DNA of 64,000 bases. Source: Mobula birostris. Taxonomy: Eukaryota. Shown piece by piece: positions 1 through 64,000 of this stretch. The notes beneath the pieces were generated by a model, which made no database searches, had not been told where the DNA came from, and worked only from the letters and a program-made list of their open reading frames with translations. The position numbers and the translations under genes are program-made. How positions within the stretch are numbered: the first letter of the stretch is position 1; each line of letters starts with the position of its first letter. The DNA lies in assembly GCF_030028105.1 (NCBI RefSeq), contig NC_092394.1, positions 21,429,939-21,493,938 on the forward strand, read 5' to 3'.

Positions 1-669
1 CCAGTCTCCTCTTTATTCCTCTCCATTCCTCTCCACAGGTGCTGCTGACCTGCTGGGTCCCTTCAGTATTTTGTGTGTGGTGCTCCCACCCTGCTGTTGG
101 CCAGCCTGTAGGTATGTCGCATATCCGTAGCAAGGGGAGCGAGCAGACTTGTCGGCAGGTTGATTGTCTGATAAACTCCATTTTCATGGTTGTAACTACA
201 CACTGGAATGTAAAGAAAAGGTGAAAAGAAAATACTGCTGTTTTAATCCGCTCACGATGTTTCTTTTGGTTCCATGCTCCCCTATATCACGGGAGGAATA
301 CAGTAGCGAGGCTGTGTTGCTCACAGATCAATTTCATCCATACTAACTTTGCCTGTAACCCAACACATACCTTTGTCAATCTTTCCTGAACACCATACAT
401 CCAGGTATATTTAGTAATCAAGGACGTCCATTGTTTTAGCCAGCATCCCAATCTCACATGGTCAGTTCACCCACAGCTCATCAACTTTGTTATAAATTTC
501 ATGCTTTCATTCATTAATGCATATTGGGATGGAAGTTGCAAATTTGGAAAATGATACTCAGGATGGGTACAGTTTCTAACCATGTGCACTACTGAGGAGG
601 GATTGAACACGTAGGGTGGTGATAGAGAAGCCAATTAAAATGTAATTTGATTTAGATAATAGCAAGTTC

Positions 670-1250
670 TCAAAGTTCAAAATGTTCAAAGTAAATTTAT
701 TATCAAATAACGTACTTGCCACCAAGTACTACCCTGTGATTCACAGGAGAACAAAGAAATGCTACACACAAAGACTGACAAGCAACCAATATGCAAAAGA
801 AGAGGAAGTGGGAAAATACCAAAAAAAATCATAATAAATAATACTGAGAACGTGAATTGTAGACTCTCTGAAAGTAAGTCCATAGGTTGTGAAATCAGTT
901 CAGTGAGGTGAGTGAAGTTATCCATATTGGTTCAGGAGCCCGATGGTTGAAGGGTAATAACAGTTCCTGAACCTGGTGGTGTGGGACATAAAGCTCCTGT
1001 ACCTCCTTTCCGATGGCAGCAGTGAGAAGGGAGCCTAGCCTGCATGGTGGGGGTCCTTGATGACAGATTCTGCTTTCTTCTGCAGCACTCCTTGTAGATG
1101 TGCTTAATGGTGGGGAGAGCATTTCCTGTGATGGACTGGGCTCTATCCATTACTTTTTATTAGGAAGTTTTAAGTATTGTTGGAGCTGCAATCATCCAGC
1201 TAACTGAAGAGTATTCCGTTAAAATCCTGACTTGAGCTGTGTATAAAGTA
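670..1250 (-). mobile_element. Rex1/Babar-type LINE 3' fragment
   Basis: Tail aaagttcaaagtaaatttattatc; ORF 932..1150 RAQSITGNALPTIKHIYKECC resembles the Rex1 RT C-terminus. Confidence 0.7.
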
Positions 1251-1404
1251 GAAGGGCTTTAGTGAGCTATTTGCTGCAGGTTACCATTCTCTGATATGCT
1301 CTTGTAGCCAAGGAATTCATGTGATTGGTTCAGTAAGGCTTCTCATCAGGGTACTGATAGGAGAAGACCTGGTGATACTAAAGCAGTTATATTTTAAGTG
1401 TAGG

Positions 1405-2015
1405 AAGTGAAACTTATTTACTAACGGTGAGGCTTTATAAGGCATCTGTCAAACTACACTTGAAGTATAATGAGCAGTTTTGTACCTGCTATGTAAGAAA
1501 GTATATGCTAGTTGGCATTGGAGAAGGTCAAGAGGAGGTTCTTGAGAACAATCTTTGGAATGAAAGGGTTAACATAGGAGTATTTGATGGTTCTGGGCCT
1601 GAACTTGGCTGGAGTTTAGAAGAATGTTGGAGCAGGGGGAAGATATCTCACTGAAACCTATATTGAAAGGGCTAAATATGGAGATGTTTCCAATAGTGGG
1701 AAATTCTAGTTCCAGAGGGCACAGTCTCACAACACAAGGATGTCGCTTTAGAACAGAATTGAGGAGGAATTTCTTTAGCCAGATTGTGGTGCATCTGTGG
1801 AATTCATTGGCATAGACAGCTGTTAAAGCTAAATTATTGGGTATGTTTAAAGCAGAGGTTAATTGGTACCTGATCAGTAAAAGCGTCAAAGGTTACGGGG
1901 AGAAGGCAGGAGAAAGGGGTTGAGAGGGACAATAAATCAGACATGATAGAATGGCGTGCAGACATGAAGGGTCATATAGCCCAACTCTTCTCCATGTCAT
2001 ATGTCTTATGGTTAT
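1405..2015 (+). mobile_element. CR1 LINE 3' fragment
   Basis: RLYKASVKLHLKY and SRGHSL...RRNFFSQIVVHLWNSL motifs; tail tcttatggttatg. Confidence 0.8.
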
Positions 2016-2584
2016 GTTATACTAAGATAAGGAATGCCTGCCATTCCATATCTAGAACGCATTTTGGTAAACTTAATCACCTGCTGTCTTTCTCCTACCT
2101 GCATATAGGCAGAGGATAAAGAGCACAGCTCCAGAGATTAGGACAACAAAGAGGATGCAGAGGAGCTGCTATGGGAGTACTTGGAGTTGGTGGACTGGGC
2201 CATGTTCAAGGTCTCATCTGTGGATCAGAATGAATACACCATGGTTGTCACAGACTTTATTGAAACAGTTGTAGATGAGTGTGTCCCCACACATTCATTC
2301 AGCGTCTTCCCCTACCAGAAACCATGGATCAACAATCTGCTGGCGGCCATGTCAAAGACATTCAAGTCCACGAAACAAAGTTAAAACAGGTCCAGGTATA
2401 ATCTTTGCAAAGCCATCTCATGGGTGAAGTGGGAATTCCGGGCTGAACAGAGGATGCTCAACAGTTGTGGCAGAACTTGAATGCTAGCACCTCTTACAAA
2501 GTTAAATCCAGCAACATAGGCAACAGCAGGGTTTTACTTCCAGATGAGCTCAATGCCTTATATACTCACTTTGACGATTAAGGA

Positions 2585-4497
2585 TGACAGGAATGAAGGT
2601 AGGACTGAAAGGATGACAGGAGTGAAGATAGAGATAAAGGTGGGAAGATGTGCCTGGAGGCTGTGGAAGTGAGTGAGGTCCTCAATGAATACTTCTCTTC
2701 GGTATTCACCAATGAGAGGGAACTTGATGACGGTGAGGACAATATGAGTGAGGTTGATGTTCTGGAGCACGTTGATATTAAGGGAGAGGAGGTGTTGGAG
2801 TTGTTAAAATACATTAGGACGGATGAGTCCCCGGGGCCTGACGAAATATTCCCCAGGCTGCTCCACGAGGCGAGGGAAGAGATTGCTGAGACTCTAGCTA
2901 GGATCTTTATCTCCTCATTTTCCACAGGAATGGTACCGGAGGATTGGAGGGCGGCGAATGTTTTCGCCTTGTTCAAAAAAGGTAGTAGGGATAGTCCAGG
3001 TAATTATAGACCAGTGAGCTTTACGTCTGTGGTGGGAAAGCTGTTGGAAAAGATTCTTAGAGATAGGATCTATGAGCATTTAGAGAATCATGGTCTGATC
3101 AGGGACAGTCAACATGGCTTTGTGAAGGGCAGATCATGTCTAACAAGCTTGATAGAGTTCTCTTAGGAGGTGACCAGGCATATAGATGAGGATAGTACAG
3201 TGGATGTGACTACATGGATTTTAGGCATTCGACAAGATTCCGCATGGTAGACTTATTCAGAAAGTCAGAAGGCATGGGATTCAAGGAAGTTTGGCTAGGT
3301 GGATTCAGAATTGGCTTGCCTGCAGAAAGCAGAAGGTCGTGGTGGAGGGAGTACATTCGAATTGGAGGGTTGTGACTAGTGGTGTCCCACAAGGATAGGT
3401 TCAGGGACCTCTACTTTTCGTGATTTTTATTAACGACCTAGATGTTGGAGTAGAAGGGTGGGTTGGCAAGTTTGCAGACGACACAAGGGTTGTGGATAGT
3501 GTAAAGGATTGTCGAAGATTTCAGAGAGACATTGATAGGATGCAGAAGTGGGTTGAGAAGTGGCAGATGGAGTTCAACCCGGAGAAGTGTAAGGTGGTAC
3601 ACTTTGGAAGGACAAACTCCAAGGCAGAGTACAAAGTAAATGGCAGGATACTTAGTAGTGTGGAGGAGCAGAGGAATGTGTGGGTACATGTCCACAGATC
3701 CCTGGAAGTTGCCTCACAGGTAGATAGGGTAGTTAAGAAAGCTTATGGGGTGTTAACTTTCATAAGTCGAGGGATAGAGTTTAAGAGTCGCGACGTAATG
3801 ATACAGCTCTATAAGACTCTAGTTAGGCCACACTTGAGGTACTGTGTCCAGTTCTGGTTGACTCACTATAGGAAAGATGTGGAAGCTTTGGAAAGGGTAC
3901 AGAGGAGATTTACCAGGATACTGCCTGGTTTAGAGAGTATGGATTATGATCAGAAATTAAGGGAGCTAGGGCTTTACCCTCTGGAGAGGAGGAGGATGAG
4001 AGGAGACATGATAGAGGTATACGAGATATTAAGAGGAATAGATAGAGTGGACAGCCAGCGCCTCTTCCCCAGGGCACCACTGCTCAATACAAGAGGATGT
4101 GGTTTTAAGGTAAGAACAAGAACATAGAATAGTACAGCATATTACAGGCCCTTCAGCCCACAATGTTGTGCCGAGTCTCAAACCCTGCCTCCCATATAAC
4201 CCCCCCACCATAAATTCCTCCATATACCTGTCCAGTAGTCTCTTAAACTTCACGAGTGTATCTGCCTCCACCACTGACTCAGGCAGTGTATTCCACGCAC
4301 CAACCACTCTCTGAGTAAAAAACCTTCCTCTAATATCCCCCTTGAACTTCCCACCCCTTACCTTAAAGCCATGTCCTCTTGTATTGAGCAGTGGTGCCCT
4401 GGGGAAGAGGCGTTGGCTATCCACTCTATCTATTCCTCTTATTATCTCATATCCCGAAGGACCTATACTGTGCTGTGCTATTCTATGTTCTATGTTT
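2585..4497 (+). mobile_element. CR1 LINE ORF2 (reverse transcriptase), 5'-truncated, disrupted, with rearranged 3' end
   Basis: SPGPDEIFPRLL, NYRPVS, SQHGFVKGRSCLT, GVPQG, KFADDT, LERVQRRFTR motifs; premature TAG at 3164 and frameshifts; tail ttctatgttctatg. Confidence 0.92.
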
Positions 4498-5420
4498 TAA
4501 AACATGGAGGAACCATCAGAAACTCTCGCAGCCCCAAAATGATCCTGTGATTTCAGGATCTGAGATCAGCATGCCTTCTGGAGGGTGAACACCTGAAAAG
4601 CCACCGGTCCAGACAGGATACCTGGCTAAGTACTAAAGACCTGTGCTGATTAACTGGTCAGAGAATTCACCAAGTTCTTTAATCTTTTGCTTCGGCAGCC
4701 TGAGGTAGCACCTGCGTCAAGCAGACTACACTTATATCAGTATCCAAGAAGAACATAGTATCCTGTCTCAATGATTACTGTTCAGCAGCATAGTAATGAA
4801 GTTTTAAAAGGTTAGCAATGAAATATATCAACTCCTGCTTGAGAACCAACTTGAATTTGCCTACTGGCACAACAGGTCCAAAGTAGATGCCATTTCAGTG
4901 CCTCTTCACACAACCCTGGAACGCCTGTACAGCAAAGATGCACACGTTGGGATTTCTTTATTGACCATCTGCTCGGCATTGTCCCCTCAAAGATAATCAA
5001 TAAATCTCCAAACCTTAGCCTCCATACCTTCTTGTGTGATTGGATCCTCGATCTCCTCACTTGTAGACCCCAATCAGTTTGGATTGGCAACAACATCTCC
5101 TTCATGATCTCCATCTGCACAGGTGCACCTCAAGCCTGTGTGCTTAGACTCATTTTACACTTATGACTGAGTGGCTAAGCACAGCTTCAATGCTATATTC
5201 AAGTTTGGTGATGACACCACAGTCGAAGGCCGAATCAAATGTGCTGACTAATCAGCAAATACTAGGGAGATTGGAAGTCTGGCTGAATGGTGTCATAACA
5301 ACATCTTATTCAATGTCAGCAAGATCAAGGAGATAATTATTGACTTCAGGAGGAGGAAATCAGAGGTCCATGAGCCAGTCCTTATCGGAGGATCCGAGGT
5401 CAAGAAGGTCCTCTTTACTT

Positions 5421-5576
5421 AAACACAAAGTAATCTGCAGATGCTGGGGTCAAAGCAACACTCACAACAAGCTGGAGGAACTCAGCAGATCGGGCAGCAT
5501 CCGTGGAAAAGATCGGTCGATGTTTCGGGCCGGAACCCTTCGTCAGGACTGTAGAGGGAAGGGGCAGAGGCCCAAG
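5421..5576 (-). mobile_element. Penelope pseudo-LTR fragment with hammerhead motif (5516-5549), inserted in a Rex1 LINE
   Basis: Reverse complement GTC CTGACGA AGGGTTCCGGCCC GAAAC ATC GAC; direct repeat CCTCTTTACTT at 5410-20 and 5577-87. Confidence 0.75.
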
Positions 5577-7022
5577 CCTCTTTACTTCCTTTGGAGTTTG
5601 TGAAGTTTTGGCATGACATCTAAAACTTTGACAAATTTCTATCGATGGTGTGGTGGAGATTATATTGAGTATGGAAACATCATGTCTTTGAGTGGGAAAT
5701 CCTACAAAAAGTAGTGGATAAGGCCCAGTTCATCACAAGTAACACTCTCCCCACCATTGAGTACATCTAGACGAAACGTTGTTGCAGGAAAGCAGCATCC
5801 ATCATCAGTGACACCCACCATCCAGGCCATGCTCTCTTCTCACTGTTGCCATCAGAAAGAAGGTACAGGAGCCTCAGGACTCACACCACCAGGTTCAGGA
5901 ACAGTTATTACCCCTCAACCATCAGGCTCTTGAACCAGAGGGGATAACTTCACTCAACCTCACTTGCCCCATCATTGAGATGTTTCCACAGCCAATGGAC
6001 TTACTTTCAAGCACACTCCATATCATGTTCTCAATATTTATTGGTTATTTTTATTTATTATTCTTTCTTTCTTTTTGTATTTGCACAGATTGTTCTCTTT
6101 TGCACATTGGTTGAACACCCTAGTTAGTGCAATGTTTCACTGATCCTGTTATAGTTATTATTCTATTATGGATTTATTGAGTGTGTTCACAAGAAAGTGA
6201 ATCTCAGGTTTGTATGTACTATGATAATAATTTACCTTGAACTTTGAACTTAAATATAGTTTTCTCACACTGCTGAGCGATACCTAACTGTCATGTTCCA
6301 GGATAAATAAAACTGGCTTGTTCTCAGTAGATTATCACATAATTAATATATTAAATGCAATAGAAACTATGTATCTCAGAATACAGAGATGGCACAGTGG
6401 GGATATTTCATTTGTAAATCAGCTTGCCCTAATCCATTCATCATGTTGTTGTTGAGCTGTGTAATGTTCTAGAATCACAGAGGATATTGCTTGTTTCATT
6501 ACCTCCTGCAGTATATTCTCTAAATCATTATTTCTAATTTATGGCAGAGAAATTTAATTCACTGGCACAATCCTCCACTGCAAGTGGAGTATGAGGAGAA
6601 CAGGGTTCACTATTTTCCTTATACTTTGGTTCCTCCCACCCACCCCTTGGGGGACAGCATTTGGGAATGAAGGTCTGGGGTAGCACTTAAAATGAAATAG
6701 CATAAGCAAAAACTCCCGTTCAAACAAATCAGAGGTAAAGACAAGAACAGTGCCAGGAAGTTCTTTACACATAGGAATGGCCATCAAATGAGGTATTATT
6801 CCAGGAAAAGTAGTGGAAAATTAGATCTGGAAAGGTTGGAGGGAGGAAAATTCTAGGCTCATTCAAAGAGGTGACAAGATTCCTTTCTGATCTTGTGACG
6901 GTATTGTGACTATTCCGTTATTAAATCATTGAATGCCAGATACAAATAGCACCGTCATTTCCACAGAGGATTATGCAAAACTCCGTAGGAAGTTTCTCAA
7001 AAGGCTATTGGTGGATCTAGAT

Positions 7023-7102
7023 CAAAGTTTCCCAACCTGGGGTCCATGGGCCCCTTGCTTAATGGCATTGGCCCATGGCGTAAAAAAGGTTGGGAACCCC
7101 TG
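7023..7102. mobile_element. 80-bp hAT-type MITE with 8-bp TSD ATCTAGAT
   Basis: TIR-like ends caaagtttcccaacct / aggttgggaacccctg; TSD at 7015-22 and 7103-10. Confidence 0.85.
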
Positions 7103-7413
7103 ATCTAGATCAACACATTCTAAGCTTCATCAGAGAGCATTTTCATAACTGAAATTCAATGAATAATGAACACCAACTGTTTCTGTGCAAGACTAACTCA
7201 GAGTACAGATATCATACTCAAATGTTGATTCAGCTCTATTTTCCTACCCATAAATGCAAAGCTCAATGGATGCCCAGTTCAAACTTCTATTTTTATGAAT
7301 GCTGGCTTAAGTACGTATATGATTTTGGAGTAGGTTAAAAGGTCCGCACAGTTCGGGCTCTTCGGCTCACAATGTTGTGCTGACCTTTTAACCTACTCTT
7401 AGATCAGTATAAC

Positions 7414-7492
7414 CAGAGGTTCCCAAGCTGGGGTCCACAGACCCTTTGCTTAATGGTATTAGTCCACGGCGCAAAAATGGTTGTGAAACCTG
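7414..7492. mobile_element. Second copy of the 80-bp hAT MITE, inside a minus-strand CR1 tail (about 7350-7625)
   Basis: cagaggttcccaagctggggtccac...ttgcttaatggtatt...gaaacctg. Confidence 0.75.
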
Positions 7493-7835
7493 ATAACACC
7501 TATCCAGATAGATCTCCACTCTTTTTTATACATGTGTCTATCTAACAGTCTCTTAAATGTCCCTAACATACAGTATTGTCCTCTACCCTGGCAGGTGTTC
7601 TATGCACTTAACACTCTGAGTAAATAAACTACAATTTTGAATTTAATGATCTTGAATTATGGATTACGAAGCTGATGATTTGTCATGTCATTTCCTCTCC
7701 TCAGTTTATTAATCTTATTAATCACACAATAGAGAAAATGCAAGTTAAAATTATATTAGTGATCCAAGTAACTCTGCTATGCTGAGCTGTCTCTCATAGA
7801 GAGTCTGCTATTCAAACTAGAGAGATAAAAGAATC

Positions 7836-7928
7836 AACACACATCAAATTTGCAGGTGAACGCAGCAGGCCAGGCAGCATCTCTAGGAAGAGGCACAGTC
7901 GACGTTTCAGGCCGGGACCCTTCATCAG
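7836..7928 (-). mobile_element. Penelope pseudo-LTR fragment; hammerhead core with 5' stem I arm truncated
   Basis: Near-identical to the 30278 and 55929 arms; reverse complement CTGATGA AGGGTCCCGGCCT GAAAC GTC GAC; flanked by AGATAAAAG repeats. Confidence 0.75.
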
Positions 7929-7940
7929 ATAAAAGGATGG

Positions 7941-8300
7941 TGGGGGAACGGAGTCGTCGATGCTAAGGTTTTCTTTTCTCCCATTTTTTATGATGTTAAA
8001 ACAGCCCAGGTCTTTTTTTTTTAGTTTAGTTGATTAATTCTGTTTAGATTAGTTATTTTTTTGGGGGGGGTTATTATTATTTTTTCCTTTTTCGTGATTT
8101 TTGTTTAGATATTTTTTCTTTGTTCTATATTATTCATTGGTATCCTATATGATTGGGAGTTTTATCATTTAAATATTATTTGGCTTTATAATCACTCATG
8201 TTAATTGTAACAATGTATTCTCAATAACTTTGTACTACTACTATGTCATGTTTATATCTTTATAAAACTAATAAAACGATTGAAAAAGAAAGAAAAAAGA
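7941..8300 (+). mobile_element. Probable L1/Tx1-type LINE 3' UTR fragment
   Basis: T-rich body, AATAAA, A-rich tail; flanked by aaaaggatgg / aaacggatgg. Confidence 0.5.
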
Positions 8301-8559
8301 AACGGATGGAGAAAAGCCTGTAAATTCCAGCTTCACAGTTATATAAAAAAGTACTGGATGAGGCAGAGGAAATCTGTGAGTTTAGGCATTGGTATGGATG
8401 TTTAAACTGCAGTTACAATGACCGAATATCCCTTGCTAATTGCCATATAGTTCAAAACTTTACTCAAAAATCTCAATGTCAAGTAAATGGTGGCAATCTA
8501 CATTCAGTGTTGGCGAGAGTGGTGGAATATGCTTCATTCTAATCTTTATCATATAAAAT

Positions 8560-8775
8560 TGATGCATCTGTGGAACATGCTGCCAGGGGTGGTAATAAAG
8601 GTGAATATATTCGGGACATTTAAGAGATTCTTGGATAAACACATGGATGGTAGAAAAATGAAGGACTATGTGCAAGGGAGGGGTTGTACTGATTTTGGCA
8701 TAGTTTAAAAGTAGGCACAAAATTGTGGGCCGAAGGGCCTGTACTGTGCTGTAATGATCTATGTCCTATGTTTTA
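8560..8775 (+). mobile_element. CR1 3' end
   Basis: LWNMLPGVV..FKRFLDKHMD motif; gggccgaagggcctgtactgtgctgt tail. Confidence 0.8.
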
Positions 8776-9311
8776 AGGTTTAGGAAGGGAAAAATATTGC
8801 CTGTTAGCCTGCAACAAACATAACATCAATACCCTGGAGGAAAATTAAAAAAAGGAATTATTGAAAATTCTGTACATGTGAAAATAATCCTAGCCAAAAA
8901 AAAATGTATTCTTTATTACTTGAACAGAGCAATAAACCAGATCTCACTTTGGAGCATGCACAAATCATTACAAAAATAATCCTAGGGTTAGAACAAGCAT
9001 TGCTATATAATGTTTTAGGCGATGATATTAGAAAGGATGTGTCAGAATATCTGCGATCAGGTTACAGCAGATCAAAATACAACATTAATCATATTTGATG
9101 AGTTTCCATCTTTTTAAAACTTTCTGGTGATTCATCAACTCTCTGGGAATTGGCTGGAGGACCCTTTCTTCAGAATTTCTATAGTCTGGAGATGATGTTC
9201 CCATAATGGTTTGAGATAAGGAATTTCAGGATGCTAACTCAATAATAAACAAGAAAGGTATGTGAATTGGAAGGAACATTGGTGCGGAGTCTTTTTCCCA
9301 GGGTGGATAAA

Positions 9312-9520
9312 GGCATGGTAGCGTGGTAGTTAGCACAGTGCTTCAACGGTGCCAGTGACCTCGGTTCAATTCTGCTGCTGTCTGTAAGGAGTTTGTACGT
9401 TCTCTCTGTGACTGAGTCAGTTTCCTCCAGGTGCTCTGGTTTCCTCCCACATTCCAAAGACATAACGGATTAATAACTTAATGGGTCACATGGTTGTTAC
9501 CATGCTCTATCTCTAAATAG
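9312..9520 (+). mobile_element. tRNA-derived V-SINE (HE1-like) inserted in a CR1 fragment
   Basis: A/B-box head ggtagcgtggtagttagc..ggttcaattc; V-domain-like gtttcctccaggtgctctggtttcctcccacattccaaaga. Confidence 0.75.
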
Positions 9521-9769
9521 AAGTCATTAACTTAAGGTGAGAGGGAGGAACTTTAAAGGAGATTTACAAGACATGTTTTTTTTTACACACAGAGAGCAGT
9601 GGGTGTCCAGAATGGACTGTCAGGGGAAGCAGTGGAAGCAGGAATGGTAGTAATAGTAAAGGCATTGAGACAGACATGAATAGAGGCATCTGCAAGATGA
9701 TGGGATGAGTTAGATTGCAATCATACATTCTACAGACTTGTTCCTGTATTAGTGTTCCATGTTTTAAGT

Positions 9770-10410
9770 CAGTGGTCCCCAACCACCGGGCCGCGTAACG
9801 GTACTGGGCCGCAAAGCATGTGCTACCGGGCCGTGAGGAAATGATATGATTTGGCAATATGAAACAATATGAGTCAGCTGCACCCTTCTTCATTCCCTGT
9901 CACGCACTGTTGAACTTGAACATAGGGTTGCCAACTGTCCCGTATTAGCTGGGACATCCCATATGTTGGGCTAAATTGGTTTGTCCCATACTGGACCGCC
10001 CTTGTCCCGTATTTCCCCTGCTAAGGTAGAGCGTTCCTATGAAACCGTTCATAAGCCGAAGAAGCAATTACCATTAATTTATATGGGAAAAATTTTTGAG
10101 CGTTCCCAGACCAAAAAAAAACGTGCCAAATAACACATGAAACCTAAAATAACACTAACATATAGTAAAAGCAGGAATGATATGATAAACACACCACCTA
10201 TATAAAGTAGAAATAATGTATGTACAATGTAGTTTCACGTAACAGAATTGGGAAGATTAAGCCGATTTGTAGAGAAAAAAATGGGCATGTACACACATGC
10301 GCATGTCATGTACGCGCACGTCACGAATGTGCACACAGGTGCCCACGCAAGGTTTCATGGTCATGGTAGTCTTTCTCGGGGTAAACACAAGTGTCCCATA
10401 TTTGACTGCT
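9770..10410 (+). mobile_element. hAT-like non-autonomous DNA transposon fragments (nested)
   Basis: Starts cagtggtccccaacc; internal tagggttgccaactgtcccg terminus; CpG-richer than the flanks. Confidence 0.5.
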
Positions 10411-10414
10411 AATG

Positions 10415-10555
10415 TGGAGGAAGCCAGAACACTCGGAGGAAACTCACACTGTCATGCGGAGAACATACAAGCTCCTTACACACAGCAGCAGGAATTGAAC
10501 CTGGGTTGATGTCACTGTAATAGCATTACACTAACAGCTACACTACCGTTCCACC
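10415..10555 (-). mobile_element. HE1-like V-SINE fragment
   Basis: Reverse complement of the 9312/18199 SINE head and V-domain. Confidence 0.7.
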
Positions 10556-11515
10556 TCTTATTTTAAATTTTAGTTGAAATATTACCCTTGGTTTTAAAAT
10601 TCAGAAGGAAGTATTCATGGGAGATTATTAGCATTCCCTGTGATTAATCCAACAAGCCAGCCAGAAACATTTTTGGGATTTCTGTACACATTTTGGTGGG
10701 AAATCATTAAGTTACTGTCTGTGGTGCAGCATTCCACTGTTTGAAATCTCCAGTGGTACAGTCAAAGAAAACCACTGGAATTGATATGCTTTTAAACTAC
10801 AAACTATTCTGGTTGCAAAATAATCTGGAGGTTTTATGCTTTACTGAAAATTGTGATATTTTACGAGATAAAGTGCTATGTCACAAATGTTGCTTAGAAA
10901 CTGCCAGCTCTAAAAATGAATAATACTCATGTCATAGAGTCACACAGCACCAAAACAGCCCCTTCAGCCCATCAATTCAATGTTGGCCATCAGGTGCCAA
11001 TCCGCACTAATCCCATTTATTATCAGCACTTGATCTGTAATCTTCTATTCCTTGGTATTTCAAGTTGTGCTGTTTATTGAATATGTATTGCAGAGGGAAA
11101 AAAAATAAAACACGATCATTTGAAATTATTATTTTAAAGTAATGACTGGAGTTTGGATTTTGAAATCTGCAGTGACCATCATTGCTTTACAAGAGACGGT
11201 GAACTCTTAGTACATTAAACCTATGCCATACATACTCCAGGTAGTGTGCGCTGTTCATGAATATGGGTGAAGTGGAAGGAAATAAATCAACTGCTTTGAC
11301 TTAGAGCTTCTTAACACTTAGTGGAGTCGCAAATCCTGATAAAAGTCTTTTATTCATCATAGGCCAGCTTGAACTCTGTATTTAGTAAGGAGCCTTCAAA
11401 GGGGTTTGAGTGGTTAAGGAACTAAGGCACTCATCACTGAATGTCCATGTTGGACCTAACACTGCTGACAGTGTTCATACAAGAACTTAGAAGGGAAAGT
11501 AGAGATCTTGAACCA

Positions 11516-12115
11516 GAGAACCATAGAAGCTACAGCACAGAAACAGGCCTTTTGGCCCTTCCTGGCTGTGCCGAACCATTTTCTGCCTAGTCCCACTGAC
11601 CTGCACACGGACCATATCCCTCCATACACCTCCCATCCATGTATCTGTCCAATTTATTCTTAAATGTTAAAAAAGAACCCGCATTTACCACCTCGTGGCA
11701 ACTCATTCCATACTCCCACCACTCTCTGTGTGAAGAAGCCCCCCCTAATGTTCCCTTTAAACTTTTCCCCCCTCACCTTTAACCCATGTCCTCTGGTTTT
11801 TTTCTCCCCTTGCCTCAGTGGAAAAAGCCTGCTTGCATTCACTCTATCTTTTCCCATCATAATTTTATATACCTCTATCAAATCTCCCCTCATTCTTCTA
11901 CGCTCCAGGGAATAAAGTCCTAACCTATTCAACCTTTCTCTGTAACTGAGTTTCTCAAGTCCTGGCAACATCCTTGTAAACCTTCTCTGCACTCTTTCAA
12001 CCTTATTTATATCCTTCCTGTAATTTGGTGACCAAAACTGAACACAATACTCCAGATTCGGCCTCACCAATGCCTTATACAATCTCATCATAACATTCCA
12101 GCTCTTATACTCAAT
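11516..12115 (-). mobile_element. Young CR1 3' fragment
   Basis: ORF RLYKALVRPNLEYCVQFWSP..ERVQRRFTRMLPGL..FFTQRVVGVWNELP; tail ttctatggttct. Confidence 0.92.
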
Positions 12116-12186
12116 AGTACAAAATCCTGAAAAGGCTTGACAGGCTGGATGCAGGGAAGATTTCCTCCCTACTTGGGGCACACTAG

Positions 12187-15100
12187 TGTAGTGTATTTAA
12201 TATTTCAGTAATATTTGAATAATATTGTAAATATATTGTTTGATTAGGCATTCTTTGTTTACATAATTCATTATGGATCATATGTAAAGTACGTGAATGG
12301 TATACGTCATTACGTCACCATGTCATATGTGAGCACATCACTAAAGAAAAACTAAATACACGAGCAGCCTCAGCTCCCAAGTTTTTGTTATGATTAGTTT
12401 TTGAAGTTACTAAAAAATAACAATGGTGACAAAGGAGTTTGAAAATGAACCCAAAACAACTACCCACCTGTTTAAGCACAGCAAGACGTTCGAGTTTAAA
12501 AACAGTGCATCAAGTTTTTCTTCGGAAGTAAAAAAAAAGGCAGAAAACATAAAATTCATGGGTTCATAAACAGTAAGCACTAGATGGTAATTAAAAAAAA
12601 GCAGAAACATCTGCCTACATCAGAAAGATAGATGCATTTGATTGCACAACGGATAACTGGATAATGTATACTGAATGAATTGAGCAGTATTTTGAAGCAA
12701 ATGAAATAGCCAATGAAAAGCAAATGCCAGTGTTACTGAGTGTAATATATGGAAAAACATGCAGTTTTCTTAGAAGCTTGACTGCTCCAACCATGCCAGC
12801 TAAAATGAGCTTTGCTGTTATTGTGAATGTAACACAGGAACATTTAGAACTGAAAATATTGTTGTTTGCAGAATGCTTTAGGTTTCGTAAGTGAAATCAA
12901 AGGTGGGGGGGTGGAGTACATTTCAGCTAACATGCTGGATTGAAGAGATTGTTTAAACATTGTCAGTTCAGTGATGTGCTTAATGGTGCACTGAGAGATC
13001 AGTTAGTTTGTGGAATCTTACAAGAAAGCATCCAAATATGGCTCCTAACTGAAGCACAACTCACAATTAAAAGAGCAGTTGAAATCACTGTATCAATGAA
13101 ACAGCAGCCAGAGACACAATTGAGTTGTAGTCAGGAATGAAAGTGAGCACGAAAAAAATTGCAACATCTAAACAGAAACGTGCTTGGCTGAACAAATTGT
13201 GTTACTGTTGTGGCATGGTCTCACATACATCAGAAGAATGCAGGTTTAAAGGTGAAACTTACAAATAATGCAAAAATACAAAGAACATGTTGGACGGACA
13301 AAAATAGATGGTCTGCTCAGGGAAGGGAAAAAGATAAATTGTAAAGTTGCAGTTTCAAAAAGAGCATTATTTTGCATGCTGTTGATGAAAGATTTGATAA
13401 TGATGAGAGTGACACAGGACTGAGAAGCATTGAGACTTAAATGCGAAAAATAACATGAAACAAGCAATATGGCTCACAACAGAAGTGAACAGCAAATTAA
13501 TTAAAATGGAATTGGACACTGGCTCGGATGTTTCAGTTATTCCTCAAAATGAGTTTAAATTGCATTTCAAAGATACTGAGTTGATGCCTGCAGATATCCA
13601 ACTAAGAACTTATACAGGAGTAAAGATGAATCCTGCGGAAATGACATTTGTAACAGTGAAATACAACAACCAGAAGCTGAATTGGGTTTGTATGTGGTAA
13701 AAACAGGAGGGCCGGCATTATGAGGCCATGATTGGCTGAGACAACTACAACTTGATTGGAGATCCATTCACAATTTTCATGCCATATCCCCTGCAATAGA
13801 GTCAACTGAAAATGAATTTTGAAAGGTACTGGATAGTGCAACAGTAGTATTCAAGAATGACATATCAAGGGTGCTAAATGAAAGTGCCACGTCCAAGTTT
13901 TACAAATCCCGTCCAATTCCTTATACCATCCTTGATAAAGTAGACAGTGAGCTAGATCACATGGAGGCTGAAAGAATTCTTTTCAAGGTTGAGTGGAATG
14001 CCAGTTGTCCCAACCACCAAGAAGAATGGCTCTTTTGGGATCTGTGATGATTTTAATATCACCATCAACCCAGTACTGAAAGTAGATCAATAACCTCTGC
14101 CCAGGATAGAGGATATGCTTGTAAAACTTTCTGGAGGGAAAACTTCACCAAAGTGAACTTAGCTGAGGCCAACCTACAGACGGAGATCAAAAAGAGTCCA
14201 AAATGTTTCTCAACATAAAAACTCACAAAGGGGTTTATATCAGTATAATAGGCTTATTTTTGGAGAAGCAACTGCACTTGCACTCTGGCAGAAAGTTATG
14301 GGCCAGGTGCTGCAAGTATTACCTAGATTACATCTTTGTTATTGGTGAGAATGAGAAAGAACATCTCCAAAATCTAAAGACATTGTTAAAAAGATTAGAA
14401 GATTATGCACTCGGAGCACAATGCAACAGATCTTTAGATCAGGCATCACAGTGGTGGGTGCCTCAAGGTCAAAGGTTGTGTCACAGTTGCAGTCCTTCTT
14501 AGGATTGTGAGTTACTATAACAGGCTCCTGCCAAACCTGGCTACTGTGCTTCACCTCTTGAACTCATTACTACAGATCAAGAAGAAATGGCTAGGGTCAA
14601 AGCAGTGTGAGGTGGCTTTCCAAAGGCAAAGGAAATAGTGATATCAGACACTGTACTCACATGTCATGCTCCGTATCGTCCAATGAAGCTTGCCTGTAGT
14701 GCTTTGCCTTATGGTATAGAGTAGGTGTATTCATGTCACTTATTATGAGTGATGGGAGTGAACGACCAATAGCCTTCACAATATGTTCTCTTACCACTGC
14801 AGAGAAAAATTCTGCACAGAGAGGCCTTGGATCTGGTTTGCAGTGTAAAACATTTTAGCCAGTACTTGTATGGGAAGAGAGTTTACTGATCATAAATCAA
14901 TAGCGTCCATTTTCAATCCACAGAAGCACAAATGCAGAGATGGGCTCTGTTTCCTGGAGGATACCAGTACAAGATTGAATTTAATGGGGCAACTAATCAT
15001 GGAAGTGCTGATGGATTTTCCTGTTTACCCTTGGAAAAGGAAATACCTGGAAAAAGTACTCTCCTCTTGATGTATCTCCCTAATGCAAATTGAAAGTTGC

Positions 15101-15922
15101 CCTACTATGGCAGAGATGATCGAAATGGAAACTAGAAAAGACCCCAGACTCTCTCAGGTCTATAAGGCCACCCAAAATGGTTGGAATGTACAGCAGAAAT
15201 TCCAGTTTCCCCGTCTTTACCAGCGCCAGGAGGAACTTGCCCTTGATGGGGATTGCCTTACTTTGGAATTGAGAGTTGTTTTACCATCCAAGCTGAGAGC
15301 TAAAGTCTTTGGCGAGCTCCATGCCAGTCATCTCGGTGTGGTCAAAATGAAAGCATTGGCCCGAAGTTTTGTCTTGTGGCTTGGGGTAGATCAGCAGATC
15401 AATCAGCTTGCTATTCACCGTTCAAGATGCCAACACATCCAGAAGGTGCCAAGAGCAGCGCCTCTCCATCCCTGGGAATGGCCTGCAATGCCCTGGCAGA
15501 GTTGACAGGGAAGATAAGTGACGGCCGTCAGAACCACTTCCTGCAGTCTCAAAGTCAACTTCTGCAACCACCACAGAGGAGGCCCCAGCACCTGAGATTG
15601 TTTCACAGCTACAAGTCTCACCAGCCAAGCAGAGTGACCACACCCCCCCCACCCCCCAGACGTTAGCCCGCAAGAGTAAGAAATCCTCCACAGCGGTTAA
15701 ATCATTAGGCCTGAATTGGAGAATTTAAAATGAGGTGGATGTCTATATAGTAGTTGTATTATATAGTATACTGATATACTATGAGGATGAAAAAGAAGTA
15801 TACTGTATATAATATATATATCATTATGCCACCACGTCATGTGGCCGCCTCACTAAAAAAAATGAGTATACGAGTATCCCAGACACCCATTTTTTTTCAA
15901 TTCGTTTCTATGGTTATAAAAC
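12187..15922 (+). mobile_element. Decayed Ty3/Gypsy LTR retrotransposon
   Basis: 5' LTR TG..CA 12187-12422, PBS-like tggtgacaaagga, gag (LRDQLVCG, Cys/His knuckle ~13200), protease MELDTGS, RT/RNaseH remnants, integrase zinc region ELHASHLGVVKMKALARS; purine tract ~15782 and shortened 3' LTR; many stops. Confidence 0.88.
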
Positions 15923-16055
15923 ATAGAACCAGGGTTTATCTCAGGATGCAGGGTAAGACATTTAGGACTGCATTGAGGAGAAATTACTTCACTCACCAGT
16001 TGGTGACCCTTTAAAATGCTACACTACCTATGGAGGTGCAAGAAAAGTTGTTGTA

Positions 16056-16897
16056 TACACTCTGTGACCACTTTATTAGACGTTATTAATGTAAATATCT
16101 AATCAACCAATCAATGGCAGCAACTCAATGCATGATAGAAACATGCTAACGTGGTCAAGAGGTTAGGTTGGACAGACCAAACATCAGAATGGGAACGATA
16201 TGTGATCTAAGTGACTTTGACTGTGGAATGATTGTTAGTGCTAGACAGGGTAGTTTGAGTATCTCAGAAACTGCTGGCTCCTTGGGATTTTCACACCTAA
16301 TGGTTTTTAGAGTTTACAGAAAATGGCATGAAAACAAACAAAAAAAAGCATATTCAGTGAGTGATGGTTCTGTGGGTGAAAATGCCTTGTTAATGTATGA
16401 CACACACAGAACACTGGAGGAGCTAGGTCCACTCTCCTCTCTTATCAGATTCCTCCCCCTCCAGCACTTTACCTGTCCCAACCACTTAGCTTCACCAATC
16501 ACCTTCTAGCTAATCCTCCTTCCCCCTACCCGCAACCTTTTATTCTGGCATTTTTTCACTCCCTTTCCAGGCCTGAAGAAGGGTCTCAGCCAGAAACATC
16601 GACAGTTTTGTTTCATTTCATAGATGCTGCCTGACCTGCTGAGTTATTCCAGCATTTTTGTGCACGTTGCTTTATATGTTGCTACTTACTTTCCTTGATT
16701 TTAAAGTTACATATCAATACAACTCTGAAGTTCCATCTGGTGACACATGGTGACACATAACGACGCATTCCAACAGCGGTGTGCAGAAGAGCATCTGTTG
16801 AAGTGGATGGGCTACAGCAGCTGAAAACTGCGAGTGTTCACTCAGTTGCCACTTTATTGGGTACAGGAAGCGCCTAAAAATGTGGCCACTGAGTGTA
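16056..16897 (+). mobile_element. Non-autonomous Tc1 transposon derivative
   Basis: TA-flanked TIRs cactc(t/a)gtg(a/g)ccac; N-terminal HTH DLSDFDCGMIVSARQGSLSISETA; no DDE domain seen. Confidence 0.8.
16399..16671 (+). mobile_element. Penelope pseudo-LTR fragment nested in a Tc1 derivative, with degenerate hammerhead at 16570-16603
   Basis: Pyrimidine-rich leader, then CTGAAGA AGGGTCTCAGCCA GAAAC ATC GAC and the family tail gatgctgcctgacctgctgag. Confidence 0.65.
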
Positions 16898-18198
16898 TGT
16901 TCAAAAAGGGGAAAGATAGATCTCTAAACACAAAATGCATTAGAAAGCATTGGGGAATTGAGATAGAGAATCAGTTCTGATGATATTGAATGCTCAGATA
17001 AGCTCAAAGGGCTAAAAACCCTATTTTTCTGTTTCTCATGTGACCAGTCCAGTCAGATCATGAGAAATACTTCGGAGGTCAGAAGCATCTGTGGAGAAAG
17101 AAACTTAACGTTTCAGATCTCCAGCAGTTCCTGGTTTACTTGAGGTTTTCAGTTAGGTCGTTAGTTGGTGATTGATGAGTGTTGTTGCATGAATGAAATC
17201 AATGGAGAAAAGCACTGGTAAATATGAAATAGCTTCTTTATTTGACAAAACGAGGTACAGCAGGCATCCTATGGAAACACTTTCAGTTGAAAGGTCTAAC
17301 TGGCCCAACGTGGGGCTCAATATCTTATGTGCTAAACATCCAAGGATAATTCCATATTTACCAGGTATGGAGGATGCTTTCTTTGAAACTACACACAACT
17401 TCACACCTCTTGATTATCACCCACACCATAGACATCCAAGTAAATTTTCATCGGCATTGTCTGGTCTGGGATTCATGGCTTTTAGGAGCTCATTGTTCAG
17501 AGCTGCACTCCAAATTAAATCCAAAATACATATTCAGATGTGAAGACTGGGAGCCAAAGTCATTCGCTAAACCCAAAAATCGCACTCGCAAAGAGACTCA
17601 AACCAGTCACAGTGTTGCATGTGATCATAACCCTACAGGAATACCTTAGGTGCATTAGAGCTAAAAACAAATTCTCTTTATTAAGTGCTATTTGCCCATT
17701 TGGACCCAAAATCAAAAGACAGAATCTATCTCCAAGAGCTTCACTGAATGCTCCGAAGCAGTGAATCTGATGACGCCTGAGTGCAGAAGGCATTTGGCAC
17801 TAATGACACCAGTGAAGAGCTAGTCAAAAAAGAAGCATCTTACCAGAAGCTTTGAGGTAAGTACTGAGACATCATTGCATGCCGGTGATGCATTCACAAG
17901 TCTAAATTAGCAACAGCAATTCTCTATGTGTGTTCATAGATTTTCACACATTTAAAGATACATTTGTACCAAATAGGAAGTCATTCAGCTAAAGTAGATT
18001 GCAACAGTGTGTTGAAATTCTCAATTTACTATTAACTAACAGTGGAAATGTTAAATGAATTGGTTGGATATTTATGTATCATGATGCCTACTGTGCAGAA
18101 TAAATTTCAGCTGAACTTCCTTTTGCTTAAAATATAAAGCAGAGCCGACTTTCCATACAAAATCCACACTGAGTAGAACACAGCCCTGTATAAAAGTC

Positions 18199-18504
18199 GG
18201 GTGCGATGGTAGTGTAGCAGATAGAGTGACGCCATTACAGCTCATGGCATTCCGGAGTTTGGAGTTCGATTCCAGCACTCTTCTGTAAGGAGTCTCTGTA
18301 CGTCCTCCCCGTGGAATGTATGGCCTTCCCCAGGTGCTCCAGCTTCCTCCCACCGTCCAAAGGTGTACCGGGTAGATTAACTGGTCATTGTAAATTGTCC
18401 TGTCATTAGATTAGGGTCAAATTGTGGTCATGGGGTTGCTGGGGCAGTGTGGCTCAAAGCCTTACTCTGTACTGTATCGCTGAACTAAATAAATAAATAA
18501 ATAA
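18199..18504 (+). mobile_element. Full-length HE1-like V-SINE with (TAAA)n tail
   Basis: B box ggagttcgattcc, V-domain, tail aaataaataaataa followed by (GCAA)n. Confidence 0.8.
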
Positions 18505-19676
18505 GCAAGCAAGCAAGCAAGCAAGCCCTATCCCCTATCAGTCGTTTCTATTTTCAGAGTTACCACAGATGCAAGACAACATACTGACCTGTGGCAAACG
18601 ACCATTGAAAAGTGCTGTACAAGTAATGGAACTTCAAAGATGAACCCAGGACCAGAGACACTGGAAGCAAAATCTGCCAGACCAAAGCACAAGATGTGGG
18701 AATTGAAAGCCAATTGTTAAATGTCCCTTCAGTGCTTTGAAAACACATCAACAATATTAAGTTTGGCCAAACTGCACAAGAGCTCACCCATACGGCACAC
18801 TTTCAGGAAGGATAAAGAAATGATAGAGACAGTGAGCATCTTATTACCGAGGTAATGAGATGCTACGCTTGCTTTACGGGGTACCCAAGATGTCTGCGAT
18901 CATGATGAGGGAGGGTGGAATTTTTGCACAAAGGTGTTAATTTGCTTTGTGAATGATTAAAAATATCCATTGTCACTTCAGAGGGACGCTAGATCAAAAT
19001 ACCTAAGAACCTTCGACAGTGATTTACCATACAAAGATAATACAATCTACAACAACTAGATTAGAAAATGGATTTAGTTGTGCAAACTTAGTAAGACCAT
19101 AAGACACAGGAGCAGAATTAGACCATTCACTCTATTGAGTCTGCTCGGTCTACTGATAACTAAATCAAAACCAGAAACTTTCATTCAGTCTGTATTTCCG
19201 CTAATACTTATTGACTTCATGGGTCTTTAATTGACACACAGAATTTTGAACTATGCTTGAAGAATTTACTTTCATGTCACATGTCTCCAGGTTAAACCAG
19301 AGCCCAGAATTAACACTGAACCTAATTATCATAGAATCTGGGATAATTTGTCTCTTCTACAGATTTGAAAATGAGATTGGTTTTGTGGATTATGGCCCTG
19401 AACTTGTTCCCAGTGTTGACTTGGCAAATCAATCGCTAGCTTTGGCAGTTCAGCCATTGTTGACTTGTTGCTCAGATTTGCTGGATCTGCAGTATTTTGC
19501 TTTCCCAGTGTTCCACATCTCACATTCTGTCAGCAATTTTTCTTTTATATTTATTTTTATTTCTCCTTCTTTGCTTTTATTCATCTCCTATTTACACTTA
19601 GTCCAGACATATCATCTGCAAATAACAGGTCACCACCACCGTTTGAGTCTTAAGTTGCTCTTGATTGCCACTGTAT

Positions 19677-19860
19677 GAAAGACACAAGATATTCTGCAGC
19701 TGCAGGAAATCCAGAGTAACTCGCAGAAACCTCTGGATGAATTGAGCAGGGCGGGCAATATCTATGGAGAGGAATAAGCGTTTGATGTTTTGGCCTGAGA
19801 CCCTGAAACTCTGTTTACCTCTCTACGGATGCTAGCTTAGCTAGTATTTTCAATGTCACC
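19677..19860 (-). mobile_element. Degenerate Penelope/hammerhead-family copy (further decayed copies near 1-85, 17066, 24175, 26020, 50958, 57147, 57990)
   Basis: Shared motifs ctgcagatgctggaaat / ctggaggaactcagcagg / gtttc..gccgagaccct, recognisable with mismatches. Confidence 0.5.
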
Positions 19861-20028
19861 TTTTTTATTTCATGTAGCTTTCTGCACTTCAAGCATTAAA
19901 TAAATTAAAAACAAATTCCTAGGTCAAATAAAGTATCTCCAAAGGGTTCATGGAGAATATTTTCAAAGATGTTATTGGAAGTTGTCTGTGATGCTGGTAT
20001 GATCACAGTGAAGCAGAATCAGGGGATT

Positions 20029-20042
20029 GCGCCACCTGCTGG
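20029..20042 (-). promoter_or_regulatory. CTCF core motif
   Basis: Reverse complement CCAGCAGGTGGCGC matches the CTCF consensus CCASYAGRKGGCRS. Confidence 0.55.
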
Positions 20043-20227
20043 TGTTAGCAGCATTACACCACAATCTGACAGAGACTGCAAATGCTTGAATCTCCTGCAG
20101 AGACCAACTGCAGGAGGAGCGCAGCATTTCAGTGAAGGATTTGTCAATGGTGAAGGGTGAAGACCCTTCATCTATACACCAGACCATCTTAAAGCCTGCA
20201 AAGAGTTTGAAACCAATTGGATTCACT

Positions 20228-20590
20228 GTTCAAAGTTCAACATAAATTTAATATCAAAGTATGTATACTACCCAGAGATTCATTTTCTTGCAGGTATTTA
20301 CAGGAAAGTAAAGAAATACAATAGAATTTAAGAAAAAAGATACATAATAAAGACTGACAAACATTCAATGTCCAAAAGAGTAGAAATGGTGTAAATAATA
20401 AATAAAATATAAATAAATAATACTGAGGATATAAGTTGTAGAGTTCTTGAAAGTGTTCATAGGTTGTGGAGTCAGTTCAGTGTTGAGGTGAATGAAGTTA
20501 TCTACGCTGGTTCAGGAACCTGATGATTGAATGGTGCTAACCACTCCTGAACTTGCTGGTGTGGGACATAAGGCTCCCGTAGCCCTTGTC
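20228..20590 (-). mobile_element. Rex1-type LINE 3' end
   Basis: Similar to 670-1010; ttcaaagttcaacataaattt tail. Confidence 0.7.
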
Positions 20591-20594
20591 CAAT

Positions 20595-20930
20595 GGCAGA
20601 AGTGAGACGGCTTTTCCCCAGAGTTGAAATGGCTAGCATGAGAGGACATAGTTTTAAGGTGCTCGGAAGTAGGTACAGAGGAGAGGTCAGGGGTAAGTTT
20701 TCTTACACAGAGAGTGGTGAGTGCGTGGAATGGGCTACTGGTGACAGTGGTGGAGACGTATCTTGTAAGGATCTTGTAGGGTCTTGTAAGGGACTCCTGG
20801 ATAGGTACATGGAGCTTAGAAAAACAGAGGGCTATGGGTAACCCTAGCTAATTTCTAAAGTAAGTACATGTTTGGCATTGTGAGCCGAAGGGCCTGTATT
20901 GTGCTGTAAATTTTCTACGTTTCTATGATC
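20595..20930 (+). mobile_element. CR1 3' end (tail repeated at about 21250-21380)
   Basis: LFPRVEMASMRGHSFKV motif; gagccgaagggcctgtattgtgctgta. Confidence 0.8.
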
Positions 20931-21096
20931 TCACCTGATTATTTCTTTCTCATGACAACAGAACAGCAATCCTCGCTGAGCCAATAAACTGATGCAAGAC
21001 TGACACTCTCAAATTTTATACTTTACATAATTGTTTGCAGTAATCTTAACATTGCAGTCTCCATTTACCTATCTGTCACAGTACCCTGGGAAATAA

Positions 21097-21248
21097 GCAC
21101 ACAACATGCTGGAGGAACTCAGCAGGCCAGTGAGCATCTATGGAAAAGAGTAAACAGTCAATGTTTAAGCCTGAACCCATCACCAGGAGACCTGCTGAAG
21201 GGTCTCAGCCCGAAACTTTGACTGTTTTCTCTTTTTCATGGATGTTAC
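21097..21248. mobile_element. Degenerate inverted-pair copy of the Penelope/hammerhead family
   Basis: gctggaggaactcagcagg...agcatctatggaaaagag and ctgctgaagggtctcagcccgaaac. Confidence 0.6.
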
Positions 21249-22264
21249 ATGCAGCTTAGAAAAATAGACGGCTGTGGATAACCCTAGGTAATTTCTAGAG
21301 AAAGTACATGTTCGGCACAGCATTGTGAGCCGAAGGGCCTGCATTGTGCTGTAGATTTTCTATGTTTCTACATTTCTAAGAAAGTATGGCCTGGACAATG
21401 GATGTTTCTTTCTTGTAGCAGCCCTCCATGTAAATGGAAGCAGATTATGAAAGGAGACCATTGCTCAGGGAGCTTCCCTCTACCATGTCAGTATTTCCAG
21501 TCGTGTTCACTTATTTTTGAAGTAGTACACAAGAACGCAGTTTTTGTAAAAAGTTTAACTACTCTCACTTACGCAACTCAGCACCGCTGCCTCCACTAGT
21601 CACTGATGCTTTAATGACTTCAAATTTGTCAGTTAACAGACTGATCTATTAAAATACAAAGTAATTAGTTTTCAGCTTTTTGATATTTCCAAGACCAAAA
21701 CATCAGGTAGTACTGCTGCCTCGCAGTTTGGGAGACCAACATCCAGACTTTATCTCCAGAGCTGTCTGTGTGGAGTGTCCACATTTTTCAGAGTTGATAA
21801 GCTGGAGGGCTTGTTTCCCTCCTCCATGACTCTAAGTAATCTTAAAAGTTATTTCTTCTGATTTCCCTCACTTCCTGATTTTCTACATTCACATTTTCTT
21901 TTGCTGTTTAAGTTTGCCAATTAATGACATTTTTATACTCTTGGATCCCCTGAGAGAAATGTTTCCAATTTTCTGGCAAAAGTTTGAAAAACAGTAAAAT
22001 CTTCATTATTTCTAAAGCCCTAACCCAAATTGGCAACAATGCAGATAACACTTAATCCACGATATCATATCTCTTCTGTAATGAGCTGAATCATCTGATC
22101 TCTTTTCTTCTTGATTTTCTAACCTTCCTCTTGGCACATGTGGGGCTTTACCCTCTGCCAGCCCAGTTCCAGACCACAGATCAATCATGTAGCAAACCAA
22201 TCACATCCCTGGATTACAGCAGGTTACCAGAGTTTGTGTATTCAATAGCATGACTAAAATATTT

Positions 22265-22820
22265 AGAGTCATAGAGCCATAGATAAGTACAGCACAGAAC
22301 CAGGTCCTGTGGCTGATCTGGTCCGTTCTGAACCATTTAAACTGCCTACTCCCATTGACCTGCACCGCGACCATAGCCTTCCATACCCCAACCAATCATG
22401 TACCTATCCAAACTTCTCTTAAACATTGAAATCAAGCTCACATGCACCACTTGTGCTGGCAGCTCATTCCATGCTATCATGACCCTCTGAGTGAGGAACT
22501 TTCCCCTCATGTTCCCCTTAAACCTTTCACCTTTCGCCATTATCCCATGATCTCTGGTTATAGTCCCACGAACCTCAGTGGGAAAAGCTTACTTGCACTT
22601 ACCCTATCTATATCCCTCATAATTTTGTGTATCTCTTTCAAATCTCCTCTCACTCTTTTACAGTCCAAGGAATAAAGTCCTAACCTACTCAATCTTTCCC
22701 TATAACTCATGTCCTCCTGACCCAGCAAAGTCCTTGTAAGTTTTCTCTGTACTCTTTCAACCTTATTTACATCTTTCCTAAGGGTAGGTGACCAAAACTG
22801 CACACAGTGCTCCAAATTTA
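22265..22820 (-). mobile_element. CR1 3' fragment
   Basis: EHCVQFWSP..ERVQRKLTR and FLTQRVMIAWNELP motifs. Confidence 0.88.
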
Positions 22821-23899
22821 TGTTGTTTCAGCCGCTGGTCCTCTAGAAGTGGATATGGCTGCTGACTTTTGCAAATATTTATATGTTAAAATAAACTTTA
22901 TCCATAATAAATAACTTATTTAGAAGAATAAACCCTGCAATATCATTTCATCCTTATATTCATTGTCAATGTATTAAGTAGTGTTCTAAGACATTCCCTA
23001 AAACCAATGGTTTTGTTGCCACTTGTGCCCTGCTAGGGTGGGACACGACTGCAATAATTGAGCGGCTTCCTTGCCCAACCTTTTGCACATTGGATGTTTG
23101 TCAGTCTTTGTTGTGTGTGGTTTTTAGTAGTTTCTATTGTGTTTCCTTGTTTTGTGGGTGCCTTCAAGATGAATCTCAAGGTTGTATGTGGCATGCATAC
23201 TTTGAAAATCAATTTGAACTTCGAACCTGGTCCCGCACTGTAATTCTCCACCAAGCCCTTGCGGTGGCTGAACCAAACTTCAGTGCATTACCTCCTCCTA
23301 CAGCCTGGAATGTGCCAGTTAGCAGTATTCCTTGGGTTGGGGCGAGCGACAGGCATGCATGGTACCTTCATTGTGACTTGTGCAAATTAATGTAATTTAT
23401 AAGGGAAGTGGTATTTTCCACAATTTTGTCTTTCCAGTCAACAGCTCAGTCATAGTCTTTTGAGGTGCACCTCACACTTAAGTCAGCCTTTGGTAATCAC
23501 ACAACTAATGAATGAGATCTGTCGCATGGAACTTAGTTATGCAGAACTTAAATGATTTATGGCCGAATAAACATTTAATCTATGCTAAATTAATTCAGAA
23601 TCCAAGAATCTCTCATTATAACGTCTTTGAAATGCTTTGATAGACTGTTAATTAGAAGGCCCCAGGAAGCTGACAGTTTTCTTAAAATATTGTTTTATAT
23701 CCAAAGTTGCATTTGGAATATTGGCTTCCACTTAAACATTATATCAACAAAAATATTTTTAAAAATAGGTTATTGAACAATGCAAAAGATATGATTCTGC
23801 TTTTGAACAACTTATGAATCAATTTGATCTGTTTTGTACAGTTACTAATAAACCTCAACGCAGGATTTTTGAACAATTGTGGAATCAAACAGAAGCCAA

Positions 23900-24175
23900 A
23901 GGTATTAGTCATAGTCATAATCATACTTTATTGATCCTGGGGGAAATTGATTTTCGTTACGGTTGCACCATAAATAATAAATAGTAATAAAACCATAAAT
24001 GGTTAAATAGTAATATGTAAATTATGCCAGGAAATAAGTCCAGGACCAGCATATTGGCTCAGGGTGTCTGACCCTCCAAGGGAGGAGTTGTAAAGTTTGA
24101 TGGCCACAGGCAGGAATGACTTCCTATGACGCTCTGTGCTGCATCTCAGAGGAATGAGTCTCTGGCTGAATGTAA
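23900..24175 (-). mobile_element. Rex1/L2-type LINE 3' end
   Basis: Tail gtcatagtcataatcatactttattgatcc. Confidence 0.5.
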
Positions 24176-24417
24176 GTGCTGAAGGAACTCAGCAAGTCAG
24201 GCAGCATCTATGGAATGGAATACATTTAGGGCACTTCATCAGGACTGGACTTTCCACTGTAAGGTCAGGAGTGGGGATGGTTGCTGACTAATACACTGTG
24301 TTCAGTTCCATTCTCGACTCCGCTACAAATGAAGCAGCCCAGGCCTCTTGGGGGAAAGATTAACACATGGATTTTGGACAGTGGAGAAGCAGTATATTTT
24401 TTTTTAAAAATGAAATA

Positions 24418-24992
24418 TACACCCAGTGGGCTCTTTATTAGGTATATCTGTTCACCTGTATATTAATGCAAATATCTAGTCAACCAATCATGTGGCAGCA
24501 ACTCAATGCTGACATGGTCAATAGGTTCAGTTGTTCATATCAAATATCAGAATGTGGAAGTAATGTGATCTAAGTAACTTTGACTGTAGAATGATTGTTG
24601 GTGCCAGACAGGGTGGTTTGAGTATCTCAGAAACTGCAGACCTCCTAGGATTTTCATGTACAACAGTTGCTACAGCAAGGGTTCCATGGGTGCCTTGCTT
24701 AATGGTACTTGTCCACAGCATAAAAATGGCCTTCTTTCAAGTTAACAGAGAATGGTATGACAAAACAACATCCAGTGAATGGCATTCAGTGGGTGAAAGT
24801 GAGGAGAATGGCCAAACTGGCTCAGTCTAATGGGAAGGTGACAGCAATTCAATAACCATGTGTAACAACAGAGATGTGCAGAAGAGCATCTCTGAACGCA
24901 CAACAAGTCGAACATTGAAGTGGATTGGCTAGAGCAGCAGAGCACCACACCAGGTTTCATTCCTGTACCTAACAAAGTGACCACTGAGTATA
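24418..24992 (+). mobile_element. Non-autonomous Tc1 derivative containing a hAT MITE fragment
   Basis: TIRs with TA ends; MIVGARQGGLSISETADLLGFS; MITE core at ~24675-24726. Confidence 0.8.
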
Positions 24993-25446
24993 AATGTAAT
25001 GAAGTAGCAAAACACAGAGTTAATTTTTAATCACTTCAGTCCCCCTAGGAGCTCTGTAATTCCTGTTGTTTCGTTCACACCTGAGTTTTAAAGCTGATGT
25101 AATAGTTCAGGACAGCACCCAGAAGATAAAGGTCTGAACAGAGTGAGAATGAAGTGAAGACTGGAATGCTTTGGGCAGGCTTACTCAAACTGAAGTCACT
25201 TTGGGTCTTGATTCCACAAGTTTAGCAACGTAGATAATCATATGACTTTGTACTGATCTTATTTTCTAAACTCACGTCAGACATTTGCTTGTACGTTGAT
25301 TTCTGAAGTCTGCTGCAAGCACTTGGGGGGACCTTTTATTTAAGTTTTACATTCTCTTTTGGAATGTTAAATGAATCATTTTGTATTTTAAGTTGTATAA
25401 TCTGTTCTTTGGCCTCAAGTTGCTGTACAGCTGACCTATTACATGT

Positions 25447-25465
25447 TGACCAGCAGGGGGAGCCA
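25447..25465 (+). promoter_or_regulatory. CTCF-like motif
   Basis: TGACCAGCAGGGGGAGCCA, one mismatch to the core consensus. Confidence 0.5.
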
Positions 25466-25671
25466 GGAACAGATATAAAAAGATAGCTGCAGACCAGTAA
25501 CAGATCTTGGTGTTAGAATAATGGCCATTGCAGTGTAGACAAGTTAAAACTGGCCTGGCCCAAGTACAGCAAATGTTCCATCAATTGTTTTTGAAAGAAT
25601 GAGTGATCAGCAATATTGTTATTATAATTAAACCTCCACAGTTGAAAACAAGATCAATGAATAACTAAAAT

Positions 25672-25900
25672 GACACGGTATTGTAGCAGTTAGCGTCAAT
25701 TCCTGCCATTTTCTACAAGGTATGTGTACATTCTCCCCATCACTGCAAGGGTTTCCTATGAATGCTTAGGATTCCAAAGGTGTTTGAGTTAGTAGCTTAA
25801 TTTGTCACATGGGTGCATTGAGCAGCACGGGTTTGCTGGGCCAGAAAGACCTGTTACTGTGTTGTATTTTTAAATTAAAATTGGAATTAAATTAAATTAG
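25672..25900 (+). mobile_element. Degenerate HE1-like SINE
   Basis: acacggtattgtagcagttagcg head; gggccagaaagacctgttactgtgttgtat tail. Confidence 0.55.
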
Positions 25901-26941
25901 ACATTGACCACAATTTGAGAAGTGAAGTCGTTGATTCTTACTTGGAATATTTTCAATGGTTGTCAATAGCATATAATGTTGTGGTTAACAAAAAGACAAA
26001 TATATTTCTCATTCTATAAAGAATAGAAAATGCTGGAAATGCTCAGTTGGACAGGTAGCATCTGAAAGGGGAGAAACAGAGAAATGTTTCAGGTCAAAAA
26101 TGATTTCCAACATCTGCAGTTTCTGATTTCTTCTTACTAGAGGAGATCACATCCAGTACGTAGTTATGGAGAGTCAGAATGAAGCCTGCCGAATGCCATT
26201 GCCTGCATCGGTGGATTACCCAGAAAATTGGACCGTACCCATCTCACAGAAAAGACGATACTGTTGTTGATGTACCGGCAACAGTCAATGTGGCAGAGTT
26301 CAGGTCAGTTGGGTTATTTTGAACATCTCCCTGTCAACCTGCCAGCCTTGCTACAGCTACTACACGCCCTCCCTGGGTTATTACCATCCAATTTGTGGAC
26401 ATATGAATGAACGCATGGGTGACCGGGTTTGCCAGCTGCTGCATGGATGCAGCCATCTTCGTCTGCGCCTGAATGGGGCACTTCCACATGCCTTTCTCCC
26501 CACACCCCCCACCCCTCCCCTCACCGGACCACCAAACTGCAGCAGCTGAGCGCTGGGTGAAGCTGATCACTGAGTGGACTCACTCACCGAGTCAGTGAAG
26601 CTGGCTAGTAGTCGTTCTTTCTTCACTTGCTCACTCTCCCATCACAGCTTTTGTGTGACCCTCTCCCGCACACTGCTTCTGTTTGCTTTGATTTGCAAGC
26701 AGATTGACTTATGAACAATTCCCTGAATGGAACCCCTTTGTAATCTGAGAACTGCCTTTACATGAGTTGCTGCAAGCTAAGGCTTGACTTTTGAGCCTCC
26801 ACTCAGTGAATATACTTTTCAGCAAAACTTCTGGTGCCAGAGCTGTGATTAATTTAAGCCTCTCAGGCTTTTTTTTTGTGATGCATCTCCGTATGAAATT
26901 GGTGCAGTTATGTAAATTGATTTAACTTCCAGCACCATGAC

Positions 26942-27568
26942 ATTAGATTAGATTATGAGGACACACAGTCCTCTTTTATTGTCATTTAGTAATGCATGCG
27001 TTAAGAAATGATACAATATTCCTCCAGTGTGATATCACAGAAACACAGAACCGACCAAAACTGAAAAACTAACAAAAACCACATAATTATAACATATAGT
27101 TACAACAGTGCAACAATACCATAACTTGATGAAGATCAGGCCACGGGCGCAGTAAAAAAGTTCAAAGTCTCTTGAAAGTCCCACATCTCACGCAGACGAG
27201 AGAAGGAAGAAAACTCTCCCTGCCATGCCCGACCACAGTCCGACTCTGAGTCGTCTGAAAACTTTGAGCTCGGATCAGTCCTCCAACACCAAGTACTGAG
27301 CACCATCTCTGCCGAACACTTCGGCCCCAGCCTCAGTCGCCAGCAGCAGGCAAAGCCGGGGATTTTGGGGCCTTCCCTCCGGAGATTCTCGATCGCACAG
27401 TAGCAGCGGCAGTGAACCGGGCATTTCAGAAATTTCTCCAGATGTTCCTCTGTGCTTCTCACATCTGCCTCCATCAAATCAGAATTGTGCACGGCATCCT
27501 ACTTACAAATACGATATCATTTCACCGGAGAGCTGCGCGTGCTGCGTCGCACTGCCATCTTCTCCTCC
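26942..27568 (-). mobile_element. ~630-bp non-autonomous LINE-derived element
   Basis: Reverse complement of 33222-33870; begins aagatggcagtgcgac, ends aatgacaataaa..(aatct)n. Confidence 0.75.
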
Positions 27569-30265
27569 CGCCTATTCAAGGGAGTAATATTATGTTCACT
27601 TTGGAAAAGAAACACTGAGAATAAATTATGATAAAAACAATTCAGTTTGGTAACAGATCAAAAATCTCTCTCGACCATATTTCAGAAACATCAACACTAA
27701 CAGAATTTAGGTTGCAGCAAAGGGCTTTGCCCTTGTTGGCTATGACTATGAAATGTTGATGCACTGTCTCAACTGCCCTACACATTGTCCACCTGTCTGT
27801 GTCATCAATCAAGTAGCTACAGAAGCAAAACAGAATCCTGTCCTCTCAAAGTGTCCGATGTAAGACTTTAATCCAGGTTGGACTGATGTACTGTGAGATG
27901 TGACACCGTGTCCTTTCTTTAATACAAAAGACTAGCTTTGGACAGATCCAGACTGTGTTCTGTTGACTTCCAGAATCAAAACACCTCCCAAGTTCAGGAA
28001 ATCATTATTGGGTGATTTTGAATAGCATTCTGGTATTTACTAAGTGCAATCCTAACCCCAGTGTTACCCTGCTAACCAGGACTGGATAGAGAGACACAGA
28101 ACTAAGTCAATGGGAGGCTGTTTGACATCAAGCTCTCCCTGCATCTCTGCACTTGTGGTCCTGGGTCATTACCAAGGAAGCTCATTTATTATTTTAAAGT
28201 GTACAACAGCATTTGCTGGTTCCAATTGACCCCAATGGAGATAACCAGACTGGCTTCCCACACAACTGATCACTGCCAGTAGGACTGTGTGCCTTTTTTT
28301 GGCACCTCTTTGTATCTTACACATTACCAAGAGGGCTGGCGTCAGTCAGTGGTCCTCAATTTGTTAGCACAATGAACCTAATGTGAGCTCTTGTTGATAC
28401 GCAGTAGGACCTATCTTTTCCGCACTAATGGTGCAGCCAAATGGACTGTACAAACCCTCAGGAAGAATTTGATGAAACGATATTCTCAGACCATTCCTTC
28501 CTCTCAGTTTTTATTTGTGTATTAGAACGTATCTCTAAAAGGCGCTGCTGAGTCATTTTTAAAGTGTTAACCTTGCACTCAGCCAGCCTTTCGCAAGCCT
28601 GACGTCCGCCACTGGTTCCAAACATCAAATGGGAGCCTGGGACCAGTCCTGTCCCAATGTTCCATTCTGGGGGGAGGTGAAGGTTCATGATTTCAAACAG
28701 TCAAAGTGCCTGTGGATTTCTGAAGTGGTTATCAAGTGTAAGGGACCTTTAACCACTAACACTTTGTGGAAAATGAGTATGCTCATGTTCATGGGGACTG
28801 CCTCATAGCTTCCAAGTTCTAATACGGATAGCAAACATTCTTCCATGTCAACAGAGAGAGATGGCTGACTTTGCTCCTGATCACGAGGCTGCAGCTGAAT
28901 CTGTTCCATTTGGGAATGATACTCCAGCCTCAACAACACACATTGTTCACCAGCAGCAGTAGCCGAGGGAGGTGCCGGAATCTCTGACCTCTAATTGGAC
29001 AAAATGTGACTGTGTTTTGTGAATTGGCAGTGATTTGTATAAGTGGGCTGAATAGTTCTCCAAGATAGTTCTGGGGTTAGATGGTCTGCTTCATCCTGAG
29101 GGTTAATACTTTCTATGCAGTGCTGATACATAGCTATAATCTGCAAACTTTAGTGAAGGGAAGTTTAATTGAAGGGCAAGGGATGTAGTATTTGGAGATG
29201 TGCAACTTGATGTGATTGTCTGCCTCAGTACTGGCAGCTAACCAGCAGTGGTACTCAGGAGGAGAAAAATAAAGGTTGACTATGCCTAGGTGAACAGAAC
29301 ACAGCTTCCCTACTTTTATTACAACAAAAGTTATTGTTGATTTGATTTATGTTGAGTTTGGAGGAGAATTATTACTTTATTTAACTTCCTGGAAATGAAT
29401 TTACAGGTGGCTGCTATGCACCTCCCCTCCTCCGTCACCAGGGTTGTTTCACCTTGTTTGCATTGCTTCATATTCGCTGTCTTCTTGATGACAAAGCTTT
29501 GCTCAATTATTTAAACTATTCCATTTTTAAAAAATTTTAACTAAACTTATTAAAGGATAATTTTGCTGCAGCTGGTGCCTATGCAACTCTGGCTTTGAAA
29601 ATCATACACAGGTCAAGAGAGATTTTGTAAGAAGTACAGAAAATATAAATGATTAAATATTAGGAAAACGGATGCTTTGTACTGTGGTTTCTCTCAGCAC
29701 AGTTGAGTGTGACCTTTCTATGCTGACTAAGTCCTTTAGAAATAAAACTTGATGTAGAGGAATTAGCGGTGAAGTAAAGCAAGCAAAAATCTCAAATGTT
29801 GAAGGTGGTGGAAGTTAACATTTACTAATGTAGTCTGAAATTTCATAGCATTACATTCTTTGCTTAGCTTTGATTAAGATAATTCTATATCCAGAGATGT
29901 CAGTTTTCACCTCATTGTTAGTTTAATCAAACCAAGTGTACTTCTAGGTCCATTTCAGCATGACAGAACTCCCTGGAAACAGATTGGAAATTAAAAGGAT
30001 CAGACTGAAAACAGGTTAAGAATGATGATTGTTTTTAACCTGAAAAGCAGATTAATGTGTCAGATTTTACTGAGAAATGAACTATTTACTTATTACCCTA
30101 AACAAACTTTATTCTGAAGTAAGTGATCTGATTTCATGAATGAGTTCAGTGGAACAAGAGTTTACTTTTCAAAGCTCCAATTTGAAGGAAGGGTACCAAT
30201 CTCTTCTCAAGACACCGCAGATTACTCTTACAGCCAAGAAAGTAGTCTGGTTTAGCAAACCCAAC

Positions 30266-30611
30266 AAATAATAAGGTAACACACATCAGAGTTGCTGGTG
30301 AATGCAGCAGGCCAGGCAGCATCTCTAGGAAGAGGTACAGTCAACGTTTCAGGCCGAGAACCTGTAAGGCATGAAAATGCCCGAAGCTGGCCTCTCAGGT
30401 CTGAGTCAACGCCATCATTATCATCATCCTCTGGACCCTCTCCAATGCCAGTACATCTTTTCTGTCCTGATGAAGGGTCTCAGCCTGAAACGTCGACTGT
30501 ACCTTCCTAGAGATGCTGCCTGGCCTGCTGCGTTCACCAGCAACTTTGATGTGTGTTGCTTGAATTTCAAGCATCTGCAGAATTCCTCGTGTTTGCAAAA
30601 TAATAAGGTAA
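30266..30611 (+). mobile_element. Penelope pseudo-LTR-derived inverted-repeat element with 14-bp TSD
   Basis: AAATAATAAGGTAA at 30266-79 and 30598-611; arms ~30278-30358 and ~30478-30557; same family as 55917. Confidence 0.8.
30464..30497 (+). ncRNA. Minimal hammerhead ribozyme motif
   Basis: GTC CTGATGA AGGGTCTCAGCCT GAAAC GTC GAC. Confidence 0.7.
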
Positions 30612-30645
30612 ATAAAGACCAATATTTATTTTTGTGGTGTTGATT

Positions 30646-30870
30646 AAGCCAATAGCTCAAATTAAAACGTATTAGGTAGAACTCGGTGCCTGAGCCTTTT
30701 TATTGCGTTTCCACACATCAGTCACTGAGTATAATCATTTCTCGAGGTGTCTGCAGAACTGGGCCTTGTATTTCCTAATACAGTGACCATCTCAAAATTG
30801 CTTTTGCAGTTCTTGCGAAACCCTCAAAGCCATGCAGAATGGCCACCACACTTTTTTGAAACTTTAAATT
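30646..30870 (+). repeat. Local ~225-bp repeat, copy 1 (copies at 34124-34350 and 35330-35545)
   Basis: Shared taggtagaac..gcctgag..aatcatttctc..ttgtatttcctaatacagtgac..aaattgc. Confidence 0.85.
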
Positions 30871-32329
30871 AGAAAAATGTTTTTCGAAGGGATAACTATT
30901 GTCCAAAATGCTGCAACTACGCTTCTCTTTGCCTACTTGAAAGAAGTTTCAAGGCTTATTTGAAAGATGCCCTTCCTTACCATTACTCTGTGATACCAAT
31001 CTGCTGCCTTGTGCTGAAATATCTGACGGGACTTGAACCTATGATTTTTTACTGAGGTTTGAGCACTATTAGCTGACCAAAAAACAATTATTCACTGTTC
31101 TTGCAATTTACCGCCCACATGCAGGTTTCTTCATTGGAGTTGCCTCTTTGGAATGATACATAACCGTTGTTGAATGATGTCTCAAGTTGCAGGGGTGTTA
31201 ATATGCATAGCTAAACAAAAACAGGTTAGAGAATCAACAAGTGGAAGGCATAGATTTGACAGGGGTGAGATTTAATAGGAACCTCGGGAACAACTTTTAT
31301 ACACAGAGGTGGTAAATATGGAATGAGCCACCGGAAGAAGTGGTTTATGGCGGATATACCAACAACTTTTAAAATTGGACAGGCACATAGATAGGAAAGG
31401 TTTAAGGGCCAAATGGGACAAGGTTGGATGTGCATTTTGGTCATACCTAGTTGGACCTGAAAACAGTTTTATTCAAGTATGCATTTCTCTAGCGTGCTAA
31501 AAAAGAGATAATTTTCCTTAATCATTATGGAGTATCTACAATTACGGCCTTGGGGTAATCAGTGTTATTCCCTGAGTTTGATTAGCTGATTTAAAATATT
31601 CCATTTTCCTATTTTAATTGCAACCTCCTGGTTAAATGTGAAGACAGCAAGATTTGAAATTTCTGCTTATGCTGTTGTTGCTTTTGCTATTGTCCTGTAC
31701 ATCTCACCCTGATTTCCATTTTTACATTCATTCCTGTAAAAGTTTTTATGTTCCTTGATAATAGAATTTCAGTTCCTCTTTGCTTTTCAAATTTATGTTG
31801 ACTTTTCTTTTAATATGAAGTTTTCTTCATATTGGCTCATACATTAACCACATAGACCAAAGGGGAAAGTAGCCTCTTTTCTACCCATAATCTCTTTTCG
31901 GATGCATCCATGGAGCCTACCATTGTTTAGTTCTTTCCTTCGAGGAGAACTTATTTTGCCTGCAGTACCTTTCGTCTGAACTGGAAAAAGCTAAAAAAAA
32001 AAGCTAAAAAAAAGCTAAAAAAAAAAAAAGCACTAAGTTTCAGAGGCATAGATGGACAAAACTGAAACATCTGTGATTTGAGGAAAAAGCTGGCAAGAAT
32101 GAATGAATCAAATAGCGGTAATATGGTCTGAAAAGTGGCAGTAAGAGAATGAATGGAGGTTGCTGAAACATGAAATTTCATAGTGTCATTTGAGCCGTCT
32201 CTCATGCAAAAGGAGGCCTTTTAATCAAATTAATTCTGCTTCCAAACAAATTCACAATAAATTCAGGGAGTTTTGGCATTTGAACAGTGGTCAATCAGAG
32301 ATGGGAGCCACAGGAGTGACTCACTCAGG

Positions 32330-34125
32330 TCAGCAAGTGTGCATTAAAAAGCAGCACTTCATGGGAGTTTTGGCATTCGAACAGCGGCCAATCAGAGATC
32401 AGGATTCATTAGCAGGTGCAAATTAAAATAAGGCAGGGGCATGTGGAGCAGCCTTTGTTAGAGTGGACAGTGTTAGATGGGGATTTTGAAGCTTTAGCAG
32501 CTCTTCAGGGCCTCAGCGAGGAGAGGTTTGAGGGAGAGAAGGCAGAAAGCTGTAGGTAGATTTGTTTTCAGTTTATTTATTATTTCCTTCTTTATAATTG
32601 CATAATTAACAGCAGTAAGGATGCCAGGCTGGATAGTTGAATACTCCTCTTATGGGATGTGGGAAGGCACAGAGAGATCCAGTGTCCCTAGTGATTTCAC
32701 CTATAAGAAGTGCCTTCAGCTGCAGCTTCTAACACTCTGTGTTAAGGAGCTGGAGCTGCAACTGGATAAACTCCGGATTATGCAGGAGGCCAAAGGGGTG
32801 ATGGGACATGAGAGATAGTTACACCCAGGGTGCAAGACCCCAGAAACTGGGTGACAGCCAGAAGAGTGAAAGAGGTTAAGGAGCCAGTGCAGAGTACCCC
32901 TATGGTTATCCCCCTCAACAACAGTTTACCACTTTAGATATTACTGGGAGGTGAATGAGGATGACTTTACAGAGGAAAGTCACAGCAGACAGGTCTCAGG
33001 CACCGAGTCTGGCTCTGTGGTTCAGATGGGATGGGAGTTGGGCAGGGGGGGGGTGGGGGAGTAAGAAGAGGCAAGCTACAGTGATAAGGGATTCATTAGG
33101 TAGGGGAACAGGTGGTTCAGTGAATGAAAACAAGAGTCCCAGATAGTATGTTGTCTCCAGAGTCCTCAGCATTCTTAAGCAGGGAGTGAGCAGCCAGAGG
33201 TTGAGGTCCATATAGTTACAAGGAGAGAAGATGGCAGTGCGACACAGCTCACAGAAGCCACTCCGGTGGTGATTTCTGTTATTTGTCAAGTTGGGTGCCG
33301 TGCACAATCCTGATTTGATGAGACGGACATGAGAGCACGGAGGAACATCTGGTGAAACTTCTGAAATGCCTGCTTTGCTGCTGCTGCTACTGTGTGGTCT
33401 GAAATCTCCGGAGGGGAAGGCCCCAAGTCCTCGGCTTTGCTTGTTGCTCAGCGGATGGGGCGGGGTCGAAGCGCTCGGCAGAGGATGGTGCTCGGTATCG
33501 AAGGGCTGGTCAGAGGCTCAAAGTTTTCGGACGGACTCAGTCCGCTGTGGTCGGGTGCTTCCAATGGTGCTGTGGCTCTTGGAGGTTCATGGCAGGGAGA
33601 GTTTCTCCCTTCTACTGTCTGCGTGAGGTGATGAGGCTATCGGGACTTTGGGACTTTTTTTTTTACCATGGCCATGGTCTGTTCTTTATCAAATTACCGT
33701 ATTGCTTTGCACTGTTGTAACTATATGTTACAATTATGTGGTTTTGTCAGTTTTAGTCTTGGTCTGTCCTGTGTTTCTTGTGATATCATTCTGGAGGAAC
33801 ATTGTATCATTTTTTAATGCATGCATTTCAAAATGACAATAAACGAGGACTGAGTGTCCTCATAATCTAAATGACACAGGTAGGAAAAGGGACAAGGTTC
33901 TGTGAAGTGAGTTCAGGGAGTTAAGTGCTAAGTTAAAGACCATAAGATATAGGAGCAGAATTAGGCTATTAGGCTCATCGAATCTGCTCTGCCATTTTAG
34001 GAACAGAAAGGTTGAGGGTAGTGGGACTAGTATTCTGAGTTGCATATATTTCAATGCAAGAAATATTGTAGGAAAGGCAGATGAACTGAGGGTATCGATC
34101 AGCACGTGGAATTATAACATTGTAG
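32330..34125 (+). mobile_element. CR1 5' region: UTR, ORF1 (zinc finger/coiled coil, esterase remnant), start of ORF2 endonuclease
   Basis: ORF 32621 ...KCLQLQLLTLCVKELELQLDKLRIM; QPEVEVHIVT-NDTGRKR split by an insertion; LSCIYFNARNIVGKADELR at ~34035. Confidence 0.78.
33222..33870 (+). mobile_element. ~650-bp non-autonomous LINE-derived element inserted in CR1 ORF1
   Basis: Homologous to 26942-27568; CpG-rich; interrupts the esterase-like HIxTND motif. Confidence 0.78.
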
Positions 34126-34350
34126 CCAACAGCTCAAATTAAAAAGCATTAGGTAGAACTCAGTCCCTGAGCCTTTTCCTGTTTCCATACATCATTCACT
34201 GGGTGTAATCATTTCTCAACGTGTGCGCACGCAGAAGTGGGCCTTGTATTTCCTAATACAGTGACCATTTCAAAATTGCTTTTGCTGGTCTTGCAAAGCC
34301 CTTAAGGCTATGCAGAATGGCCCCCATGCTTTCCTGAAACTTAAAACTAT
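34124..34350 (+). repeat. Local repeat, copy 2
   Basis: Aligns with 30646-30870 along its full length by eye. Confidence 0.85.
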
Positions 34351-35258
34351 TTTCTAATTTATTGAAGTTCTGCTGACCTACATAGGGCATTTGGCACAAA
34401 GAAAGGCAACTTGTTCTGACAAATCCATGCTGTCAAATATATCTCCACTGGAACTTCTTCATTCCCCACCCCCCCCACCCCCATCTCACACACACCTTAC
34501 CTTATCTAAGTCCATATATTCAAATCTTCCATTGCAGAACAAATGTTTATGACTCAGATGTTGGCGACTCTGGAAGTCTCCAGCCCAAAGGGCTGTGAAA
34601 GCTCAGTAGTTAAGGGAATTAAGGAATTGCAGGGATATTACAGAAAAAGACTCTGAAAGGCTATGATCTTGAAGAACAATGTTAAGAGTTTCGAAAGATT
34701 AGATGTCCCTTTCTCCTTCACTTATTCAGTCTCCCCTCAACTATGCCTATACACTTAGCTTCCAACACAGAGGTCATGCTTTCCAATCTGATGAAGACTC
34801 TTCTGAATTTCTTGCCGTGTCGGATATGGTTCATTTCAATGCCGATAGTTTAATTTGTTTTTAAATAGGGTTTTCGTTTCCTCCTACTTCACATTTAATT
34901 ACATTTTTAAGATTCCTTTTTCTTAACCCCAATTACACACTTCTTATCACAATCCTTGATTGCTTTCCTATGCTCTTTCCCTATTTAGCTTGCAAATTTT
35001 TGCATTATATTGCTGTCCAGTTTAACTCATTTCCATAGGGTTGCTTACTATTTTATGGTTAACCATCTTTTCTACAGTTCTATTTTATTTACTTGCCATA
35101 AACATTCCCCACCTCATTTTCCTGTTTGTATTCAGTCTGCTGTGTATTTTTAGGAATCCATCTCCCCTCTGCTGAAAGTCTTTACCTCATTTACATCACC
35201 AATTAGTTAGTGCCCATCCTGTCATTATTGCTTCATCCTGTTCCAGAACTGACAGCTG

Positions 35259-35545
35259 GGTCTCATGCAAAAGCAGCTCTTTTAGTCACATCAGTCTACT
35301 TCTCAATAAATTCACACTAAATAGCAGAACCTAGGATAGAACCCAGTGCCTGATGCCCCCCTCCCCCATGTTTCCATGTCATTCACTCTAGGCATAATCA
35401 TTTCTCAAGATGTGTGTGCACAAGTGGGTCTTTGTATTTCCTAATACAGTGACTACACTTCGAAATTGCAATTGCTGGTCTTGAGAGCCTCCCTCCCCAT
35501 CCCACCCCCCACCCCCCACCCCCCACCACCAAGGCCATGCAGCAT
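35259..35545 (+). repeat. Local repeat, copy 3, including an upstream block also present at 32196-32265
   Basis: tctcatgcaaaag..aaattcaca.taaat followed by the shared core. Confidence 0.75.
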
Positions 35546-36296
35546 GCTATTTTATTACTACATGCTTCTTTCCCTTCTAATTATATCAGTGTTCTTCAAC
35601 ATGAATGTCAAAGATCTGAGAAGGTCAAAGCTAGGAAAAAGGGTACATTTGTTAGGTAGCTTTGGGAACGAACATTTGCACCTAACATACCCTGTTCTTA
35701 ATTATATTGGAAATGTTCAACCCAAGGGTTATATAAATATATTTAAAAATGTTAAAAGCACAAAGTGAGCAGCTCTATAAATCTTTGCAATTTTAATGTT
35801 GTGGATATCCGATTTCATATATGGGGGAAAAATAGTGATTTAGTATTTACTATATTTATCAACTACTATCCAATCATTACATGCATTTTTTTGAAAGTTG
35901 TTTTGTTAATATAGCCCATTTAATGACTTAGAATTTCTATGTTAGCAATACAGTGAAAATGCTCAAAAATCTATTAAACTACAATTACCTGTCAGTAGGT
36001 TTTCCATCCGAACCATTACTGAACTTGGCTCAGTATTTTCTCAGCATTTTTTTTTAATTTGACTGCTCCTGCTTAACACCCCAGTACAGTGGCAAATCAG
36101 TCTGGAAATGTTGTCCATACTACTTGGAATTCTGACCAAGATTAAACTCGATGTGCAGACGCATGGGAGCAGAGGTCTGCACTCTAAATATTTAATATCT
36201 TTGCTGCTAGGAATCTAGTGACAGGCGCTGTTAAAACTAAGCAGGATAAAGCAGTGAAAGTGCTTCTGCAGCCAAATATGAAATTCACAGAAATGG

Positions 36297-37310
36297 AGTT
36301 AGACAACTTCTCCTCTTCCACTCTCACCCTGAACACCGGCGTGCCTCAAGGCTGTGTGCTGAGCCCTCTTCTGTACTCCCTTTTCACCTATGACTGTGTT
36401 CCTGTACATGGTTCTAACTCCATAATCAAGTTCGCAGACGACACCACGGTGGTTGATCTGATCAGGGGGAAGACAAGATGGCGTACAGAGACGAGGTCCA
36501 GCACCTGGCTGTATGGTGTGCCGACAACAACCTGGCCCTTAACACCCAGAAGACTAAGTTGATCATTGTGGACTTCAGCCATGCTAGGAGTCACAATCAC
36601 GTCCCCATCTACATCAATGGAGCTGTAGTGGAGCGTGTATCAAGCTTCAAATTCCTTGGTGTCCACATTTCTGAGGTTCTCACCTGGTCCCCGAACTCCT
36701 CCATCCTGATCAAAAAGGCGCAATAGCGCCTTTATTTCCTGCAGGGCATCAAGAAAGCTCAGCTCTGTCCCAGGATACTGACGGACTTTTACCGCTGTAC
36801 CATTGAGAACATACTCACCAACTGCATCTTAGTGTGGTATGGCAATTGTCCCGTATCGGACCGCAAAGCACTCCAGCGTGTGGTGAAAACTGTCCAGCGG
36901 ATTATTGGCACCCAATTGCCCACCACTGAGAACATTTACCATAAACGCTGCCTGGGCAGGGTGAAAAGCATTATCAAGGATGCATCTCATCCTAACCATG
37001 GACTTTTTACTCTCCTGCCATCCGATAGGCGCTACAGGAGCCTCCGCTCCCGCACCAGTGAGCACAGGAAGAGCTTCTTCCCTGAGGCTATGACCCTGCT
37101 GAACCTCACATCACAGCGCTAAGCAGTATTGCACCCATATTGTACTGTCTCAGTACTTCTATATTTGTGTGCTGTAGCACTTAGTTTTTAATTCATAGTT
37201 ATTTTGTAAATAACACTATACTTTGCATTTCTGGTTCGATGCTAACTGCATTTCATTGGCTTTGTATCTGCACTCAGCACAATGACAATAAAATTGAATC
37301 TAATCTAATT
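36297..37310 (+). mobile_element. Rex1/Babar-type LINE, 5'-truncated RT fragment
   Basis: TGVPQGCVLSPLLYSLFTYDC, KFADDTTVV, WCADNNLALNTQKTK motifs; tail aatgacaataaaattgaatctaatctaat. Confidence 0.9.
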
Positions 37311-38019
37311 TGTCAGGTTAGCTTTGATATTCTGGAAATGTAAAGCAGTGAATCATACATTTGTCCAAAAATAAACTATCAATTATACCTTTATCAGAAC
37401 TGTGAATTATTAGAATAATTTAAGTATTGCAATAATATGGCTGCCAAGAACGGATTGTAAAATGAAGATTAGTCATTTTTTTTAAACTTTAGAGATCCAG
37501 TAATGCAATGACACTGACTCTAAAGTTTAAAGCTACTGAAAAATGATTAAGATTTCCCCCGTTATCATTTCCAAACTGATCGGATTGCTTGAAATTCATT
37601 CATTTTTGCACTGAGTTCATCAAAAGCGTTTCAGTGGATCTTTGTTAGTAGTAAAGTTCAGGAGGCTGACAAGAAGGATGTTATAGAGACCCAAATCTGG
37701 GAACAAGAATACTAGTTGTGCAAGTAGAGTACAAATCAGCACAGAACTATTATTCTGCAGGACAAAAACACTGGGTCTGAAGCGTTATACAACAATGAAA
37801 TGCAGAGATTGTGCAATTGAAAAGGAACTGATGAGAGAAGGATGAAACCAGAGCAAGGCTCAGCGATGCTAATCAGAGGCAAATGGAATGGCTCATTGTA
37901 CAATTCAAAACACGATTGTACTCAAAGTCATATGCAAAGTGTTAATTATTTCTATTTCGGATTTATAGTACCTCCATGTGCTATTCTGTCATTCACATTC
38001 CATTTACACCAAAAAATAA

Positions 38020-41000
38020 ATCCATCCTCCAAAATAAAAATTTATTAATTTTGTAACAAGAACATTGTACTTCATACAACAGTGCATTACTTCACATTAA
38101 GCATCTTAGCACACTTGCAATAAAAATCTATTGTACAGTGGAATACCCCAAAATGAAAAATAGCATACGGTGACAACCTTACATGAAGAGTGGGTCCAGA
38201 GACAGAAACTGTATATTGTCAAATGGACTGATTAAGCTTCATGTGAGAAGTAAACCACAATATGCACAGAAGCTCAGGAATAAAGCAAAATTTTCATATG
38301 TTTCTAAATAATTTACCTCAAACGTTTTGTTTGCCAAATTCGTATGAAGGCACTGTCTTTACTTGTGCCAAATATTCTTTACGAATGTTTTTTATTGTAC
38401 TTTGACAGGTGGTGCCATAAGGTTTATGAAAATGTACCACTGGATTTTTAAAAACTTATGAACTATGGTACATGTACTACCCTCTTACAAAAACAATAAA
38501 GAATGAAGCTTTATCCATACAACACATGCAGTCACATAATGTACATTGGTTTTAAAAAAAGTGTAAAAATCAGTTTCACAATTACAAACCAATGAATGAA
38601 AACTGAATGCCAAGGCAATAAACAGCACACAAGGTACATCTATAATTTAAGAAAATGTACAGCTCAAATGTTCACAATGTAAACAATAATAACCACAATT
38701 ATAAAAGACCACATATAATTGCTTTGTACAAAAATGCCCTTTAAAAGTTGTTAACTGCAGTGGCTTAAAAATAATTTCCAACAGCAGGTTCCAAACTCAT
38801 GTGACACCTGTGTTTGAACTGAGTATTAACTTGTTGTCTGGTCCTCCTATCAGATAATTTCACATGTTCCAGGCAAAATACATTAGGTTTAAGTCTGATA
38901 TTCTCCTTAAATTTTAAATAGATGTAATTAAATAAAATATGGATTTAGGAGTATTACTAGAAGTATAGAAAGATTGAAATGTTTTTTTAAAATTGTACGA
39001 TCCTGTACATCTCAGCCATATTTTCAAAAAGCTGATTCAATTACATGCTTATTCAGATTGGAATTTTAAATCAGATGTAATCAAGAATAGCCCAATAATG
39101 TAAATGTAACACAATTGGGTGTTTATTCTATTCGGGTATCAATGACTGCCAGAACATCAAAATAGGAGAGGGCTGGGTTGGGATAGAGGAGGAAGAGATG
39201 CTGGATTCAGCACTCAGACAAAGGAACAGGTAAAATGTGCCACAAGAGGACCATAACAGAATTATCATACTGCCCTACTTCAACAGTCATCTGATTGTAA
39301 ATTAGTAAACGATTGAAACCAGCATTTATGTACTCTTGCAAAGCAGAGGAAGTTGCAGCAGTGTTTCAAGGAATGGAAAATTAAATGGGAAGAATACTTT
39401 TTTTTGCATGTTTAAGAAATGATTGAGGTGTCTATGACAGAAATAGGGACAAAACAAATAATACTAATTATAATTGGAATGTCAAATTCCACTTTTGTAA
39501 TTTAAAGTATGATAAAAGCAAACAATTTTTAATATATGCTCCAAATCTTGTTTTAGAATTTATGCTTTCCCTGTAATAATTATTTCTCAAGATGATTACC
39601 ATTTGCTGAATCTGGTAAAATAGCACTTTGCCAAGTAGGTGTCAGTAATTTAACATCTAATTCATTAAAAGGATACTTATTTCGAGATCACCCAGAGCAT
39701 TTTTTTTAACAACTCCAATAAATGTAACTGTTTAAGTTCAGTTATTAATGCTTTAAAATCAGTCATTCATTCTAACATACAGAATATAAAAAGTCCTTAC
39801 AGCTTTTACTACATCAAGAAAAATTGCACACTCTAGATATGATACATTAATATTAGTAGATTTAGATGAGAATGCAGGAAACAGTACTTGGGAAGGAGAA
39901 TCATTACAAGACTACTGAAATCCTCAGCTTATTTTCCTAATATTTCCAGTACAACTTGAAGCTTGTGTATCACAGTACAATCAGATGTGCAGCAATATTA
40001 GTTTTAATAGTACAAATGCCTGTTGATACAAGGAAGACTCTAATGCTCTTGCCACTGTTACCAAATTGAAGTAGAGAGCACTTTGCAATTAAATTAATTC
40101 CAGTTTAAAGCAAGAATCCTAGTCCTTATCAAACTGTACTCCCAGGCAGAATGGAGATGCTATTGGGCAGGGAAGTGTGAACTTTATAAAGCACGAACAA
40201 AGATGGTGAATTTAGATCAACAGCTTTTAACAAAATACAAAAAAAAACCATATCAGCAATTTACAAAACTAATAAAAAATGTTTGTGCCTTTAAAGGGTA
40301 AATTTCATTGAAAAGGAATTCCCTATTATGGTTAAGATGAATTTAAGTCCTACAACAAGGATTGCTCTCTGAGCTGATATGGAAGGGTTTATGAAATGCT
40401 CACTGCAGTGTTCAAGTAATAATTCACATTAACCCTGAATGTAGACCATCTGAAAGGAACATGCAAACTAAGAAAATATGTAAACCAATTTCATTTTGAT
40501 TGAAATTGAATCATTTTCAGCATGTTGAGAAGATTAAAATAAACACATCCAACAGTCTCTGTGTAGACCTGCAGAGTGAATGGATCGGTAATCTAAGCAA
40601 GCTTCTGGATATTTAGTGTGCATGGCCTGCTGCACTCCATTATTTCATAACCTTCAAGGGCTCGATGATCATGTTCATAAGATTACACACTTTTTTCTTA
40701 ATGGGAGAGAGGGAATTCAGACTAAATACATTAAAAATGGCAAGAAATGCTAGGTATAAAAGTGACATTAAATGTGTACAAAATGAAATTTATCGCAAAG
40801 AGCAGCTTTTCCCTGATTTCAATTTAGAGGCATGTTAAACAGCAGAAAGGTTTTCTTAATTTCAAGCTTGTTCTGTGTTAGTTGGTGTGCTCTTTTAAAT
40901 GGGATCTCATGGTTAAAGGATTCAGTTACATAATTTTTTTAAAAATTCAAAACCAACTACAGAAAGCCCAAAGTTCACATGCAGTCATCAACAAAATAAA

Positions 41001-41098
41001 ACAAGCGTTTAACATATAGAAAACAAATCGTAAAGTGCATGTTCCTTTGAAAACACATCCGCCTCTTGTCCAGAAACCAACTAAGTTACATCTGGGAA
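38020..41098 (-). other. SSH2: Probable SSH2 3' UTR (~3 kb, no recognisable repeats)
   Basis: Lies between the stop codon and a canonical AATAAA; AU-rich and lacking the TE fragments that fill the flanks. The end point is inferred. Confidence 0.6.
38041..38046 (-). terminator. Candidate polyadenylation signal AATAAA
   Basis: Plus tttatt, followed on the minus strand by a U/GU-rich tract (tttttattttgg...ttttttggtgt). Confidence 0.55.
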
Positions 41099-43192
41099 TT
41101 ATAAAGGATAAGTTGTCTGCTTTTCCTCACTAGTTGCTTGCACTTGCTTTAATGGATGAATTCCATGGTGTTGTTGAGGTGCTATAGCTGTCAGTAGGGT
41201 GGGATAAGGTGCATCTGTGTCAGAAGGCTCTATGTGTGAAAGATTCTGCTTTGCACTCACCACTGAACTGTGTTGGGCTGATGCACTGTCTTTGGCATGA
41301 TGTATTAGAGGCTCCTCTACAGGTTTGGTTTGTACAATACTCTCTGATGTTTCAAGTTCTTCTGTAGGCTGAGGGTCTTGGAGAATAGAAATTGATACAC
41401 ACTTTTTTTTGCTGGGCTCGTCTTCCACAGCACCTCCAGCTCTGATCTCACCTGTCCTTTCCACACTGCATGGTGTGTTCTGGCCAGAATCAGAAAGAGC
41501 TTGGCATGCCTTGGTTGGATCCAAGCTCTTAAATAAATCATCCCTTGAAAGTTCTAGGTAACCTAGTTTAGCAATAGATGCAGAACGTTTCATCTGTGAT
41601 GGAGTTGTGAGGCCTGCTCGTCTTATCTTAGCTTCAATTTCCTCCCCCTGCCAATTACCAACTCCCAGGGTACTATTTAGATGATTTAGACTGCCATTGC
41701 TGGAGCTATGCTGAGGATTGTGATCAAGATTCGAGAAATTTAACATCTTTTCCATGTCCCTGATGCTTTCATCAAATCTGTTGAAACTTAATTCTAAATC
41801 CTGATGGGTAAGTAATGTGATGCAGCCATCTGTTCTTTGCAAGCAGGTCATTTCTTGGTTGACCTCTTGTATCTCTAAATGGACAGTTTCTTTCTCATGA
41901 ATTTCAGTATCAGTATCTGTACTTGACACTGTGACACCTTCCAGGTGTAGGACGGGTATTTGATATTCTTGTAATGGCAAATGAGCACTATCACTATCAA
42001 CTAAAGCAATTTCACATTCTAATGGGGTGTTATTAACCTCTCCCGAGGGTCTATCAAACTGGACAGTCATGCCTTCTGTATGTTGCTTCTGGGATAAACT
42101 TTCAGCACCCAATAATGGCAAAAGATGTGGGTGTCGCAAAGTATCATTTGTATGAACTTCTGACATTTTTAGATTGTTTGCAGACTGTCTGATGGCTTCA
42201 GTTCCCTTCACTGGAGTTTCATCTTCAATGGCAGGAAGTATGGCAACTTCATTTTCCTTCACTGTTGATTCATCTGAAATGGTCATCTTTTCTTCTCCTA
42301 TATCACTAATGCCTACTTGCAAATTTGGCGATTTTAATATACGGGTATACTCAATTATCTCAATTTTCTTAGGAAGTTGGGCGTAAGAATCCAAATCCTC
42401 AGAAGTTTCAAAAGTATGAATTATCCTATGCTCCACAGTGTTCAAAGATCCACATTCAGCTTGCTCCTGTTCTACTTGTGATTGTACCAGGTTCTCCATC
42501 TCATTTAAGTTAATCTCTGGGGCTGACTCTTGATTCAGAGGTTCATTACACTTGAGTAACAAACATTCATCTTCAGTAATTCTTCCTTTCTCTTTATCTT
42601 TCAATAAGCACACTCCAGAAGAGATGTCTACACTCCTGTTCATAACCAAAAAATCATTAGCTGTGGTTCCATCAATCTTCGAGTTTTTACGGGCAGGTAA
42701 TGCTGTTGTCACAGATGATTGATATTCCTGTTCTTGCTTTAATCGTTCTTCAAGCTCCTTGGTTGCACGTTTTACTGAGCCAGGACACCATTTTGCCACC
42801 TGTTTGTGACCTAGTATTTCATCTTGCACAGGTTCTTCGAAGGGTGCTACCTGGTAATCCTCATGACTCTTGACTGATACATTTACCTGATGACATCCAT
42901 TTTGTTTAACTTCATTGTCATTATTTTCAGCAACTAAAGAGTCATTTGTACACATTTCGTTTACAGAACTGTCATTTTCAGAAGGCCATTGGAAATCTGC
43001 TGAGAGTTCATGAACTGTATTCCTCTTTGGCATTTGGATATGGCTACTGATGACACTCTCTGCCTTTGTTTGGCACAAGCCTGTATTCTGGTTGGACTCT
43101 ATTTCCGTCACTATTTCTTTCACAGAAATAACATTTAACGACTGAGACCTGGTTAAGGAAGGCTTCTTACTGAATGTTGATACCGGATTCTC
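41099..43192 (-). CDS. SSH2: SSH2 terminal coding exon (long low-complexity C-terminal tail with S-domain)
   Basis: ccacag acceptor, 2094 nt in frame with ORF 41099..43123; CPGSVKRATKELEERL and EAKIRRAGLTTPSQMKRSASIAKLGYL motifs typical of SSH2. Confidence 0.92.
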   Translation of the reverse strand, partial: ENPVSTFSKKPSLTRSQSLNVISVKEIVTEIESNQNTGLCQTKAESVISSHIQMPKRNTVHELSADFQWPSENDSSVNEMCTNDSLVAENNDNEVKQNGCHQVNVSVKSHEDYQVAPFEEPVQDEILGHKQVAKWCPGSVKRATKELEERLKQEQEYQSSVTTALPARKNSKIDGTTANDFLVMNRSVDISSGVCLLKDKEKGRITEDECLLLKCNEPLNQESAPEINLNEMENLVQSQVEQEQAECGSLNTVEHRIIHTFETSEDLDSYAQLPKKIEIIEYTRILKSPNLQVGISDIGEEKMTISDESTVKENEVAILPAIEDETPVKGTEAIRQSANNLKMSEVHTNDTLRHPHLLPLLGAESLSQKQHTEGMTVQFDRPSGEVNNTPLECEIALVDSDSAHLPLQEYQIPVLHLEGVTVSSTDTDTEIHEKETVHLEIQEVNQEMTCLQRTDGCITLLTHQDLELSFNRFDESIRDMEKMLNFSNLDHNPQHSSSNGSLNHLNSTLGVGNWQGEEIEAKIRRAGLTTPSQMKRSASIAKLGYLELSRDDLFKSLDPTKACQALSDSGQNTPCSVERTGEIRAGGAVEDEPSKKKCVSISILQDPQPTEELETSESIVQTKPVEEPLIHHAKDSASAQHSSVVSAKQNLSHIEPSDTDAPYPTLLTAIAPQQHHGIHPLKQVQATSEEKQTTYPL

Positions 43193-43504
43193 CTGTGGAA
43201 GAAGAAAATAAAATTACATACTTAAAATATTTACAGTATTATTAGCTCCCAATATGTGATAATGATCAATTTCTAAAAAAAAACTTCTGAACTTCACAAA
43301 ATCTACACAAAAAAAATCCAAATTTAAAAACTACTATCTTAATTTGAATCTCCCTTTTTTCCATCTTATTAACAATATAAACATAAATGCAGATTAAAGC
43401 AAGAAATTTTCCAGATATGCTTCAAATTTGAAAATTAGTCATATAGTATTACAGAAGCAAAAACAGAAATTTCTGTAATTTTGTTGATAAGAGTGAATCT
43501 CTCA

Positions 43505-43715
43505 AATTTATTTTTATTTATTTAGAGATACAGTGAAGAATAGGCCCTTCTGGCCCTTCAAGCCATGCTGCCCAATAACCCCTGACAACCCCCATTTAAC
43601 CCCAATTCAATCATGGGACAACTTATAATGACCTATGAACCTACCTGGTACATCCATGAAGAGGATGCCGGAATTAAACTCTGATCTGTAATAATGTCTC
43701 GCTAACCGTTACTCA
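43505..43715 (-). mobile_element. HE1-like SINE (internally deleted) in SSH2 intron
   Basis: tttatttttattatttagagatacagtg..ggcccttctggccc tail; head remnants near 43670-43712. Confidence 0.6.
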
Positions 43716-43769
43716 CGTCATATAGATGAGAATGAATGTCATATATGAATGAGAAATATAGTCTTTAAT

Positions 43770-45060
43770 AAACATATTGGAGTTTACTGAGGATAGATAA
43801 AGGGAAGCCAATAGATTTAGTGCATTTGCCACATTTTAAGATCTAGCCAATAACAGCCAGATACAATTTTTTCCTGTACTTAAGCTTGCAGGGCTGTGCA
43901 TGGAAAAAGTAGTTAAAAAATAAAACGGGGGGATAAGCAGGGAATTTTCACACTAGCATGGTCTAGTTAATGGAGTGTCTCAGGAAATCAGTACTGGGAA
44001 TTTAGTTGTTTACAATCTTTATTAATGGCTTGGAAACATTGCAGCGTATCTAAGTTAGCCAAAGATGCATGTTAAGCAAAATAATTGAGGTTACAGAGTC
44101 TGTAAGTGGATATGGAAAGTAAAACAGTGGGCAAAAGAAAAATGAATTTTTTAAAGGGTGCGGTATAATTAAATGCTGGTGTTCTGAGAGATTTGGCAGT
44201 CCTCGTACAAAATAAAAATTGCAAGCAAAAGTAATCAAGGTTATGGTACTATTTTGCAAAGCAATAGGACAGCAAACTCCGCTATAGACAACTCCAAGCC
44301 TAGTTGCGAGTGTTGGGTATGGGGTTAGCAACCCCATCCTGTAAAAATCCAGTGCTTGCAGGAGCTCCAAAGGCCTTGTCGCTTGGAGAGGATAGACCTG
44401 GGGAAAACTTGAAGGACTGGCCTGAGACAGAGAACCCTGGCAAGCTGCTGTCAGTTGCCTTTGTCCCAGTCGGGTTGATGGGCGAAGAAGAAGAATGGGA
44501 TAACAGACCAAAGGACTTCCACTACATTGGGGCTTTGGAGAGTCTGGAGTGAGAGTACATATGGTTGATCTTATTTAAGGTAGGATATATTTGCCTTGAA
44601 GGCAATGCAGCAAAGGTTTACAAGATTAATTTCTGTGCTTGGACATAATGTGATGGATTGTTTATGAACACAGGGAATAATCGAAGTTATATCCATTAGA
44701 GACAAAAAGAATGAGAGCCGATTTCATTGAAATTAAGGATTCTTAAGGGGCTGGATAGGGCAGGTTTTGCAAGGTTATTTTTGTAGTAATAAGGATTCAA
44801 GGACAATGAGAATCATTCTCAGACTAAAGGCATCAACCACCTCAATGATACAAGGAGGAATTTTCTCTCTTGAAATGGTTTATGAATCCATGAAATTCTT
44901 CAACACAGTACTAACTATTCAGTATATTTAGGCTTTGAGGGGAAAAAAAAAGGTGACAGTGTTCAGGAAGAAGTTACAATCATGACTAAAGATCAGATCA
45001 GCTACAATATAATTGAATAGTGGAGCACATTCAAGAATTTATCCCCATTCTTATGTCCCT
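43770..45060 (+). mobile_element. Highly decayed CR1 RT fragment in SSH2 intron
   Basis: GVSQ/FTIFINGL remnants; ccttgaaggcaatgcagcaaaggtttacaagattaat. Confidence 0.6.
44295..44495 (+). mobile_element. Short RTE-like non-autonomous element
   Basis: gggtatggggttagcaaccccatcctgtaaaaa (RTE 5' UTR-like) joined to an RTE-like 3' end with (GAA)n tail. Confidence 0.5.
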
Positions 45061-45406
45061 GCACCTGTAGGAAATAGAATCAATGTGTTCCATATCTGTC
45101 CATAAACCTGGAAGGAATAGAATCTTAGGATATGAATCCACCCCAGAATGCTGAGACCCTTTTCTAGGAAAAGAAACAGCAAATCTCTTAGATTTCTTTC
45201 ATCATTCAGGTCGCCAAAACATTTGAAACCTATATTTGAAAAAAGAGAGAACACAAAACCTAATGCATGTAAGCTTAATTCAAACAAAAGTGAAATTGGC
45301 TCTGGGATAAGGTGACCCTTTGCAATGAAATAAATAAATTTTTGCTTACTTCATCTGTTTTTAATTTTGATATCATATAGTTTCAAAATGCACCATTTTT
45401 TTTTAC

Positions 45407-46268
45407 CTCATTAGATTTTCCATCAATATCTGTGCTCTTCTCTCTTGCATGGGGAAAGTTATCGACTGACATCTGTCCCAGAATATTCTCAATTTGCTGC
45501 TCTTTGTCAAGGCTCTCTGGAGCAGGTGTTTTTGTGGCACAGTATTTTCCTCCTCCAAGCTCTTCAGCTTTTGAATGTGATTGGACTCGAGTCCCACCCT
45601 CCTGTGAAAGCTCAATAAATTTTTCTCTGGCACTGAAGAAGTCAATTCGATCTGCATTGCGGCCACACATTCCAGCATCTACATTGGATGCTGAGGCTGA
45701 AGGAACTAGTTCTGATGAAGCTATGTGATCTTGCAGTGGAGGTCTAGTTTCAAGTAATGGTGATAAAATGCAGTTTGAGTTTAAATGAACATCTCCTTTT
45801 AATTCACCATCTAAAGCAGTCAATAGCACAGGACATTCAGGGGAAGAAGAAAGTTCCTGATGTGTCAAGGCTGGTTTATCAGCGTGACAATGTTGAAGAG
45901 AACGTGTATCAGCGGTGATGTTTGCACAACTTTTAGTGGTGTCACTGGTGGTTACTACCATTGGCATGGATGCTGAAGAAATGTTACTCTGCAAGGGATC
46001 CAGGTTACAGTTTATAGGTATTTCATTTTCTGCATCAATACCAAAACTTAATTCAATTATTTCCTCATTAACTCCAGGTAAAATTGTATCAGAGGTGTTT
46101 AAATATTGGTGGTTATATAAATGTTCAGCAAGTGGATCAGTTGGCATTTCTGTAGTCGAGGTGCTGTCCCTTCTATTTAAGTCAACAGTAGATTTATTAA
46201 TACGGTCACGGTGGTCAGAAAGGTCGCTGTCAGAGTGTGACCGCCACAGTTTATTGTGCCTCTGTTTG
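45407..46268 (-). CDS. SSH2: SSH2 penultimate exon (KQRHNKLWRSHSDSDLSDH...RIDFFSAREKF...KSNE)
   Basis: 862 nt, phase 2-0, atgcag acceptor, gtaaaa donor; slingshot WRSHSDSDL and RIDFFSAREKF motifs. Confidence 0.93.
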
Positions 46269-49200
46269 CTGCATTAATTAAAAACAGAAAAAATAAAATT
46301 TAAATTAAAGCACCTCACTACGAACATATTTTACATAATGCAGAATGAGGCTGTAAATCACATTCAAGCAGCCCAATCACCTCACAAACATCTAAGAGGT
46401 CATGCCTATTACAGTTAAAAATACAAAATTCATTTTATTTCCCTAATGGTAGCCAATTACCCCAGAAATCTTAAAGATGTTTCAACTACAAAAATTCCTT
46501 TAATTCAGAGTTAGTACTGATGAACTACGGTATCACTTTGCCCACAATCTCTGAATAGCAGCAACATGACTAATTCATTTTTTCCAGGAATTTGATGAGG
46601 AAGGTTTCCCTCAAAACCCTGTCCACTACAACATACACACATACAGAAATTCAGTTCAACTTTCATTATTTGAACACCACTAACTGTATTCCCCTTGAAC
46701 TGAAATTTCAAAGTGTGCAAATTATTCAGGGACTTGTTGCTACAATTTTTCAGACCAGAGGCAAAAAATAATTAATCTCAAACTAACAATGGGGCAAGAA
46801 AAATAATGGTTGAATTATGGATACAATATAACCTAATCAGTTAAAAAAAACTAAAATATCTTGATGTTAAATTTGGAGAATCTCTAAACATTCTGCCTGT
46901 TGCTCCCCACCCTACATTTTCTAAGCAGCTGAGGAACTGTGGGAGAGGAGGAGAATGAAGACAGTTTCAAAAATATGTACTACCATACTTCTTTGTAAAA
47001 TTAGAATTCAAGCTAAATTTGAAAGGGAAAGGGAAGCAACCTTTAAATCAGCCATCGTCTTTGCACAACGTTCAGCAGGAGGGAAATATTATATACATGC
47101 CTAATCAGAGGGCTGAAATTGACCCACTAAAAAGCATTTCTCATGTACCACCAGTGTTGACCCCTTTATAGAATACCGTCTGAATCAAACAAAATAAAGC
47201 AAGATCATCCACTCAAGTGCTGCAACTGCTACTGGAAAGGTGTAAATAGATTGTGTTACACCTAAATACGTTTTTGTGTACAGAGATGCTTTTGAACAGA
47301 CATAAAACTACAACACATTCAAATGAAACTCCCTTCATACATTAAAGGCCAGTGCAATCTGCAATATTGGGAACCATTTTTTTCCGATAATTTCTGTTGC
47401 AAAGCAATTAAAGGGTTTATATTTATGAAAAGTGGCAAAGCTGATATGCAGACGTCCTGTCAAACATAAATGCAGCAGTTCATGAATTCTAGCCTGTGAT
47501 TTCAAGAGGACTTGTTTGAAATTGGCTTTTTGGAAGAGAGTATAACATTCAACATTAATTCATTTATGTTGCTATGATAGGTTCCCTCCAATTCTCACAT
47601 ATCTGCGAACCACTTTCCTTTTCACACCAGTGCCGACATTATCCTATTTGTTGTTGGGAGAATGATTTGATATCATATTTGACATTCAAAACAAAAATCT
47701 AATACTACTATTTTGAGCAGATGATCTTATCATTTTCCAAATCTCACACCTTGTGATGTCTCAAACTCAGGAACAGTGTGTGTATGTGTATGTTGACAAA
47801 CATAAAAAGGAACAAGCAGAAGCAAAGGCATATGATAAACATCAATGTCATATCACATTTCTCTTCAGTCATGGGTATAACAAACAGTTGTTTGGGTTCT
47901 GAGTGACACGATGGTTTTGGAACATCTCCAGTATTGTACAATTCAGCATAATCTAAGCCATTATAACAGTTCAGATTTCTTAACAACAGATATGGTAACC
48001 ATAATTCTGGGGAAAAAATTGTAAAAGCTAAGCAAAAGGATATAAACTTAAAATATTCTAGATGTTGCTACAATACTGCTACATTGTCACCATCTTATTA
48101 AATAGAGGCAGTCCTTAGTTCTGTTCCTGAGAACTGTCCTTGCATCAGTTTCTCCTTAAGTCAGAAACATGCATTTCTAGTTACTCATATTGTATTACAC
48201 TACACGCAATTGCTATAATCATTTCATACAGCAATCAACCTAATAGTGCCCATAATTAAGCTAATAAAATATACTATATAGTCATGAACACGATGGAACT
48301 TTTTTTTATTATTACTAGCATGAAAAAGGTTTTAAAAATGCATGGGAGAATTTGAATTAGGTGAGATTTCCACAGGTCAAATGATTTATAACCTGGGAAG
48401 CCCCTGTTTATTGCTATCACAGCATCATCTACATGATATTTCTTTATTTATACCAATATACTACCAAAACAGTGGCAGTGTCAATAAAAAGCCAGATGAC
48501 AAGAAATGTAATTTCTTAATCAAAATGCTTGTTTATTAGTCCTGCAATCCTGTTGATTCAAATACTTGTATAAATACAAGCTTCAACAAGTATCATTTTT
48601 CCCTATTGCGTAATTCTAACTATTACAAGATACGAAATGATATTTAGCTGATGGAGACAAGTGAATGCAAATGTTCTGAAGGGGGAAATGTCTGGTGTCT
48701 TGTAACCTAATATTTTAAACACAAGTTTTCCTTATGATGGTGCAACATAGTTAAGTTTCATCTGTAATCAAAGATTGTTCTTTGCAAACATAACAACAGG
48801 TATCCATATCTCAGATTTATGTTGCAAGAAAATAAATGGCTGAATTTGAAAAGTTAAAGTTAAATGGGGAGTTTAATATATTGATGAATGCGTAGGCAGC
48901 AACTAAACTTATTTCCACCCAACTATTCTGATTCCTGTTTCCTTCTCTATTCCACCAATGCACATCTGAACTGAATGGTCTCCAAGCTGTTACTGGCTCC
49001 ACATCCCTTAAGATCTTTTTAATTGGCTCCTGAAAGTTCACTATTTGAACTGCATTTGCAGTCAGCTTCCTGAAGCAAGGCTTTTCCACAATTGATTTGC
49101 CAGAAAATAAAGCATTATAACCATTACAACTTACCAGGAGGTTAACTTACCAGCAGGTTAAGCACGTTGGAAAATTTTACATCAAACGCTCCAATATCAG

Positions 49201-50094
49201 ATTTCTAATGAACATACCAAACAAGTACCTACTGCACCTTCTGTGTTTCATTTTCCAAGTCAGAAATTATTAAAGTTTGGATTAGGTTTTCTGAGCACTC
49301 AACAAAATTAGCTAAATTTTGTCTGCTTCTTTTCCTCTTTTATGTTCAAACTATTGTGATGATAGTTTAGCAAAGTCACATGGTCTAAGTAAATCAATTC
49401 TATTTCTTTTTCACCAGTCATATTTGAACATCTTGAAGATGTAAAATGCAAAGGCTTAATCTGAGCCAAGAGGTTTGAATGGTAAATTCTGGCAATTGTG
49501 TTTGATTCTTAACTTGTATTGGAACTTCGAAACACTGTGGGGCTAACCGGCATTATATAGGCCATAGAAGTACAAGGTGACCCCAAGCCAATACTTTCTT
49601 ATGAACATTAAGTATGGGCAATAAGTGTTCCCCTTATCCCATAGAAAAGAAAGTGTCAATCTTTGCTTTAGATTGGCATTTATTACCGGGACATATCAGC
49701 ATTCTGTTTCATTGTATCACAGCCAAGGATTTAAAGTTTATATGAAACAAATAAGGCTCCACTTACACAAGCAAACTATGACAATAATGTAGACCATATC
49801 CTTGACTTTTGGAATATTTTACTCATTAGAAATTGAACCGCAGTATCCCCATTGCTCTCATCTTCAAAATCTTCCAATTTTTGTCCCCAGACATAAGGTT
49901 TTTTTTAAAACCCAGCTGATAGTAATTAGATGTTTCAACAAATAGGGCTTCCCCATATGATAATTATTATGGCTCATTATTTGGCGTGAGAATACATGTC
50001 CAAAACACCAAAAATTGAGTGATGAGGTGGCATACAGGTCAGTGGGTTGAGTGATGTTGTAATGTACTCGGCGTCAGCAAAACCAAGGGACAGA

Positions 50095-50775
50095 TATTAT
50101 GGATTTTAGGAACAGGGAGTCAGAGAAACATATCAGACATCACTGAAGGGTCTGCAGTGGAAAGGGTAAGCAGTTCCAAGTTCCTGGGTGTCAACATAAA
50201 GGAGGACTGGTCCTGAGCTCAGCACATAGATACAGCCATGAAGGCCGTATGCCAGCATCTGAACTTCCTTACAAGTTTGAGATTCAGCATGTCATTGCAG
50301 ACTGACAAACTACTTTAGCTGTACAGTGGACAGCAATCTGATTCATTGTATCACAGCCTAGTATAGAAATTCTAAAGTGCAGAAATGCACGACATTACAG
50401 AGAGTATCGGACACAGCTAGTTCCATCACTCACCCCGCCCCCCAACCCCCAGAAGATATCTACAAGAAATGATGACTCAGGAAACCCACTGTCCCCTCTT
50501 CTTGATGCTGCTATCAGGGAGGTGGTAAAGGAGTGTGCAGACCCACACCTCAATGCTCTACAATAGTTTCTTCCTCACTGCCATCAGCTTCCTGAACAAA
50601 CGTGGAAAACCCAAACACTACTGTAGACTATTTTCTCTCCTCTCTCTCTCTACTTGCATTAGGGTTATGCTTACTTTCATATCAACACTTCAATCATGCC
50701 TGTAATGTACTGAGCTGTTGGTCCAAAAAGCTAATTTTATATTGTACATTCCATGTATGCCTATAATAATGCACT
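50095..50775 (+). mobile_element. Decayed Rex1-type LINE 3' part
   Basis: VERVSSSKFLGVNI-like motif gtggaaagggtaagcagttccaagttcctgggtgtcaac. Confidence 0.65.
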
Positions 50776-51369
50776 TAAACTTGAAGACCGCAGTCTACAG
50801 ATTTAATTTATGCAATCACAAATTCCAATTCTTGGAAGTAGTTAATTGACAACTTATTAATGCTTCATGTTATTTGTTGATACAACTTCATTTCACACTT
50901 GTACTCCAGACTTAAATGTCTACTGTACAATAAGGAAAATTACTATTTGTCATAACACCGAAACAGAAAATGCTGGAAACACTCAGGCAGCTAGGTATTA
51001 ATTGTAGGAAGAGAAATGGTTAATATTTCAAATCTGGAACCCTTCACCAAAACTGAAGGAAGAAAATAAGTTAACTTTAGGTGACAGAGAAGGTTATGGT
51101 GGGACACAGTAGAACAAAGGGAGCATCTCTGATAGGATGAGAAATAATGGCAATTTAGATCAGATTAGATCTGTCTGTATTGTTAATGGTAAAGCTGTGG
51201 AACATGCCCAATGGGCCAAGTTACACACGAAAGAAAATCTGAGCCAAAATGATGGAACAGAGTTGGTTATTCTGATACAGGCATAAAGAAAAAGCAAGTC
51301 ATCTAAAAGTGGAGAATTCAATAAGAGTTTGGAAGGTTGCAATACAAGAAAGATCAGAGAACCACATTC

Positions 51370-52005
51370 AAACAAATATGAGGTAACGTACTTTGGAAAG
51401 TCAAACTCTGATATATATAAAAAATATATAAAGAGCAGGGACATTGGGAGTGCTGATGCACAGCTGGACCATAACTCACCAGAAGTGGTAACAGGGTAAT
51501 GAAGGTAATAATGGTATCGTTGACACGATAGGCCAATGAATTGAATACAAGAGTCGAGAAGTCAGGCTGCAGCTGTACAAAATGTGGGTTAGACTGCACT
51601 TGGAATATGTCTAGAAGCTTGATTGCTAGACTACAGGAAGGATATGGTAGCAATAGAGGGTACAGAAGAGATGGCATGGAGGGCTGTAGCTATGACAAGG
51701 ATTAGCTGAAGGGTCTTCTTCATTGAGGTTTATAAAATGAAGGACACAGATAAAATAAAAAGACAGAATCTCTTCCCATGCAGGGAAGACTAGAACTAAA
51801 AGGAACAGGTTTAATGCCAAACATGGAGAAGTTTAAAGGAGATCTGAGGCACAAGTTTTCTGGAACGTGGTGCCAGAGGAAACGGCAGAGGCAGATACAA
51901 TTATAATATGTAAAAGGCATTTAGACAGGTGCTTGGATGGGGAACGTGAAAAGGATATCTAACCTAATGCAGATAAATGGAATTAGTGTAATAGGCATTA
52001 TGGCC
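51370..52005 (+). mobile_element. Decayed CR1 3' fragment
   Basis: IEYKSREVRLQLYK..VRLHLEY-like segment; gagaagtttaaaggagatctgagg. Confidence 0.65.
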
Positions 52006-52094
52006 AGACATCTAGGTGGGATTTGAACTCACAACTCCAAGCCACTGGATGCCAGTTCTATGATTTAACCATTTTGTCATTAGTTACAGTACAT

Positions 52095-52422
52095 TACAGT
52101 TAATTGGACCATTGGTTAATTGGGGCAGCCACCTGTTTGGGACAACTCTTAAAGAATGAACACTAATCAGGTTTCCCTTAATTGGGAGAGGGCACCGTTG
52201 CTGAACAGTTTTTAACTAGCGTCAGCCGTGCGCTCTTGTGTGGCTGTTAGAGACACTACACTGTGCTCAGACTGAACAGTGTTTTTTTTAAAAAAGGAAT
52301 AAGTCAGTTGAATGTGCTTGTGTTCAAAATGCATTGATTTTTGAACATTGCTGTTTTGCTACTCCTACTAGGGCCGAAATGTACTGGAGCTGATGTGTCC
52401 CAATTAATCGTAATCCACTGTA
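52095..52422. mobile_element. Tigger/TcMar-like MITE
   Basis: TA-CAG start and CTG-TA end, with sub-terminal ttaattggg / cccaattaa inverted motifs. Confidence 0.45.
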
Positions 52423-53150
52423 CTGAAACTTCAAGTTATGAATTGAATTTAGTCTAACTTTTAAATGTGCAGCTAATAGACACAATTAAAAAATAACAAT
52501 TATGTTTAGTTTACAAAGTATAATTACAGAGCAAACTTGCTTCCTAGACTAAACTCAAAAACTCAAGATTTCAGGAAATTTCTAATCATAAATTGATAGT
52601 TCAACCAATTTTCAAAATAAAATGCTATCCTTGCAAAATATCAAAGATAAACTTTTTTTGCTATCAACATTAATACAATAAAGATGTCTGTGTTTCTTAA
52701 ATGATACAAGTTTTCAGTTATAATAGATATTTTGACAGAATACTGGCTCAGCGCAAACTGACTTCTAGATCAATGGATTTACCAAAAGATACTTTAAAAA
52801 GCGTATATAAATTATACTAGAATGTATTCTGGGACAATAATTCCACAATGCAATGTACAGACCAGTGGTGTACATACGCAAGCAATTCAGAGGTGCACTG
52901 AAAGTCAAAATAAAAATTGCAAGTCTATAATGTCTTCTGTCAGATGAGAGCTCTGAATAAACATAACGCAAGACTGAAAATGCTTTTGAAGGAGAGTCAA
53001 TGTAAAAGCACTATGCTTGCCTTTAGGGACAGGAAATCAAGAGTTTTATTGTGAGATTTAGTGTATTAATACAAACCACTTATTTATCTTACTTACAGTA
53101 ATTCTTGTGTCTTGCACTGTACTACTGCCATAAAACAACACATTTCACAA

Positions 53151-53622
53151 TACAGACTCAGGTAAGGAGTGGAACCTAGTGTGATTTTGCTCCTGCACAT
53201 TACTGTTGTAACACGTGGTTATCTGAATACTGTTGCCTGTCAGTTTGAACCAGTCGAGCCATTCTCCCGACTTCCCTCAGTAACATGCTGCTTTTCTCCC
53301 CCCCACAGAAAAGCCACTCCATGGATTTTTTTTTTGTGAATCACACCATTCTCTGTTTACTCTAGAGACTGTCGTACATGAAAATCCCAGGAGATCAACA
53401 GCTTCTGAGATACTCAAACCACCCCATGTGGTACCAACAATCATTGCACGGTCAAAGTCACTTAGATCACATTTCTTTTCCATTCTGATGTTTGGTCTGG
53501 ACAACAACTAAACCATTTGACCATGACTGCATGCATTTATGCATTGAGTTGCTGCCAAGATTGGCTGATTAGATATTTACATTAACGAGCAAGTTCACCT
53601 AATAAAGTGGCTACTAAATGTA
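53151..53622 (-). mobile_element. Third Tc1 derivative copy
   Basis: ORF 53277..53507 DLSDFDRAMIVGTTWGGLSISEAVDLLGFS; TIR aataaagtggctact..gta. Confidence 0.78.
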
Positions 53623-53754
53623 CATCAGCACTAATAAACGTGATCCTGATTCTAACATATCAGCAATGGGGAATGTTGGGGGAAGGAGCTGAAAACTATC
53701 ATGCAACATTCCAAATTCAAATTAACACCAACGTTATCAAGAAGTTATTAAAGA

Positions 53755-54155
53755 TCATGCTCTTTTCTCACTACCGCCATCGGGAAGGTGGTACACGAGT
53801 CTCAGGAATCACAGCACCAGGTTCAGAAACAGTTATTACCTCTCAATCATCATGTTCTTGAACTAAAGGGGACAACTTCACTCACCCCATCACTGAAAAG
53901 CTCCCACAACTTATGGACTCACTTTCAGGATTCCTCATCTCATGTTCTCAATATTTATTGCTTAATAATTTATTATCAGCTCTTTTAGTATTTGCAGTTT
54001 GTTGTCTTTGCCCACTGGTTGAACGCCCAAGTTGGTGCGGTCTTCCATAGATTCTATTGTGGATTTATTGAGTATGCCTGCATGAAAATTAATCTCAGGA
54101 TTGTATATAGTAATATATATGTACTCTAATAATAAATTTACTTTGAACTTTGATC
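53755..54155 (+). mobile_element. Rex1-type LINE 3' end
   Basis: Matches 5825-6250; tail aataaatttactttgaactttga. Confidence 0.75.
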
Positions 54156-54314
54156 CTCAAGCTTTTCTTCCCAAATGCAACTGATGTTTTTAAGAATACA
54201 TGTAACTGCAGTGTTGGGCACTTCTCTCAGTTCAAATGGACATAATAATGGGCATGATATTAAACACAACCATCATTAAACTTGCTTACAAAGCTAAAGC
54301 CAAGATCATATCCA

Positions 54315-54316
<2 letters not shown>

Positions 54317-54361
<45 letters not shown>
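54317..54361. repeat. (CT)n microsatellite
   Basis: Perfect dinucleotide run of about 45 nt. Confidence 0.95.
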
Positions 54362-54362
<1 letters not shown>

Positions 54363-55631
54363 ATCAGATGGGTTTTGAGCTAAATTCTTGCTGTAAAAGC
54401 ACTCTCAAATAAGAACTCCAATTCCATTTTAAACCAGATTAATTACATCTATAGCTTTATATATATACTAAAAGCATCCTGGGAAACCATTTATTAAACT
54501 TTAAGACTTCAGGCTCAAATTGTTTTGTTCACTCAGATTTACTATAAGAAATAGGAAGTGACAGAGCTGTGAAGCACATGTCAATTCTTTGGAAAAAAAA
54601 ATTCAACCAAATACCCGTGATCTTTGTTTTCTTTGTCTCCAACCTCCCACCACACCCTAAACCTCTTCCCTGTAACGTTTATATATCAGTACAAGTCATA
54701 TGCTTCAATATTTCTGGAATTGACCAAATTCTAAATCTGTTCTTGAGCATTGGTGCTGCTTCTCAAAACCAGAAGCTCTAGAAAATCTAAGGAATCAGAA
54801 CAAATTGCAATAGATCATTTTTCTTTATTGATTACTCTAATTATTTTAACATTACTATCATAGCTTCTGGACAAGATAAAACAGAACGAGTCAGGGAGAA
54901 AACTAATGAAATAAAAACAAACTTTCTGCAACTTTTTGACCATTTGTCTGTCTGCTACAAAGCTCTACTTCATCTCACATTCTACTACGCATACATTATA
55001 TTTAAAATAAGAACAGCATTTATTTACAGGAACAAATAGCTTGTTTATTTTATATTACACTTTTCTACAGCAACCACAAGCCACACCATAGTCTTTTTAC
55101 AGCATAATACCTTCCACAAAAGCGCAAAATATAGAACACATTGAGTACTGCAGGGCACAATGAAAATGGAGGCTGGAGTTTATGGAACTTGCCTGTTTGT
55201 GGTTTGTTCTGAATGAATTAAATTTAAGCCATCTTGGAATTCTATGTTGAGATAGGTCTCCCAAAAGAGACTGAGAATGGGAGACCCTGATTCAAATTGA
55301 AATTCAGTTTGACACTCCCACCCACAGGCAGTGAGTATATGTGGTTGAGGACCGTGCAGACACAAGGTGCCCAGCTAAATGGGAGAGAGGGAAAATCGGC
55401 AGTGGCTCTACCTTGGGTTGCACTGCGGCATTCGGCTCTAGAGTACCATCTGTGGAAGTCGTAGAGATGTACATGGCTGCCCTGCCTGCCGTTCTATCAG
55501 ATCAAATCCAGTATGAGAGACAGCCAGGAGGCAAATAGAGAGAAATTGTGAATCAAGAAAATAAAGAAAAGCAAGACATTGCAGACATGATCAATTAAAA
55601 CCATCTAAAAAATACAAAATGATGCACCTAC

Positions 55632-55832
55632 CTAGCCAGCAAAATGCCCTGGTACTCTTCCAGTTGTCTCATGAAACCAACATTCGGTTTAGTAACTGTG
55701 CGTTTCTCCTTCACATAATTGTAAGCTTCATCCAAATTCCAGCCATATTCTTTCATTGCATATGCAATTACAGTGGATGCAGATCTGCTGATACCCATCT
55801 TACAGTGGACAAGACATTTGGAACCATTTTTC
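55632..55832 (-). CDS. SSH2: SSH2 catalytic exon with HCKMGISRS active-site motif
   Basis: 201 nt, phase 2-2; KNGSKCLVHCKMGISRSASTVIAYAMKEYGWNLDEAYNYVKEKRTVTKPNVGFMRQLEEYQGILLA contains the HCX5R PTP signature. Confidence 0.98.
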
Positions 55833-55963
55833 CTGATGGCGGAAAAATACACAAGCATTTAGAATCAAACTATCCAAAAGCCACAAAAGCAGTTTTGCTT
55901 AAGAACCTAACATATGTACAAAAATATTCAGCAGGCCAGGCAGCATCTCTAGGAAGAGGTACA

Positions 55964-55997
55964 GTCGACGTTTCAGGCCGAGACCCTTCGTCAGGAC
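55964..55997 (-). ncRNA. Minimal type I hammerhead ribozyme motif (sense to SSH2 pre-mRNA)
   Basis: Reverse complement reads GTC CTGACGA AGGGTCTCGGCCT GAAAC GTC GAC. Confidence 0.72.
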
Positions 55998-56031
55998 GTC
56001 CTGACGAAGGCTCTCGGCCTGAAACGTCGAC
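55998..56031 (+). ncRNA. Minimal type I hammerhead ribozyme motif
   Basis: GTC CTGACGA AGGC-TCTCG-GCCT GAAAC GTC GAC: stem I GTC/GAC, CUGANGA, stem II, GAAA, palindromic ACGU in place of stem III, GUC cleavage triplet. Confidence 0.75.
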
Positions 56032-56694
56032 TATACCTCTTCCTAGAGATGTTGCCTGGCCTGCTGCATTCACCAGCAACTTTGATGTGTGTTCCTTGAA
56101 TTTCCAGCATCTGCAGAATTCCTGTTGTTTACAAAAATATTCAGATTATTTTTAAAAATTAGAATGAAGATAATTTTTAACACATTAATAGCTTAGCACC
56201 AAACAGAAGTGTAATTTCTGCAACAACATTTGAGCATCCCCTTTGTAATCAATTAACTCAAACATGCCCTATGGCAACTGTTTACCAAAATTAGGGCTGA
56301 AAAAGAAAGCACGTTTTTACTTTGGCGATTGTTTCTGTACATGATTGATTTTTGATACTCATGACTGAAGCTTGCTTTGAAAACACTTAAGTTTTCAGGA
56401 TTGGAAAATGATTTGCAGCAAAATGATTAAATATCAAAGTGACCAAATTATGCATGTTCTTTAACAGCATAATAAAATGTTATAACTTAAAATTAGACTC
56501 ATTACAATCACACAGGAAGCAAAATTCAGAATTACGAAAACCATATATGATCCAAACCATGCTATAATTAATCTAGATAAGAGCTGGACTTAAAAGTTTT
56601 TAACCAGACTATGTGAATATATTGTACAGAATTTGAAATTTAAAACATAATGGAAACTGCACAACACTGCATAAATTACTTCTAGATTACATAC

Positions 56695-56841
56695 TTTGCT
56701 TTGGAAATGAATTTATATGTATCATTCCAATACGCAAGTAGATCGGTAGCCTCCTCATCATATACTCTTATATTGTGATATTCAAATATTCCAGGGAAAA
56801 AGTTGTCAATTTCACGGGTGATGTTTAAAATGTATCGAATC
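56695..56841 (-). CDS. SSH2: SSH2 exon IRYILNITREIDNFFPGIFEYHNIRVYDEEATDLLAYWNDTYKFISKA
   Basis: 147 nt, phase 2-2, tttag/gtatgt sites; DSP domain including the VYDEE general-acid loop. Confidence 0.97.
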
Positions 56842-57620
56842 CTAAATGGAAATATTAAGAAATAAATATTAGGATTTACCATTGCCTTAAAGTGTAACAT
56901 CTATTCACAAGCACATAGGATGATTTTCAAAATTTTGGAGACTTACTAGGAATTAACAAAGGCAAAATAAGATTACAAAATAAATCACCCAAGTTTTCAC
57001 ATAACTTTTAATTTCTAGTCATTAAATGTGCCTTTAATTATTTTTATCTTACGGCTGTAAGATTATTCAAATGATTTTTTTAAACCCTCTGTTTGTTAGA
57101 AACTTTAAAAAAAATGGCAACAGATTATATTAGAAACACTCAACATGTCAGGCATTCTGACTAAGGGTCCTGGACTGAAAGCTTAATTCTGTCTCCTTTT
57201 TCTTCAGATGTTCCTCAACCTGTTGAGTATTTCCAGTATTTTCTATGTTTTTCAAATTTCTGGCATCTGCGGTTTTCTTGATTTTGGAATGGTTGGCATT
57301 GTGCAAGTGGCCTAAAAGATTCTTAAATATGTAATGTTCAAGGTTACTAGGAATCAAGATTTTTTTTTAAATCCGTGGAATATTGCTCAGAATGATAACT
57401 GAAAAAAATTACATTGTGTAAGTCAAAAAAACAGTTCCTTTATTAAATGTTTTGACAACATGTGCTAATTCTAAAATAAAAGCACAAAATACTATTTATG
57501 AACACATTACACTTGAAGTGTAGTACTTCATACTATATCTCCTTCCATAAACATGGTATTCATTGACATTTGGTTTGGTGGTTGGGGTAAATTTAACACT
57601 TTTTATTCCAGAAAACTTAC

Positions 57621-57667
57621 CCTCTGTTCTGCAAGTCTTCTAAATTGGAAGCATTCCATTCTGAGCC
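57621..57667 (-). CDS. SSH2: SSH2 47-nt exon GSEWNASNLEDLQNR(G), start of dual-specificity phosphatase domain
   Basis: tttttcag acceptor, gtaag donor, phase 0-2; classic slingshot GSEWNASNLE motif. Not in the ORF track. Confidence 0.95.
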
Positions 57668-59625
57668 CTGAAAAACAGAGACAGTTGGCTAACACACAGT
57701 GCTTTCAATCAAAGCAGAAGCAAGCGGCTCTGGTGTAGATGCAAGCTGGTTTTGCGATCCTGAACACTACCATCACCCCTCACCACCACCCCCCCCAACA
57801 CATTTTGCGTCCAAGGTACAGTAATGCATAACAAGCACATTTTTAGTAAAAGGGAGTTGAGTTTTTTGGAAAGTAACACACAAGCATACGAGTCAACTTC
57901 TTACCCAATTAGCAGATTAAAAATTTGACAGCAATATTGTTTTATTACTCCAGCTTACTTTTGCATTCTTTGCATTTTTCCAAGTAAAATCAAACTGCTG
58001 GATGAACTTAGTGAGTGAGTCAAGCAACATCTGTGGAGGCTACAGGATGGTCTTCTTTGCTATCCAGGACCAATGCTGGATTGCGATCTGAAATGACAGC
58101 TATCCTTTACCTCCACAGATACTGCTCAATTCACTGAGTTCGTCCCAGTTTAGTTTGTGCTTCCGATTCCGGTAGTCATTTATGCCTTTTTTCCAATTTT
58201 CCTTCTACTTTAAAAGGATGCCAGTAGACCATTACAATAGGTAATTGGTATGAAAATGATAAGGATAAAGCAGAACTTTCATTTATGAGGCAATATGCAT
58301 CATACAACCCATTACTAATGAGATTACCTACTGAAGGGAGTTTGCTGCTTGTCCTTGTGGAGAAAATGTTTTGATATGGGTAACTTATCATTCAGATAAC
58401 ATAAGGGAACAAAGGTGAACTAGGAGAATATATCCATTTCTGAAGCTACAGAAAGAATACAGAATCTTAGTCCTAAGATGTTTTCCAAATGAACTGACTT
58501 TATGAAAATATGATACAATCATAGATTAAAATGGCCTTTACTGGTAGATATCTGGATTTAGTGTTGATTCCTCTCAAATAAAACCAGACTTCTCTTGACT
58601 GTGAGGCCTCTGCAAAATGCACAGTCATTCAACAAAAGCAGATAGTAGAAGGCTTCATGTTGTGGGACATTAAAAAGGAAACTTAATCAGGGCAGTTCTG
58701 AAATGAATATACTCCATATAAGAATTCACACAGCATCAAGTCACAATGTTAAATCATGAGCTCTTAACTCACTAAAGTAAAAGCAATAATCAGTCATCCG
58801 AGGTGGTAGAAAATTAATCTACATTATACTGCAAAGATATTTAGAACACTTAAAAGTGAATAAATCTACATTTTATCTCTCCTTTAATTGTCTACAACTA
58901 AGGTTACAATATACAATGTGATAGTGTGTCAGCAGAATATACTATAAAGAGACAGAACAGTAATATTTATTTATACAATTTCCTTAACAGAATTAAATAT
59001 CCCCAGCACTTAAGAAGTGCAATCAAAGAAAAAATTGATAGTCAGCACTAATCAAATAGGACAGATTACCAAAATCTTTGGCGATAGAATAGGTATTGAG
59101 GAATATTTCAACAGGAGCAACATAGATTTAGCAGGAGGAATTTCAGATCCTAGGGTCTGAACAGCCGAAGATAAAGTAAGTAATGGTGGAATCATTAAAA
59201 TTGAGGATTAAAACTATTTCCTGTGAAAATTAAGAACAGTTCAGAAAAGAGGAAGGTCATGGTGAAATATTAAAATATGGTCATGGAACTTAAAAACCAG
59301 GAGTCCATATGCATTATTAACCACTTAGGTGAGGTGTGAACAAGATCTGATATAATTTGGAATACAAGCAACAATGTTTTGGAGGAACTCAAGTCTGAGA
59401 TACTGAGCTCTCCCCACAGGACTATTCCCCCATCTCAGATTACCACAAGGTTGATGATGTCAGGGAAAAAAAACAATGAGATTTAAAAGTCAGCAGAAGA
59501 GACCTCTGCTCTAAATGTTCCTCATGTTCTCCCTTTTTAATTCTATACAACCCCCTGGAGAACATTCATTTTTATTATCACAAATGGGTGGAAGGTGAAG
59601 TTAAATTCTGATGAGATGATCCTAC

Positions 59626-59754
59626 CAGATAGACGTGTTCAAATATCTCTGTTGGGTTATCCATCTGCCTCAAGATTACAATCATCTCATTATCAATATA
59701 TTCTTTAAATTCTCTCAAGTTACAGACCATCTGCATTTCCAATTCTGTGCGAAT
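59626..59754 (-). CDS. SSH2: SSH2 exon IRTELEMQMVCNLREFKEYIDNEMIVILRQMDNPTEIFEHVYL
   Basis: 129 nt, phase 0-0, tttcag/gtagg sites; lies within ORF 59578..59769. Confidence 0.96.
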
Positions 59755-60137
59755 CTGAAAAAAATACAATAATTAGCCATTGTAACATATACATTCTATT
59801 TTTCTTTTTTTACTTCCCCCACCGCCACCATCTATCAGCAGAAAAAATACAGGGTTTAAGGACTGTTAATCAGACAAACTAAATTTCTGATTTGGTAATG
59901 CAATACAACTTTATATAGTCCTACTCAGGGTAGTTCTTTCAGGTAAAATTTGCATCTTTTTTTTTTTTTTTCTCTGAGTCTTTAAAAATGAACATTACTG
60001 TGTGGAAATACAATATTCCATGCTGGAAGATATGAGCAGTGATCCTCTTTGTCTTATGATAAAAAAAATGTCAACTAATATATTAATTCAGAACTTTTGA
60101 ATTTTGTTAATTGTTTTTATTAAAGAGGATCACCTAC

Positions 60138-60231
60138 TTCTTTTGATGTGACATTTTCCAGGTCTTGTTGCATCATAATTTCTCGCAGTTTAGTCTTGAT
60201 TAGTCTTTCAGTAAGTTCTCGCTCCGTTGGT
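60138..60231 (-). CDS. SSH2: Slingshot phosphatase SSH2, internal exon (DEK-C-like region), PTERELTERLIKTKLREIMMQQDLENVTSKE
   Basis: AG acceptor (plus ct 60232-33), GT donor (plus ac 60136-37), 94 nt. Translation closely resembles human SSH2 PTERERTERLIKTKLREIMMQKDLENITSKE as recalled. Confidence 0.95.
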
Positions 60232-61169
60232 CTACATTAGTGCAAATGGGAGAAACAATGATCACAGGTAAATTAGGTTTCTCATTTCTTGATTAATCTC
60301 AAATAACAGGTGCTTTGTGAACTTTTTAAAAATATATTATTCCCTTAATTATTCTGGTAATTAATGGGACATTGAAAACATATAAGCTACTAATGGTTTC
60401 AGTAACAAAATTTAACTATTTTTAGAACATTGTCAATACCTTTCCTTCTTTGGACCATTATTTTTCAATAGCTAACTCAAAAAATGCTAAATGCATATAA
60501 TGTGTAAACAAAAAAAAATAGCCACCACCCTGGGCTTGGGAAGAGAGTTCAGAAGCAAATCTCCATTTCTAATCTGTATAAATAAGTTTGCTGAAATGTG
60601 CAAACCAGGTAAGTAAATAATCAGCTGGATTGTTTAGCACAGAATAGATACTGTACATGCATCAGCTCACTGAGGATTTCAACACCTGCACAGTGCTATG
60701 TGAAGGTATAGAACTCGCTGGAACTCAGATGGTGGCATAACTGACCACCTAATCCACCCTGGACTAACCAGTGAAGCTAAAGAAATTCAATAATGTTAGG
60801 AGTTGAGAAGCTGGATATACTTTATATTTGAACCCTCAAGCTTTATGCCGGTCATATTTAGTGTATTTGCTGCACTTTTTGTTCTAATATTTTCTTAAAC
60901 CAAATAAAGGATTTGGCTCTTTGACGTCAAGATGACATTCAGACCCAATATCTGTAAGAGTAAGAACACTCATTGTAACACTACTTGATGCTGTCAAACT
61001 CAATGTGTTAGTTAGCTCCAGGACTGACCTGACTGCTTTAATGTATTGCCTTATCTAAAGGTGCACTATATTCTAGTCACAAATTGTACATATGCTTGTC
61101 CGTCTACGCTATCTCCTGCTTTGAAACTAATATTGTACCTGGTTTGGTTTCTCAACTACATTTATTTTG

Positions 61170-61470
61170 CACCAACAGGTACGGCCTTAAATGCTCTCAG
61201 GGGTTCTCAAATCCTTAACTGATGTATCTTGTGAAGATATGACTCCAGCAGTGTTGAAAATGCAACAGCTGATCTGTGCACAGCAAGGTCAAACAGCCAA
61301 AAATGTGATAATGATTAGATTGTTATTAGTTGAGCGATGGATGTTGGCTTAGAACTAAGTATTTCTGCAGTTATTATAGTAAATAAGCAGATGATATGTC
61401 TGTTTAAACTCTCCTCTTAAAGATTAAAATCTCTAATAGCACAGCCAACCCTCAGTATATCTCAAAGATG
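61170..61470 (-). mobile_element. Ancient Deu-domain SINE relic (SacSINE1/AmnSINE1-like); plus-strand relic at about 62230-62380
   Basis: gcaacagctgatctgtgcacagcaagg..aatgtgataatgattagat resembles the Deu-domain consensus as recalled. Confidence 0.45.
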
Positions 61471-63185
61471 CACGTCTAAAAAACATTCTTCAGGGACCAA
61501 GGTCCAAAACAAAGTGCATACATCACAGACAACACAAAATATTAGCACAATAATATTAACAAATTAAAAAGTATTCTGTAGACATACAAGTTGACATAGT
61601 ACATTGTTAAATAAACAATGGTATACTGCTACTGGCTTTGTCATAAATAATATGTACTAGGTGATAGTAGGGCATTCAGATACAGATCAGACAAGTTTCA
61701 CAACCTGTGGGAAGAAGCTATTACCCAGCATAATAGTCCTTGCTCTTATACTGCGGTTACTGCTGCCTGATGATGGGAGATCAAAGGGATTGTGTGACAG
61801 ATGAGAGGAGGTCCCTGACAAAGCTGAGGATGCTTACAGCTTGTACAGCATCCTGACCTGACAAAAATGCAGGGTGATTTCACTGAAGACCTGGCTGATG
61901 TTGTGCTTTTCCCACTAATATGATGAACTGAATACAGAGGCTTTTGGCCTTCTCCAGGCTGCTCTGGGGATTTGGATCTAAAGACTAAATTTAGTTCGGA
62001 ATGACGTTGTTGTTGCTTGCTTCAATTGTTGGCATGATTTGTTTTGTTTTTTTTCCCCTCTTTCTCTGTGGGTACTGGGTGTTGGTCTTTTTTTAAAATT
62101 GGGTTCTTTTGAGTTCCTTGCTTTGTGACTGCCTGCAAGCAAACAAATCTCAAGGTTGTATAATTTATACATTCTTTGATAATAAATGCACTTTGAAATT
62201 TTGAAGTATATCCCTTAATACACTAGAGAAATTATCATTATTCCCTTAATGTTTAAATACATCTCATTCTTCTGGGAGCTTGTCACTTTTCAAGTAGGTT
62301 ACCAGTATTACTACACCACAGCAATGACAATACTGTAAAATTACTTCACTGACTGCAAGTCAGTTGGAATTATCATAGGCACAGCATAAACATATTTTGA
62401 TCTGAGCATGAACCAGGCCTTAAACCAAAGATCATTATAAATCATTGTCCTGTTTGCTTGGTTAATACATCATATGCCCTGTTCATCCACTGTTGAGTGG
62501 CTTTTAAAATTCCATAAACAAAGTAACTGAGTAAGCATTATACGAAGTTTTCTTCAGTTGCTTTTGATGTGTTACTTTGTGCAGAAATATCTTAACATTT
62601 GAACAGACTGATACTAACTAGTTCAGACGACAGGTTGTCATCTGTGACACTCTACAGATTAGGAAGACTATTTTAACTAACAAAGTAATTGAGCACTATT
62701 GATAGTCAGTGACATGCAGACACTATCCAGCTGCCACCTTATTAGGAAGCTGATAGTATAACACCTTCTGTGGAAAATGAACAGAGAGCTATTGATAAAT
62801 ATGGACAACTTATAGTAGAGTTAATGCTTTAAAACTGCAGTGTTCTGGGTTCCAGATGCAAAATCCTAAAAGGATTGGGAAGATGTCACAGATTAAACAA
62901 ATCAATTCTAATGCTTCAGTATTGCTGGAACATCCAGCAACTTCGGGCACAGAACATTTAACAATGCAGGCCCTTTCTCCTACCATGTTGTGTTGAGCTT
63001 TTAACCTGCTCTAAGAATAATCGAACCCTTCCCTCCTACAGGGTCCTTAATTTTGTTTTCATCTATGTACTTAAGAGTTTCTTTAATGTCCCTAATGTAT
63101 CTGCCTCTACCACCAGGGAATTCCACGCACCCTGACATTCTCCCTATATGCTCCTCCAATCACTTTAACATTATTATCCCCTTTG

Positions 63186-64000
63186 TAGATTAGATTAGAT
63201 TCAACTTTATTGTCATTGTGCCGAGTACAGATACAAAGACAATGAAATGCAGTTAGCATCTAACCAGAAATGCAAAGAATAGTGTTATTTACAAAACAAC
63301 TGCGAATAAAAAGTAAGTGCTACAGCACACGAATATAAAAGTACTGAGACAGTACAATATGGGTGCAATACTGCTTAGTGCTGTGATGTGAGGTTCAGCA
63401 GGGTCACAGCCTCAGGGAAGAAGCTCTTCCTGTACCTGCTGGTGCGGGAGCGGAGGCTCCTGTAGCGCCTACTGGATGGGAAGAGAGTAAAAAGTCCATA
63501 GTCAGGGTGAGATGCATCCTCGATAATGCTTTTCACCCTGCCCAGGCAGCGTTATGGTAGATGTTCTGAATGGTGGGCAATTGGGTGCCAATAATCTGCT
63601 GGGCAGTTTTCACCACACGTTGGAGTGCTTTGTGGTCCGATACGGGACAATTGCCATACCACACTGAGATGCAGTTGGTGAGTATGCTCTCAATGGTACA
63701 GCAGTAAAAGTCCATCAGTATCCTGGGACAGAGGTGAGCTTTCCTGACGCTCCGCAGGAAATAAAGGCACTGTTGCGCCTTTTTGATCAGGATGGAGGAG
63801 TTCAGGGACCAGGTGAGATCCTCGGAAATGTGGACACCAAGGGATTTGAAGCTTGATACACGCTCCACTACAACTCCGTTGCTGTAGATGTGAGTGTGGC
63901 TCCTAGCATCCCTGAAGCACACAATGATCTCCTTGGTCTTCTGGGTGTTAAGGGCCAGGTTGTTGTTGGCACACCACACGGCCAGGTGCTGGACCTCATC
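63186..64000 (-). mobile_element. Rex1/Babar-type LINE 3' fragment in SSH2 intron (runs off the window)
   Basis: ORF WCANNNLALNTQKTKEII..ISVWYGNC; highly similar to 36490-37310; (agatt)n tail. Confidence 0.9.

Follow-up and report, generated by a model that had tools for sequence, protein, structure and literature searches.

Insertion units of EN+ Penelope-like elements consist of a pLTR, an adjacent inverted and 5′-truncated copy, a tail of 30-40 bp at one end and a target-site duplication (TSD), as laid out in the accessible parts of two accounts (PMC3846280, Arkhipova et al. 2013; PMC8557442, Craig et al. 2021). How these elements form their inverted repeats is described as undefined in the accessible portion of PMC8557442. 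For minimal hammerheads, the G10.1-C11.1 pair has been listed as highly conserved, cleavage was undetectable for a lone minimal motif and low for dimers, and dual motifs on opposite strands lie 100-700 bp apart in Schistosoma (PMC4209133). In Poseidon PAc of Anolis (Frangieh et al. 2024, PMC11167929, available text), the hammerhead is located at the pLTR/ORF start and cleaved only when the PAc protein was present; this protein cuts and extends both strands, starting at two sites that flank the tail. Non-LTR retrozymes, according to the available part of a preprint (Li et al. bioRxiv 10.64898/2026.07.22.740005), are non-coding, carry a type I hammerhead, derive from a PLE pLTR, are found in a cartilaginous fish and are arranged as head-to-tail tandems.

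Here we describe an insert in an intron of the ray gene SSH2, located in a window (the whole stretch of DNA that was analysed) of 64,000 nucleotides. The insert is very probably a 5′-truncated head-to-head double pLTR copy of an abundant Penelope-like element, complete with TSD and likely an inert passenger of the intron. Judged by the accessible text of PMC3846280 and PMC8557442, it is an ordinary Penelope-like insertion with a layout that is already described there. It shares with the EN+ units of those texts the head-to-head inverted pLTR, the junction palindrome, the tail on one arm, the TSD and the existence of an empty allele, as well as a parent ORF with reverse transcriptase (RT) together with a C-terminal GIY-YIG. 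It differs from the units as published there in having no ORF letters and in that both arms start at the ribozyme edge; in addition, the ray family has ~1e5 copies, and the short arm is 63 nt shorter than the long one rather than 30-40. Compared to the hammerheads of PMC4209133, the core letters, the loopless palindromic stem III, the short helix I and the extra A before stem II are the same, whereas the ray motifs touch each other, helix I is cut to 3 bp and the G10.1-C11.1 pair is missing in the subfamily. The hammerhead position at the pLTR/ORF start is that of PAc, as far as the available text of PMC11167929 goes. In that text RT starts 111-118 nt after the point where stem II begins, and the 3′ end of the ray family lies 121 nt after it; PAc targets are AT-rich, and the ray TSDs are 66% AT. 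An explanation for inverted products is absent from that text. The ray insert resembles the non-LTR retrozymes, as the preprint portion describes them, in being non-coding and pLTR-derived, in its type I hammerhead and in its cartilaginous-fish host. Unlike their head-to-tail tandems, it is a head-to-head pair made at insertion.

Architecture of the insert and its host intron

The features of the locus are as follows.

56695..56840, minus strand: upstream SSH2 exon, amino acids 339-387 of the protein P0001
55833..56694, minus strand: host intron, 862 nt with the insert and about 649 nt without it
55632..55832, minus strand: SSH2 catalytic (HCX5R) exon, acceptor AG at 55834-55833
55917..55931, no strand: left TSD, 15 bp, its last 3 letters in common with the inverted arm; a single target copy in organisms C and D
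55929..55997, minus strand: short inverted arm, pLTR +1..+69, sense to SSH2
55964..55997, minus strand: minimal type I hammerhead motif in SSH2 sense, stem I of 3 bp, with a cut predicted at 55967/55966; according to the fold prediction, hidden within the hairpin
55998..56129, plus strand: long arm, in antisense to SSH2, covering pLTR +1..+132 and including the 3′ tail; all three derived substitutions (56011, 56033, 56052) are in this arm
55998..56031, plus strand: minimal hammerhead motif on the strand untranscribed by SSH2, predicted cut 56028/56029
56130..56144, no strand: right TSD

The preliminary description had reported a palindrome of 138 bp with 69-bp arms, 3 mismatches and no loop inside a 15-bp TSD, and alignment confirmed all of these. 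The arms, 55929-55997 and 55998-56066, meet with a spacer of 0 at the centre GAC/GTC and disagree at the position pairs 55984/56011, 55962/56033 and 55943/56052; a second alignment extends them to 72 nt at 94%. The two copies of the TSD, TACAAAAATATTCAG, occupy 55917-55931 and 56130-56144 and are 100% identical, and the final 3 letters of the left copy double as sequence of the inverted arm. The plus arm continues for 63 nt beyond the palindrome, to 56129, which gives an insert of 198 bp, or 213 bp together with one TSD. Throughout this work, pLTR positions are counted from the first GUC, whose G is +1.

The host gene was identified through P0001, a protein named SSH2-like by NCBI in a Mobula ray. 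The last exon of the gene is 100% identical to P0001, which is followed, among the matches to this exon, by ray and shark SSH2. The mapping of P0001 lies on the minus strand and spans from ~43 kb past the window end down to 41102, with nine exons passing the filter; amino acids 44-77, 139-248 and 388-453 did not pass, the last of these being placed by reading the printed sequence against the catalytic exon. The exon 55832-55632 encodes an HCKMGISR loop, matches Pfam DSPc with an E-value of 2e-23 and has SSH2 (2nt2) as its best PDB match; by its predicted product it is the Slingshot catalytic exon.

The parent Penelope-like element

The plus arm (+1..+132) matches numerous genomic places at 96-98%, with 43 matches when 40 of 3,248 candidates were scored. 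The long copies reach >1.5 kb upstream, where an ORF ends ~300 nt before the hammerhead. RVT_1 was found in 3/3 ORFs from the RT region with an E-value of about 1e-5, below the Pfam gathering score, and GIY-YIG in 3/3 C-terminal ORFs, one of them above gathering. One further RT fragment gave no match in Pfam, and comparison of the RT fragments with PDB gave 0 matches. In one long copy, L200 (also in L029), the pLTR with its hammerhead runs into the ORF start, forming the partial tandem typical of Penelope-like elements. The RT and GIY-YIG ORFs and the partial tandem in the long copies indicate that the insert is the pLTR end of a Penelope-like element. The origin from a Penelope pLTR with a minimal type I hammerhead, inserted in inverted form, was proposed earlier; the parent ORFs, the tail, the TSD and the empty sites all agree with it.

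A 13-letter word of the hammerhead core has 123,687 exact copies in 4.0 Gb, as compared to 207 for a control, a count that includes older subfamilies having the same word; the 29-letter 3′ end has 28,504 exact copies in the same 4.0 Gb. At least 1,673 head-to-head pairs have no more than 30 letters between the cores (control, 0). The present locus is missed by this count because of its substitution at 56011, so that 1,673 is a lower bound. The same 26-letter apex is found at 22 loci, including the locus itself. When insertions were sampled by their 3′ end, an inverted arm was present at the 5′ end in 53/91 rows, or 52/90 insertions, the sample consisting of the 91 leading entries among the 28,504 3′ ends, which all lie within 9.7 Mb of the start of C1. 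Both cores are intact in 18/44 pairs whose two arms span the motif. Seven random 10-kb stretches, a sample too small for use, contained 6 BLAST pieces with one inverted pair. TSDs of at least 9 letters were seen in 69/95 pairs, with a mode of 14. With ~1e5 copies in the ray genome, the origin of inverted pLTRs would become testable by counting. In two much longer inverted insertions the arms measure 1.6 kb (L191, 97% identical) and 2.1 kb (L193, 95% identical); both are candidates for long dsRNA or cruciforms.

Hammerhead motifs on both strands

Each strand reads GUC-CUGACGA-stemII-GAAAC-GUC^GAC, with core letters and the GUC cut triplet intact on both; cleavage is predicted at minus 55967/55966 and at plus 56028/56029. 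The stem I of 3 bp at the locus falls short of a helix I of 4-5 bp. Long copies of the family form theirs from UAGUC/GACUG, with 4 bp and an added G.U, and at the locus the palindrome apex removed all but 3 bp of it. No hammerhead family was among the 8 Rfam matches of an E-value scan of 54500-57500. The view that a complete hammerhead is read on each strand thus stands for the core letters and the GUC triplet, but not for stem I or for an Rfam hammerhead match. Similarly, the substitution at 56011 does give the plus copy a perfect AGGC/GCCU stem II as proposed. However, this pairing belongs to the strand that SSH2 does not transcribe, and the change is private, being seen in 0/227 arms picked without regard to likeness with this copy. 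The G10.1-C11.1 pair is absent in both arms, with A-U or G.U at that place. It is noted that the majority allele of the family at +23, T in 177/229 arms, removes the same pair; the strong amplification of a majority subfamily with T at +23 suggests that cleavage is not needed for spread.

The minus-strand RNA of the palindrome folds at -138.1 kcal/mol (z -25), and 0/200 shuffles were equal or better. SSH2 transcription yields the antisense copy first and then the sense motif. Folding of the growing transcript pairs the sense motif as it emerges, and the motif is predicted to be fully paired. The preliminary description is thereby supported in that the sense motif is preceded by its own antisense copy. 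The nearest intact-core sense copies lie ~25 kb upstream in the gene, and a second same-strand motif for a dimer fold was not found nearby. Masking of the sense motif is predicted by this modelling but would be redundant, as the motif is predicted hardly to cleave anyway given its short stem I, the missing G10.1-C11.1 pair and the lack of an adjoining dimer partner. It should be mentioned that no miRNA-precursor family reached its gathering score in the Rfam search of 54500-57500 (MIR6136, 51 bits vs 99; mir-5681, 50 vs 88). An identity with MIR6136 or mir-5681 was dropped, the scores being below gathering and driven by the hairpin.

Origin of the inverted copies

For comparison with the locus, 95 inverted pairs were assembled, a mix of loci picked by likeness, by pattern and by 3′ end. 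The long arms end at +126..132 in 93/95 pairs and the short arms at +86..+106 in 80/95. These ends match the one-sided tail in the accessible text of PMC3846280 and PMC8557442 and the two RT start sites of PAc in the available text of PMC11167929. At the present locus the tail is also on one arm, with an offset of 63 nt; here the end of the short arm, at +69, falls outside the usual range. The arms of a pair agree at four diagnostic sites in 66/70, 68/74, 68/75 and 65/71 pairs, while the maxima over 10,000 shuffles were 58, 56, 60 and 59. Subfamily alleles shared so far above the shuffles indicate that both arms come from one source family and did so at insertion. In six pairs (L146, L140, L087, L179, L185 and L085) the arms disagree at two of the diagnostic sites, and one of these pairs, L146, is a junction of two common haplotypes that possibly drew on two different RNAs.

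The 5′ ends crowd at -10..+6, with 21 ends in 823 base-exposures (2.6% per letter), as compared to 0.41% at +7..+95 and 0.21% at -100..-11. The nominal P of 4e-12 for this pile-up applies to an interval chosen after seeing the data, and BLAST ends are good to a few letters. Per anchor, head-to-head joins number 1,673/123,687 at the core vs 11/57,114 at ~70 letters upstream, 70-fold fewer. Another 1,106 joins, a count with no denominator, lie just upstream of +33. The apex falls exactly at GUC^GAC, the predicted cut site, in 51 palindromes, seven of which lie together on C17 and possibly represent a single duplicated segment; L150, L122 and L208-L212 have such an apex as well. These apices are no proof of cleavage, since the 6-letter palindrome at that place also offers microhomology. 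Among 86 pairs, the long arm reaches further toward 5′ in 30, the short arm in 32, and the two are equal in 24. Junction coordinates were seen to recur (-335/-285 in L086 and L089; -379/-404 in L138 and L142), suggesting preferred inverted microhomologies or duplicated segments.

We read the 5′-end pile-up, the join counts and the 30:32 symmetry as pointing to a template end near +1 and to two primings. The inverted copies probably represent two separately primed run-off cDNAs, with the template ending near +1, that were joined. The element endonuclease would nick both strands of an AT-rich site ~15 bp apart, and each 3′ end would start a cDNA, both of them on element RNA from a single subfamily. 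Priming would occur for one cDNA at the distal tail site (+132) and for the other upstream, usually at +86..+106 and at this locus at +69, on 3 letters of microhomology. Both cDNAs would stop at the ribozyme 5′ edge, where the template probably begins, and would then be joined blunt. A fold-back origin, in which a cDNA primes on itself near its end or self-primes on an antisense template and the apex is later lost asymmetrically, is the less probable candidate. The shared subfamily alleles of the arms also speak for it, several junctions use short inverted microhomologies (e.g. -7/+4), and self-priming on an antisense template has been proposed for rotifer Penelopes in the accessible part of PMC3846280. 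The 5′ ends of the two arms in long inversions are also coupled, if loosely, and in a manner compatible with fold-back and twin priming alike. However, were fold-back to start from a tail-primed cDNA, the long arm should extend further 5′ in every pair, against the observed 30 vs 32; the inverted arm reaches further 5′ in 12/17 long-range cases, and the short arms stop at a defined second site.

With two separate primings as the preferred reading, the template end near +1 may just as well reflect a start of transcription as a spliceosomal acceptor. In L002, L004, L007, L008 and others, the native pLTR sequence at -25..+1 reads like a branch point, a pyrimidine tract and an AG acceptor. The one filler considered, 30364-30463 upstream of +1 in another inverted insertion of the window, is a piece of another repeat whose two full-length matches lack the following GT, and no common short 5′ exon was visible among 30 boundaries inspected. 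In D. virilis, the intron of the Penelope pLTR ends at helix I (PMC4209133), and the Penelope transcription start is placed inside the repeat in the available text of PMC2377424. A more tentative and rather doubtful extension is that the palindromes are twin 'strong-stop' products, that is, cDNAs primed on both nicked target strands and run off a fixed RNA 5′ end at the edge of the hammerhead, and that the 51 GUC^GAC apices are footprints of cleavage in vivo. If the twin strong-stop reading were true, the family would record an unexplained step of Penelope replication. Three observations at the level of the family, namely the crowding of 5′ ends at the edge of the ribozyme, the subfamily alleles common to both arms and the 30:32 symmetry, constrain the inversion mechanism in a measurable way. 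Our literature search, which covered the main text of mostly open papers, found no paper that links Penelope inversions to twin priming or reports a ribozyme-edge pile-up.

Age and distribution of the insertion

In organisms C and D, one contig each bridges the flanks across an empty site with a single target copy. The flanks on these contigs are 620/567 letters in organism C and 73/568 in organism D, and the skip is 214 vs 213 expected. Contigs of organisms A and B enter the insert from both sides for 20-27 letters, under the 31-letter rule for presence; for organism B this is a strong hint that the insert is present. Across the organisms checked, the site is empty in C and D and apparently filled in A and B. 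The intron flanks differ by ~2% in organism B and by 4-5% in C and D. From these sequence comparisons, the insert is likely young and lineage-limited. It seems to be common to A and B, which fixation through drift explains and selection would also explain.

The two arms at the locus differ at 3/64 letters (4.7%), ranking 52 of 82 pairs with a mean of 4.5%; arms of different insertions differ by 6.2%. Among loci L031-L190, the derived changes of the plus arm are C at +14 in 0/227, A at +36 in 4/237 and T at +55 in 1/246 arms, and A-to-G is not among the three differences. An origin of the arms from two different pLTRs, considered on account of the A/G at +36, was dropped, with A occurring in 4/237 unselected arms; the excess of A at +36 among L001-L030 results from those loci having been chosen by likeness.

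Significance for SSH2

If the insert is the passenger that we propose, the SSH2 pre-mRNA would form a hairpin of 69 bp in which the sense motif stays unfolded. Splicing would remove this hairpin as part of the intron, and ADAR may edit it to no effect. Near-perfect duplexes of this kind are the type edited by ADAR. A rival reading accepts the same insertion and lets the hairpin act locally on SSH2, whether by A-to-I editing, by giving rise to small RNAs or by changing how the catalytic exon is spliced. The near-perfect 69-bp duplex predicted in the pre-mRNA speaks for it, as do the apparent presence of the insert in two organisms and the position of the hairpin edge, 96 nt from the acceptor of the 862-nt intron, in agreement with the ~100 nt upstream of the 3′ splice site of the HCX5R exon given earlier. 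Nevertheless, the site is empty in two relatives, the divergence of the arms is typical of pairs and well over a thousand similar hairpins exist in the genome. By eye, the likely branch point and pyrimidine tract are within the final ~40 nt of the intron, clear of the hairpin, and the P0001 protein model joins the exons 56840-56695 and 55832-55632 normally. We consider a local effect unlikely.

Still less credible is that the sense hammerhead is an active ribozyme cutting the SSH2 pre-mRNA at some rate. Its core letters are intact and, in the available text of PMC11167929, the PAc hammerhead does cleave with its protein present; yet the predicted pairing probability of the sense stem I is ~1e-37 in context, the hammerhead fold is worth ~ -4 kcal/mol vs -138 for the hairpin, and the cleavage reported for minimal motifs, undetectable when single and low in dimers (PMC4209133), argues against it. 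Only slightly better placed, and very improbable, is a palindrome that propagates itself as a non-autonomous unit, MITE-like or retrozyme-like. The 22 loci with exactly the same apex and the presence of TSDs would suit such a unit, but, among those aligned, the 16 with a +1/+1 start carry different subfamily alleles and have short arms that end variously from +56 to +105, the apices vary freely among pairs, the two ends are unlike each other, contrary to a MITE, and the head-to-tail tandem of retrozymes is absent. As for the head-to-head Penelope-like copy that we favor, it is likely inert, a judgment that draws on its recurrence, youth and decay as read from the genome. Points that weigh against our reading are the apparent occurrence in two species, the atypical end of the short arm, the low RT scores and the drawing of the 3′-end sample from a single chromosome end. 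The proposal of a self-silenced ribozyme holds insofar as burial of the motif is predicted. It is not supported as a special device, the layout being usual in the family, the site being empty in two relatives and the decay of the arms being typical. The insertion, young, lineage-limited and of known layout, likely has no importance for SSH2. The well over a thousand short perfect hairpins in the genome are a putative bulk source of dsRNA for editing or for silencing of the element.

Other hammerhead copies in SSH2 and in the window

The pieces of the element within the gene span include another two sense copies with intact cores and no adjoining antisense arm. The first, L222:8404-8547 (minus strand, ~18 kb past the window end), has the core and stem II as at the locus and a stem I of 3 bp plus a G.U; the second, L222:6681-6845 (minus strand, ~17 kb past the window end), has a full stem I and a G.G at the base of stem II. 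These unmasked copies are 1.7 kb apart and flank the 66-nt SSH2 exon for amino acids 78-99, and the nearer of the two has an 83% antisense copy at a distance of 4 kb. With two unmasked sense copies tolerated in SSH2, few cases as they are, masking is not needed for tolerance, and the earlier suggestion that masking could explain tolerance in the intron is not supported. The same two copies are better candidates for a dimer fold than the palindrome, one of them with the G.G in stem II.

A further inverted insertion of the family is present in the window at 30273-30593, within an interval (30266-30610) that has a 14-bp TSD. Between its arms lies a captured 100-nt piece of another repeat, which has a CAT-repeat tail. 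Older or solo related hammerhead repeats, at 72-93% identity, are located in the window at 5434-5550, 7832-7928, 16569-16672, 19691-19776 and 21107-21188.
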